Part shown: positions 1-5,076 of the stretch, piece after piece
How the letters are laid out: each line of letters begins with the position of its first letter
How positions within the stretch are numbered: the first letter of the stretch is position 1
IMG/VR virus record: IMGVR_UViG_2671180524_000022
Direction: 5' to 3' (one strand)
Source: a virus
Lineage: Duplodnaviria > Heunggongvirae > Uroviricota > Caudoviricetes
DNA: 5,076 bases
The notes under the pieces: model-generated
What the model was told of the DNA's origin: nothing
Databases searched by the model: none
The model's input: the letters and a program-made list of their open reading frames with translations, nothing else
Made by a program: the position numbers and the translations under genes

Positions 1-728
1 TCGAACAATATCCCGGTGCTTGTTCAGCTCCCGCAGCGCGGCGCAGACTCGCTCCCACTTCTGAACATCACTTTTCGCCCTGCGCAGCGCCAGGTTTGCC
101 CTGCGCAGGGACGGAAAAATCAGCTCATCTGCTTGCGTTTCGGTAAACGATGGCAACGGCTGCACAATGTCCGCCACAGTTTCTGTTTTAATTTCTTCCT
201 GTGTTGCGGCTTCCCGGACTGGTAACGCAGCACCTGCTGGCTGAGGAAAGGCCTTACCATCACTTTCCGTTACCAGCGCGGCTTTCGGCTCTGCTGGTAA
301 ATTATCGCCCGGCATGCAGTAACGAAATTTACCGTTCTGATTAACGCGTGCCAGCCGCCCCGTTGCGGTTACCACCGCCAGCGTGGAAGCAACCTTGCGA
401 GTACTGACGCCGAACTTACCCGCCAGTTCCTCACACGTTTTAGCACCATCCTGACCGATAAACTCAACCATCATGTCTGCGGTAACTTTTGGAGCGACCT
501 CTTCGGTTACCACATCCGGCGCTTCAGGTTGTAGTGCCTGCCCTTCGGTTACCCCGGCTTCACCTTCGACAGCCAGAAACCAGGTGTGACCCGTTTTATC
601 AACAACGCCATTTTTTTGAGTTCCCACAGTTCGTTAAGAACTTCTTCACGGCTGATATCAAGCCGCGCCGCCAGTTCAACAGAATTGGCTTTTCCCATCG
701 CTTTCAGTGCATGCAATACAGTTTCCAT
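1..728 (-). CDS. Uncharacterised prophage protein with two tandem winged-helix-like modules; reading frame broken at an A7 homopolymer (plus-strand T7 at 611-617); C-terminus lies beyond the window start. Possible pseudogene or homopolymer sequencing error.
   Basis: Minus-strand ATG at 728-726 with GAGG about 10 nt upstream (rc of 739-742). This frame reads [39 protein letters not shown] and stops at 551-549. A second minus frame is open from 633 to position 1 and reads ...[20 protein letters not shown]...[54 protein letters not shown].... The two frames overlap only in 552-633, which contains the homopolymer. My own translation; the ORF track does not show it because there is no stop in the window and the frame is shifted. 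Confidence 0.5.
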
Positions 729-753
729 CGAAAATTTACCTCGTCAAAAATTC

Positions 754-1494
754 TCACATACCCTGACGTCCAACGTTTGACCGCCAGCTCTCCCAGTTAA
801 AATTCACCCAACGACCACCATTCATGGTCATACGGTCCATCACCCGATCTCCGAGGAGTGTGCTCATCGCTGCGTGATTCAGGTTCGTCAGCATTCCGAC
901 ACTACGCATCGAAGCCGTTCTGCGGTCGACTATCTGGTTCAGCGTGACCTGCTCGTTGCGCGTATCCCGCTGCATGCCAATTTCATCAAGGACCAGAAGG
1001 TCAACTCCACAAAGCTCCTGTAAAAATTTTTCCCCGGACTGGCCGTTGTCGTAGCCGTCATGCAACACGCTCATGACATCGGACACGGTGACGATAATCA
1101 CGCTTCTCCCCTTCGCCATCAGCCGATTGCCAATCGCTGCTGCCAGGTGATTTTTACCGGTACCAGGTTTACCGCTGAACACGAAGTTTGTACATCCGGT
1201 CATCAATTCATCGGCAATGGATTTCGCCTGGCTCAGAGCATGGCGCTGACCGTCGTTCTGCACCCGGTAGTTCCCGAATGAGCACTTCCTGTGAAGCGGC
1301 TGGATGCCCGCACGGTTCAGGATTTTTTCAACCCGCACCTGATGATTCAGGCGGTTAATCTCCTCGCTGCGTTTTCGTCCTTCAGCAAGTTGCCATTCCC
1401 GCCACTCCTCCACCGTCCGGTACGGTGGAACCGCCCCCTGTGGTGCAAGTCTGCGAATACGTTCAAGAACCCCAACTGCCGCAATGTTTTTCAT
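754..1494 (-). CDS. dnaC: DnaC-family AAA+ helicase loader (prophage replication protein, lambda P functional analogue; Rac YdaV-like)
   Basis: 246-aa ORF. Walker A FSGKPGTGKNHLAAAIG, Walker B DLLVLDEIG, and near-colinear similarity to E. coli DnaC as I recall it (PLHxxCSFxNYRV, NQIVDRR, GMLTNxN, LGxRVMDRM). Minus-strand ATG at 1494 with GGGGG about 10 nt upstream; lies 6 nt downstream of the initiator stop. Confidence 0.93.
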   Translation of the reverse strand: MKNIAAVGVLERIRRLAPQGAVPPYRTVEEWREWQLAEGRKRSEEINRLNHQVRVEKILNRAGIQPLHRKCSFGNYRVQNDGQRHALSQAKSIADELMTGCTNFVFSGKPGTGKNHLAAAIGNRLMAKGRSVIIVTVSDVMSVLHDGYDNGQSGEKFLQELCGVDLLVLDEIGMQRDTRNEQVTLNQIVDRRTASMRSVGMLTNLNHAAMSTLLGDRVMDRMTMNGGRWVNFNWESWRSNVGRQGM

Positions 1495-1500
1495 GACACG

Positions 1501-2463
1501 TCACCCCCTGAATCCCGGCGGTATTTCAGTGTCCGGTTCAGAAATGTGATTCACGCAACGCTGCGCGGGCGAACGCCCCAGGCGGATAACCAGTTCATCC
1601 CATTTTTCCCGGAGTTTTGCCGGACTCATGATGTTTTTTACCCAGAACGAATCCCGCTGGAGACGCCCAAACATTTCACAAATTTGTCTGTGAGTTCTGC
1701 CATCCAGCATCCGCATTGTCCGCACGTCATTGGCCCATGCAGTCCAGTTGGGTTCTTTCGGTCTCGTGATCTCGCCATCATCGCTGGCCGCCTGCTCGTA
1801 AAGACTCACGATTCGTCCCCAGATCCACTGTGCGCACACCAAATCTTCCTGACTTCCCCACTGGCGTTTTTTCGCACTGAACACAACCGCGTCAGGGTGT
1901 CGGGTTAAAAAATTCTGTTCAGCCGTCTGCGGGTCCGGTTGCGAAGCGTCCGGACAAGAAGATCTTTTATCTGACGGATCAGGTTTTAATACTGACGGAT
2001 CGGGGTCAATCATCGCCCCCCTAATCGGCAGTTTGTTATCAACAGTTGATCCATCAAAATTTGACGGGTCAACCGTTGAGGGGGCAATATTTGACGGGTC
2101 AACTGTTAACGGGTCATTTTTTGCCGGGCTAATTTTTCTTTTCGGTTTATATGACTCACGCGCCGCCGCAGCAGCTGCTTCGAGTTTTTCCACATTAAGC
2201 CGATAGATATTGCTTACATTACGCCCACCGACCTTACGCTCTTCCTTCGTCAGCCAGCCCTCTTTCGCCAGTTCTGCAATAGCCGATTTCACTGTGGATT
2301 CACTTCTTGCACCGATCTGACGCCGGATAGTTTCAATGGCAGGCCATGACACGCCCTCGTCATTGCTGTAGTCTGCAAGACGGGCCATAACCGCCACCCT
2401 GGATAAGATCATGCCGGTGAAGGCGCACCCTTCCCAGACAAGACCATGAAGCTTGCTGCTCAT
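1501..2463 (-). CDS. Phage replication initiator (lambda O analogue): N-terminal winged-helix DNA-binding domain, Pro/Asp/Ser-rich repeat linker, C-terminal domain
   Basis: 325-aa ORF in the track (GTG at 2478). ATG at 2463-2461 preceded by GGGG is the more likely start (MSSKLHGLVWEG...). The N-terminus (SWPAIETIRRQIGARSESTVKSAIAELAKEGWL) is HTH/winged-helix-like. It sits directly upstream of the helicase loader. The linker is encoded by the iteron-like DNA repeats. Confidence 0.8.
   Translation of the reverse strand: MSSKLHGLVWEGCAFTGMILSRVAVMARLADYSNDEGVSWPAIETIRRQIGARSESTVKSAIAELAKEGWLTKEERKVGGRNVSNIYRLNVEKLEAAAAAARESYKPKRKISPAKNDPLTVDPSNIAPSTVDPSNFDGSTVDNKLPIRGAMIDPDPSVLKPDPSDKRSSCPDASQPDPQTAEQNFLTRHPDAVVFSAKKRQWGSQEDLVCAQWIWGRIVSLYEQAASDDGEITRPKEPNWTAWANDVRTMRMLDGRTHRQICEMFGRLQRDSFWVKNIMSPAKLREKWDELVIRLGRSPAQRCVNHISEPDTEIPPGFRG
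1969..2120. repeat. Iteron-like direct repeats and nested palindromes inside the initiator gene, with an adjacent AT-rich tract (2116-2156); candidate prophage replication origin
   Basis: CTGACGGATC at 1971-1980 and 1992-2001 (period 21). ATTTGACGGGTCAAC at 2059-2073 and 2089-2103 (period 30). CGGGGTCAAT at 2001-2010 and ACGGGTCAT at 2109-2117. Palindromes ATCAACAGTTGAT (2038-2050) and TTGATCCATCAA (2046-2057), plus TTGAC-GG-GTCAA within each 15-mer. T-rich stretch attttttgccgggctaatttttcttttcggtttatat follows. Confidence 0.5.
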
Positions 2464-2485
2464 AAAACCCCCGAACACCGTGCTT

Positions 2486-2880
2486 TTAGTGCATCACCAC
2501 AGCATTCCCTGCCGGGCCGCCGCGATTCATCTGGTCATACAAAACAACCGCTGACGCAACAAAATCATCGACATCCTTCACCAGCCGATCCCTCCGTTCG
2601 ACGATCTCACGGTAATATTCAGAACTGTGGCTGCGCATACGGGCCACCAGCAAAGGCGGCATCGCCTTTTCGATCGCCGGTAACAGAGCCTGCATTTTTT
2701 CAACAGCATCAGGGGTGTCTTTATCCNNNNNNNNNNNNNNNNNNNNNNNNNNNNNNNNNNNNNNNNNNNNNNNNNNAGCTCGAAATACGCTTTGGTAATT
2801 TTCGCAGCCGGTACTTTTTCGCCGTCCGGATGCGCCCAGACATTCATCGCCATGCGGATGTGTTCATGCTTGATTTTCAT
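2486..2880 (-). CDS. YdaT-like protein (cII-position gene of Rac-type prophages), interrupted by the assembly gap; true length unknown
   Basis: N-terminal piece MKIKHEHIRMAMNVWAHPDGEKVPAAKITKAYFE from ATG 2880-2878, which overlaps the cro-like stop as ATGA. C-terminal piece ...DKDTPDAVEKMQALLPAIEKAMPPLLVARMRSHSSEYYREIVERRDRLVKDVDDFVASAVVLYDQMNRGGPAGNAVVMH ends with TAA at 2488-2486. The two pieces are in different frames across the 50 N, as expected for a gap of arbitrary length. The MKIKHEHI start matches my recollection of E. coli YdaT. Confidence 0.55.
2727..2776. other. Assembly gap (run of 50 N)
   Basis: 50 consecutive n characters, seen directly. Confidence 0.97.
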
Positions 2881-3179
2881 GAATCAACTCCATCAGATAA
2901 GCATGCACTACAATCACCTTCAGCATGAACTACATGTGTTTGCCCCAAACGAATGCCGCTCGCATACTCAGGCCAAATAAGCTCCCAATCATGGGGTCGT
3001 AGCTCCGCCCTACTTACTTGGCCTTCCGTCGCAGATTCGATCATAAGGGCGCGGGTTGGAGATATAGCTGTTCGTCCAGACGCCATTTGCGATAAGTAAG
3101 ATGGCGATACACCAAGTCTGGCCGCGAATTTCTTAGCATCACCAACCCTTAATGATTTAATAAACTCTTTTAATGTCAT
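2877..3179 (-). CDS. Cro-like HTH regulator, YdaS family
   Basis: 100-aa ORF. Strong SD GAGGAAGG immediately upstream of ATG 3179-3177. HTH segment AARLGVSPSYLSQMASGRTAISPTRALMIESATEGQVSRAELRP. Divergent from the repressor gene across the operator region. Stop TGA overlaps the next gene's ATG. Confidence 0.8.
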   Translation of the reverse strand: MTLKEFIKSLRVGDAKKFAARLGVSPSYLSQMASGRTAISPTRALMIESATEGQVSRAELRPHDWELIWPEYASGIRLGQTHVVHAEGDCSACLSDGVDS

Positions 3180-3185
3180 ACCTTC

Positions 3186-3272
3186 CTCGGTTTAGTGTTT
3201 TTTTGCGAGTTTAGTGTTTAATAAACCATTAAGTCAAGTATTTGCTTGTTTAGTGATTACTAAAGATAATTA
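3186..3272. promoter_or_regulatory. Divergent promoter/operator region (OR-like) between the repressor and cro-like genes
   Basis: Direct repeats GTTTAGTGTTT (3190-3200, 3209-3219) and GTTTAGTGATT (3248-3258). Palindromes GTTTAATAAAC (3216-3226) and TTTAGTGATTACTAAA (3249-3264). Plus-strand promoter candidate: -35 TTGCTT 3242-3247, 17-bp spacer, -10 GATAAT 3265-3270. Minus-strand promoter candidate: -35 TTGACT (rc of 3232-3237), 18-bp spacer, -10 TAAACT (rc of 3208-3213). Confidence 0.5.
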
Positions 3273-3276
3273 CCAC

Positions 3277-3648
3277 ATGCAAAAAAAAGAAATTCGCCGT
3301 TTACGTCTCAAGGAGTGGTTTAAAGATAAAACTCTGCCACCCAAAGAGAAGAGCTACCTATCTCAACTAATGAGTGGGAGAGCCTCGTTTGGAGAAAAGG
3401 CTGCCAGAAGAATAGAGCAAACATACGGGATGCCGGAAGGGTATCTGGATGCGGAATACGCAGAACAACCGGGGGGTTCTCCACCACATGCAGGGTTAAC
3501 GTCTAATCAACTGGAATTATTGCAGATTTTTTCAGCCTTCCCTGAGGATGAGCAACGCCAGATAATCAGCGAGTTAAAGCAGAAAAAAGAATCAATGGAA
3601 GATCTCATAGCGAGATGGATTGCGGCGCAAAAATGCCGCCGCGCCTGA
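3277..3648 (+). CDS. paaR: HTH immunity repressor at the cI position; likely also regulator of the downstream toxin-antitoxin pair (PaaR-like)
   Basis: The track ORF starts at 3214, but the ATG at 3277 (123 aa) lies just downstream of the -10 element and clear of the operator repeats. HTH segment KEKSYLSQLMSGRASFGEKAARRIEQTYGMPEGYLD. C-terminal LTSNQLELLQIFSAFPEDEQRQIISELK resembles the DicA C-terminus as I recall it. Stop TGA at 3646-3648. Gene symbol from recalled operon architecture only. Confidence 0.7.
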   Translation: MQKKEIRRLRLKEWFKDKTLPPKEKSYLSQLMSGRASFGEKAARRIEQTYGMPEGYLDAEYAEQPGGSPPHAGLTSNQLELLQIFSAFPEDEQRQIISELKQKKESMEDLIARWIAAQKCRRA

Positions 3649-3668
3649 GTTATAAAACCGGAGGAAAC

Positions 3669-3860
3669 ATGAATAGAGCCCTTTCACCAATGGTTTCTGA
3701 ATTTGAAACCATTGAACAAGAAAACAGTTACAACGAATGGCTGCGTGCGAAAGTAGCAACGAGCCTTGCAGATCCGCGCCCAGCAATTCCCCATGACGAA
3801 GTTGAGCGCAGAATGGCAGAACGCTTTGCTAAGATGCGCAAGGAACGGAGCAAGCAGTAA
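3669..3860 (+). CDS. paaA: Small antitoxin (63 aa), PaaA-like partner of a ParE toxin
   Basis: ATG 3669 with GGAGG at 3660-3664. Product MNRALSPMVSEFETIEQENSYNEWLRAKVATSLADPRPAIPHDEVERRMAERFAKMRKERSKQ is small and charged, consistent with a partly disordered antitoxin. Its stop TAA at 3858-3860 is 1 nt before the toxin ATG. Length matches my recollection of PaaA2 (63 aa). Confidence 0.75.
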   Translation: MNRALSPMVSEFETIEQENSYNEWLRAKVATSLADPRPAIPHDEVERRMAERFAKMRKERSKQ

Positions 3861-3861
3861 A

Positions 3862-4140
3862 ATGTTACCCGTGTTATGGCTTGAAAGCGCAGATACCGAC
3901 CTAGATGATATAACTAGTTATATTGCTCGTTTCGACATAGATGCGGCTGAACGCTTATGGCAGCGATTAAGGGGTTGTGTGCTGCCGTTATCCGAACATC
4001 CGTATTTATACCCACCAAGCGACAGAGTACCTGGCTTGCGTGAGATTGTAGCCCACCCTAACTATATAATTCTATACCGCGTAACAACATCAAGCGTTGA
4101 AGTAGTAAACGTGATCCACGCAAGACGCCAGTTTCCCTAA
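3862..4140 (+). CDS. parE: ParE/RelE-superfamily toxin (92 aa)
   Basis: ATG at 3862 in the same frame as track ORF 3766..4140. Product MLPVLWLESADTDLDDITSYIARFDIDAAERLWQRLRGCVLPLSEHPYLYPPSDRVPGLREIVAHPNYIILYRVTTSSVEVVNVIHARRQFP shows the typical ParE pattern (N-terminal helices, C-terminal ...ILYRV...VEVVNVIHARR). Translationally coupled to the upstream antitoxin. Confidence 0.85.
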   Translation: MLPVLWLESADTDLDDITSYIARFDIDAAERLWQRLRGCVLPLSEHPYLYPPSDRVPGLREIVAHPNYIILYRVTTSSVEVVNVIHARRQFP

Positions 4141-4157
4141 CTTTCACTACCAATAGA

Positions 4158-4205
4158 AACATAACAACCGCAACGACTTTATCAAAAGCGTTGTGTTTGT
4201 TATGT
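4158..4205 (+). terminator. Imperfect inverted repeat downstream of the toxin gene; possible terminator or protein-binding site
   Basis: Left arm aacataacaaccgcaacg (4158-4175) and right arm cgttgtgtttgttatgt (4189-4205) pair at about 15 of 17 positions around a 13-nt loop. No clean U-tract follows, so this is not a canonical intrinsic terminator. Confidence 0.25.
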
Positions 4206-4210
4206 CCCGC

Positions 4211-4255
4211 GGTTTAGTTTTTACTTGACTTAAGTTTAATGTTTATTAAACTAAA
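4211..4255 (+). promoter_or_regulatory. Second operator/promoter-like module (OL/pL-like), rightward
   Basis: GTTTAGTTTTT (4212-4222) and palindrome GTTTATTAAAC (4241-4251) resemble the OR motifs. -35 TTGACT 4225-4230, 16-bp spacer, -10 TAAACT 4247-4252. The TTGACTTAA...GTTTATTAAAC...TAAACT arrangement is shared with the minus-strand cro promoter candidate. Confidence 0.35.
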
Positions 4256-4570
4256 AATACCAACCCACCCCGCCCCACAGAACGCAGGGAAATACTTCGA
4301 GTTACCCGGCAGTGGTCAGGGGTTAAGTAGCCAGCCCGAGGCGTATGAACATGACGGCAGGGTTCAACTTTAATAACTATGCAGCAGTTTTTTGTTCCGC
4401 TACCCCGGCGTTAAGGGGAAACAGAGGGTTTCTCAGTGGGCGAAGTCAAACATCAGAATGGAAGGCATCCCGGGATCGGCAAAGAAGCAGCAATGGCGCT
4501 TTATATTGACATCAGCGCCATTGCAGGACAGGTAAGAGTTATCAGAGCGGTAACTAAGCGGTATGCGCCT

Positions 4571-4771
4571 TTACTTCAGAAAGTCTCTGGTGAGTGCACC
4601 GAAGATATTGTCAACGATTTCGTCATCGAACTGCGAGGACTCATCTTCAGTTACAAGGTGACCACAATTTTTGCAGATGGCTCCCGCGAAACTGTCAGAG
4701 CCCTGCGGCTTAAAGGATGTGTCAAAGACTTCGCCACCACATTCTGGGCAAGAAAACTTGATTGTATTCAT
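4571..4771 (-). CDS. Small zinc-ribbon protein (CxxC...CxxC), function unknown
   Basis: Minus-strand ATG at 4771-4769 (the track starts at TTG 4777) with SD GAGAGGAA 7 nt upstream. Product MNTIKFSCPECGGEVFDTSFKPQGSDSFAGAICKNCGHLVTEDESSQFDDEIVDNIFGALTRDFLK has two CxxCG pairs and an acidic tail. Few rare codons, unlike the overlapping plus-strand ORF. Confidence 0.6.
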   Translation of the reverse strand: MNTIKFSCPECGGEVFDTSFKPQGSDSFAGAICKNCGHLVTEDESSQFDDEIVDNIFGALTRDFLK

Positions 4772-4864
4772 AACCAATTTCCTCTCGAGTAACAGACCCC
4801 TCAGAGGATACCACCTCGCCTGACGTGGTTAAAAAGCAGGCAACGCTAACCACAAGGAGCCGAC

Positions 4865-5076
4865 ATGCAGAAACGAGACCCCGTCATCATCGCGCCAGAC
4901 TATACCGATGATGAACTTTATGAGTGGATGCACCAGAAAATTAAGGCGGTGCAGGACCTGAAATGGGCCAATGAAGCCAGGGCTAAGCAGGCTGAAAATC
5001 TGTCCGCTCTGGAGCAGGATATCACCAATCTGGAAAAAGCAGCGGCATTAAGCATTGCCAGAATGATTACATACCC
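4865..5076 (+). CDS. Hypothetical protein, 5' portion only (runs off the window end)
   Basis: AAGGAG at 4854-4859, 5 nt before ATG 4865. Open to the window end: MQKRDPVIIAPDYTDDELYEWMHQKIKAVQDLKWANEARAKQAENLSALEQDITNLEKAAALSIARMITY.... Absent from the ORF track because there is no stop in the window. Coiled-coil-like composition from about residue 25. Confidence 0.6.
   Translation, partial: MQKRDPVIIAPDYTDDELYEWMHQKIKAVQDLKWANEARAKQAENLSALEQDITNLEKAAALSIARMITY

Follow-up and report, generated by a model that had tools for sequence, protein, structure and literature searches.

A probable inherited frameshift, by loss of one A from an A8 run, in the DUF1627/YdaW gene of prophage CP-933P/Sp12 of Escherichia coli O157:H7

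At one end of the stretch of viral DNA analysed here (5,076 nucleotides in all, referred to as the window), two minus-strand reading frames meet at a short A homopolymer, and the question raised by this locus is whether they represent a single gene broken by a frameshift and, if so, whether the break is an error of a draft sequence, an inherited lesion or a device for making more than one product. The features at issue are as follows:

611..617, minus strand: A7 homopolymer (T7 on the plus strand), site of a 1-bp deletion from an ancestral A8
549..728, minus strand: truncated 5' ORF of 59 aa plus stop, from ATG 728 to TAA 551-549
1..627, minus strand: -1 frame carrying the rest of the DUF1627 gene, with no stop between GTG 627 and the window edge

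Direct reading of the sequence gives exactly seven A residues on the minus strand (T7 on the plus strand) at 611-617, in agreement with the position assigned to the tract by the original prediction. The upstream frame starts at ATG 728, with GAGG located 10 nt upstream, and in the A7 allele the frame is lost after Lys39, to be followed by 20 unrelated residues and termination at codon 60; in the resulting 59-aa product, residues 1-39 are the authentic N-terminal helix-turn-helix (HTH) core and residues 40-59 are an out-of-frame tail. The -1 frame provides 209 open codons from GTG 627 to window position 1, the gene extending for approximately 42 bases past that position, and encodes the first module's wing, a linker, a further HTH-like module and the DUF1627 region, with no second lesion observed in this downstream frame within the window. 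Addition of one A restores GAA CTC AAA AAA AAT GGC (ELKKNGVV), the A8 codons of the intact form being AAA AAA AAT (Lys-Lys-Asn), and alignment shows A8 in E. coli 20AR0300 and phage PhiR5_2. The proposal that a homopolymer frameshift splits one gene, which needs one more base to be intact, is thus borne out both by the frames as read directly and by the close relatives, in which A8 lies within a single 771-bp gene. The A7/T7 run by itself is unremarkable, since the window holds three runs of seven or more (the tract at 611-617, T7 at 3198-3204 and A8 at 3281-3288); the feature that goes beyond chance is the homology carried across the run in the shifted frame.

This homology is extensive. The downstream frame matches Pfam PF07789 (DUF1627) with 323.3 bits (E 2.7e-97, cut-off 28.1) over profile positions 1-153 of 155, as compared with 327.9 bits for an intact homologue, and together with the gene neighbourhood, which is the usual one, this match assigns the gene to the DUF1627/YdaW family of prophage genes. 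A protein search returned 2256 homologues with a modal length of 256 aa, and the nearest intact relatives, in E. coli 20AR0300 (WP_021523363.1) and phage PhiR5_2, are single 771-bp, 256-aa genes annotated as DUF1627/YdaW. The observation named beforehand as refuting a frameshift, i.e., homologues organized as two separate genes, was not made: the homologues are instead single ORFs, and a two-ORF arrangement is conserved in none of them.

The Pfam model spans only residues 91-245 and leaves the N-terminal module to weaker evidence, all of it consistent with, and weakly suggestive of, a winged-helix unit of about 55 residues. This module scores 24.7 bits against HTH_11 (PF08279; cut-off 25), a domain which is precomputed on many homologues, and gives weak matches to DeoR, Crp and AsnC as well as sub-threshold matches to PDB profiles of MntR (E 0.053) and of poxvirus Z-alpha domains (E 0.16-0.68), the MntR and Z-alpha alignments passing straight through KKNG...WFL. 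An AlphaFold2 model of low confidence (pLDDT 46), built from a 27-sequence alignment in which all members are at least 83% identical, places helices at 4-11, 16-22 and 27-39 without wing strands, assigns H-H-H-E-E to residues 84-138 and has a long helix in the C-terminal part, at 200-255. The winged-helix label put forward in the original prediction is therefore retained as a weak one (HTH_11, MntR, Z-alpha), while its claim that the second module of the same protein matches the first fails: BLASTP between the N-terminal and second modules returned nothing and hhalign gave E 0.023 with a probability of 2%. A sequence match between the two modules was dropped accordingly, a shared fold class apart, and both only resemble winged-helix/HTH units. 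As to function, the literature search found nothing on ECs2274 and only incidental mentions of DUF1627 and ydaW; the sole experimental hint on DUF1627 proteins found there is the scoring of the Rac gene ydaW as a retron toxin blocker in an overexpression screen (bioRxiv 10.1101/2020.06.22.160242).

The source of the window is readily placed. Over its whole length the window shares 99.7% identity with prophage Sp12 of O157:H7 Sakai, hundreds of O157:H7 genomes match it in the equivalent region, and by this likeness it is recognized as the part of the cryptic lambdoid prophage CP-933P/Sp12 of E. coli O157:H7 that holds the immunity and replication genes. Its other features include:

754..1494, minus strand: DnaC/IstB-type helicase loader, the upstream neighbour (Pfam IstB_IS21, E 1.5e-19)
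1501..2478, minus strand: replication initiator (O-like, HTH_36), by profile match and annotation
2877-3179, minus strand: ydaS (YdaS_toxin/HTH_3), facing the Paa module
3277-3648, 3669-3860 and ~3860-4140, plus strand: PaaR2-PaaA2-ParE2 toxin-antitoxin/immunity module of CP-933P (Pfam PaaA2, E 1.7e-19; ParE_toxin, E 4.8e-16)

The gene order is O-like initiator, DnaC-like loader (annotated in Sakai as 'phage DNA replication protein'), DUF1627 and DUF977, the last lying outside the window edge, yet found in all orthologous loci. The window also holds ydaT, and 50 N occur at 2727-2776 inside this ydaT-like gene; the corresponding Sakai stretch is longer by about 30 bases (5106 vs. 5076 nt overall), and the run of N is therefore masked or unresolved rather than real sequence. 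The PaaR2-PaaA2-ParE2 immunity region is the subject of an earlier study (PMC8630535). A further A8 run (3281-3288, plus strand) directly follows the paaR2 start in frame (ATG CAA AAA AAA GAA), constituting another slippage-prone tract in a repressor-like gene of CP-933P/Sp12. A small ORF at 4571-4777 (minus strand) is zinc-ribbon-like (CxxC...CxxC, weak Zn-ribbon Pfam matches); its counterpart in strains LSU61 and DEC5B is annotated as 'ECs_2282 family putative zinc-binding protein'. Sp12/CP-933P is a defective, non-excisable prophage (PMC2669165, PMC8630535), reportedly with both its integrase and its repressor disrupted (PMC2669165). Existing annotations of the split gene differ: in Sakai the downstream frame is ECs_2274 (222 aa), starting with the GTG at window position 627, and in EDL933 the PGAP pipeline calls one pseudogene, EDL933_RS12290, 'DUF1627 domain-containing protein, frameshifted'.

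A draft assembly with a 50-N gap, in which a homopolymer (an error-prone element) appears one base short, naturally raises the possibility that the true genome has A8 and that one base was dropped, an option left open by the original prediction. We have compared a 90-nt query centred on the tract with 5426 complete E. coli genomes and found the exact A7 sequence in 287 of them, including Sakai and EDL933; in an even sample of the ranking all 26 exact matches were O157:H7-type, and all 34 of the non-exact matches listed span 91 nt, i.e., are in frame. Since 287 complete genomes, deposited by many groups, carry the exact sequence in the same haplotype, sequencing error is excluded for the A7 allele. 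At least 1000 contigs encode the exact 59-aa product (UniProt Q8X456_ECO57), 553 encode the 222-aa ECs_2274 product, and two independent IMG/VR contigs agree fully with the window, A7 included, over 721 nt (L102) and 466 nt (L105); moreover, the window is otherwise O157:H7 Sp12 sequence. Some isolated A7 copies in other haplotypes could still be errors (the IMG/VR drafts L098, L104 and L107, as well as one PacBio-era complete genome with A7 vs. roughly 125 A8 genomes of its haplotype), but for the window itself we consider an artifact to be exceedingly improbable.

The history of the allele is illuminated by its intact orthologues. The A8 version of this very haplotype is intact at 100% identity in O103:H2, O45:H2, O121 and O39 strains and, with one further mismatch to the query, in O55:H7 (DEC5B, DEC5E) and O157:H7 strains LSU61, PV15-279 and F3113. 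DEC5B and LSU61 carry the intact protein WP_000450876.1, the DNA of which is the EDL933 allele plus one A, and their prophage is orthologous, sharing the O-like protein WP_000095669.1 and the PaaA2/ParE2 pair; the DnaC-like protein WP_000788938.1 is also present in LSU61, the DEC5B copy being itself a pseudogene. The comparison of homopolymer length among homologous prophages, suggested as a check at the outset, thus gives A8 in intact genes vs. A7 in the window and in EDL933. By sequence comparison, the locus has the marks of a frameshift pseudogene, namely an intact orthologue differing by a one-base indel and reproducibility across independent genomes. Among the earlier options, a genuine pseudogene in a decaying prophage is the one that gains ground: the DEC5B and LSU61 orthologues are identical but for A8, and the prophage is defective (PMC2669165, PMC8630535). 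LSU-61 represents an intermediate in the stepwise model of O55:H7 to O157:H7 evolution (PMC3309690), and the simplest history would be one A8 to A7 deletion on the line of descent to typical O157:H7, at a time when the prophage was already in place. Other lesions are seen in the same sister lineages: the O55:H7 DEC5B locus (L110) has internal stops in the DnaC-like loader (3735-4475) and in antiterminator Q (8810-9499), and the O157:H7 LSU61 locus (L109) has one in a DUF551 gene (6018-6323). Sister lineages lose different genes of this prophage independently, which is a picture of ongoing decay.

A different account of the same alleles would be a phase-variable contingency tract, in which reversible A8/A7 replication slippage switches the gene on and off in populations. 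In its favor, no fewer than three local haplotypes show A7 (the types of O157, of L098 and of L104/L107/2014C-3338), and the tract has therefore been mutated, or mis-sequenced, more than once. In IMG/VR, 17 contigs have A7, most of them being of the O157 haplotype or mosaics thereof (see below), and three have other immediate flanks (L098; L104/L107). Among complete genomes, the L104/L107 haplotype is found with A7 as an exact copy once (strain 2014C-3338, NZ_CP027452.1 4685469-4685637) vs. roughly 125 with A8, so that A7 makes up 1 in about 126, which speaks against switching; no exact copy of the L098-type A7 haplotype was found in complete genomes, and a scan of genome contigs yielded four loci, none of them informative for the tract. 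No A9 alleles occur in IMG/VR, the uninterrupted run is absent from most family members, and the state of the tract follows clonal descent, with A8 in O55:H7, LSU61, PV15-279 and F3113, and A7 in every one of the O157:H7-type genomes sampled. Variation of tract length within the clone, as expected of a phase-variable locus, was not seen, A8 being confined to early-branching or other lineages in a comparison covering 26 of the 287 exact matches. Phase variation thus appears highly improbable. By the sequences compared, shortening of the A8 run (or its misreading in sequencing) would have happened on more than one occasion, though seldom, which fits an ordinary mutational soft spot over a switch.

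The mosaicism of the A7 contigs is centred on one further feature of the gene:

263..312, minus strand: 7-SNP patch relative to the EDL933/Sakai A7 allele (codons ~140-156), where the window carries the consensus/paralogue allele

These seven clustered SNPs are the sole differences from the EDL933/Sakai allele in the 728 nt of the gene within the window, and they give the window P140, D142, E147, L152, E155 and S156 where EDL933 has S140, G142, D147, P152, K155 and N156. The extent of the patch varies among IMG/VR A7 contigs, being the same as in the window in L102 and L105 and partial in L092, L097 and L100. The patch probably arose by gene conversion from another prophage copy, and its varying extent points to short conversion events that recurred between the DUF1627 paralogues of different prophages. 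A reading of the EDL933-specific residues as decay that followed the frameshift was rejected, as intact A8 alleles (locus L014, LSU61, DEC5B, O103:H2) share them.

Could the two parts nevertheless be made and be useful as a functional split gene, comprising the 59-aa HTH peptide and/or the 222-aa protein starting at GTG 627? Some annotators indeed call both ORFs ('DNA-binding protein' Q8X456 and ECs_2274), the restriction of the DUF1627 model to residues 91-245 makes the C-terminal part separable, and the downstream ORF is undamaged. However, the sequence upstream of GTG 627 (GAAGAAGTTCTTAACGAACT) is without a Shine-Dalgarno-like element at a usable distance, and translational coupling cannot help, because the stop of the upstream ORF lies 76 nt past this start. 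The 3' part (the second HTH-like module, the DUF1627 region and the long C-terminal helix, ~217 codons) is probably scarcely made, as judged from these start signals. In addition, the first module has lost its wing, PGAP annotates a single pseudogene here, and in so young a clone an intact ORF is no sign of selection; an undamaged downstream frame is what is expected for a young clone, and it also fits retained function. On balance, a functional split gene is quite unlikely.

The remaining option of the original prediction, a slippage-prone tract producing two isoforms, would require the A-run to be a selected slippery site for programmed recoding (transcriptional +1A or ribosomal -1) giving a short and a long product. 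Two routes would lead to precisely ...ELKKNGVV..., a slip of tRNA-Lys by -1 on A AAA AAA and one additional A in the mRNA; slippage can rescue disrupted ORFs at A/T runs (PMC1088944, PMC5009743), and frameshifted pseudogenes in Salmonella show low-level expression as 'pseudo-pseudogenes' (PMC9122581). We have surveyed the tract in 89 gene copies (88 fetched loci plus the window), 86 of them in frame and three with A7:

Uninterrupted A8 (25 AAAAAAAATGG, one AAAAAAAATAG), KKN: 26 copies
A7 (window, EDL933, Sakai), frameshifted: 3 copies
AAAAGAAAT / AAAAGAAAA, KRN / KRK: 55 copies
AAAGAAAAT, KEN: 1 copy
AAAATAAAT, KIN: 1 copy
CTGAAAAAGGCT / CTGAAAAAAGCT, KKA: 3 copies

Among the 86 in-frame copies the run is broken up in 57, by AAAAGAAAT/AAAAGAAAA/AAAAGAAATGAC (KRN, KRK), AAAGAAAAT (KEN), AAAATAAAT (KIN) and CTGAAAAAGGCT (KKA), and there is no sign among the 89 copies of selection for an uninterrupted run; nor is the two-ORF arrangement conserved, the nearest relatives being A8 and in frame. 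Bacteria use, or select against, A/T runs of about 9 nt, sometimes 8 (PMC1088944), as compared with the 7 nt of this unconserved tract, which falls short of what programmed transcriptional slippage with conserved split ORFs, as in IS elements, mxiE and Thermus dnaX, would call for. For ribosomal slippage, the zero-frame codons CTC AAA AAA ATG provide C_AAA_AAA rather than an X_XXY_YYZ heptamer, and the downstream RNA folds no better than its shuffles (111-nt fold, z 0.42; 125 of 200 shuffles fold at least as well). In-frame A8 alleles have the very same flanks, which leaves no room for a stimulator adapted to A7. Transcriptional insertions in E. coli climb exponentially with A/T run length; the transcriptome-wide survey of Traverse and Ochman recorded 0 transcription errors restoring the frame of a pseudogene (PMC5574713). 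Programmed recoding of the A7 tract is not supported, and we regard it as scarcely credible.

Unprogrammed slippage is a separate matter. A seven-A run can give rare +1A transcripts, and the gene may therefore not be completely dead, with occasional low-level synthesis of full-length protein. A composite reading may be entertained on this basis, in which the A8 run of certain DUF1627 alleles is a recurrent soft spot, struck independently in at least three haplotypes, and the A7 allele of O157:H7 is a 'pseudo-pseudogene' that yields mostly the 59-aa wingless HTH peptide and a trickle of full-length protein via +1A or -1 slips. We consider it unlikely as a whole; if true, it would mean heterogeneous, low-dose expression of a prophage protein related to Rac YdaW.

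Overall, the evidence assembled here very strongly favors a genuine inherited loss-of-function frameshift, in which one A was lost from the A8 run of the DUF1627/YdaW gene of CP-933P/Sp12 and the resulting allele spread to fixation in typical O157:H7. Replication slippage would most likely have removed the A from AAA AAA AAT, at a time when the prophage was already resident in the O55:H7 to O157:H7 lineage. Translation from ATG 728 would then yield the 59-aa peptide, in which the three-helix core is kept and the predicted wing is lost; the 3' part, having no good ribosome-binding site of its own, would be poorly expressed, and full-length protein would be made at most in traces, via +1A transcriptional slippage or a -1 ribosomal slip. 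This loss may have been tolerated because the prophage is defective and paralogues exist: intact DUF1627 genes are present in other O157:H7 prophages with the same gene order (e.g., WP_000450888.1 in strain TB21-1), and redundancy from them could relax selection and probably buffers the loss.

That the gene is frameshifted is already known from its RefSeq/PGAP flag, and the lesion as such is ordinary gene decay in a crippled prophage. Its interest is in showing that a frameshift resembling a draft-assembly error can be a real clonal marker, the A8 to A7 deletion separating typical O157:H7 from O55:H7 and from the LSU61-type intermediate and adding one more dated lesion to the decay of CP-933P/Sp12. 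For annotation, it implies that the 59-aa 'DNA-binding protein' (Q8X456) and the 222-aa ECs_2274 are two halves of one pseudogene.

A side-by-side comparison with known systems reveals both likenesses and differences. The genes rescued by slippage at A/T runs (Baranov et al. 2005, PMC1088944, with the apoB A8 cited there; PMC9122581) have in common with this locus a single-base deletion in an A run and a frame that a +1A transcript would restore. Here, however, the run is of 7 nt and the split arrangement is unconserved, rescue being a possibility. The programmed -1 frameshift of dnaX employs A_AAA_AAG, an upstream SD-like element and a downstream hairpin. It resembles the present case in its A-rich slippery stretch of lysine codons and in the -1 direction, but the heptamer found here is non-canonical in frame, is not accompanied by a stimulatory hairpin and is unconserved in homologues. 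Much closer are the intact orthologues WP_000450876.1 (DEC5B, LSU61) and WP_021523363.1 (20AR0300), which represent the same gene in the same place after the O-like and DnaC-like genes, the difference being that their A8 gives one 256-aa protein. The closest counterpart is EDL933_RS12290 of CP-933P (equivalent to the ECs_2274 region of Sakai Sp12), which is the same in locus, A7 tract and neighbours and is 99.0% identical over the 728 nt of the gene held in the window (99.7% for the whole window), and from which the window differs by its 7-SNP patch (312-263), returning six residues to the family consensus.

Follow-up and report, generated by a model that had tools for sequence, protein, structure and literature searches.

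The 15-bp repeats inside the replication initiator gene of the cryptic (defective) prophage CP-933P of E. coli O157:H7 are probably iterons for the N-domain of that initiator and, together with a nearby GATC-containing and AT-rich block, would form the prophage origin on the ori-lambda plan, a reading from sequence to which we give a probability of roughly three in four. The stretch of DNA analysed (the window, 5,076 nucleotides) is the immunity and replication region of this prophage, and the reading rests on the anatomy and homology of the locus, a DNA-level constraint on the repeats, an association of core type with N-domain type and modular inheritance among relatives. The principle, an origin placed within an O-type gene, is textbook, and is the expected biology for such a gene. 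Speaking against an origin are the weak AT-rich element, the abutting 15-bp spacing of the sites, the degeneracy of some of them and the cryptic state of the prophage.

The initiator gene, its protein and its neighbours

By homology the gene that carries the repeats is an O-like initiator, matching PHROG 391 'replication initiation O-like' with an E value of 7e-115. Residues 153-300 resemble the C-domain of lambda O (34.5% identity, E 5e-18, tblastn), and homology of the C-domain extends to those of 933W O and phi80 gp15. A Pfam search of the initiator gave HTH_36 only, with no Rep_3 or RepA family match, and in a sequence search of solved structures the DnaT tail was the sole match. Fold matches of the N-domain are to generic winged-helix proteins and are all weak (E >1e-3). 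AlphaFold2 gives pLDDT values of 74-89 for residues 1-104 and 80-93 for the C-domain, and the disordered linker between them coincides exactly with the residues that the repeats and the AT-rich block encode. The coordinates of these and the other features are collected in Table 1.

The first-pass annotation had proposed a DnaC-type loader as the partner of the initiator, and the neighbouring gene bears this out, its product having 49% identity to E. coli DnaC along its whole length (E 2e-87). It scores 500 bits against NCBIfam PRK12377 (cut-off 389) and 309 against the DnaC equivalog model, below the cut-off of 357, and also matches Pfam IstB_IS21. A transcript from the PR-like promoter is predicted to run through ydaS, ydaT, the initiator gene with its array and the loader gene, and the layout reported for PR933P of CP-933P (PMC8630535) agrees with this promoter match.

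Initiators of this family are carried by many prophages of Enterobacterales, by viable phages and by some of the replication types of Stx phages. Among complete sequenced phages PhiR49_1 and Klebsiella phage 1 LV-2017 are examples, and matches to the present stretch were found in 2259 of 5426 complete E. coli genomes. At present the family is annotated merely as 'helix-turn-helix domain-containing protein'. HTH_36 initiators have been recorded in Stx phages, for which the literature searched describes no origin or iterons, and searches on oriJ, ydaV, Eru types, iterons/DnaC and HTH_36 gave no binding or origin activity for any family member. A 16-kb circular sequence from the plasmid collection (NZ_CP148542.1) consists of a prophage early region of this kind and is without another typed replicon, as might be expected of a lambda-dv-like plasmid; because its initiator and ydaT genes are frameshifted, it was left out of the evidence.

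Table 1. Features of the window relevant to the candidate origin
Feature	Position	Strand	Remarks
PR-like promoter consensus match	3208-3237	-	TTGACT-18-TAAACT; consensus match only
O-like replication initiator gene	1501-2463	-	320 aa; same coordinates as RefSeq CDS
Winged-helix N-domain	2152-2463	-	codons 1-104; Pfam HTH_36 at aa 25-71
Disordered linker	1945-2139	-	codons 109-173; AlphaFold2 pLDDT <50
Helical C-domain, lambda O C-domain homologue	1573-1932	-	codons 178-297
DnaT-like tail	1504-1563	-	codons 301-320
DnaC-type helicase loader gene (YdaV-like paralogue)	754-1494	-	immediately downstream of initiator gene
T-rich stretch	2116-2156	.	68% A+T, T-rich on + strand; overlaps degenerate unit 1
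Candidate iteron array	2038-2127	-	six abutting 15-bp units, each an 11-bp palindromic core and a 4-bp spacer
Core	2039-2049	+	TCAACAGTTGA
Core	2054-2064	+	TCAAAATTTGA
Core	2069-2079	+	TCAACCGTTGA
Core	2084-2094	+	GCAATATTTGA
Core	2099-2109	+	TCAACTGTTAA
Core	2114-2124	+	TCATTTTTTGC
Proximal seventh site	2006-2016	-	TCAATCATCGC; 33 bp beyond array; one half-site intact
Conserved GATC-containing, moderately AT-rich block	1955-2001	-	candidate DNA-unwinding element

The 15-bp array and its conservation as DNA

The units of the array are TCAA-N3-TTGA palindromes set head to tail and separated by a G/C spacer; of the six cores three match this palindrome perfectly, two depart from it at one position and the distal one is degenerate. 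In Tandem Repeats Finder the array comes out as 2039-2116 at a period of 15 (5.2 copies, score 65, consensus TCAACAGTTGACGGG) and as 2039-2107 at a period of 30 (score 82). The repeat strings named in the first-pass annotation are all present: ATTTGACGGGTCAAC has exactly two copies, at 2059-2073 and 2089-2103 and so 30 bp apart (any copy was seen in 0 of 200 shuffles), and CTGACGGATC lies at 1971-1980 and 1992-2001, 21 bp apart. The iteron cluster that had been built from them survives as the six-unit 15-bp array, from which the CTGACGGATC pair has to be taken away as part of a different element, the GATC-containing block. The exact palindrome TCAANNNTTGA occurs four times in the window against 0.15 expected, a number reached in 0 of 200 shuffles; three of these copies (at 2039, 2054 and 2069) follow the 15-bp spacing, and enrichment of the exact core is confined to the array. 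A search for extra initiator sites in 13.2 kb of the prophage gave nine one-mismatch cores against 7.4 expected, five of them being those of the array. The third core is intact in the commonest E. coli allele, and at the half-degenerate seventh site relatives have a full one (sense GGGTCAATGGTTGACCCC). The array is formed by codons 113-142, between the winged-helix domain and the C-domain, and lambda has its iterons at codons 117-146, so the lambda-like intragenic layout that had been suggested stands.

Across 85 relatives from many Enterobacterales the nucleotide core of the repeats is kept and the encoded amino acids are variable. Ten loci of subgroup A (E. coli, Mixta, Erwinia, Edwardsiella, Morganella) gave 39 unique register-cut units; neither the units of one array nor the loci of different species are independent samples, and the counts are therefore higher than the number of independent events. 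The most informative columns of these units have A at the third position of codon 2 in 39/39 (2.0 bits) and at the first position of codon 3 in 38/39, and T at the third position of codon 4 in 37/39; the residues encoded at the three codons range over S/P/L/A, T/N/I/K/M and I/V/N/F. Conservation thus does not keep step with the codons and is highest at two synonymous third positions. The N-domains of these 10 genes served as a control: where the amino acid is invariant and its codon four-fold degenerate, the third position has 0.54 bits, and 0 of 18 such positions are invariant. Subgroup B (181 unique units) makes a similar point with serine, since the two serines of its unit are each fixed on a codon of their own, one on TCA (117/123) and the other on TCT (113/126); among 1544 serine codons in the rest of the same genes TCA accounts for 15% and TCT for 9%. 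The possibility that the repeats simply follow conserved amino acids, named at first pass as an outcome that would refute the origin, therefore fails. The DNA-level constraint proves a nucleic-acid function, and leaves the binding protein and the origin role unspecified; as the repeats are conserved as DNA rather than as protein, they are from their sequence very probably binding sites of the initiator at a lambda-style origin.

These data bear directly on the view that the repeats are a low-complexity pentapeptide linker (D-P-S-T/N-V-like) made by slippage, with the likeness at the DNA level coming from duplication or gene conversion and serving no function. The region does encode a disordered linker (pLDDT <50), and differences in copy number come in whole units of 15 bp and 45 bp, Edwardsiella having recent duplications. 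However, slippage does not account for a nucleotide core that stays constant while the amino acids vary, with two synonymous third positions among the best-conserved columns across genera in genes whose N-domains have diverged at synonymous sites, nor for the two differently fixed serine codons of subgroup B. The third position of the spacer also drifts among subgroup-A units, and so homogenisation is not uniform across the unit. A linker-only origin of the repeats is already disfavoured by this and seems very improbable.

Constraint could instead act on the structure of the nucleic acid, either as a hairpin in the mRNA by which translation of the initiator is modulated, or as a hairpin or cruciform in single-stranded DNA, such as a signal of the primosome-assembly type. 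The array folds as RNA at -35 kcal/mol (z = -7.3 against shuffles) and several relatives give z between -3 and -7.8, values that have to be read knowing that tandem near-palindromes make foldability automatic. The folds differ by locus, two arrays do no better than chance (z = -0.7 and -1.7) and every unit keeps one sequence consensus and does not drift by compensatory changes. An Rfam search of the window had no match, and a structural role for the array is to our minds highly unlikely. Overlapping genes were considered and set aside: subgroup A has an open antisense frame across the array that is interrupted in subgroup B, and a +1 sense frame is open everywhere, such a gene not predicting the palindromic periodicity.

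The AT-rich block and the inheritance of its surroundings

Downstream of the array in the sense of the gene, the block with the CTGACGGATC pair has GATC sites at 1961, 1977 and 1998 and is AT-richest at 1962-1991 (70% A+T). Within 1850-2250 the least stable 40-mers start at 1953-1957, although the best 40-mers on both flanks of the array have only 67.5% A+T, to be set against 65% for the 95th percentile of the window and 80% for the AT-rich tract of lambda. An alignment of 82 non-redundant relatives on GATCCGTCAGTA has its A+T maximum, 72%, at +10 to +39 between flanks of 37-38%, and when positioned by the homologous C-domain the block lines up with the lambda tract. It is a weak element nonetheless, 62-70% A+T here and 72% as a mean in relatives as against 80% in lambda. 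Codons after the GATCCGTCAGTA anchor carry about 1.2 bits at the third position compared with 0.58 in the N-domain. The unbiased comparison is with these later codons only, since the pattern on which the relatives were aligned itself accounts for part of the third-position figure in the block's first four codons. At first pass the AT-rich part had been placed in the T-rich stretch on the N-domain side. Its composition is as described, but AT-richness is absent from its counterpart in relatives of subgroup A (AAGGCGAAAAAGCGCAGTACACGCACC is one), and the conserved AT-rich block lies at about 1955-2001, towards the C-domain as it does in lambda, so the T-rich stretch is probably, judged from these alignments, not among the conserved elements of the origin.

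From genus to genus GGGGATCCGTCAGTAAAT hardly varies, and the type of C-domain changes just downstream of the conserved ...CCTTCTTGTCCGG, both of which would be seen if the conserved DNA were a module boundary at which the mosaic lambdoid genomes had repeatedly undergone homologous recombination, selection playing no part. Recombination of this kind could explain the junction block, but not a periodic array with palindromic conserved columns, and the difference in core between N-domain subgroups is left unexplained; as an account of the locus we consider it a very long shot. The N-domain, array and AT-rich block are inherited together, and the C-domain type and the loader are exchanged; a P-like gene follows the initiator in 6 of the 7 other subgroup-A initiators examined and in 8 of 85 relatives overall. 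Relatives have between 3 and 10 copies of the unit, kept strictly at the 15-bp register. At the symmetric positions 4 and 8 of the core, subgroup A has A/T (39/42), subgroup C has G/C (19/25) and subgroup B is mixed, and so the core sequence varies with the N-domain subgroup of the initiator, a pattern that shared ancestry could also give.

The constraint being silent on which protein binds and why, the array might serve a role other than an origin, such as transcriptional autoregulation or a roadblock inside the operon, a partition or centromere-like site or a site for a host factor. The weak fold matches of the N-domain include the centromere-binding TubR and pNOB8 proteins and MarR/PadR regulators, and the weakness of the AT-rich element points the same way. 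Such a role fits less well with an O-like gene that has a C-domain of lambda-O type and a helicase-loader partner, and with an array that sits at the position of ori-lambda and is always followed by a conserved AT-rich island. No other gene consistently travels with the array. A search of the window for host-factor sites found no IHF consensus, and the single relaxed DnaA box (2186-2194) is within chance (0.46 expected) and falls in codons that differ in subgroup B. A non-origin function for the array is in our estimate unlikely, if less so than slippage, structure or a module boundary, and a lambda-type origin is the reading followed below.

The proposed origin and its relation to known systems

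In the scheme that we favour, transcription from the PR-like promoter would make the initiator and run through the origin. Dimers of the initiator would then occupy the 11-bp palindromes, with neighbouring dimers on nearly opposite faces of the helix as a result of the 15-bp spacing, and the nucleoprotein complex may destabilise the AT-rich block (about 1955-2001). Recruitment of the DnaC-type loader, with host DnaB, to the DNA so opened would then fall to the lambda-O-like C-domain together with the DnaT-like tail. The binding, unwinding and loader recruitment of this scheme, and any firing of the cryptic copy, are what we infer from the locus and its relatives.

If so, a precise and testable candidate origin is in hand for a very common initiator family. 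The array would also illustrate dual coding cleanly, with the specificity of DNA binding setting the sequence of a disordered linker in the protein. It is possible, though we would put it forward tentatively, that this is the first recognised example of a widespread undescribed class of Enterobacterales origin, with abutting 11-bp palindromic iterons at a 15-bp period dictating a pentapeptide-repeat linker, an unwinding block with a conserved pair of Dam (GATC) sites and a portable DnaT-like IPxGFRG tail that recruits DnaC-DnaB. How DnaT recruits DnaB/DnaC in replication restart is stated to be unknown (PMC13377028), and were the IPxGFRG tail the recruiting element it would bear on that problem. 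In Stx phages the type of replication module is linked to virulence (PMC8951638), and knowledge of the origin and its specificity determinants would help the typing of prophage replication modules, the prediction of incompatibility or replication interference between co-resident prophages and the building of lambda-dv-like vectors.

Four known systems offer themselves for comparison. As a rule plasmid iterons measure about 17-22 bp, are phased at some two turns of the helix and stand outside the rep gene beside DnaA boxes. Origins of this sort (the RepA, pi and TrfA class) share with the present locus a winged-helix initiator, a direct-repeat array expected to be bound by it and an adjoining AT-rich element, but the sites here are abutting 15-bp palindromes inside the gene, the initiator has no Rep_3/RepA match and a DnaA box is present only at chance level.

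The Rac prophage of E. coli K-12 (ydaS-ydaT-ydaU-ydaV, oriJ) has the same order of a YdaS/Cro-like gene, a YdaT/CII-like gene, an initiator and a DnaC paralogue, and both initiators end in the DnaT-like tail ...PD(S/T)xIPPGFRG. The K-12 YdaU is, however, a DUF1376 protein that resembles the window's initiator in the 19-residue tail only, and Tandem Repeats Finder found no 15-bp array in K-12 ydaU, and so the initiator here is not of the oriJ type; on this difference in initiator, an identification of the locus with the oriJ of Rac was rejected. A related likeness is to the E. coli dnaT-dnaC operon, in which a protein ending ...SEPDxxIPPGFRG also precedes a DnaC-family loader, the tail being 70% identical over 20 residues and the loader 49% over its full length. 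DnaT acts in PriA-dependent restart and not at an origin, and unlike the initiator has neither a winged-helix origin-binding domain nor a lambda-O-like domain, the likeness being confined to the tail.

It is with the lambdoid origins, where iterons and an AT-rich tract lie in the middle of gene O (PMC7466680), that the agreement goes furthest, notwithstanding clear differences in the parts. The HTH_36 N-domain does not align to the N-terminus of lambda O, and lambda O is without the DnaT-like tail; lambda iterons are of about 19 bp at 20-24 bp spacing instead of abutting 15-bp units with 11-bp cores; the 80% A+T of the lambda tract contrasts with about 62-70% and a conserved GATC pair here; and the loader in lambda is P where the window has a DnaC paralogue. 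The plan of the candidate origin is nevertheless that of ori-lambda and of the Stx 933W and P27 origins, the site being placed inside the initiator gene in the linker segment between a DNA-binding N-domain and a loader-recruiting C-domain, with direct repeats that have internal dyad symmetry, at nearly the same codons as in lambda, and then a tract, if a much weaker one here, that is A-rich on the sense strand towards the C-domain. Transcription from a PR-like promoter would likewise be common to them, as is a variable number of iterons, which is four in lambda and six in the Stx phages.

Locus and initiator protein

By annotation and Pfam matches, the window belongs to a cryptic lambdoid prophage of the Rac-like kind, of which it is the immunity and replication region. 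The 1.2 kb around the repeat array are 100% identical to E. coli O157:H7 chromosomes, and 2259 of 5426 complete E. coli genomes contain related sequence. Part of the ydaT/cII-like gene is masked by 49 N at 2728-2776; the stretch so hidden is about 80 nt in an identical O157:H7 chromosome (L001 from 7329), and for positions beyond 2776 the window coordinates therefore understate the real spacing by about 31 nt.

Features of the window and domains of the modelled initiator
Feature	Position	Strand	Basis
paaR2, paaA2, parE2		+	annotation and Pfam
YdaS/Cro-like gene		-	annotation and Pfam
YdaT/CII-like gene		-	annotation and Pfam
"helix-turn-helix domain-containing protein" (initiator)	1501-2463	-	annotation and Pfam
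"ATP-binding protein" (loader)	754-1494	-	annotation and Pfam
AT-rich block, window equivalent of the block conserved across genera	1955-2001		
Winged-helix domain, helix-helix-helix-hairpin	initiator residues 1-104		AlphaFold2
Segment with pLDDT below 50	initiator residues 109-173		AlphaFold2
Confident helical domain	initiator residues 178-297		AlphaFold2
Disordered tail	initiator C-terminal end		AlphaFold2

A PHROGs match to "replication initiation O-like" spans the whole initiator (E 7e-115). A translated search of phage genomes pairs residues 153-300 with the lambda O C-terminal part at 34.5% identity (E 5e-18); over these residues 933W O and phi80 gp15 align as well. The N-terminal 150 residues give no alignment with lambda O. 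Fold matches of the N-domain in the AlphaFold2 model (34 homologues) are generic winged-helix DNA binders, all weak. The domain layout of the model is such that the repeats and their adjoining block are predicted to encode exactly the disordered linker. The tail, ...QRCVNHISEPDTEIPPGFRG (residues 301-320; 1504-1563, minus strand), matches the final 20 residues of E. coli DnaT at 70% identity (E 1e-7) and also ends YdaU of K-12 Rac, an otherwise unrelated DUF1376 protein. At least 33 of 85 relatives have initiators ending exactly in this peptide, regardless of C-domain type, and all eight initiators followed by a lambda-P-like gene are without it, having a lambda-O-like end instead. It looks like a portable peptide for DnaC-DnaB recruitment; the mode of that recruitment by DnaT is stated as unknown (PMC13377028, 2026).

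A palindromic array conserved as DNA

The first-pass annotation had proposed a lambda-style origin at 1969-2156 inside the initiator gene, and the repeat strings it named are all present where it placed them. With Tandem Repeats Finder the array scores 65 at period 15 (2039-2116, 5.2 copies) and 82 at a super-period of 30 bp (2039-2107). Its units have TCAA-A(T/A)(A/T)-TTGA and TCAA-CNG-TTGA centres in alternation; in Edwardsiella arrays the super-period is 45 rather than 30 bp. In the gene frame (minus strand) the six units at 2038-2127 read PAKND-PLTVD-PSNIA-PSTVD-PSNFD-GSTVD. The exact palindrome TCAANNNTTGA occurs four times in the window against 0.15 expected, with three of the copies spaced 15 bp apart; the fourth (TCAAGCGTTGA, 4090-4100) is inside parE2, 2 kb away from the array, and is probably due to chance. 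A 57-aa ORF antisense to the array (2033-2206, plus strand) owes its look-alike peptides (STVDPSKFDGSTVEG...) to the palindromes of the array; a conserved antisense gene was rejected, the frame being open in subgroup A (relatives are grouped by initiator N-domain) but interrupted in subgroup B.

Relatives were collected on the criterion of encoding the same N-domain as the window initiator: 80 genome loci spread over many Enterobacterales genera, 80 viral contigs that are near-identical, and five phage genomes. All carry a 15-bp-period array of 3 to 10 units at the same place. Contiguous arrays of subgroup A, that is the window and prophages of Mixta, Erwinia, Edwardsiella and Morganella (N-domain identity 62-66%), were cut in register with no selection among units, which yielded 60, 39 of them unique. 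In these, conservation is highest at the third position of codon 2 (A in 39/39), the first of codon 3 (A in 38/39) and the third of codon 4 (T in 37/39), although the residues encoded there vary (S/P/L/A, T/N/I/K/M and I/V/N/F respectively). The nucleotides conserved are (T/C)CAA-N3-TTGA, and the Pro/Gly alternation of the peptide arises because the spacer is CCC or GGG. As a control, in the N-domains of the same ten genes the third position of four-fold codons for invariant residues holds 0.54 bits, and 0 of 18 such positions are invariant. The subgroup B unit (181 unique) is NCN TCA AAA TCT GAC, with the first serine TCA in 117/123 and the second TCT in 113/126; outside the linker TCA and TCT make up 15% and 9% of serine codons in these genes. 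A DNA-binding site would be expected to show just such conservation, indifferent to the genetic code and falling at synonymous positions. Comparison across related prophages thus reveals constraint on the DNA itself in both subgroups, and a pure peptide repeat devoid of DNA-level function, which the first-pass annotation had named as the refuting case, is contradicted by the codon analysis, the nucleotide core being kept while the residues vary.

A conserved RNA or single-strand DNA structure could also constrain the array, and arrays do fold well in some loci (z = -7.3 in the window). This is unlikely, since predicted folds differ between loci, some being no better than shuffles, and each unit keeps one consensus with no co-variation with a partner. 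A binding site is also in keeping with the inner symmetric core positions 4 and 8, which, in units chosen by the outer TCA...TGA alone, are A/T in subgroup A (39/42), mixed in subgroup B and G/C in the third, more distant N-domain subgroup C (19/25; perfect palindrome TCAGAWTCTGA). A two-sided change of the palindrome that follows the DNA-binding domain would fit a dimeric protein and its site, and common descent could contribute to the association.

The third core is mutated in O157:H7 (2084-2094, plus strand GCAATATTTGA, ATTGCC, DPSNIA) and intact in the commonest E. coli allele (TCAATATTTGA, ATTGAC, DPSNID); other E. coli alleles are shorter by a 15-bp unit (L163, strain AC-5) or by a 21-bp GATC-containing GATCCGTCAG repeat (L096). 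CP-933P being cryptic, the candidate origin in the O157:H7 copy may be partly decayed, despite the intact initiator and loader reading frames.

The flanking block, the loader and modular inheritance

The T-rich stretch at 2116-2156 (68% A+T), earlier taken for the AT-rich region of the origin, overlaps the degenerate distal unit, and that role is not borne out as subgroup A relatives are not AT-rich there. On the other side of the array relatives have an extra full site, half-degenerate in the window (TCAATCATCGC, 2006-2016), and beyond it a block nearly invariant across genera: GGGGATCCGTCAGTA, some ten A/T-rich bases, then GATCC(G/A)TCAGATAAAA. Across 82 non-redundant relatives aligned on it, this block peaks at 72% A+T at +10..+39, with 37-38% either side. 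Its window equivalent contains the least stable 40-mers of 1850-2250, both CTGACGGATC copies, which are not part of the 15-bp array, and three GATC sites within 41 bp (1961-2001), and is in line with the lambda AT-rich tract relative to the homologous C-domain. On these grounds the unwinding element likely lies in this block, and would be weak compared with that of lambda. The GATC pair inside GATCCGTCAG, 21-24 bp apart, is conserved across genera, and a Dam-type adenine methylase gene is found just downstream of the initiator in about 40 of 85 related loci (L011-L090, about 2.5 kb downstream), together suggesting that methylation or SeqA might control the candidate origin. Searches of the window for Rfam families, IHF sites and conserved DnaA boxes were negative.

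The expectation of a DnaC-type loader in place of P is correct for the window, where the loader has 49% full-length identity to E. coli DnaC and scores above the NCBIfam PRK12377 subfamily cut-off but below that of the DnaC equivalog. The pairing is not, however, a property of the origin type, because a lambda-P-like gene follows the initiator in 6 of 7 other subgroup A relatives examined and most subgroup B initiators have no loader gene nearby. The window DnaC-like protein and lambda P share the start MKNIAA, which may be the trace of a joint left by recombination where the loader gene begins (loci in this comparison: the window, L011-L018 and L010).

N-domain, array and downstream block are inherited as a unit; the part after ...PSCP varies (a lambda-O-like domain, a TIGR02220 "phage conserved C-terminal" domain, or other), as does the loader gene. 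Modular patterns of this kind are well known in lambdoid phages. Recombination at module boundaries could account for the junction block, but leaves the periodic palindrome unaccounted for. A binding site with some role other than an origin is disfavoured by the O-like initiator gene, the array position and the constant AT-rich neighbour. Overall, with a probability of roughly three in four, the array would be the initiator-binding part of an origin.

Comparison with known origins

An iteron origin inside an O-type gene is textbook. The lambda-like arrangement suggested earlier holds in position, the array covering codons 113-142 and the four lambda iterons, analysed as a control, O codons 117-146, directly followed there by an 80% A+T tract; lambdoid origins have iterons and an AT-rich tract in mid-gene O (PMC7466680). 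K-12 Rac, the source of oriJ, differs in having a DUF1376 initiator with only the C-terminal tail in common. One circular E. coli record labelled a "plasmid" (L172, NZ_CP148542.1; 15,977 bp) contains nothing but a lambdoid early and late-regulatory region, with an initiator of the window type (92.5% identity), a DnaC paralogue, the same array and no other typed replicon. It would fit a lambda-dv-like replicon, but the record has frameshifts in initiator and ydaT and may therefore be an artefact of sequencing or assembly. The window is the CP-933P locus, for which Jurenas et al. mention replication-initiation genes downstream of ydaT but no origin (PMC8630535). Several Stx-phage "Eru" replication types include the HTH_36 N-domain family (PMC8951638), for which no description of an origin or iterons was found in the searchable literature. 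Relative to that literature the candidate origin and iterons of the HTH_36 initiator family would be new, the plan of the origin itself being known.

Follow-up and report, generated by a model that had tools for sequence, protein, structure and literature searches.

The PaaR2/YdaS region of Escherichia coli O157:H7, very probably the immunity switch of cryptic prophage CP-933P, and its inverted-repeat operators

Genes and features of the locus

The window analyzed here, a stretch of 5,076 nucleotides, carries the plus-strand gene paaR2 and the divergent minus-strand gene ydaS, separated by an intergenic region of 97 bp (3180-3276), with ydaT on the ydaS side and paaA2 and parE2 behind paaR2 (Table 1). 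An earlier note, made from the sequence alone, had described the two divergent products as a repressor and a Cro-like protein, and they are PaaR2 and YdaS, matching PDB entries residue for residue. YdaS is identical at 100 of 100 positions to 8C7K ("YdaS from E. coli O157:H7 cryptic prophage CP-933P") and also to 8CO2; the native part of 7NKV/8C3K ("PaaR2 regulator N-terminal domain") has the same sequence as residues 1-66 of PaaR2, whose N-terminal domain is also identical to 8C3L. PaaA2 residues 2-63 match PDB 3ZBE/5CW7, named PaaA2 (E = 5.5e-37), and ParE2 residues 1-92 match 5CW7 chain B (E = 7e-60). The regulator, antitoxin and toxin of a three-component paaR-paaA-parE system lie together in one operon.

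Table 1. Features of the PaaR2/YdaS region in window coordinates; the CI and Cro roles given are very probable.
Feature	Position	Strand	Remarks
ydaT	2486..2880	-	CII analogue; broken by a run of 49 N in this window
YdaT box TTGATTTTCATGAATCAA	2870..2887		ydaS/ydaT junction (OM, PRE933P region)
ydaS	2877..3179	-	Cro analogue, 100 aa
Codons for YdaS S27-R36 (SYLSQMASGR)	3072..3101	-	recognition helix (alpha3) and Gly turn
Half-palindrome GTTTAGTGTTTTTTTGCG	3190..3207		probable IR4, downstream of PR start
PR933P (ydaS-ydaT)	3208..3237	-	-35 TTGACT (3237-3232), 18-nt spacer, -10 TAAACT (3213-3208); promoter scan
Inverted repeat GTTTAGTGTTTAATAAAC	3209..3226		18 bp, overlaps -10 of PR933P; probable IR3
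Degenerate repeat ATTAAGTCAAGTATTTGC	3228..3245		probable IR2; holds back-to-back -35 hexamers
PRM933P (paaR2-paaA2-parE2)	3242..3277	+	-35 TTGCTT (3242-3247), -10 GATAAT (3265-3270), start A3277
Inverted repeat GTTTAGTGATTACTAAAG	3248..3265		18 bp, overlaps PRM933P; IR1 of PMC8630535 by our own mapping
paaR2	3277..3648	+	CI-analogue repressor, 123 aa, leaderless mRNA; ATG 3277 also transcription start
Codons for PaaR2 S26-R35 (SYLSQLMSGR)	3352..3381	+	putative recognition helix and Gly turn
paaA2 antitoxin	3669..3860	+	co-transcribed with paaR2; Pfam PaaA2, E = 1e-19
parE2 toxin	3862..4140	+	Pfam ParE_toxin, E = 2e-16
OL/PL933P	4212..4252	+	operators GTTTAGTTTTTACTTGAC (4212-4229) and GTTTAATGTTTATTAAAC (4234-4251) over promoter

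Positions 2800-4300 are 100% identical to many E. coli O157:H7 chromosomes, and the published cloning primers (PMC8630535) match exactly at 3180-3205, 3204-3224, and 3252-3277. This is the same locus as the CP-933P PaaR2/YdaS/YdaT region described by Jurenas et al. 2021 (PMC8630535) and Prolic-Kalinsek et al. 2023 (PMC9986795), with identical proteins, intergenic sequence and primers and no difference of substance; the 49-N mask within ydaT stands in for 80 nt of real sequence. The YdaT box agrees at every defined position with TTGATT-N6-AATCAA, the site published for this protein (PMC9986795). The PaaR2/YdaS switch has thus already been published for exactly this sequence, and the earlier note is a rediscovery, correctly read; that a CI/Cro switch can be recognized in this way from raw sequence is a point in favor of genome scanning. 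Binding, overlapping footprints, cross-repression, bistability and the leaderless start were contributed by others. Our part comprises the sequence identity, the placement of the shared motif on the recognition helix, the site statistics and the finding that related prophages keep the palindrome, and only this last comparison adds to the published account. Structures are deposited for the DNA-binding domains of both proteins, and a search by PDB code (7NKV, 8C7K, 8CO2, 8C3K, 8C3L) found no paper describing them within the set of literature covered.

The GTG at 3214, taken as the start of paaR2 in the list of open reading frames, was rejected in favor of the ATG in Table 1: N-terminal sequencing of PaaR2 gave MQKKE, and 5' RACE mapped the transcription start of a leaderless mRNA (PMC8630535). 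The analysis also draws attention to over-extended gene models for this leaderless repressor.

The locus very probably serves the cryptic lambdoid prophage CP-933P (Sp12) as its immunity switch, with PaaR2 as the CI analogue and YdaS as the Cro analogue. Database names invite a different view, in which two toxin-antitoxin modules lie side by side with no phage switch, PaaR2 regulating only paaR2-paaA2-parE2 and YdaS/YdaT forming a second pair. The Pfam family of YdaS is named "YdaS_toxin", RefSeq annotates "toxin YdaT family protein" (as for ydaT in strain TR01), YdaS resembles HigA antitoxins (alignment to HigA chains spans residues 15-51), and PaaA2/ParE2 is a genuine toxin-antitoxin pair. 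However, the gene order is lambdoid, running cro-cII-O-DnaC-like in one direction and repressor-TA-PL-dicB/kil-exonuclease in the other, phage Evi (a 40-kb record) has the same immunity region, and other bacteria carry this repressor domain joined to an S24 peptidase, as in true CI repressors. Moreover, the toxin-antitoxin hypothesis for YdaS/YdaT has been rejected in the literature, where Cro- and CII-like functions were shown (PMC9986795 among the sources). A pair of toxin-antitoxin modules is therefore highly improbable, and the names "YdaS toxin" and "toxin YdaT" are misleading.

Operators and promoters

As in a lambdoid switch, the repressor and cro genes diverge from a short control region whose promoters lie back to back. 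The earlier note had described three direct repeats and two palindromes in this region. The direct repeats are where it placed them (GTTTAGTGTTT at 3190-3200 and 3209-3219, GTTTAGTGATT at 3248-3258), as are GTTTAATAAAC (3216-3226) and TTTAGTGATTACTAAA (3249-3264), but the operators are not a set of 11-nt direct repeats with two separate palindromes beside them: each unit is an inverted repeat of 18 bp with the consensus GTTTAGT-N4-ACTAAAC, recurring about every 19-20 bp. Each of the three direct repeats forms the left half-site of such a unit, and the two kinds of half-site that had been distinguished, GTTTA/TAAAC and TTTAGT/ACTAAA, represent a single one, (G)TTTAGT, in two registers.

The window holds five copies of the motif GTTTAGTGWTT with at most one mismatch, where 0.18 would be expected; none of 200 shuffled sequences had as many. 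With a threshold of 10/12, TTTAGT-N4-ACTAAA has four sites where 0.19 would be expected, and all four fall within two control regions, OR (3210, 3249) and OL (4213, 4235). Several palindromic operators thus cover both promoters and a second set lies at a distant PL, as expected of a lambdoid switch. The two clusters (3210-3265 and 4212-4251) are separated by about 1 kb.

We assigned the repeats to IR1-IR4 of the published work from its text (PMC8630535). The best operator, which we map to IR1, scores 12/12 on the 16-bp core and 8 + 8 of 9 per half-site, lies inside the published PaaR2 and YdaS footprints (PMC8630535), and has a counterpart in related loci. Probable IR3 scores 11/12 on the core and 7 + 8 of 9 per half-site and is kept as GTTTA-N-ACTAAAC in related loci. 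The degenerate repeat between them, with half-site scores of 6 and 2 of 9, is probably IR2, which is described as lacking one half-site (PMC8630535). Probable IR4 scores 7 and 3 of 9 and includes the first direct-repeat copy (3190-3200). We rejected GTTTAATAAAC as an independent operator; it is the center and right half of probable IR3 and is not kept in related loci, which have GTTTA-N-ACTAAAC at this position.

PR933P, found by a promoter scan, is supported by 5' RACE and reporter activity (PMC8630535). We assigned the hexamers of PRM933P using the sequence together with the leaderless start known from the literature; the consensus scan missed this promoter because of its weak -35. PL933P (4225-4252) has TTGACT and TAAACT separated by a 16-nt spacer, hexamers identical to those of PR. 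As AGTTTA is the -10 of PR, conservation of the palindrome may partly reflect promoters.

The shared helix motif

The near-identical SYLSQ(L/M)xSGR segments reported for both proteins are confirmed, as PaaR2, on the plus strand, contains KSYLSQLMSGRASFGEKAARRIE and YdaS, in the minus-strand frame 3179-2877, contains PSYLSQMASGRTAISPTRALMIE. BLASTP aligns the two proteins with 16/46 identities (E = 3e-4), and these are concentrated in the motif (8/10 inside against 8/36 outside; Fisher one-sided p = 0.0015). The segments are in register both by BLASTP and by profile-profile comparison; in hhalign, the PaaR2 N-terminal-domain family matches the Cro (YdaS) family at 92% probability (E = 5e-7, residues 25-49 on 26-50), with alpha3-alpha4 the only part that aligns.

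The earlier note proposed aligning both proteins to HTH models, and for YdaS this places the motif on helix 3. A motif outside the DNA-binding helix, which would have told against the note, is not what the YdaS match and the in-register alignment of the PaaR2 family show. YdaS matches Pfam YdaS_toxin at 46.5 bits (cut-off 30) and HTH_3 (PF01381) at 29.8 bits (cut-off 23; E = 6e-7), residues 16-50 aligning to profile positions 13-47. SYLSQMASG falls at positions 24-32, the helix-3/Gly position of the family, and with this above-cut-off match YdaS is a member of the XRE (Cro/C1-type) HTH family. Its single-sequence AlphaFold model is poor (pLDDT 47; 8.5 Å from 8CO2) and was left out of all three-dimensional arguments; the secondary structure of this low-confidence model has a helix at 26-34.

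PaaR2, on the other hand, is recognized by none of the HTH models of Pfam or NCBIfam, and a profile of 26 PaaR2-type N-terminal domains finds only PaaR2 itself among PDB sequences. Its recognition helix was therefore located by way of YdaS. The PaaR2 model, which fits crystal structure 8C3L at 1.6 Å rmsd, puts the S26-R35 segment in helix 22-33 but shows no canonical positioning helix alpha2, and its structural neighbors, the N-terminal domains of SinR and DdrO, are weak (TM ~0.58, E > 1). S26, S29, Q30, and G34 are invariant in both of our alignments (43 and 26 members); Y27 is invariant in the larger and at least 90% conserved in the smaller. Because PaaR2 matches no HTH model, aligns to YdaS only over alpha3-alpha4 and appears to lack a canonical alpha2, helix 22-33 is a putative recognition helix, assigned by homology in register. 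PaaR2 has no Pfam match of any kind, Peptidase_S24 (PF00717) included, and hence no S24 autocleavage domain; its C-terminal part matches the C-terminus of DicA.

Helix 3 of HTH_3 proteins commonly reads S-x-[ILV]-S-x-[ILW]-E-x-G-x-[RK], and SinR has KSYLSSIER. The shared pattern S-x-L-S-x-x-x-x-G-R is largely generic XRE-family consensus and, taken alone, is weaker evidence for common specificity than the earlier note implied.

Published binding data and the very probable mechanism

The gel-shift, footprinting and reporter experiments that the earlier note suggested had already been published. In EMSA, purified PaaR2 and YdaS each shift the 97-bp intergenic fragment, and their DNase I footprints on this fragment overlap, that of PaaR2 being continuous over ~78 bp and that of YdaS split into 27 + 32 bp, of which the PRM side is occupied first (PMC8630535). 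Reporters of PR933P, PRM933P, and PL933P are repressed by each protein, PL933P about 100-fold by either (PMC8630535). Single-cell work revealed bistability that needs both proteins, and stop-codon mutants of either gene lose one of the two expression states (PMC8630535). Together, these footprints, reporters and single-cell data bear out a bistable cI/cro-type switch with competition for operators.

The differing shapes of the two footprints would also suit proteins that read different interleaved elements, for example PaaR2 the direct and YdaS the inverted repeats, the shared motif then being no more than the helix consensus, in which Y and Q alone are distinctive. The authors likewise saw direct ("pseudosymmetrical") repeats, noted two repeat kinds and left the exact binding sequences to be determined (PMC8630535), and a 24-nt direct repeat, 83% identical between its copies, lies at 3202-3225 and 3241-3264. 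That 24-nt repeat is not kept outside E. coli, however, and we rejected it as a conserved unit, whereas repressor helix, Cro helix and TTTAGT-N4-ACTAAA palindrome are kept together across 47 related loci. Separate elements also fit poorly with the overlap of the footprints, the repression of all three promoters by both proteins and the concentration of identity in the helix, and we regard them as unlikely. We favor common recognition of the inverted repeat and infer that the S-Y-x-x-Q residues common to both recognition helices read the same TTTAGT half-site.

In the mechanism that we consider very probable, PaaR2, which is octameric, is made from a leaderless mRNA starting at A3277 and YdaS is transcribed divergently from PR933P, both proteins binding common 18-bp inverted repeats that overlap the back-to-back PR933P and PRM933P; beyond the toxin-antitoxin genes, another two or three copies cover PL933P. 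Low levels of PaaR2 repress PR and PL and stimulate PRM, and high levels repress PRM as well, while YdaS fills the PRM-proximal site first and then its own promoter. Which repeat is the first to be occupied by either protein is, at base-pair resolution, our inference. The two proteins repress each other and compete for the sites, which gives two heritable expression states, and paaA2-parE2, carried on the same transcript as the repressor gene, take the place that rexAB has in lambda.

Related prophages

We compared 47 related loci, in prophages of Gamma- and Betaproteobacteria, in which the PaaR2 repressor domain occurs with a divergent YdaS-like Cro. Their intergenic regions hold 13.9 copies of the palindrome per kb compared with 0.20/kb elsewhere, a ~70-fold enrichment; at least one site is present in 46 of the 47 loci, and 32 have further sites downstream of the repressor operon. 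A search across these loci for covariation of recognition-helix residues with half-site bases gave no signal either way because both are almost invariant. PaaR2 N-terminal-domain homologues in Serratia, Yersinia and Erwiniaceae carry PF00717, and the length of a tblastn match indicates that a Proteus homologue probably does as well.

Based on these observations, we tentatively suggest, as quite possible though short of probable, that the CP-933P switch is one case of a widespread and unusually uniform immunity type. Its members would combine a PaaR2-type domain, joined to either an S24 autocleavage domain or a non-cleavable DicA-like domain, with a YdaS-type Cro whose helix reads S-[YF]-L-[SR]-Q and TTTAGT-N4-ACTAAA sites at OR and OL, and would recur in prophages of Enterobacterales, Pasteurellaceae, Orbaceae, Burkholderiales and Nitrosomonas. 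If the near-invariance of helices and half-sites means real cross-recognition, distantly related prophages would have a common immunity specificity. The comparative data would also settle the question left by the authors, the inverted and not the direct repeat being the binding unit. The palindrome, conserved across genera, also offers ready natural variants for a base-level recognition code of PaaR2 and YdaS.

Comparison with known switches

The locus resembles lambda cI/cro in its divergent repressor and cro genes, palindromic operators common to both proteins over back-to-back promoters, a second operator set at PL, a leaderless repressor mRNA, accessory genes behind the repressor gene, and bistability. 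In both systems the repressor at low dose activates its own promoter and Cro takes the PRM-side site first. Lambda, however, has three 17-bp operators, whereas CP-933P has four 18-bp repeats spaced 19-20 bp apart, and YdaS is an all-helical XRE domain without the lambda Cro fold. PaaR2 has a DicA-like C-terminal domain in place of the S24 autocleavage domain, so the switch is unresponsive to SOS and, unlike lambda, shows no SOS induction.

In the phage 434 (and P22) pairs, as here, both partners are XRE-type HTH proteins with recognition-helix residues in common that compete for the same operators; the 434 recognition helices share Gln-Gln-Ser, the counterpart of S-Y-L-S-Q in PaaR2 and YdaS. 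The operator sequence differs, and the PaaR2 N-terminal domain is too divergent for any HTH model and, in its structural model, appears to be without a canonical alpha2.

The E. coli K-12 prophages Rac (RacR/YdaS/YdaT) and Qin (DicA/DicC) have the same gene layout. Their YdaS and YdaT homologues are 26% and 31% identical (literature figures), their YdaT box is almost identical, the YdaT proteins cross-bind, and the C-terminus of Qin DicA resembles the C-terminal part of PaaR2. [quoted passage not shown]

Identity of the Locus and Gene Models

The ORF map of the window corresponds to a lambdoid early region (see table). In PDB sequence searches, the plus-strand protein is PaaR2, with an N-terminal domain identical to 7NKV, 8C3K, and 8C3L, while the minus-strand protein is YdaS "from E. 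coli O157:H7 cryptic prophage CP-933P", identical to 8C7K at 100/100 positions. Many E. coli O157:H7 chromosomes carry positions 2800-4300 with 100% identity, and phage Evi matches this stretch at 98.3%. In Evi (LR597642.1), whose 40-kb record was deposited as that of a phage, the same immunity region lies at 3001-4501 of locus L002, where the parE2 stretch has no annotated CDS.

Features of the PaaR2/YdaS region, in window coordinates
Feature	Position	Strand	Details	Source
YdaS, 100-aa HTH protein	3179-2877	-		ORF map
YdaT-like gene, O-like replication initiator, DnaC/IstB-like ATPase	leftward past YdaS	-		ORF map
PaaR2, 123-aa protein	3277-3648	+		ORF map
PaaA2 antitoxin	3669-3860	+	matches 3ZBE and 5CW7 (PaaA2 + ParE2)	ORF map
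ParE toxin (ParE2)	3862-4140	+	matches 3ZBE and 5CW7 (PaaA2 + ParE2)	ORF map
Operator core sites	3210, 3249, 4213, 4235		11/12 at 3210, 12/12 at 3249	16-mer scoring
OR repeats, 18-mers	3190-3207, 3209-3226, 3228-3245, 3248-3265
PR		-	-35 TTGACT, -10 TAAACT	promoter scan
PL	4225-4252	+	hexamers those of PR	promoter scan

Leaderless translation of paaR2 from MQKKE and 5' RACE starts for both promoters have been reported (PMC8630535); the true start of paaR2 is 3277. Gene callers over-extend this leaderless gene upstream, through the operators (3214-3276), giving products of 144 or 150 aa (start at the GTG at 3214), and such over-extended models (P0001 and P0002) prevail in the protein database, where their clusters count 231 and 153 members.

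A run of 49 Ns (2728-2776) lies within ydaT, where strain TR01 and phage Evi have 80 nt, so ydaT is 31 nt shorter and carries a false frameshift that yields two partial ORFs, 2578-2880 and 2486-2695. The O-like gene holds six head-to-tail 15-bp units (TCAAC-N-GTTGA-N-GGG-like, 2039-2128), which are presumably origin iterons, comparable to the lambda ori inside gene O. Downstream of PL are a minus-strand gene for a small zinc-ribbon protein with two CxxC pairs (4571-4777), called "ECs_2282 family putative zinc-binding protein" by the corresponding RefSeq entry, and a YdfC-like ORF on the plus strand (4865-5076).

The Shared Motif and the Recognition Helix

PaaR2 and YdaS align without gaps (16/46 identities, E = 3e-4), and in this pair the identities are concentrated in the SYLSQ(L/M)xSGR motif (8/10, vs 8/36 at other positions; p = 0.0015). 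YdaS residues 16-50 match positions 13-47 of the Pfam HTH_3 profile above threshold, and residues 15-51 align to HigA antitoxin chains. From the HTH_3 match and the usual layout of this family, we take P26-S34 of YdaS to be helix 3 and G35 to be the conserved glycine that follows it. PaaR2 itself matched no HTH model. Profile-profile comparison of 26 PaaR2-type N-terminal domains with 29 partner Cro proteins gave 92% probability (E = 5e-7) in exact register, PaaR2-type 25-49 against Cro 26-50, with alpha3-alpha4 the only alignable part. A single-sequence model of PaaR2 agrees with crystal structure 8C3L (1.6 A, TM 0.87) and places SYLSQLMS in helix 22-33. The HTH_3 match, the in-register alignment, and the PaaR2 model together place the motif inside the DNA-binding helix of YdaS and the putative one of PaaR2, as the earlier note had proposed from sequence. 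XRE proteins often carry S-x-L-S...G-R, which leaves mainly Y and Q as the distinctive residues that PaaR2 and YdaS share.

In the model fitting 8C3L, PaaR2 residues 1-21 (3277-3339) form a single long helix (3-15) and then a Pro-rich loop (16-21). At this position XRE proteins carry alpha1 and alpha2; in the model, the loop stands in for the canonical alpha2. Invariance is as high in the FGEKAARRxE segment (PaaR2 38-47) as in the SYLSQ helix.

Operators and Promoters

All of the elements previously described were recovered where they had been placed. GTTTAGTG(T/A)TT occurs in three copies, starting at 3190, 3209, and 3248; allowing up to one mismatch raises the count in the window to five vs 0.18 expected, the two extra ones being at 4212 and 4234. 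When 16-mers were scored against TTTAGT-N4-ACTAAA, four sites in the window reached the cut-off of 10/12 vs 0.19 expected. The feature is real, clearly exceeding what chance would produce. Its parsing requires a small correction: the repeats are genuine, but those listed as direct repeats are the left halves of palindromes, and GTTTAATAAAC, while present, belongs to the 3209 repeat, of which it forms the inner and right portion. Among the OR 18-mers, only those at 3209 and 3248 have two good halves, which agrees with the report that IR2 and IR4, of the four inverted repeats in the intergenic region, lack one half-site (PMC8630535). The outer half-site of the 3209 repeat is the -10 of PR.

Relatives across Genera

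PaaR2 has 156 homologues. Many of them combine the PaaR2-type N-terminal domain (up to 83% identical) with an S24 peptidase domain, the arrangement of true CI repressors; such S24 fusions occur in Serratia, Yersinia, and Erwiniaceae. In the Proteus loci, the match is confined to the N-terminal domain. PaaR2 residues 72-119 (3490-3633) instead match the C-terminus of DicA, the repressor of the Qin prophage (NCBIfam NF007257, E = 1.4e-6, far short of the full-length cut-off). The pattern looks like a shuffling of domains between repressors that can be cleaved and those that cannot.

Scanning one genome per species yielded 64 PaaR2-type loci; in 47, a divergent upstream YdaS-like gene has S-[YF]-L-[SR]-Q-[MLIV] in the corresponding position. 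The intergenic layout of these 47 loci is strikingly conserved (GAGTTTA-N-ACTAAAC ... GTCAAG-TATTTGCTTGTTTAG-N-TACTAAT), and palindrome density is 13.9 per kb in the intergenic regions vs 0.20 per kb elsewhere in the loci. At least one palindrome site is present in 46/47 loci and at least two in 30/47, with further sites downstream of the repressor operon, at the expected OL position, in 32/47. Within the palindrome, T2, T3, T13, and A15 never change and T1, A4, and A14 scarcely do, while the central four bases are free to vary. Because the palindrome is conserved whereas the related loci do not retain the 24-nt direct repeat seen in E. coli, the comparison favours the inverted repeat as the recognised unit. 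It also shows joint inheritance of repressor helix, Cro helix, and half-site; all three are nearly invariant and therefore offer no usable covariation.

In the Xenorhabdus khoisanae locus (L017), an ORF of tandem THNTIYR/THNAIHS units (2164-2463) occupies the cro position, which suggests replacement or disruption of the switch on its cro side.

Comparison with the Published Switch

Exactly this DNA was studied by Jurenas et al. 2021 (PMC8630535), whose primers map to 3180-3205, 3204-3224, and 3252-3277. By EMSA and DNase I footprinting, they found a PaaR2 footprint of ~78 bp and an overlapping YdaS footprint of 27 + 32 bp, the PRM side being filled first. They described four 18-bp inverted repeats at equal spacing, with GTTTAGTAA as the consensus of the half-sites, as well as "pseudosymmetrical" direct repeats, and themselves stated that the precise binding sequences are still to be determined. 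PR933P (ydaS-ydaT) and PRM933P (paaR2-paaA2-parE2) are both repressed by PaaR2 and by YdaS, PRM is activated at low PaaR2, and PL933P, with OL operators downstream of the toxin-antitoxin genes, is repressed ~100-fold by either protein; there are two expression states, each needing one of the regulators (PMC8630535). Another study assigned TTGATT-N6-AATCAA as the site of YdaT, the CII analogue (PMC9986795), and an exact match, TTGATTTTCATGAATCAA, lies at 2870-2887, spanning the overlap of the ydaS stop and ydaT start.

Given the published binding, footprint, and reporter results, the three experiments proposed in the earlier note have already been done, all with positive outcomes, and its reading of a bistable cI/cro-type switch with common operators is supported, with small corrections to operator parsing. 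The PaaR2/YdaS switch is already known in detail; only the conservation of the repressor/Cro/operator triad across genera, and the resulting support for inverted-repeat recognition, are modestly new.

Follow-up and report, generated by a model that had tools for sequence, protein, structure and literature searches.

The window analysed here, a stretch of 5,076 nucleotides, comes from the cryptic lambdoid prophage CP-933P (Sp12) of E. coli O157:H7, of which it forms the immunity region. Positions 2877-4300 show 100% identity to many O157:H7 chromosomes and 98.3% to phage Evi. Of the primers listed by Jurenas et al. in their Table S3 (2021, mBio 12:e02947-21, PMC8630535), the 18 that we checked all map to the window exactly and with zero mismatch. 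Thus primer F-1-PaaR2 falls on 3277-3304, the EMSA primers FL1 and FL2 delimit exactly 3180-3276, and the primers of the PRM fragment delimit 3204-3277. The distance between ydaS and paaR2 is 97 bp, matching the figure of the same authors. The PRM933P/paaR2 region that they described is indeed the same sequence, with its 97-bp intergenic region, a protein beginning with MQKKE, the operators and the PL and PRE promoters. Compared with the published CP-933P we found no difference in the paaR2 promoter region, while the window carries a masked run of 50 Ns (2727-2776) in ydaT.

Three genes of the + strand form an operon. The first, paaR2 (3277..3648), is an open reading frame for a CI-like repressor of 123 amino acids, lacking an S24 peptidase domain and translated from a leaderless mRNA. 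It is followed by the antitoxin gene paaA2 (3669..3860, + strand; Pfam PF21217, E-value 1e-19), which has a Shine-Dalgarno sequence of its own, GGAGGAAA, with an anti-SD dG of -9.5 kcal/mol, and by the toxin gene parE2 (3862..4140, + strand; Pfam PF05016, E-value 1.9e-16). On the opposite strand, ydaS (2877..3179, - strand; Pfam PF15943 and HTH_3) encodes a Cro analogue competing for the operators of PaaR2, as documented by EMSA, footprint and repression data (PMC8630535). The ydaT-like gene next to it (2880-2578, - strand) is broken by the masked run, so that the full ydaT is unreadable from the window. An O-like replication gene and a DnaC-like gene also lie on the - strand.

Some further elements of the window deserve mention. 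Upstream of the DnaC-like gene, an open reading frame at about 549-800 (- strand) is broken at a T-run (about 611-618); in the O157:H7 strain TR01, the annotation of its counterpart is that of a DUF1627 pseudogene with a frameshift. At 4571-4777, again on the - strand, a 68-amino acid zinc-ribbon open reading frame (CxxC...CxxC), which RefSeq labels as an ECs_2282 family putative zinc-binding protein, lies antisense to a 118-amino acid + strand open reading frame located downstream of PL. A scan of the window against Rfam at a permissive threshold returned just two sub-threshold chance matches (mir-4703 and the speF leader), none of them near the paaR2 promoter.

Pfam assigned no family to the repressor, and its identity as the regulator of the paaR2-paaA2-parE2 system follows from the PaaA2 and ParE matches of its neighbours together with the literature. 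Membership in this system is borne out by the 100% DNA identity to O157:H7 and by the presence of the PF21217 and PF05016 genes directly downstream. Residues 1-71 of PaaR2 match the PDB entries 7NKV, 8C3K and 8C3L (E-value 5e-41). The S24 autocleavage domain, PF00717, was not found in the 123 residues of the protein (0 Pfam families at E<=0.01), unlike in lambda CI, and for lack of this domain we consider PaaR2 a functional analogue of CI rather than a member of the Lambda CI/LexA-type (S24 peptidase) family. The protein is reported to be unresponsive to mitomycin C (PMC8630535). Its N-terminal DNA-binding domain (residues 1-60; 3277-3460) shares about 60-80% identity with the corresponding domain of many S24-peptidase repressors of 206-252 amino acids (P0061-P0120). 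Relatives sharing this domain at up to ~80% identity do carry PF00717, and the C-terminal half of PaaR2 is unrelated to these repressors, a pattern which suggests that a domain swap removed SOS-cleavability in PaaR2.

The promoter of the operon, PRM933P, can be read directly on the + strand. It consists of a -35 hexamer, TTGCTT (3242..3247; three of six positions identical to TTGACA, and the same hexamer in most relatives), a 17-nucleotide spacer, GTTTAGTGATTACTAAA (3248-3264), and a -10 hexamer, GATAAT (3265..3270; five of six positions), after which the six nucleotides TACCAC (3271-3276) lead to the ATG at 3277-3279. A first-pass annotation, made from the sequence alone, had placed each of these elements correctly, proposing that the repressor is expressed as a leaderless mRNA from a good sigma-70-like promoter. 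The qualifier is too generous: PRM933P agrees with the sigma-70 consensus at 8 of 12 positions, has the optimal 17-nucleotide spacer and no extended -10, and stays below the threshold of a consensus scan. Matches of its quality are not above chance in the window (8, versus 12 +/- 4 in random sequence), and one with an ATG at +6 is found in 15% of random 5-kb sequences. The hexamers of PRM933P by themselves prove nothing; what stands above chance is the operator motif and the conservation of the layout in relatives.

No Shine-Dalgarno sequence precedes the ATG at 3277, as had been noted in the first pass: the best pairing of the 16S rRNA 3' end with positions -20 to -3 yields -0.9 kcal/mol, against -5.8 to -10.7 kcal/mol for six other genes of the window (paaA2, parE2, ydaS, ydaT, the O-like gene at its ATG and the DnaC-like gene). 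Nucleotides 1-35 of the paaR2 mRNA are predicted to be unpaired in both the MFE and the centroid structures, and the first 30 nucleotides are 43% A. Efficient leaderless initiation in E. coli requires a 5'-terminal AUG. The paaR2 start codon at 3277 is an ATG, as this mode of initiation needs.

Experiments published on the same sequence bear directly on this start. By 5' RACE on RNA of E. coli O157:H7 EDL933, the +1 of PRM933P was located on the paaR2 start codon, in agreement with the predicted position of the promoter (PMC8630535); on our coordinates this base is the A at 3277 (+ strand) with which the ATG begins, the seventh nucleotide after the -10 hexamer. With paaR2-His joined directly to the transcription start of araB, in a leaderless construct under ParaBAD, Edman sequencing of the protein returned the N-terminus MQKKE, and the intact mass agreed with expectation at 15,081 Da (PMC8630535). 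PaaR2 produced from the native promoter had the same size on gels as this engineered leaderless product, N-terminal sequencing having been carried out on the engineered protein only (PMC8630535). A fragment holding PRM933P only (3204-3277) drives GFP and responds to PaaR2 (PMC8630535). The leaderless repressor mRNA proposed in the first pass is in this way borne out by the RACE, N-terminus and mass data. Leaderless expression of paaR2 with 3277, the A of the ATG, as +1 was already published in 2021 for the same sequence and is not new.

PRM933P is embedded in operators. The spacer palindrome GTTTAGTGATTACTAAAG (3248..3265), with its core TTTAGTGATTACTAAA at 3249-3264, matches TTTAGTNNTNACTAAA on both strands with zero mismatch, so the first pass was right in locating an operator palindrome within the promoter spacer. 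By its position and half-site, it is probably IR1 of PMC8630535. A second, well-conserved palindrome, TTTAGTGTTTAATAAA (3210..3225), is a TTTAGTNNTNACTAAA-type match with one mismatch and overlaps the divergent promoter PR933P. Motif counting also located a GTTTAGT half-site on the + strand (3190..3196) with no conserved partner half, which may be one of the two degenerate repeats, IR2 or IR4, of PMC8630535. GTTTAGT is present in four copies versus 0.49 expected, and none of 200 shuffles had as many; the 97-bp intergenic region holds three of the copies and the PL promoter the fourth, all of them within the two operator regions. The published description has four 18-bp palindromes with the half-site GTTTAGTAA, one of them over PRM933P and a well-conserved one over PR933P, while in two of the four one half-site is not conserved (PMC8630535). 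DNase I footprints in the intergenic region extend over about 78 bp for PaaR2 and about 65 bp for YdaS and cover both PRM933P and PR933P; according to the authors, the exact binding sequences remain to be determined (PMC8630535).

The divergent ydaS-ydaT promoter, PR933P (TTGACT-18-TAAACT, 3208..3237, - strand), was located by a promoter scan in agreement with the published 5' RACE of ydaS, and its -35 hexamer is 4 bp away from that of PRM933P. Measured with GFP fusions, PRM933P is the weaker of these two promoters and has a weak basal activity, which rises about 4-fold with basal (leaky, low) PaaR2 and falls up to 45-fold with induced PaaR2 or YdaS (PMC8630535). The third promoter, PL933P (4213..4252, + strand), has the sequence TTGACT-16-TAAACT (4225-4252) and two copies of the operator, one at 4213-4228 and the other at 4235-4250, and is repressed about 100-fold, by PaaR2 and by YdaS (PMC8630535). 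Its hexamers are those of PR933P (3237-3208), and it faces away from the end of parE2, toward ydfC/dicB-type genes. The 44 nucleotides directly downstream of PL (4257-4300) are about 95% identical in four coliphages otherwise unmatched to our query, one of which, vB_EcoM-606R7, carries them between a gene for a 214-amino acid CI-like repressor and a ydfB/ydfC/dicB operon. We found no Rfam match for this 44-nucleotide stretch, and its RNA fold is not significant (z = 0.17).

A second paaR2 transcript may come from PRE933P, an alternative promoter activated by YdaT. The published fragment maps by its primers F-PRE and R-PRE to 2852..2971 on the + strand, and contains at 2870-2887 the YdaT operator OM, TTGATTTTCATGAATCAA, a perfect copy of the published TTGATTN6AATCAA (PMC9986795). 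This operator sits on the junction between the ydaS stop and the ydaT start, YdaT being a CII analogue. PRE933P is undetectable without YdaT and has PRM-like activity when YdaT is supplied (PMC8630535). A transcript derived from it is leadered, again with no Shine-Dalgarno sequence before the paaR2 ATG.

Together, these elements lead us to a reading of the locus that we hold to be practically certain: sigma-70 polymerase starts transcription at the weak PRM933P on the A at 3277, and the paaR2-paaA2-parE2 mRNA is leaderless, with the spacer palindrome placed as OR3 is in lambda. RNA polymerase with sigma-70 uses TTGCTT-17-GATAAT in spite of its weakness and starts at the A of the ATG; with this start, the mRNA has no 5' untranslated region and its first gene has no Shine-Dalgarno sequence. 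The 5'-terminal AUG directs the translation of PaaR2, presumably through 70S ribosomes by analogy with lambda cI, where such initiation relies on them. Occupancy of the spacer palindrome would repress PRM933P, as at OR3, and activation would be exerted from a site closer to the -35 hexamer. The first pass had suggested that occupancy of the spacer operator could directly activate or repress repressor synthesis. PRM933P is indeed footprinted, activated and repressed, so this suggestion is borne out at the level of the promoter as a whole.

The parallel with lambda cI and PRM drawn in the first pass holds base for base. Lambda reads TAGATA-17-TAGATT-TAACGT-ATG and the window TTGCTT-17-GATAAT-TACCAC-ATG, an identical geometry, with a weak -35 hexamer in lambda. 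OR3 (102-118 of our lambda entry, L073) fills the spacer and reaches two bases into the -10 hexamer, and the 18-bp palindrome of the window (3248-3265) fills the spacer of PRM933P and the first base of its -10. The divergent Cro-type gene is at a distance of about 100 bp in lambda and 97 bp in the window, and the first codons are A-rich in both (AGC ACA AAA AAG AAA in lambda cI, and likewise in paaR2). PRM and PRM933P obey a common regulatory logic, where low repressor activates and high repressor or Cro represses. Among the differences, lambda has a GGTGAT about 10 nucleotides upstream of the cI ATG, whereas nothing comparable precedes the paaR2 ATG. This GGTGAT could serve the leadered PRE transcripts of lambda. 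The genes downstream of the repressor are the ParE/PaaA2 toxin-antitoxin pair in CP-933P as opposed to rexAB in lambda. The operators also differ in number, with four 18-bp repeats in CP-933P (PMC8630535) versus three in lambda.

Leaderless transcripts of other prophage repressors have been observed by primer extension or RACE, for RacR of the Rac prophage of E. coli K-12 (from promoter PracR3) and for the cI gene of PY54. Like PaaR2, RacR is divergent from a ydaS-type gene, but racR has three promoters of which just one is leaderless; in the telomere phage PY54, cro is leaderless as well as cI. Both repressors are unrelated to PaaR2 in sequence and in operators.

Is the short distance between promoter and ATG peculiar to CP-933P? 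We scanned representative genomes and obtained 67 related loci, with 56 non-redundant upstream regions for profiling. Picking the best promoter at each locus proved too noisy and was replaced by an offset profile, complemented by an nhmmer anchor on the promoter/operator block. In the offset profile, the pattern TTGnnn-17-nAnnnT ends exactly 6 nucleotides before the ATG in 27 of the 56 regions, against 0-2 at every other offset from 0 to 40; requiring a -10-like hexamer alone, 36 of the 56 peak at offset 6. With nhmmer the block is found in 60 loci, and the gap from -10 to ATG is 6 nucleotides in 35 of them, 5 in two and 7 in one, figures which are circular for the 6-nucleotide loci on which the model was trained, the independent evidence coming from the offset profile and from loci that were not used for training. 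The gap is constant in length and free in sequence (gcgaac, gacggc, aaaggt, cgaacc, tgcccc).

The loci with this spacing encode short PaaR2-like proteins (118-135 amino acids) as well as S24-peptidase CI-type repressors (206-252 amino acids), in hosts that include Yersinia, Proteus, Erwinia, Brenneria, Pandoraea, Massilia, Undibacterium and Nitrosomonas. In a further two relatives, with 75% and 66% identity and each with a linked paaA2/parE pair, the sequences are GATAAT-gtatgt-ATG and GACAAT-aagaac-ATG. There are two exceptions. In Pasteurellaceae (L047, L050, L059-L063) the promoter/operator block lies 20-41 nucleotides upstream of the ATG, with a clear Shine-Dalgarno sequence in most cases (dG -6.4 to -10.7); in Photorhabdus and Xenorhabdus (L003-L010, L019) the block lies 54-85 nucleotides upstream of the repressor ATG. 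Judged from their upstream regions, these lineages are natural leadered variants within an otherwise leaderless family.

The same layout has left a trace in sequence databases. The entries of the two relatives with a paaA2/parE pair are 7-8 residues too long, the surplus being operator and -10 sequence read as protein (TKDN, from ACT AAA GAT AAT). Gene callers presumably extend the N-terminus in such cases for want of a ribosome-binding site at the true start. Over-extended repressor N-termini, in forms of 144, 150, 130 and 131 amino acids, were seen in the proteins P0001, P0002, P0004 and P0005 and in L070 (859-1251) and L071 (1501-1896).

Such extensions could also be taken to place the start of PaaR2 further upstream. 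The reading frame is open back to 3214, so the true start could be the in-frame codon there, or one further upstream, in which case paaR2 would encode 144 amino acids or more behind a leader and TTGCTT-17-GATAAT would be a chance match inside a coding sequence. The chance-level frequency of the promoter match and the N-terminally extended cluster representatives of a large protein collection (P0001 and P0002, with 144 and 150 amino acids) agree with this. The codon at 3214 is a GTG and not the ATG that the first-pass annotation had taken it for. Against a start there, this codon too lacks a Shine-Dalgarno sequence (dG -2.5), and it lies inside the PR/operator region. The start methionine at 3277 is kept in the 22 homologues that we aligned, from Photorhabdus, Xenorhabdus, Providencia, Serratia, Salmonella, Pantoea, Erwinia and others, while the N-terminal extension is not conserved, being in the relatives the translated operator and -10 just mentioned. 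Both PGAP and the annotation of phage Evi start the regulator at 3277. A transcription start near 3190 and an N-terminus from 3214, which the first-pass annotation had named as the findings that would speak against its proposal, are contradicted by the published RACE and protein data, since the +1 falls on the ATG and PaaR2 expressed from its native promoter is no larger than the 123-residue form (PMC8630535). We rejected the 144-amino acid reading from GTG 3214 on these grounds, and an upstream start in general appears extremely improbable.

One could also imagine that most PaaR2 is made from a leadered transcript, initiated inside ydaS/ydaT at the YdaT-activated PRE933P, and that the 5' end at 3277 is minor or results from processing. 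PRE933P does exist, and reaches PRM-like activity once YdaT is supplied. The published RACE involved TAP treatment, adapter ligation and five clones, and its methods include no TAP-minus control (PMC8630535); monophosphate, processed ends ligate in RACE too, so a processed end at 3277 is not formally excluded by this experiment, but the promoter spacing argues against it. The arrangement of a -10, six nucleotides and an ATG is kept across genera, which a processing site would not explain. Moreover, PRE933P activity cannot be detected unless YdaT is supplied, PaaR2 keeps ydaS-ydaT repressed in the immune state (PMC8630535), and the fragment with PRM933P only (3204-3277) suffices to drive GFP and to respond to PaaR2. 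A PRE933P transcript complements the leaderless PRM933P transcript, one serving establishment and the other maintenance as in lambda, and does not exclude it. We give a predominantly leadered supply of PaaR2 hardly any credence, and retain the leaderless start at 3277 as our main reading.

If anything in this analysis is new, it is the fixed 6-nucleotide spacing across the family, as read from sequence, together with the lineages that appear to have replaced it with a leader. On the strength of the comparison between loci, we lean towards leaderless expression being an ancestral, selected trait of the clade of prophage repressors that share the PaaR2 DNA-binding domain and the GTTTAG...ACTAA operator, and not a quirk of CP-933P. 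This clade of leaderless repressors may span Enterobacterales, Burkholderiales, Nitrosomonas and others; in the Pasteurellaceae and in Photorhabdus/Xenorhabdus the block would have shifted 20-85 nucleotides upstream, the Pasteurellaceae having gained a Shine-Dalgarno leader.

For the paaR2 locus itself, nothing is added here to the 2021 paper, and the case shows that an experimentally verified leaderless gene was recoverable from sequence alone in a first reading. The family-level pattern has some modest use in practice, since it marks out dozens of prophage repressor genes as probably leaderless and accounts for the extended N-termini given to them by gene callers that look for a ribosome-binding site. 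If leaderless expression is indeed ancestral in this clade, the pattern would provide a simple rule to correct over-extended repressor N-termini in databases. The leadered lineages, Pasteurellaceae and Photorhabdus/Xenorhabdus, could be used to ask what leaderless translation gives to repressor homeostasis, and the clade as a whole would then constitute a natural experiment on leaderless translation kept or abandoned.

Follow-up and report, generated by a model that had tools for sequence, protein, structure and literature searches.

The PaaR2-PaaA2-ParE2 toxin-antitoxin operon in the immunity region of the Escherichia coli O157:H7 prophage CP-933P/Sp12

When a toxin-antitoxin operon occupies the place at which a lambdoid prophage carries its repressor gene, does the regulator of the operon also govern immunity, and what is the toxin there to do? 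The question is raised by a 5,076-nucleotide stretch of viral DNA (Caudoviricetes; IMG/VR record IMGVR_UViG_2671180524_000022), the whole of which is referred to here as the window. An earlier note, made from the letters of the window, read positions 3277-4140 as a regulator-antitoxin-ParE operon whose regulator may at the same time be the prophage repressor. It suggested that toxin expression is thereby tied to lysogenic immunity, with a role in prophage stabilisation, abortive infection or superinfection exclusion.

Identity of the locus and of its three genes

A megablast search against complete E. coli genomes identified the window as the immunity region of the O157:H7 prophage Sp12, which in strain Sakai is the same element as CP-933P of strain EDL933. 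In a base-by-base comparison, positions 313-4830 were identical to Sakai with the exception of a 50-N gap, and this span takes in both operator regions (OR and OL), ydaS and the YdaT binding site. The differences from Sakai, 12 substitutions and one 1-base indel, all fall within 263-312 and 4831-4957, the second patch lying mostly inside ydfC; this clustering suggests small mosaic exchanges. The run of 50 Ns at 2727-2776, where Sakai has 81 bp, is a scaffold gap or a mask of arbitrary length, and because it interrupts ydaT, that gene cannot be read through in the window. The genes and the one protein binding site considered below are as follows.

3277-3648, plus strand: paaR2 (ATG at 3277, TGA at 3646-3648), a 123-aa helix-turn-helix (HTH) regulator and functional analogue of lambda CI
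3669-3860, plus strand: paaA2 (ATG at 3669, TAA at 3858-3860), a 63-aa antitoxin, with GGAGG at 3660-3664
3862-4140, plus strand: parE2 (ATG one base past the paaA2 stop, TAA at 4138-4140), a 92-aa toxin of the ParE/RelE fold
2877-3179, minus strand: ydaS, the Cro analogue, 100 codons, divergent from paaR2 and 97 bp from its start
2870-2887, no strand assigned: OM, the high-affinity site of the CII analogue YdaT, TTGATTTTCATGAATCAA, at the ydaS/ydaT junction by PRE933P

Regulator, antitoxin and toxin follow one another in that order and in one orientation, the genes being separated by 20 nt and by 1 nt. The open reading frames and the raw sequence bore out every coordinate that had been given for the three genes, as well as the GGAGG and the 1-nt gap. 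Longer reading frames at 3615-3860 (81 aa) and 3766-4140 (TTG start, 124 aa) were dismissed because the crystallised proteins fit the 63-aa and 92-aa forms. A longer start for paaR2 (3214-3648, GTG, 144 aa) was likewise dismissed on account of the published N-terminus, MQKKE.

All three products matched solved structures. Residues 2-63 of PaaA2 were 100% identical to 3zbe_A and 5cw7 (E = 5.5e-37), and the protein matched the Pfam family PF21217 (PaaA2, E = 1e-19); neither an HTH nor an RHH domain was matched in it by the Pfam scan. Residues 1-92 of ParE2 were 100% identical to the crystal structure chain 5cw7_B, deposited as 'ParE' (E = 7e-60), with a match to PF05016 (ParE_toxin, E = 1.9e-16) and weak matches among solved structures to 3kxe_A, 6x0a_A and 5ceg_B. 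The Pfam scan matched no family in PaaR2. A sequence search of solved structures identified this regulator through 7nkv_A, to which native residues 1-66 were 100% identical (E = 5e-41). Both 7nkv_A and 8c3k, which also matches residues 1-66, were deposited as 'Phage repressor protein CI', and the solved chains cover this N-terminal, DNA-binding domain only. The Sakai counterpart of paaR2, ECs_2279, is annotated CI. The protein and HMM searches that the earlier note had suggested thus returned the PaaA2 and ParE_toxin families and, through 7nkv_A, the regulator, and its recognition of a ParE/RelE-like pattern in the 92-aa product was upheld by PF05016 and by the identity to 5cw7_B.

The features by which PaaR-PaaA-ParE systems are recognised were found together at this locus: three co-oriented and closely packed genes, a separate HTH regulator gene upstream of the toxin-antitoxin pair, a short PaaA-type antitoxin that is without a DNA-binding domain, and a toxin of the ParE/RelE fold. 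The three genes are exactly the PaaR2-PaaA2-ParE2 type II toxin-antitoxin operon that a cryptic prophage of E. coli O157:H7 carries. Their assignment in the earlier note to this family with a 63-aa antitoxin is confirmed by the complete identity to solved chains and by PF21217. Within the module no difference was found from paaR2-paaA2-parE2 of EDL933 CP-933P and Sakai Sp12 (PDB 5CW7, 3ZBE, 7NKV). The three-component system goes back to Hallez et al. (2010; cited from PMC8630535). It resembles two-component parDE systems (RK2 ParDE, Caulobacter ParDE1 3KXE, Vibrio cholerae ParDE2) in its ParE-fold toxin and labile antitoxin. Unlike them, it has an antitoxin without a DNA-binding domain, and its transcription is under a separate regulator belonging to a phage switch. 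For the identical sequence it has been published that the toxin kills, that the antitoxin neutralises it and that the module stabilises a replicon, and PaaA2 is degraded by ClpAP and ClpXP (PMC8630535).

Operators, promoters and the CI analogue

The regulatory elements that surround the three genes are listed here by position.

3186-3276, no strand assigned: OR region, with GTTTAGT repeats at 3190, 3209 and 3248 and the promoters PR933P and PRM933P
3237-3208, minus strand: PR933P, TTGACT at 3237-3232 and TAAACT at 3213-3208, from a consensus promoter scan
3242-3270, plus strand: PRM933P, TTGCTT at 3242-3247, a 17-nt spacer and GATAAT at 3265-3270, hexamers read by eye
4159-4205, plus strand: hairpin (arms of 22 nt) that follows the parE2 stop and precedes OL
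4210-4255, plus strand: OL and PL933P, with repeats at 4212 and 4234, TTGACT at 4225, a 16-nt spacer and TAAACT ending at 4252

The heptamer GTTTAGT occurs four times in the window (at 3190, 3209, 3248 and 4212) against 0.49 expected, and none of 200 shuffled sequences reached four; the repeat at 4234 is a degenerate fifth copy. The PR and PL regions are inverted copies of each other (3216-3239 and 4228-4251) that bracket the three genes. The operator repeats to which the regulator had been expected to bind are therefore real by count, and binding to them has been published (PMC8630535). The OR region has been examined by EMSA, DNase I footprinting and 5' RACE; PaaR2 and YdaS both leave footprints on the 97-bp intergenic region, on repeats with the consensus GTTTAGTAA, and PL is repressed by both proteins (PMC8630535). 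With the hexamers of PRM933P so placed, transcription would begin on the A that opens the paaR2 ATG, in agreement with the leaderless mRNA found by 5' RACE, in which the transcript begins at the ATG and the protein at MQKKE (PMC8630535).

On the other side of OR, the product of ydaS matched the Pfam families YdaS_toxin (E = 3.3e-12) and HTH_3 (E = 6e-7). The Sakai annotation names the genes flanking the intergenic region Cro and CI, ydaS being the one annotated Cro. PaaR2 and YdaS have the recognition-helix stretch SYLSQ(L)M(A)SGR in common, so that the placing of the regulator gene at the cI position, divergent from a cro-like gene (ydaS, 2877-3179, minus strand) whose product carries the same helix motif, proved right. 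The YdaT site, TTGATTN6AATCAA, has one exact match in the window against 0.01 expected and was mapped by footprint by Prolic-Kalinsek et al. (2023; PMC9986795).

Exactly this locus, an immunity region in which PaaR2 takes the cI position, was studied by Jurenas et al. (mBio 2021, PMC8630535), who combined single-cell work and reporter fusions with footprinting and 5' RACE. PaaR2 was shown there to be a functional analogue of lambda CI that binds operators at OR and OL. At a low level of PaaR2, PRM is activated and PR repressed; competition between PaaR2 and the Cro analogue YdaS gives a bistable switch whose state is inherited, and mutation of paaR2 removes one of the two states. YdaT is CII-like and turns on a PRE-like promoter (PMC8630535). 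That the toxin-antitoxin regulator acts in the switch as an analogue of CI, in line with the conjecture of the earlier note that it and the prophage repressor may be one protein, has in this way been demonstrated experimentally. The reading of the regulator as doubling for a cI-like repressor is correct; it was published in 2021 and is hence not new.

The layout is of the lambdoid cI type, with a divergent cro-like gene, repeated operators, face-to-face promoters and a second set at PL. As in lambda, where cI-rexA-rexB lies between OL/PL and OR/PRM with cro-cII divergent, gene order and orientation are kept, each end has its operators, the mRNA for the repressor lacks a leader, partners of Cro and CII type take part in a bistable switch, and the repressor gene shares its transcript with two accessory genes. 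The positional likeness to cI-rexA-rexB, also drawn from the letters before, is stated in PMC9986795, according to which paaA2-parE2 replace rexA-rexB and PaaR2 replaces CI. The differences from lambda lie in the parts. The accessory genes encode a ParE toxin and its antitoxin whereas those of lambda encode RexAB, OR carries four 18-bp repeats against three in lambda (PMC8630535), and YdaT, unlike lambda CII, is a POU-domain tetramer (PMC9986795).

PaaR2 itself is without sequence homology to lambda CI. In the Pfam scan, no S24 autocleavage domain, which marks the lambda CI family, was matched in its 123 residues; its C-terminal 45 residues form a separate, PaaR-specific conserved domain of oligomerisation type. 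A peptidase or autocleavage motif is likewise reported to be missing, and the protein does not respond to mitomycin C (PMC8630535), a behaviour explained by the missing S24 domain. Because it has a different C-terminal domain, no S24 domain and no response to mitomycin C, PaaR2 is an analogue of CI that stands outside the lambda CI protein family.

The hairpin at 4159-4205 has an RNA minimum free energy of -23.4 kcal/mol (z = -5.56), and none of 200 shuffles was equally stable. As a canonical intrinsic terminator it was rejected, since no U-tract follows at its 3' side and the terminator scan made no call. The transcript of the PRM operon probably has its 3' end at this hairpin, which may serve to mark or to stabilise that end.

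Further features were observed at the edges of the region. Downstream of PL lies the Sakai gene ECs_2282, encoding a small zinc-ribbon protein (4571-4777, minus strand, opposite to PL). It is overlapped by a 118-codon reading frame on the PL strand (4436-4792, plus strand), which is the one annotated in phage Evi. Five iteron-like repeats of the TTGACGGGTCAAC type, with a 15-bp period, occur at 2039-2128 within an O-like replication gene (1501-2478, minus strand) and are probably the prophage replication origin.

Relatives in E. coli genomes and in phage Evi

The module was found at a coverage of at least 80% in 608 of 5,426 complete E. coli genomes. The same arrangement of genes also occurs in diverged prophages whose regulators have a different DNA-binding domain; two of these, L004 and L005, were used for comparison in place of O157:H7 paaR1-paaA1-parE1 (CP-933M). 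ParE is 70-91% identical across the diverged relatives. PaaR is modular: one of two unrelated HTH N-terminal domains is followed by a C-terminal part of about 45 residues that is conserved (LTxNQLELLQxFxAFPE...KKExM...ARWLAAQ). In prophage L005, an XRE-type PaaR stands alone at the cI position. In E. coli 00-3076 (L004, 2863-4163, NZ_CP027584.1), paaA-parE is preceded by two PaaR-type regulator genes in a row, with 19 bp between them; the first encodes a PaaR2-like protein of 123 aa, the second an XRE-type protein of 153 aa, and the C-terminal domain is common to both. This tandem variant, present in 17 of the 5,426 genomes, would represent a recombinant immunity region that retained the toxin-antitoxin pair, and retention of the pair through such recombination is an outcome foreseen by the published addiction hypothesis.

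In the phage collection there was one close match, Escherichia phage Evi (LR597642.1, 40,019 bp), with 98.4% identity over all of 3181-4260. Its layout, ydaT-ydaS / paaR-paaA-parE, is the same; its ParE is identical to that of the module, its PaaA differs by one residue and its PaaR by two. The parE gene of Evi is intact but unannotated in the LR597642.1 record (L002, 6586-6960; L003, about 24916-25195). The structural, lysis, Q, replication and integrase modules of Evi are all complete, and the phage is a plaque-forming temperate coliphage isolated from samples of one-year-old children (PMC6969025). Since Evi is viable and forms plaques, the module is not confined to decayed prophages. A 254-aa HTH-cupin regulator of Evi was considered as another possible repressor; it sits in a rightward operon downstream of the replication genes, away from the immunity locus and the cI position, but may still have a regulatory part.

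The role of the toxin-antitoxin pair

As a whole, the observations are best explained, and very probably so, by a three-component toxin-antitoxin operon inside the immunity region of the lambdoid prophage CP-933P/Sp12. The present analysis established what all the parts are, how the genes are arranged and where the operators and promoters lie; DNA binding, regulation, bistability and plasmid stabilisation have been published for the identical sequence (PMC8630535). In this explanation PaaR2, encoded at the cI position and translated from the leaderless PRM transcript, binds the repeated operators of GTTTAGT type in OR and OL. When scarce, it represses PR (ydaS-ydaT) and PL and activates its own promoter; when abundant, it represses its own promoter as well. 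The Cro-like YdaS contests the same operators, making the switch bistable and heritable, and the CII-like YdaT, acting on TTGATTN6AATCAA, opens through PRE a second way of expressing the operon. ParE2 is neutralised by PaaA2 wrapping around it, with PaaA2, lacking a DNA-binding domain, being degraded by ClpAP/ClpXP. Upon loss of the locus ParE2 would be freed, leading to cell damage that is nucleoid-associated and SOS-inducing. As an addiction module, the pair would in this manner safeguard the prophage and its immunity region from loss or replacement.

This agrees with the published view. The locus is addictive, in that the region stabilises a mini-F plasmid, and the authors propose that the toxin-antitoxin pair guards the immunity region from rearrangement or replacement (PMC8630535); the suggestion of prophage stabilisation in the earlier note is in keeping with their proposal. 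From stabilisation data that come from plasmids, we infer prophage stabilisation as the natural role of the pair. Some points run counter to the explanation. CP-933P is cryptic, and the published data are reporter and switch data. The natural trigger of ParE2 release has not been observed, SOS being silent in both states of the switch, and PaaR2 is without the RecA-cleavable domain of CI (PMC8630535; no Pfam match here). The claim that toxin expression is tied to immunity holds for transcription and fails for activity: the toxin-antitoxin genes are transcribed in both switch states, and ParE2 activity, measured as SOS induction, was detected in neither (PMC8630535).

Two other accounts of the module were weighed. 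It might be a device for abortive infection or superinfection exclusion like RexAB, in which phage infection or shut-off of host transcription would leave PaaA2 without resupply and ParE2 would stop the infected cell. Its genes have the same position as rexA-rexB, 3' of the repressor gene in the PRM operon, the degradation of PaaA2 by ClpAP/ClpXP is a property on which toxin-antitoxin-based abortive infection relies, and the module is intact in a viable temperate phage. However, a PADLOC-DB scan of the three proteins gave no defence family at E <= 0.01, PMC8630535 nowhere mentions abortive infection, exclusion or superinfection, and the titles and abstracts returned by a literature search on PaaA, ParE and anti-phage activity report no test of this system. 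We regard this account as improbable. Much the same low probability attaches to the wider idea that the pair, being wired into the lysis-lysogeny switch, would act in RexAB-like exclusion or abortive infection or as a commitment step in the lytic programme of the phage; a role beyond host addiction is conceivable because the pair is both wired into that switch and kept intact in Evi. If it were true, once PRM is shut off, whether through YdaS at induction or because a superinfecting phage stops host transcription, the labile PaaA2 would decay and ParE2 be freed.

Still less credible is the account in which PaaR and PaaA together make up a split antitoxin, so that the module would be an autonomous cassette beside the prophage switch, its cI-like behaviour incidental and immunity the work of another protein. 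The idea was raised by the 2021 authors (PMC8630535), and it gains from the makeup of PaaR, whose conserved C-terminal domain stays linked to paaA-parE and whose N-terminal domain is variable. The 17 genomes with the tandem variant have another regulator of PaaR type, encoded after the gene at the cI position and before paaA-parE, and Evi encodes an unrelated regulator, the HTH-cupin protein, elsewhere in its genome. It is countered by the binding of PaaR2 to OR and OL, the repression of PR and PL and the loss of one switch state upon paaR2 mutation (PMC8630535). Between the cro-like gene and OL, moreover, no further repressor gene was found in the window, in Sakai or in Evi, and in the diverged prophage L005 the cI position is likewise taken by a single regulator, of the PaaR1 type. 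We consider this account very unlikely.

The reading of the locus as an addiction operon within the prophage immunity region adds little to what is known, as the same sequence has already been characterised genetically, biochemically and structurally. The additions made here are modest and consist of the module at the cI position of phage Evi and the modularity of PaaR with its rare tandem variant. The immunity that PaaR may confer, and the part that ParE2 may play in induction or superinfection, are matters for which the cryptic CP-933P is not a practical system, whereas Evi, which carries the module at the cI position, is one.

Follow-up and report, generated by a model that had tools for sequence, protein, structure and literature searches.

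The block at 4211-4255 as the early-left promoter-operator PL933P/OL of prophage CP-933P, with a conserved leader at its predicted transcription start

RESULTS

Genes at the locus

The stretch of DNA analyzed here (the window; 5,076 bases) is, judged by its sequence, the immunity region of CP-933P, a cryptic lambdoid prophage of E. coli O157:H7 (paaR2-paaA2-parE2 / ydaS-ydaT). Positions 3100-5076 matched many O157:H7 chromosomes at 99.7% identity across their full length, and 4141-4570 was 100% identical to O157:H7 strain TR01 and 99.8% identical to one EDL933 assembly. Genes were assigned from the list of open reading frames (ORFs) and the RefSeq annotation of one O157:H7 match, locus L001.

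2578-2880, minus strand: ydaT-family gene, which contains a run of N
2877-3179, minus strand: ydaS, a cro-like gene (Pfam YdaS_toxin)
3277-3648, plus strand: paaR2, encoding the CI-like repressor for both OR and OL
3669-3860, plus strand: paaA2 (Pfam PaaA2, 1e-19; RefSeq annotation of L001)
3862-4140, plus strand: parE2 (Pfam ParE_toxin, 1.9e-16; RefSeq annotation of L001)
4571-4771, minus strand: ECs_2282-family zinc-ribbon gene (NCBIfam NF047912; RefSeq annotation)
4865-5076, plus strand: ydfC, cut at the window end (L001 annotation); the first annotated same-strand gene in the PL operon

The published primer F-1-PaaR2 matched the window sequence at 3277 when read by eye, and the N-terminal domain of PaaR2 matched PDB 7NKV/8C3K (E = 5e-41). 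paaA2-parE2 is a toxin-antitoxin pair inside the repressor operon. The published YdaT operator, TTGATTN6AATCAA, has an exact match at 2870-2887. According to its annotation, the prophage is defective in L001, with an exonuclease gene split by IS1203 and an int pseudogene. Any expression of the complete operon may be a vestige.

A rightward promoter downstream of parE2

The first-pass annotation, made from the sequence alone, had noted a block about 70 bp past the toxin stop that resembled the promoter of the cro-like gene. The block begins 71 bp after the parE2 stop (4140). Its motifs are where they had been placed: GTTTAGTTTTT at 4212-4222, TTGACTTAA at 4225-4233, GTTTATTAAAC at 4241-4251, and TAAACT at 4247-4252. 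The same arrangement on the minus strand at 3237-3208 was also found as described (TTGACTTAA at 3237-3229, GTTTATTAAAC at 3226-3216, and TAAACT at 3213-3208). The promoter elements and a nearby hairpin are as follows.

3208-3237, minus strand: PR933P, the promoter of the cro-like gene ydaS, TTGACT-18-TAAACT (promoter scan); partner copy of the PL module
4159-4205, plus strand: long hairpin between the parE2 stop and OL, with 22-nt arms
4225-4230, plus strand: PL -35 hexamer TTGACT (promoter scan), within the 12-nt block TACTTGACTTAA
4247-4252, plus strand: PL -10 hexamer TAAACT (promoter scan)

Our promoter scan thus found a sigma-70-type promoter, TTGACT-16-TAAACT, at 4225-4252(+). The -35 (TTGACT) and -10 (TAAACT) hexamers of PL and PR933P are identical, and the spacer is 16 nt at PL versus 18 nt at the ydaS promoter. 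Promoter-like matches alone are not significant in this region (6 observed, 3.4 expected). However, TACTTGACTTAA occurs as an exact inverted pair at 3229-3240(-) and 4222-4233(+), covering the -35 region of both promoters. Shuffled sequences are expected to hold 0.01 such matches, and none of 200 shuffles held two. Transcription from PL is predicted to start near 4259, and in alignments of all related prophages a conserved leader starts at 4254-4257.

The hairpin at 4159-4205 is unusually stable (minimum free energy [MFE], -24.8 kcal/mol; z = -4.86), with an equally stable fold in 0 of 200 shuffles. It is probably the 3' end of the paaR2-paaA2-parE2 transcript, as its terminator or stabilizer. 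A promoter-like match on the minus strand at 4185-4158 falls within this hairpin and is otherwise unsupported, and we treated it as chance.

Operator copies at OL and OR

We scored all 18-mers of the window against the published half-site GTTTAGTAA. Only four sites had 4 or fewer mismatches in 18: 3209-3226 and 3248-3265 in OR, and 4212-4229 and 4234-4251 in OL. OL is about 1.0 kb from OR.

3190-3265: OR operator array; repeats begin at 3190, 3209, and 3248, with 3209-3226 and 3248-3265 scoring best among the 18-mers
4212-4229: candidate OL operator copy A, GTTTAGTTTTTACTTGAC, overlapping the -35; 4/18 mismatches to the published palindrome; repeat family D1
4234-4251: candidate OL operator copy B, GTTTAATGTTTATTAAAC, filling the spacer and overlapping the -10; 4/18 mismatches to the published palindrome

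A direct-repeat search yielded the same family (D1) as a search for the repeat GTTTAGTGNTTA. Allowing up to 2 mismatches, this repeat has 5 copies in 5 kb, versus 1.0 expected, starting at 3190, 3209, 3248, 4212, and 4234. All five are on the plus strand, three of them between ydaS and paaR2 and two in 4211-4255. The 11-nt palindrome that had been pointed out at the block is the right part of the 18-bp site GTTTAATGTTTATTAAAC (4234-4251), which is identical to GTTTAGTGTTTAATAAAC (3209-3226) at 16 of 18 positions. Both of these sites are in the plus orientation. Therefore, the operators are direct copies, whereas the -35 block is inverted, and the two promoters use opposite ends of the palindrome for their -10s.

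Two operator copies thus lie over an outward-facing sigma-70 promoter beyond the last gene of the repressor operon, as is characteristic of lambdoid OL/PL regions. A repressor bound there would exclude RNA polymerase. A third OL operator has been published (PMC8630535), and our 18-mer scoring for it returned two good copies only.

The promoter fragment is the published PL933P

The question of whether lambda PL and OL have counterparts in CP-933P was addressed by Jurenas et al. in 2021 (mBio 12:e02947-21, PMC8630535). PL933P, as they described it, has the same -35 and -10 elements as PR933P and three OL operators (OL1-OL3), and the legend of their Fig. 2 locates it in the downstream "RAE2 region." A PL933P-gfp fusion dropped about 100-fold in activity when PaaR2 or YdaS was expressed from pBAD24, and leaky (low) PaaR2 levels sufficed. 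Their DNase I footprints of PaaR2 and YdaS cover the OR region between ydaS and paaR2, they also give reporter data for PR933P, and their 5' RACE primers (Table S3) target paaR2 and ydaS only. PaaR2 octamerizes in solution, and the authors raised the analogy of DNA looping (all PMC8630535).

The cloning primers F-PL-SacI and R-PL-BamHI (Table S3) map exactly to 4141-4161(+) and 4237-4258(-), which defines the following fragment.

4141-4258, plus strand: fragment cloned as PL933P-gfp (primer mapping); it holds the whole 4211-4255 block

The primer positions mean that the tested fragment includes 4211-4255 in the plus orientation with gfp on its right. Together with the gfp repression (PMC8630535), this bears out the proposal, made from the sequence alone, of an OL/pL-like, repressor-controlled promoter that fires rightward. 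PL933P/OL at 4211-4255 has therefore been known since 2021 from reporter data, and here it is chiefly confirmed.

These data also bear on the idea that the block plays no part in regulation and is an AT-rich repeat, either vestigial or due to chance. The block is AT-rich, and promoter-like matches are common in the region, as noted above. Even so, we consider this idea extremely improbable. The 12-nt inverted match and the operator clustering far exceed shuffles, the published promoter activity and repression (PMC8630535) contradict it, and five other immunity types have the same design (see below).

Genes downstream of PL

In L001, the plus-strand order downstream of the promoter is ydfC, DicF RNA (L001 8326-8377; 76.7 bits, Rfam), dicB, ydfD, the exonuclease gene split by the insertion sequence (IS), xis, and the damaged int. 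By its gene order, ydfC-dicF-dicB-ydfD-exonuclease-xis-int is an ordinary early-left operon of the Qin/Rac type. PL thus heads an early-left operon, as expected of a lambdoid OL/PL, by synteny only.

It had been considered odd that the first confident gene downstream of the promoter is on the opposite strand. This is correct: the ECs_2282-family gene scored 57.3 bits against an NCBIfam cutoff of 37 and is convergent with PL. Next after the leader in Qin and Tritos come ydfA and ydfB, and in the alignment prophage L003 also has ydfA (annotated as DUF1391). CP-933P and phage Evi do not have ydfA and ydfB and instead have a segment with the convergent ECs_2282 gene. Therefore, the oddity is real and, on this comparison of gene content, is a local gene replacement within a normal operon. 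A plus-strand ORF at 4436-4792, which overlaps the ECs_2282 gene and is annotated in phage Evi, matched no family in Pfam or NCBIfam. There is also a perfect 11-bp inverted repeat at 4490-4524, which may end the ECs_2282 transcript and could impede or stop PL transcripts.

The same layout in other prophages

We compared the locus with K-12 Rac (L002), E. coli prophage L003, phages vB_EcoS-666R9 and Tritos, and the Actinobacillus-deposited phage pPE4. All five have different repressors. In the alignment, each has an outward promoter after its repressor operon, with inverted repeats on either side of the promoter, and in each these repeats match those of its own OR: TTAGGCnnnGCCTA in Rac, TACCCAnnGGTA in L003, CTCACnnnnGTGAG in pPE4, and AGTACnT in 666R9 and Tritos. 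In Rac, the longest block common to OR and OL includes the -35 (ATTGTCAATAGGCT), as it does in CP-933P. The outward promoter is directly upstream of a common leader in Rac, L003, pPE4, 666R9, and Tritos. A hairpin at the terminator position, read by eye, is G+C-rich and followed by a T-run in L005, L006, and L007 and is weaker in Rac. By eye, there is no such hairpin between the repressor operon and the outward promoter of L003.

In Rac, displacement of RacR raises ydaG, ydaF, kilR, ydaE, and racC 40- to 70-fold (PMC11014345). This induction is expected if the outward promoter drives the Rac left operon. The OL/pL reading of the block thus gains comparative support from five other prophages with unrelated operator sequences. 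Our alignments show that this OL/PL design, as predicted from promoter and repeat positions, is general over six immunity types of Rac/Qin-like prophages.

A different emphasis is that the block is mainly a distal operator. It would anchor PaaR2 octamers so that an OL-OR loop tightens PR repression and PRM autoregulation, as lambda OL does, and promoter activity would be of little consequence in a decayed prophage. PaaR2 octamers and the looping analogy (PMC8630535) fit this, as do the OL-OR distance of only about 1.0 kb, the IS insertion and pseudogenes in the downstream operon, and the convergent first gene. However, the fragment was active as a promoter in the reporter assay (PMC8630535), and phages that are intact and inducible (Evi and Tritos, for example) retain the promoter and leader arrangement. 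We regard a mainly distal-operator role as rather doubtful. The two roles are compatible, so that it supplements the early-left promoter more than it competes with it.

A conserved leader begins at the predicted start of PL transcripts

A distant blastn search with 4141-4570 indicated that the immunity-specific part ends at about 4256. Beyond it, 4257-4421 was found at 85 to 98% identity in 3,758 of 5,426 complete E. coli genomes, including a copy between racR and ydaG in K-12 Rac, and blastn also placed it in several phages. In the alignment, the common sequence begins about 4 to 7 nt past the -10 of the respective prophage, which is the predicted start or no more than a few bases from it. 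The boundary between immunity-specific and shared DNA coincides with the predicted transcription start.

4257-4421, plus strand: full conserved PL leader, about 165 nt, common to prophages with different immunity regions
4254-4365, plus strand: 5' module of the PL leader, made up of the P0-P1-P2 hairpin, whose apical loop is conserved, and a 36-nt near-invariant core 3' of it

K-12 Qin has kept only the 3' part of the leader, so the 5' module (110 nt) is a separable cassette. When one genome per species was scanned with a sequence pattern and then searched by local blastn, this module was also found in other Enterobacterales, namely, Serratia, Pectobacterium, Symbiopectobacterium, Winslowiella, and Superficieibacter, and in many copies in Arsenophonus. 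The 36-nt core (4324-4359; TTAAGTAGCCAGCCCGAGGCGTATGAACATGACGGC) is nearly invariant across these genera. In Serratia, the element is 3' of a PaaR2/DicA-like repressor gene. One Arsenophonus contig has two separate immunity regions, each with a repressor, the element, a boxA (CGCTCTTTAA), a boxB-like hairpin (CGCTGAAAAAGCG), and an ORF, which in the first region is arginine rich and N-like. Because nutL is found separately after the element in Arsenophonus, the element is not nutL itself. The window and L001 to L007 have one leader copy per locus, with no second copy near PR.

Structure and coding capacity of the leader

The covariance model of the module matched 4254-4365 with 107.8 bits. Upstream of the core, the sequences diverge and a long hairpin is retained. 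In a MAFFT alignment of 21 sequences, all 14 base pairs of P1 and P2 change on both sides. The covariation score was 0.543, versus 0.09 to 0.21 for slid partners, and was reached by none of 500 shuffles. In an alignment of 43 distinct sequences, which was fitted to the model and so leans towards it, there were double changes in 17 of 17 pairs, and the score was 0.385, versus 0.075 or less for slid partners. Single-sequence MFE folds gave the P0-P1-P2 hairpin, capped by AAU/GUU with the loop ACYNCGA, in all eight lineages folded.

RNAalifold did not recover P1/P2 from these alignments and predicted only an invariant GCC/GGC stem. The hairpin is thus based on the covariation counts for the named structure and on the single-sequence folds. 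We did not find unusual thermodynamic stability for the whole leader (z = +1.66), and z-scores were ordinary in seven of eight lineages. A pseudoknot between the apical loop (CYNCG) and the CGAGG of the core is possible in some lineages, but changes at a variable position are uncompensated, and we rejected it.

We also rejected a protein-coding leader because 6-nt and 1-nt indels break every frame between E. coli lineages. The core has GAGG, 9 nt, an invariant AUG (4351), and then a mini-ORF. A conserved mini-ORF peptide was rejected too because its length ranges from about 4 to more than 25 amino acids and the sequences are unrelated. This variability in length and sequence suggests a role at the level of the RNA or of translation initiation, not a conserved peptide.

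These results bear on the possibility that the main PL product is noncoding, either as a stand-alone structured leader or as an antisense RNA that silences ECs_2282, and is not an early-left mRNA. A conserved structured leader does begin at the predicted start site, about 600 nt follow without a convincing same-strand ORF (that at 4436-4792 has no family match), and the transcript would cross 4571-4771 in antisense. However, in relatives the leader leads without an intervening terminator into ydaG/ydfA or else into nutL and an N-like gene. Those relatives do not have ECs_2282, so the leader cannot owe its conservation to antisense control. Furthermore, ydfC-dicF-dicB follow on the same strand. 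We therefore think it unlikely that the main product is noncoding. An earlier remark that this promoter might drive a noncoding or antisense transcript holds in part: the first 110 to 165 nt would be a conserved, apparently noncoding leader, but by synteny the operon continues into ydfC-dicF-dicB.

No match of the leader to Rfam or to HK022 put

A scan of the window with Rfam 15 (E ≤ 1) gave no match in 4250-4430. Within 4140-4570, the only match was a meaningless one of a miRNA model to the hairpin at 4159-4205, and in L001 only DicF and an ALIL pseudoknot reached the gathering threshold. Text searches for the leader sequence, whose coverage did not extend to King et al. 2011 (J Bacteriol, put-like RNAs), returned no relevant description.

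We considered the put family of phage HK022 and rejected it. The put RNA is an antiterminator that works in cis, suppressing terminators through contact with the zinc-binding domain of the RNA polymerase beta' subunit. The covariance model matched neither HK022 nor HK639, not even at the putL-like RNA annotated in HK639 (L131 9188-9313), and blastn of the leader had no match to either phage. HK022 putL and the annotated HK639 RNA resemble each other and not the leader element. A put site has two stem-loops in about 70 nt with the conserved GAACGGCGCG...AAACCAUGCGUCGG..., and a second copy downstream of PR; neither feature was found for the leader. The Rho terminator trac of Rac (PMC4150792) was also rejected as the leader because it is inside racR and is read from PRM. 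By eye, in sequence and alignment, 4259-4865 has no boxA (CGCTCTTTA), boxB hairpin, or arginine-rich N gene. Nut elements do follow the leader module in Arsenophonus and Symbiopectobacterium loci.

In lambdoid prophages of Escherichia, Serratia, Pectobacterium, Symbiopectobacterium, and Arsenophonus, the element is placed at the predicted +1 of the early-left promoter, with any repressor type, in phages without N and in phages with N and nutL. It is very probably a functional structured element. More tentatively, and as a possibility that we put somewhat short of even, the first 110 nt or so of the PL transcript belong to a class of cis-acting phage RNA that is undescribed, composed of a hairpin with an invariant apical loop and a 36-nt core. 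Such an RNA may alter the transcription or translation of the early-left genes, through put-like antitermination, as an anti-Rho element, in ribosome loading, or in transcript stabilization.

DISCUSSION

We are confident that 4211-4255 is the early-left promoter-operator PL933P/OL of CP-933P and propose that it works as follows. The sigma-70 promoter (TTGACT at 4225-4230, TAAACT at 4247-4252) would fire rightward from about 4259. Operator copies of 18 bp are positioned over the -35 (4212-4229) and over the spacer and -10 (4234-4251), where bound repressor would exclude RNA polymerase. In a lysogen-like state, PaaR2, the CI analogue encoded 0.6 to 1 kb upstream in the same direction, would hold PL off, and YdaS, the Cro analogue, would also be able to repress it. 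Derepression would then produce the structured leader followed by ydfC-dicF-dicB-ydfD-exonuclease-xis-int. Within this scheme, we infer the exact start site, direct binding at the two OL 18-mers, an OL-OR loop held by octameric PaaR2, and transcription that reaches dicB and later genes.

PL933P can be interpreted as the promoter for one of the dicF-dicB copies that O157:H7 carries. Its position upstream of dicF-dicB would link the PaaR2/YdaS bistable switch to a cell division inhibitor and a small RNA. The leader RNA is the part that could matter, being present in most E. coli genomes, showing clear covariation, and lying upstream of toxic genes (kilR and dicB).

Comparison with known systems

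The closest system is PL933P/OL1-OL3 as published for CP-933P itself (PMC8630535), which is the same DNA. That paper counts three operators, of which two can be placed here, and our analysis resolves the downstream region as a conserved leader and then ydfC-dicF-dicB.

The arrangement resembles lambda OL/PL in that a promoter past the repressor operon points outward and has copies of the OR operators lying across it. In both, a CI-type and a Cro-type protein repress the promoter, and the repressor can octamerize. Like lambda PL, it heads an early-left operon (division inhibitor, recombination, and xis/int). The distance between OL and OR is about 2.4 kb in lambda, versus about 1 kb in CP-933P. 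Unlike lambda, CP-933P has no N gene or nutL after PL in the window, its operator sequence is unrelated and of mixed direct and inverted repeat character, PaaR2 is short and without a LexA-like cleavage domain, and the repressor operon has a ParE-type toxin-antitoxin pair where lambda has rexAB.

CP-933P also resembles two K-12 systems, dicBp of Qin (DicA/DicC) and the left promoter that RacR controls in Rac. The shared order is repressor, promoter, leader, small genes, dicF-dicB or kilR, and exonuclease. The leader is shared whole with Rac and in its 3' part only with Qin, which in K-12 is without the 5' 110-nt module. Operators and repressors differ between these prophages, and CP-933P has the convergent ECs_2282 gene and not ydfA/ydfB.

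The last comparison is with PL-putL of HK022. The leader differs from HK022 putL in being one long hairpin and an invariant core, versus two hairpins of about 35 nt. It also differs from put in having no second copy after PR and in coexisting with nutL and an N-like gene in Arsenophonus. Even so, a structured RNA starts within 3 nt of the PL start in HK022, as is predicted for CP-933P, and in 666R9 and Tritos, whose PL/OL sequences are HK022-like, the present leader takes the exact place of putL.

A conserved RNA module at the start of the PL transcript

The 5' extremity of the PL transcript is a conserved structured RNA module (window 4254-4365), which consists of a covarying hairpin and a 36-nt near-invariant core (window 4324-4359). 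About 3,750 of 5,426 E. coli genomes carry the module, as do several further Enterobacterales genera. It matched no Rfam family. Identification of the module as a put RNA was also considered and was rejected.

Copies of the leader module
2497-2608, K-12 Rac (L002)
6638-6749, minus strand, locus L032
4364-4478, Arsenophonus contig (L106), first region
7048-7162, Arsenophonus contig (L106), second region

In the dicBp leader of K-12 Qin (L129 2640-2770), the 3' part alone is retained (GTTCCGCTACCCCAGCGTTAAGGGGAAA, ahead of ydfA) and the 5' 110-nt module is absent.

The segment beyond the leader and flanking hairpins

In Qin and Tritos, ydfA and ydfB come next after the leader. Both genes are missing from CP-933P and phage Evi, where their position is taken by a segment (window 4422-4864) bearing the opposite-strand ECs_2282 zinc-ribbon gene. 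Overlapping this gene in the antisense orientation is a 118-aa plus-strand ORF (4436-4792), which is annotated in phage Evi and had no family matches. A perfect 11-bp inverted repeat (GCAATGGCGCT / AGCGCCATTGC, 13-nt loop; window 4490-4524) lies immediately downstream of the convergent ECs_2282 gene and may be a terminator that PL transcripts would have to pass.

A hairpin with 22-bp arms (window 4159-4205; -24.8 kcal/mol, z = -4.86) separates the parE2 stop from OL. Its 5' arm is CA rich, its 3' arm is GU rich, and no U-run adjoins it. This hairpin is probably the 3' end or a stabilizer of the paaR2-paaA2-parE2 mRNA.

Operators near ydaS and ydaT, and sequence irregularities

The published YdaT operator, TTGATTN6AATCAA, has an exact copy at window 2870-2887, located at the junction of the ydaS stop and the ydaT start. 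Window 3148-3168, in the first codons of ydaS, forms a 21-nt inverted repeat (86%) with 3213-3233. An additional operator-like half-site, GTTTATTAA, is within it on the minus strand (3157-3165) and may be a further PaaR2/YdaS site.

The ydaT-family gene is broken by a run of 50 Ns (window 2727-2776), which is masked or unknown sequence and not biology. Upstream of the DnaC-like gene, RefSeq annotates the DUF1627-family gene as frameshifted (O157:H7 locus L001, 2826-3595; window about 600-620), and its two reading frames meet at a T7 run (window about 611-617).

Comparison with HK022 and N/nut loci

The PL/OL regions of vB_EcoS-666R9 and Tritos closely resemble that of HK022 (AAAATGTACT...AAGTACAT). 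Past the start site they have the conserved leader in the position of HK022's putL, and the mosaic joint is at +1. The Arsenophonus loci have a boxA (CGCTCTTTAA) and then a boxB-like hairpin (CGCTGAAAAAGCG) after the leader module, with an arginine-rich N-like ORF also downstream in the first L106 region. A boxA is downstream of the module in two Symbiopectobacterium loci (L100 and L066) as well. Therefore, the module coexists with N/nut antitermination.

Regions compared
2440-2500, vB_EcoS-666R9 (L006), HK022-like PL/OL
2440-2495, Tritos (L007), HK022-like PL/OL
4310-4400, minus strand, L128, PL/OL region
4480-5007 and 7165-7706, Arsenophonus (L106), sequence downstream of the leader module

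Follow-up and report, generated by a model that had tools for sequence, protein, structure and literature searches.

The locus analyzed here raises the question of which of two open reading frames (ORFs), lying on opposite strands of the same DNA, is the gene, or whether both are. Coding on both strands of one locus is rare in bacteria, and at this locus it would be missed by every current annotation; long antisense overlapping genes in bacteria and phages are contested because most candidates are young and known from expression data alone. The ORFs reside in the window, by which we mean the whole stretch of 5,076 nucleotides that was analyzed (Caudoviricetes record IMGVR_UViG_2671180524_000022). 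With 99.9% identity to E. coli O157:H7 chromosomes, the window represents the immunity region of the cryptic E. coli O157 prophage CP-933P. The initial annotation had weighed a 66-aa zinc-ribbon (Zn) protein on the minus strand against a 118-aa ORF on the plus strand and favored the former. The features to which the following analysis refers are:

754-1494, minus strand: DnaC-like gene
1501-2478, minus strand: O-like gene
2486-2880, minus strand: ydaT, part of which is masked by a run of N
2877-3179, minus strand: ydaS/cro-like gene
3277-4140, plus strand: paaR2, paaA2 and parE2
4225-4252, plus strand: early-left promoter PL933P (TTGACT-16-TAAACT, sigma-70-like, found by consensus scan), with operators close by
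4257-4435, plus strand: 5' leader of the PL transcript
4436-4792, plus strand: plus ORF, first cistron of the PL operon (118 aa, GTG 4436 to TAA 4790-4792, pI 8.9)
4521-4476, minus strand: intrinsic terminator of the Zn transcript (hairpin and T-rich tail)
4571-4771, minus strand: Zn gene of the ECs_2282 family, CPEC...CKNC (66 aa, acidic, pI 4.2)
4786-4779, minus strand: Shine-Dalgarno (SD) sequence of the Zn gene, GAGAGGAA, 7 nt 5' of the ATG
4805-4842, minus strand: promoter-like block of 38 nt 5' of the Zn gene, recognized by nucleotide conservation
4865-5076, running past the window end, plus strand: ydfC, next cistron of the PL operon (phrog_1744)

Beyond position 4140 the order is thus the two-strand ORF pair followed by ydfC, after which dicB and ydfD are located in the genome. 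The pL-like promoter that had been noted upstream of the pair is identical to the published PL933P, which is active in promoter-gfp assays, where repression by PaaR2 and YdaS amounts to about 100-fold (PMC8630535). The plus ORF is therefore the first cistron after a characterized, repressor-controlled promoter. Part of the intervening leader (4257-4421) is conserved in more than 4000 E. coli genomes, where it carries no annotation, and the same PL leader is present between racR and ydaG of the K-12 Rac prophage. The predicted structure of the leader (4257-4435) is not unusual (z 0.87), and a search of Rfam returned no true match, as mir-4703, which falls on a hairpin, and speF scored far below their gathering scores.

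The Zn ORF extends from ATG 4771 to the TAA at 4573-4571, and its product reads MNTIKFSCPECGG...CKNCGH. As had been proposed from the letters alone, it carries the CPECGG and CKNCGH motifs, is preceded by a strong SD sequence and contains few rare codons, two compared to 15 in the 118 codons of the plus ORF. The plus ORF does start with GTG and is rich in rare codons; it had also been described as devoid of an SD sequence, which does not hold, as AGAGGG is located 8 nt ahead of GTG 4436. A homology search, suggested at the time as a means to check the 66-aa protein, placed it in a known family: residues 4-59 match positions 1-56 of the 60 positions in the curated NCBIfam model NF047912 with 57.3 bits at a cutoff of 37. 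In the RefSeq/PGAP annotation of O157:H7 the identical gene is named 'ECs_2282 family putative zinc-binding protein', and the Zn strand is the only one annotated. Homologues are found in Escherichia, Citrobacter, Klebsiella, Enterobacter, Serratia, Cronobacter, Hafnia and Duffyella, with identities to the window protein down to about 27% among full-length members. The two knuckles, CPxCG and CxxCG, recur in an alignment of 26 sequences, in which the predicted zinc ligands C11, C33 and C36 as well as G37 are invariant and C8 is nearly so. Nearly every lineage retains an AAGGA-type SD sequence and the ATG. In the majority this SD sequence lies at or just past the stop codon of the plus ORF; in the window it lies within the last plus codons.

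Further searches yielded little on the function of the Zn protein. Profile matches in the PDB were confined to generic CPxCG and Rpb12-type ribbons (E>=0.004), the best PHROG match was phrog_4852 (E 1e-9 to 4e-11), an unannotated profile of 194 positions, and a search of genome contigs with a profile of the Zn alignment yielded nothing but two short, spurious matches, one from Bacteroidota and one archaeal. A literature search found nothing relevant on ECs2282, NF047912, PDC-M14 or phrog 4852. In the AlphaFold2 (AF2) model, the mean pLDDT of which is only 56, short strands comprise residues 5-7 and 14-16, and residues 42-64 form a C-terminal helix.

Sequence variation at the locus was used to ask which frame is under selection. 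Among six distinct sequences of clade A, dN/dS ranges from 0.18 to 0.35 in the Zn frame and from 0.28 to 0.79 in the plus frame. Within E. coli, we compared 36 alleles drawn from 80 near-identical viral loci. Single-nucleotide polymorphisms (SNPs) in the overlap are distributed over Zn codon positions 1:2:3 as 6:1:18, and are synonymous to non-synonymous at 16/9 in the Zn frame and 6/19 in the plus frame. When plus codons were permuted among synonyms so that the plus protein remained fixed, the null expectation for the between-clade similarity of the Zn frame was 1300±166, compared to an actual value of 4488 (z=19); performed pair by pair, the same permutation gave z=3-6 for the Zn frame in all pairs tested. 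As this similarity is lost upon permutation, the Zn frame is no by-product of the plus frame. Judged by these comparisons, the Zn frame is a genuine gene under purifying selection that the plus frame does not explain.

These data bear directly on the converse reading, implicit in a number of GenBank phage records and in phrog_21318/phrog_29546, that the plus ORF is the sole gene and the Zn frame spurious. It agrees with the records for phages Evi, vB_EcoS-640R1, Stx2_14040 and ST974-OXA48phi18.2, each of which annotates the plus ORF alone, and with the occurrence of Zn nonsense alleles in E. coli: E14* is present in 18 and E44* in one of the 80 related loci, all 80 of which retain the ATG-started plus ORF. 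E44* (4642 C to A) leaves the plus protein unchanged (CTC to CTA), whereas E14* (4732 C to A) replaces F by L in it. These alleles indicate that the Zn gene is dispensable in some E. coli. They represent two mutational events, too few to be given weight. Against this reading stand the excess of Zn-frame similarity over the plus-only null, the concentration of variation at Zn third positions, the match above cutoff to a curated family model, and the retention of CPxC and CxxCG knuckles, SD sequence and ATG at about 27% protein identity. A spurious Zn frame is contradicted by these comparisons, and we consider it highly improbable.

The Zn gene is also equipped with what may be its own transcription signals. 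Approximately 50 nt past its stop codon there is a GC-rich hairpin, which is found in every clade and in the window has the form ATGGCGCT-N13-AGCGCCAT (4521-4493). The T-rich tail follows at 4492-4476, and among the lineages L088, L091 and L101 show the most distinct T-run. RNAalifold assigned nine pairs to the structure, two of them compensatory, and its G-U pairs would be A-C mismatches in the plus sense. The GC-rich stem, the tail and the occurrence of G-U pairs in the Zn sense only identify the element as the intrinsic terminator of the Zn transcript. Upstream, the block at 4805-4842 comprises a -35-like TTAACC (4832-4827), a spacing of 16 nt and an extended -10-like TGGTATCCT (TATCCT, 4810-4805) located 33-36 nt ahead of the Zn ATG, together with interleaved inverted repeats, GCCTG/CAGGC and ACCAC/GTGGT. 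Nucleotide conservation of the block extends to 10 of 13 lineages, among them Klebsiella phages with Zn proteins of only about 30% identity, and the 36 E. coli alleles show no SNP in it, the sole variant being a difference of 1 nt in the length of the A-run at 4831. The upstream blocks of the three remaining lineages, L099, L100 and L103, are devoid of a -10-like TATnnT. The block was not called by a consensus promoter scan of the window. That scan did propose a minus-strand site at 4788-4761, which was dropped as its -10 falls within the Zn coding sequence. We infer that the block may act as the Zn promoter, which fits the earlier suggestion that the gene might have a promoter of its own between 4772 and 4864.

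The Zn gene lies wholly within the plus ORF, and the two frames are exactly codon-aligned in antisense: every plus codon has a Zn codon as its reverse complement, and a plus stop thus requires TTA, CTA or TCA in the Zn frame. This geometry invites the explanation, held by RefSeq and by the initial annotation, that the plus ORF is a shadow ORF in a permissive codon-aligned frame, picked up by gene callers for its length, and that Zn is the one gene. With only three codons to be avoided, a single lineage would have its plus frame open by chance with a probability put at 0.05-0.31 or at 5-39%. We examined 13 lineages that had been collected through the Zn protein and that are, for this reason, an unbiased sample as regards the plus frame; synonymous sites are saturated between the clades. 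In contrast to the expectation for a shadow ORF, the plus frame is open over the entire Zn gene in all 13, and stop-creating codons are absent from the leucine (TTA/CTA, 0/43) and serine (TCA, 0/81) codons of the Zn frame, 0 of 124 altogether, compared to 16% and 21%, respectively, in neighboring long ORFs.

The start region of the plus ORF similarly argues against a shadow ORF. In 11 of 13 lineages an ATG with an SD sequence occupies the homologous position, L092 having only a TTG. This ATG lies 24-32 codons past the Zn stop, or 48 in L103, in which the Zn ORF is truncated (it is intact in the other 12). The SD sequences (AGGAG, GGAGAGGAA, GGAGG, GAGGTG, GAGGGTGAG, GGGAG and others) occur in upstream contexts that are mutually non-homologous. 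In the window, the corresponding codon is the internal ATG 4493, the start shared by the homologues, from which a conserved core of 99 aa extends; it sits within the terminator stem and its SD sequence is poor. A 1-nt deletion at 4444 in 9 of the 80 related loci breaks the GTG extension and spares the ATG-started ORF, and the extension from GTG 4436 is open in variants of the window's own sublineage at 72-85% identity. The plus ORF matches phrog_21318, a profile that begins at the internal Met 20.

The plus frame may be assessed on its own in the spacer that separates the terminator hairpin from the Zn stop and is free of both Zn coding sequence and hairpin. Minimal changes there fall on plus codon positions 1:2:3 as 11:16:29 in clade A and 11:8:21 in clade B, which sums to 22:24:50, and pooled pN/pS values are 0.29/0.71 and 0.42/0.88, respectively. 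The codon phase of this pattern is opposite to the trace that a former extension of the Zn frame would be expected to leave, and neither the periodicity nor pN below pS is expected of a shadow ORF. A conserved 'IDAS' motif close to the plus N-terminus was dropped from consideration, as it overlaps the arms of the terminator stem and thus cannot be counted as protein conservation.

Within the overlap the evidence is different. Upon permutation of Zn-synonymous codons, plus-frame z values of individual pairs range from -0.5 to 2.3; the pooled value of 4.05 is inflated by related pairs. An OLGenie-like estimate of plus-frame pNN/pNS is 0.48 (CI 0.34-0.65) in clade A and 1.02 (0.61-1.80) in clade B, the estimator being biased because NN sites are mostly second positions. 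Zn-synonymous divergence in the overlap is lower than plus-synonymous divergence in the spacer, for instance 0.44 compared to 0.63 between L088 and L091, which is no more than suggestive. Selection on the plus frame is thus recognized outside the overlap, while inside it is weak and inconsistent and not robustly shown. The shadow-ORF explanation draws on the same data, as the constraints of the Zn frame account for nearly all plus similarity within the overlap and the clade B ratio is close to one; the 15 rare codons of the plus ORF and the annotation of Zn alone by PGAP point in the same direction. Taken together with the stop avoidance, the start signals, the spacer and the invariant orientation of the plus ORF relative to the early operon described below, we consider it unlikely that the plus ORF is a shadow. 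It carries independent coding signals, namely stop avoidance, SD sequence and ATG, spacer periodicity and co-orientation with the operon, and cannot be dismissed. Of the preference expressed in the initial annotation, the parts that stand are the reality of the Zn gene, as supported by the NF047912 match and its dN/dS, its orientation against the operon and the proposal that it has signals of its own; the rejection of the plus ORF is not supported in view of these coding signals. The either/or framing of the two is probably wrong.

The orientation referred to above was compared among all contexts in which the pair was encountered:

window and L101: plus ORF straight after the PL leader
L099, L103 and probably L100: plus ORF after N
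L086 and L087: plus ORF after cro, in the pR operon
L088-L093 and L102: plus ORF after cI/pL
L097: plus ORF after KilA

In every context the plus ORF has the direction of the early operon and the Zn gene the opposite one, which extends to all contexts examined the earlier remark that the Zn gene runs against the early-left operon. A role of the plus ORF as a lambdoid N antiterminator was considered and rejected, as it has no Pfam match and L099 and L103 possess a separate N_peptide gene upstream.

A frame that is kept open and furnished with start signals might be translated while its product has no function of its own. According to this explanation both frames would be translated, and ribosomes covering the plus ORF would prevent Rho termination or degradation of the transcript before ydfC, dicB and the recombination genes are reached. 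It would account for stop avoidance and the retention of SD sequence and ATG where amino-acid selection in the overlap is unclear, and for the nearly exact fit of the plus ORF to the Zn unit, which it covers between the terminator and the start codon of Zn. It is also in line with the small size of the plus family: an exhaustive HMM search with the plus-ORF profile recovered eight clusters only (at 50% identity), all from one clade and without relatives; a PDB sequence search with the plus protein returned nothing, and a Foldseek search with its model against BFVD and PDB gave no match at E<=0.001. What such an explanation does not predict is the excess of pS over pN and the third-position bias of the spacer. 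Likewise, the clade A pNN/pNS of 0.48 and the AF2 model of the plus protein, a compact fold in the order helix-helix-strand-strand-helix with moderate confidence (mean pLDDT 69, compared to 56 for the Zn protein), speak for a product that matters. We therefore regard translation without a functional plus product as rather doubtful, though worth keeping in mind.

Considering all of this evidence, the reading we prefer is that both frames encode functional proteins and form a conserved nested antisense pair, a proposition for which we regard the case as about evenly balanced. The pair would constitute a compact module on two strands, transferred as a whole among enterobacterial prophages. Its minus strand would be an autonomous unit consisting of the promoter-like block, the SD sequence, the Zn ORF, a 3' untranslated region of about 50 nt and the terminator, whereas its plus strand would provide an early-operon cistron, an ORF of about 99 aa reaching from the terminator to within a few codons of the Zn start, and both frames would be translated.

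According to the reading we prefer, the Zn unit alone would be expressed as long as PL is repressed by PaaR2. Upon derepression of PL, polymerases and ribosomes would cross the plus ORF towards ydfC and dicB, and head-on transcription together with a full-length sense/antisense RNA duplex would lower the expression of Zn. In the other direction, transcription of Zn could hold down leaky read-through from PL into the toxic genes that follow. The latter two steps are drawn from the geometry of the locus and from known phage antisense controls. An acidic Zn protein in the lysogen and a basic plus protein upon derepression would thus stand for the two opposite states of the switch. That the Zn promoter is active, that either ORF is translated and that the two exclude each other is what we infer, and the same applies to any biochemical function. 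It might further be hypothesized that this nested pair is ancient and that, beyond the function of both proteins, convergent transcription and duplex RNA interlock it with the lysis-lysogeny switch; this fuller proposal we put forward tentatively, as a possibility of less than even weight.

If the pair is indeed ancient, it has persisted to about 27% protein identity, unlike most antisense overlaps described to date in bacteria, which are young and taxonomically restricted. The evidence for the CP-933P pair is of the opposite type to that behind most candidates, comprising deep conservation, start signals for each partner and a defined regulatory setting. The annotation conflict is systematic, with RefSeq taking one strand and GenBank phage records and PHROGs the other. 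Since dicB and related toxic early genes lie downstream of the module, the level at which they are expressed by leakage in a prophage of a pathogen could depend on an antisense unit at this place. Owing to the codon alignment of the frames, one base change may suffice to remove either ORF and yet be silent in its partner.

With regard to known systems, neither protein has a recognizable functional relative, the similarities to phrog_4852, phrog_6422 and PDC-M14A being sub-threshold. Lar/RalR and PDC-M14A are small phage proteins of the CxxC...CxxC type that share the genome neighborhood of the Zn gene. Lar is touched through phrog_6422 at E 0.0098 and 0.0075, with no single stretch passing and no match to Pfam Lar, and PDC-M14A (PADLOC) at E 2e-4 to 9e-3 by three divergent members, over positions 18-87 of a 152-position profile; partner genes of PDC-M14A were not evident in any context examined. 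These matches lie under the reliable threshold and cover the generic zinc-ribbon part only, and the statement that small zinc ribbons so placed often act in host takeover or anti-defence finds no further backing in our searches. The window protein is a member of the ECs_2282 family (NF047912), the description of which does not include an ORF on the opposite strand. Thus, the Zn family is already catalogued, and it is the conserved two-strand architecture that appears to be new.

The closest positional counterpart is sieB of lambda, P22 and Rac-type prophages, a prophage-expressed gene that shares with the Zn gene its niche and its counter-orientation to a PL-type operon; in the K-12 Rac prophage sieB opposes ydaG-ydaF-kilR, and in L092 sieB and the Zn gene are arranged in tandem. 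The products differ: SieB, a membrane protein, comprises about 160-190 aa and has no sequence similarity to the Zn protein.

In O157:H7, nog1, laoB, ano, asa, pop and olo likewise represent ORFs fully embedded in antisense within another, and their detection is likewise tied to annotation pipelines that allow one frame per locus. According to the study of three overlapping genes of EHEC, none of its genes lies in a phage region. The published antisense genes of O157:H7 are young and taxonomically restricted and are supported by RNA-seq and Ribo-seq, whereas the CP-933P pair, known from sequence, is distributed across the Enterobacterales to about 27% identity and carries expression signals for each partner.

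Finally, the arrangement resembles established antisense RNA and convergent-transcription controls of temperate phages, namely lambda OOP/cII, P22 sar/ant and coliphage 186 pR/pL. Here, too, a short putative counter-transcript, with a terminator and a probable promoter of its own, would be embedded in an early operon, a position from which interference or RNA pairing is to be expected. In contrast to the OOP, sar and 186 controls, the putative Zn counter-transcript would encode a conserved protein and span a whole cistron.

The 66-aa zinc-ribbon gene (Zn gene; window 4571-4771, minus strand) is naturally interrupted in some related E. coli loci. Among the 80 such viral loci, 18 carry the nonsense allele E14* (4732 C>A) and one carries E44* (4642 C>A). 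The plus-strand ORF in which the gene is nested antisense (window 4436-4792) stays open with either allele, E14* leading to an F>L exchange and E44* being silent, and the two alleles represent ready-made frame-specific knockouts.

In the Zn genes of the 13 lineages compared (window 4571-4771 and loci L086-L104), the 43 leucine codons comprise 23 CTC, 11 CTT and only 6 CTG, whereas CTG accounts for 39% of the leucine codons in long ORFs nearby. The plus frame reads CTC, CTT and CTG as Glu, Lys and Gln, respectively, and the skew may be an imprint left on codon choice by the opposite frame. The charges of the products are opposed, with a pI of 4.2 for the Zn protein (4571-4771, minus strand) and of 8.9 for the plus protein (4493-4792, plus strand), which raises the possibility that the two proteins bind one another.

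Three further sequence features flank this module or the early-left promoter PL:

4159-4205: near-perfect long hairpin, aacataacaaccgcaacg...cgttgtgtttgttatgt, directly after the toxin gene parE2 and before PL
4257-4421, plus strand: 5' leader of the PL transcript, conserved in E. coli genomes
4805-4842, minus strand: upstream of the Zn gene, a set of interleaved inverted repeats, GCCTG...ACCAC...CAGGC...GTGGT, conserved across lineages

The repeats are kept nearly unchanged in 10 of the 13 lineages; as their arms are invariant, support by covariation is unobtainable. Two readings fit their layout: an H-type pseudoknot, which either strand could form, or a site for protein binding that overlaps the putative Zn promoter. 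Of 5426 complete E. coli genomes, more than 4000 carry the PL leader with 88-99% conservation, and none of these has it annotated. K-12 Rac has this leader too, between racR and ydaG, and in Cronobacter locus L101 the leader's 3' end, ccggcgttaaggggaa, supplies the ribosome-binding site of the first cistron. Its predicted folding was no better than that of shuffled sequences (z 0.87), and an Rfam search with the leader returned no match. The hairpin preceding PL looks like a terminator or insulator that would separate the toxin-antitoxin operon from PL. The sole Rfam call on it, mir-4703, was dismissed as a chance match far below threshold.

In two prophages of Citrobacter and Klebsiella variicola (L086 and L087; 5001-5285), the module resides in the pR operon right after cro, at the cII position and not at the post-pL site. 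In the window, the cII-equivalent ydaT is not fully readable because a run of 50 N (2727-2776) masks part of it. The orientation rule holds in both prophages, with the plus ORF running along the operon and the Zn gene opposed to it. Exactly like the Zn gene, sieB (K-12 Rac, L105 1961-2449; L092 4323-4823) opposes the early-left operon, and in L092 sieB and the Zn gene are arranged in tandem on one strand.
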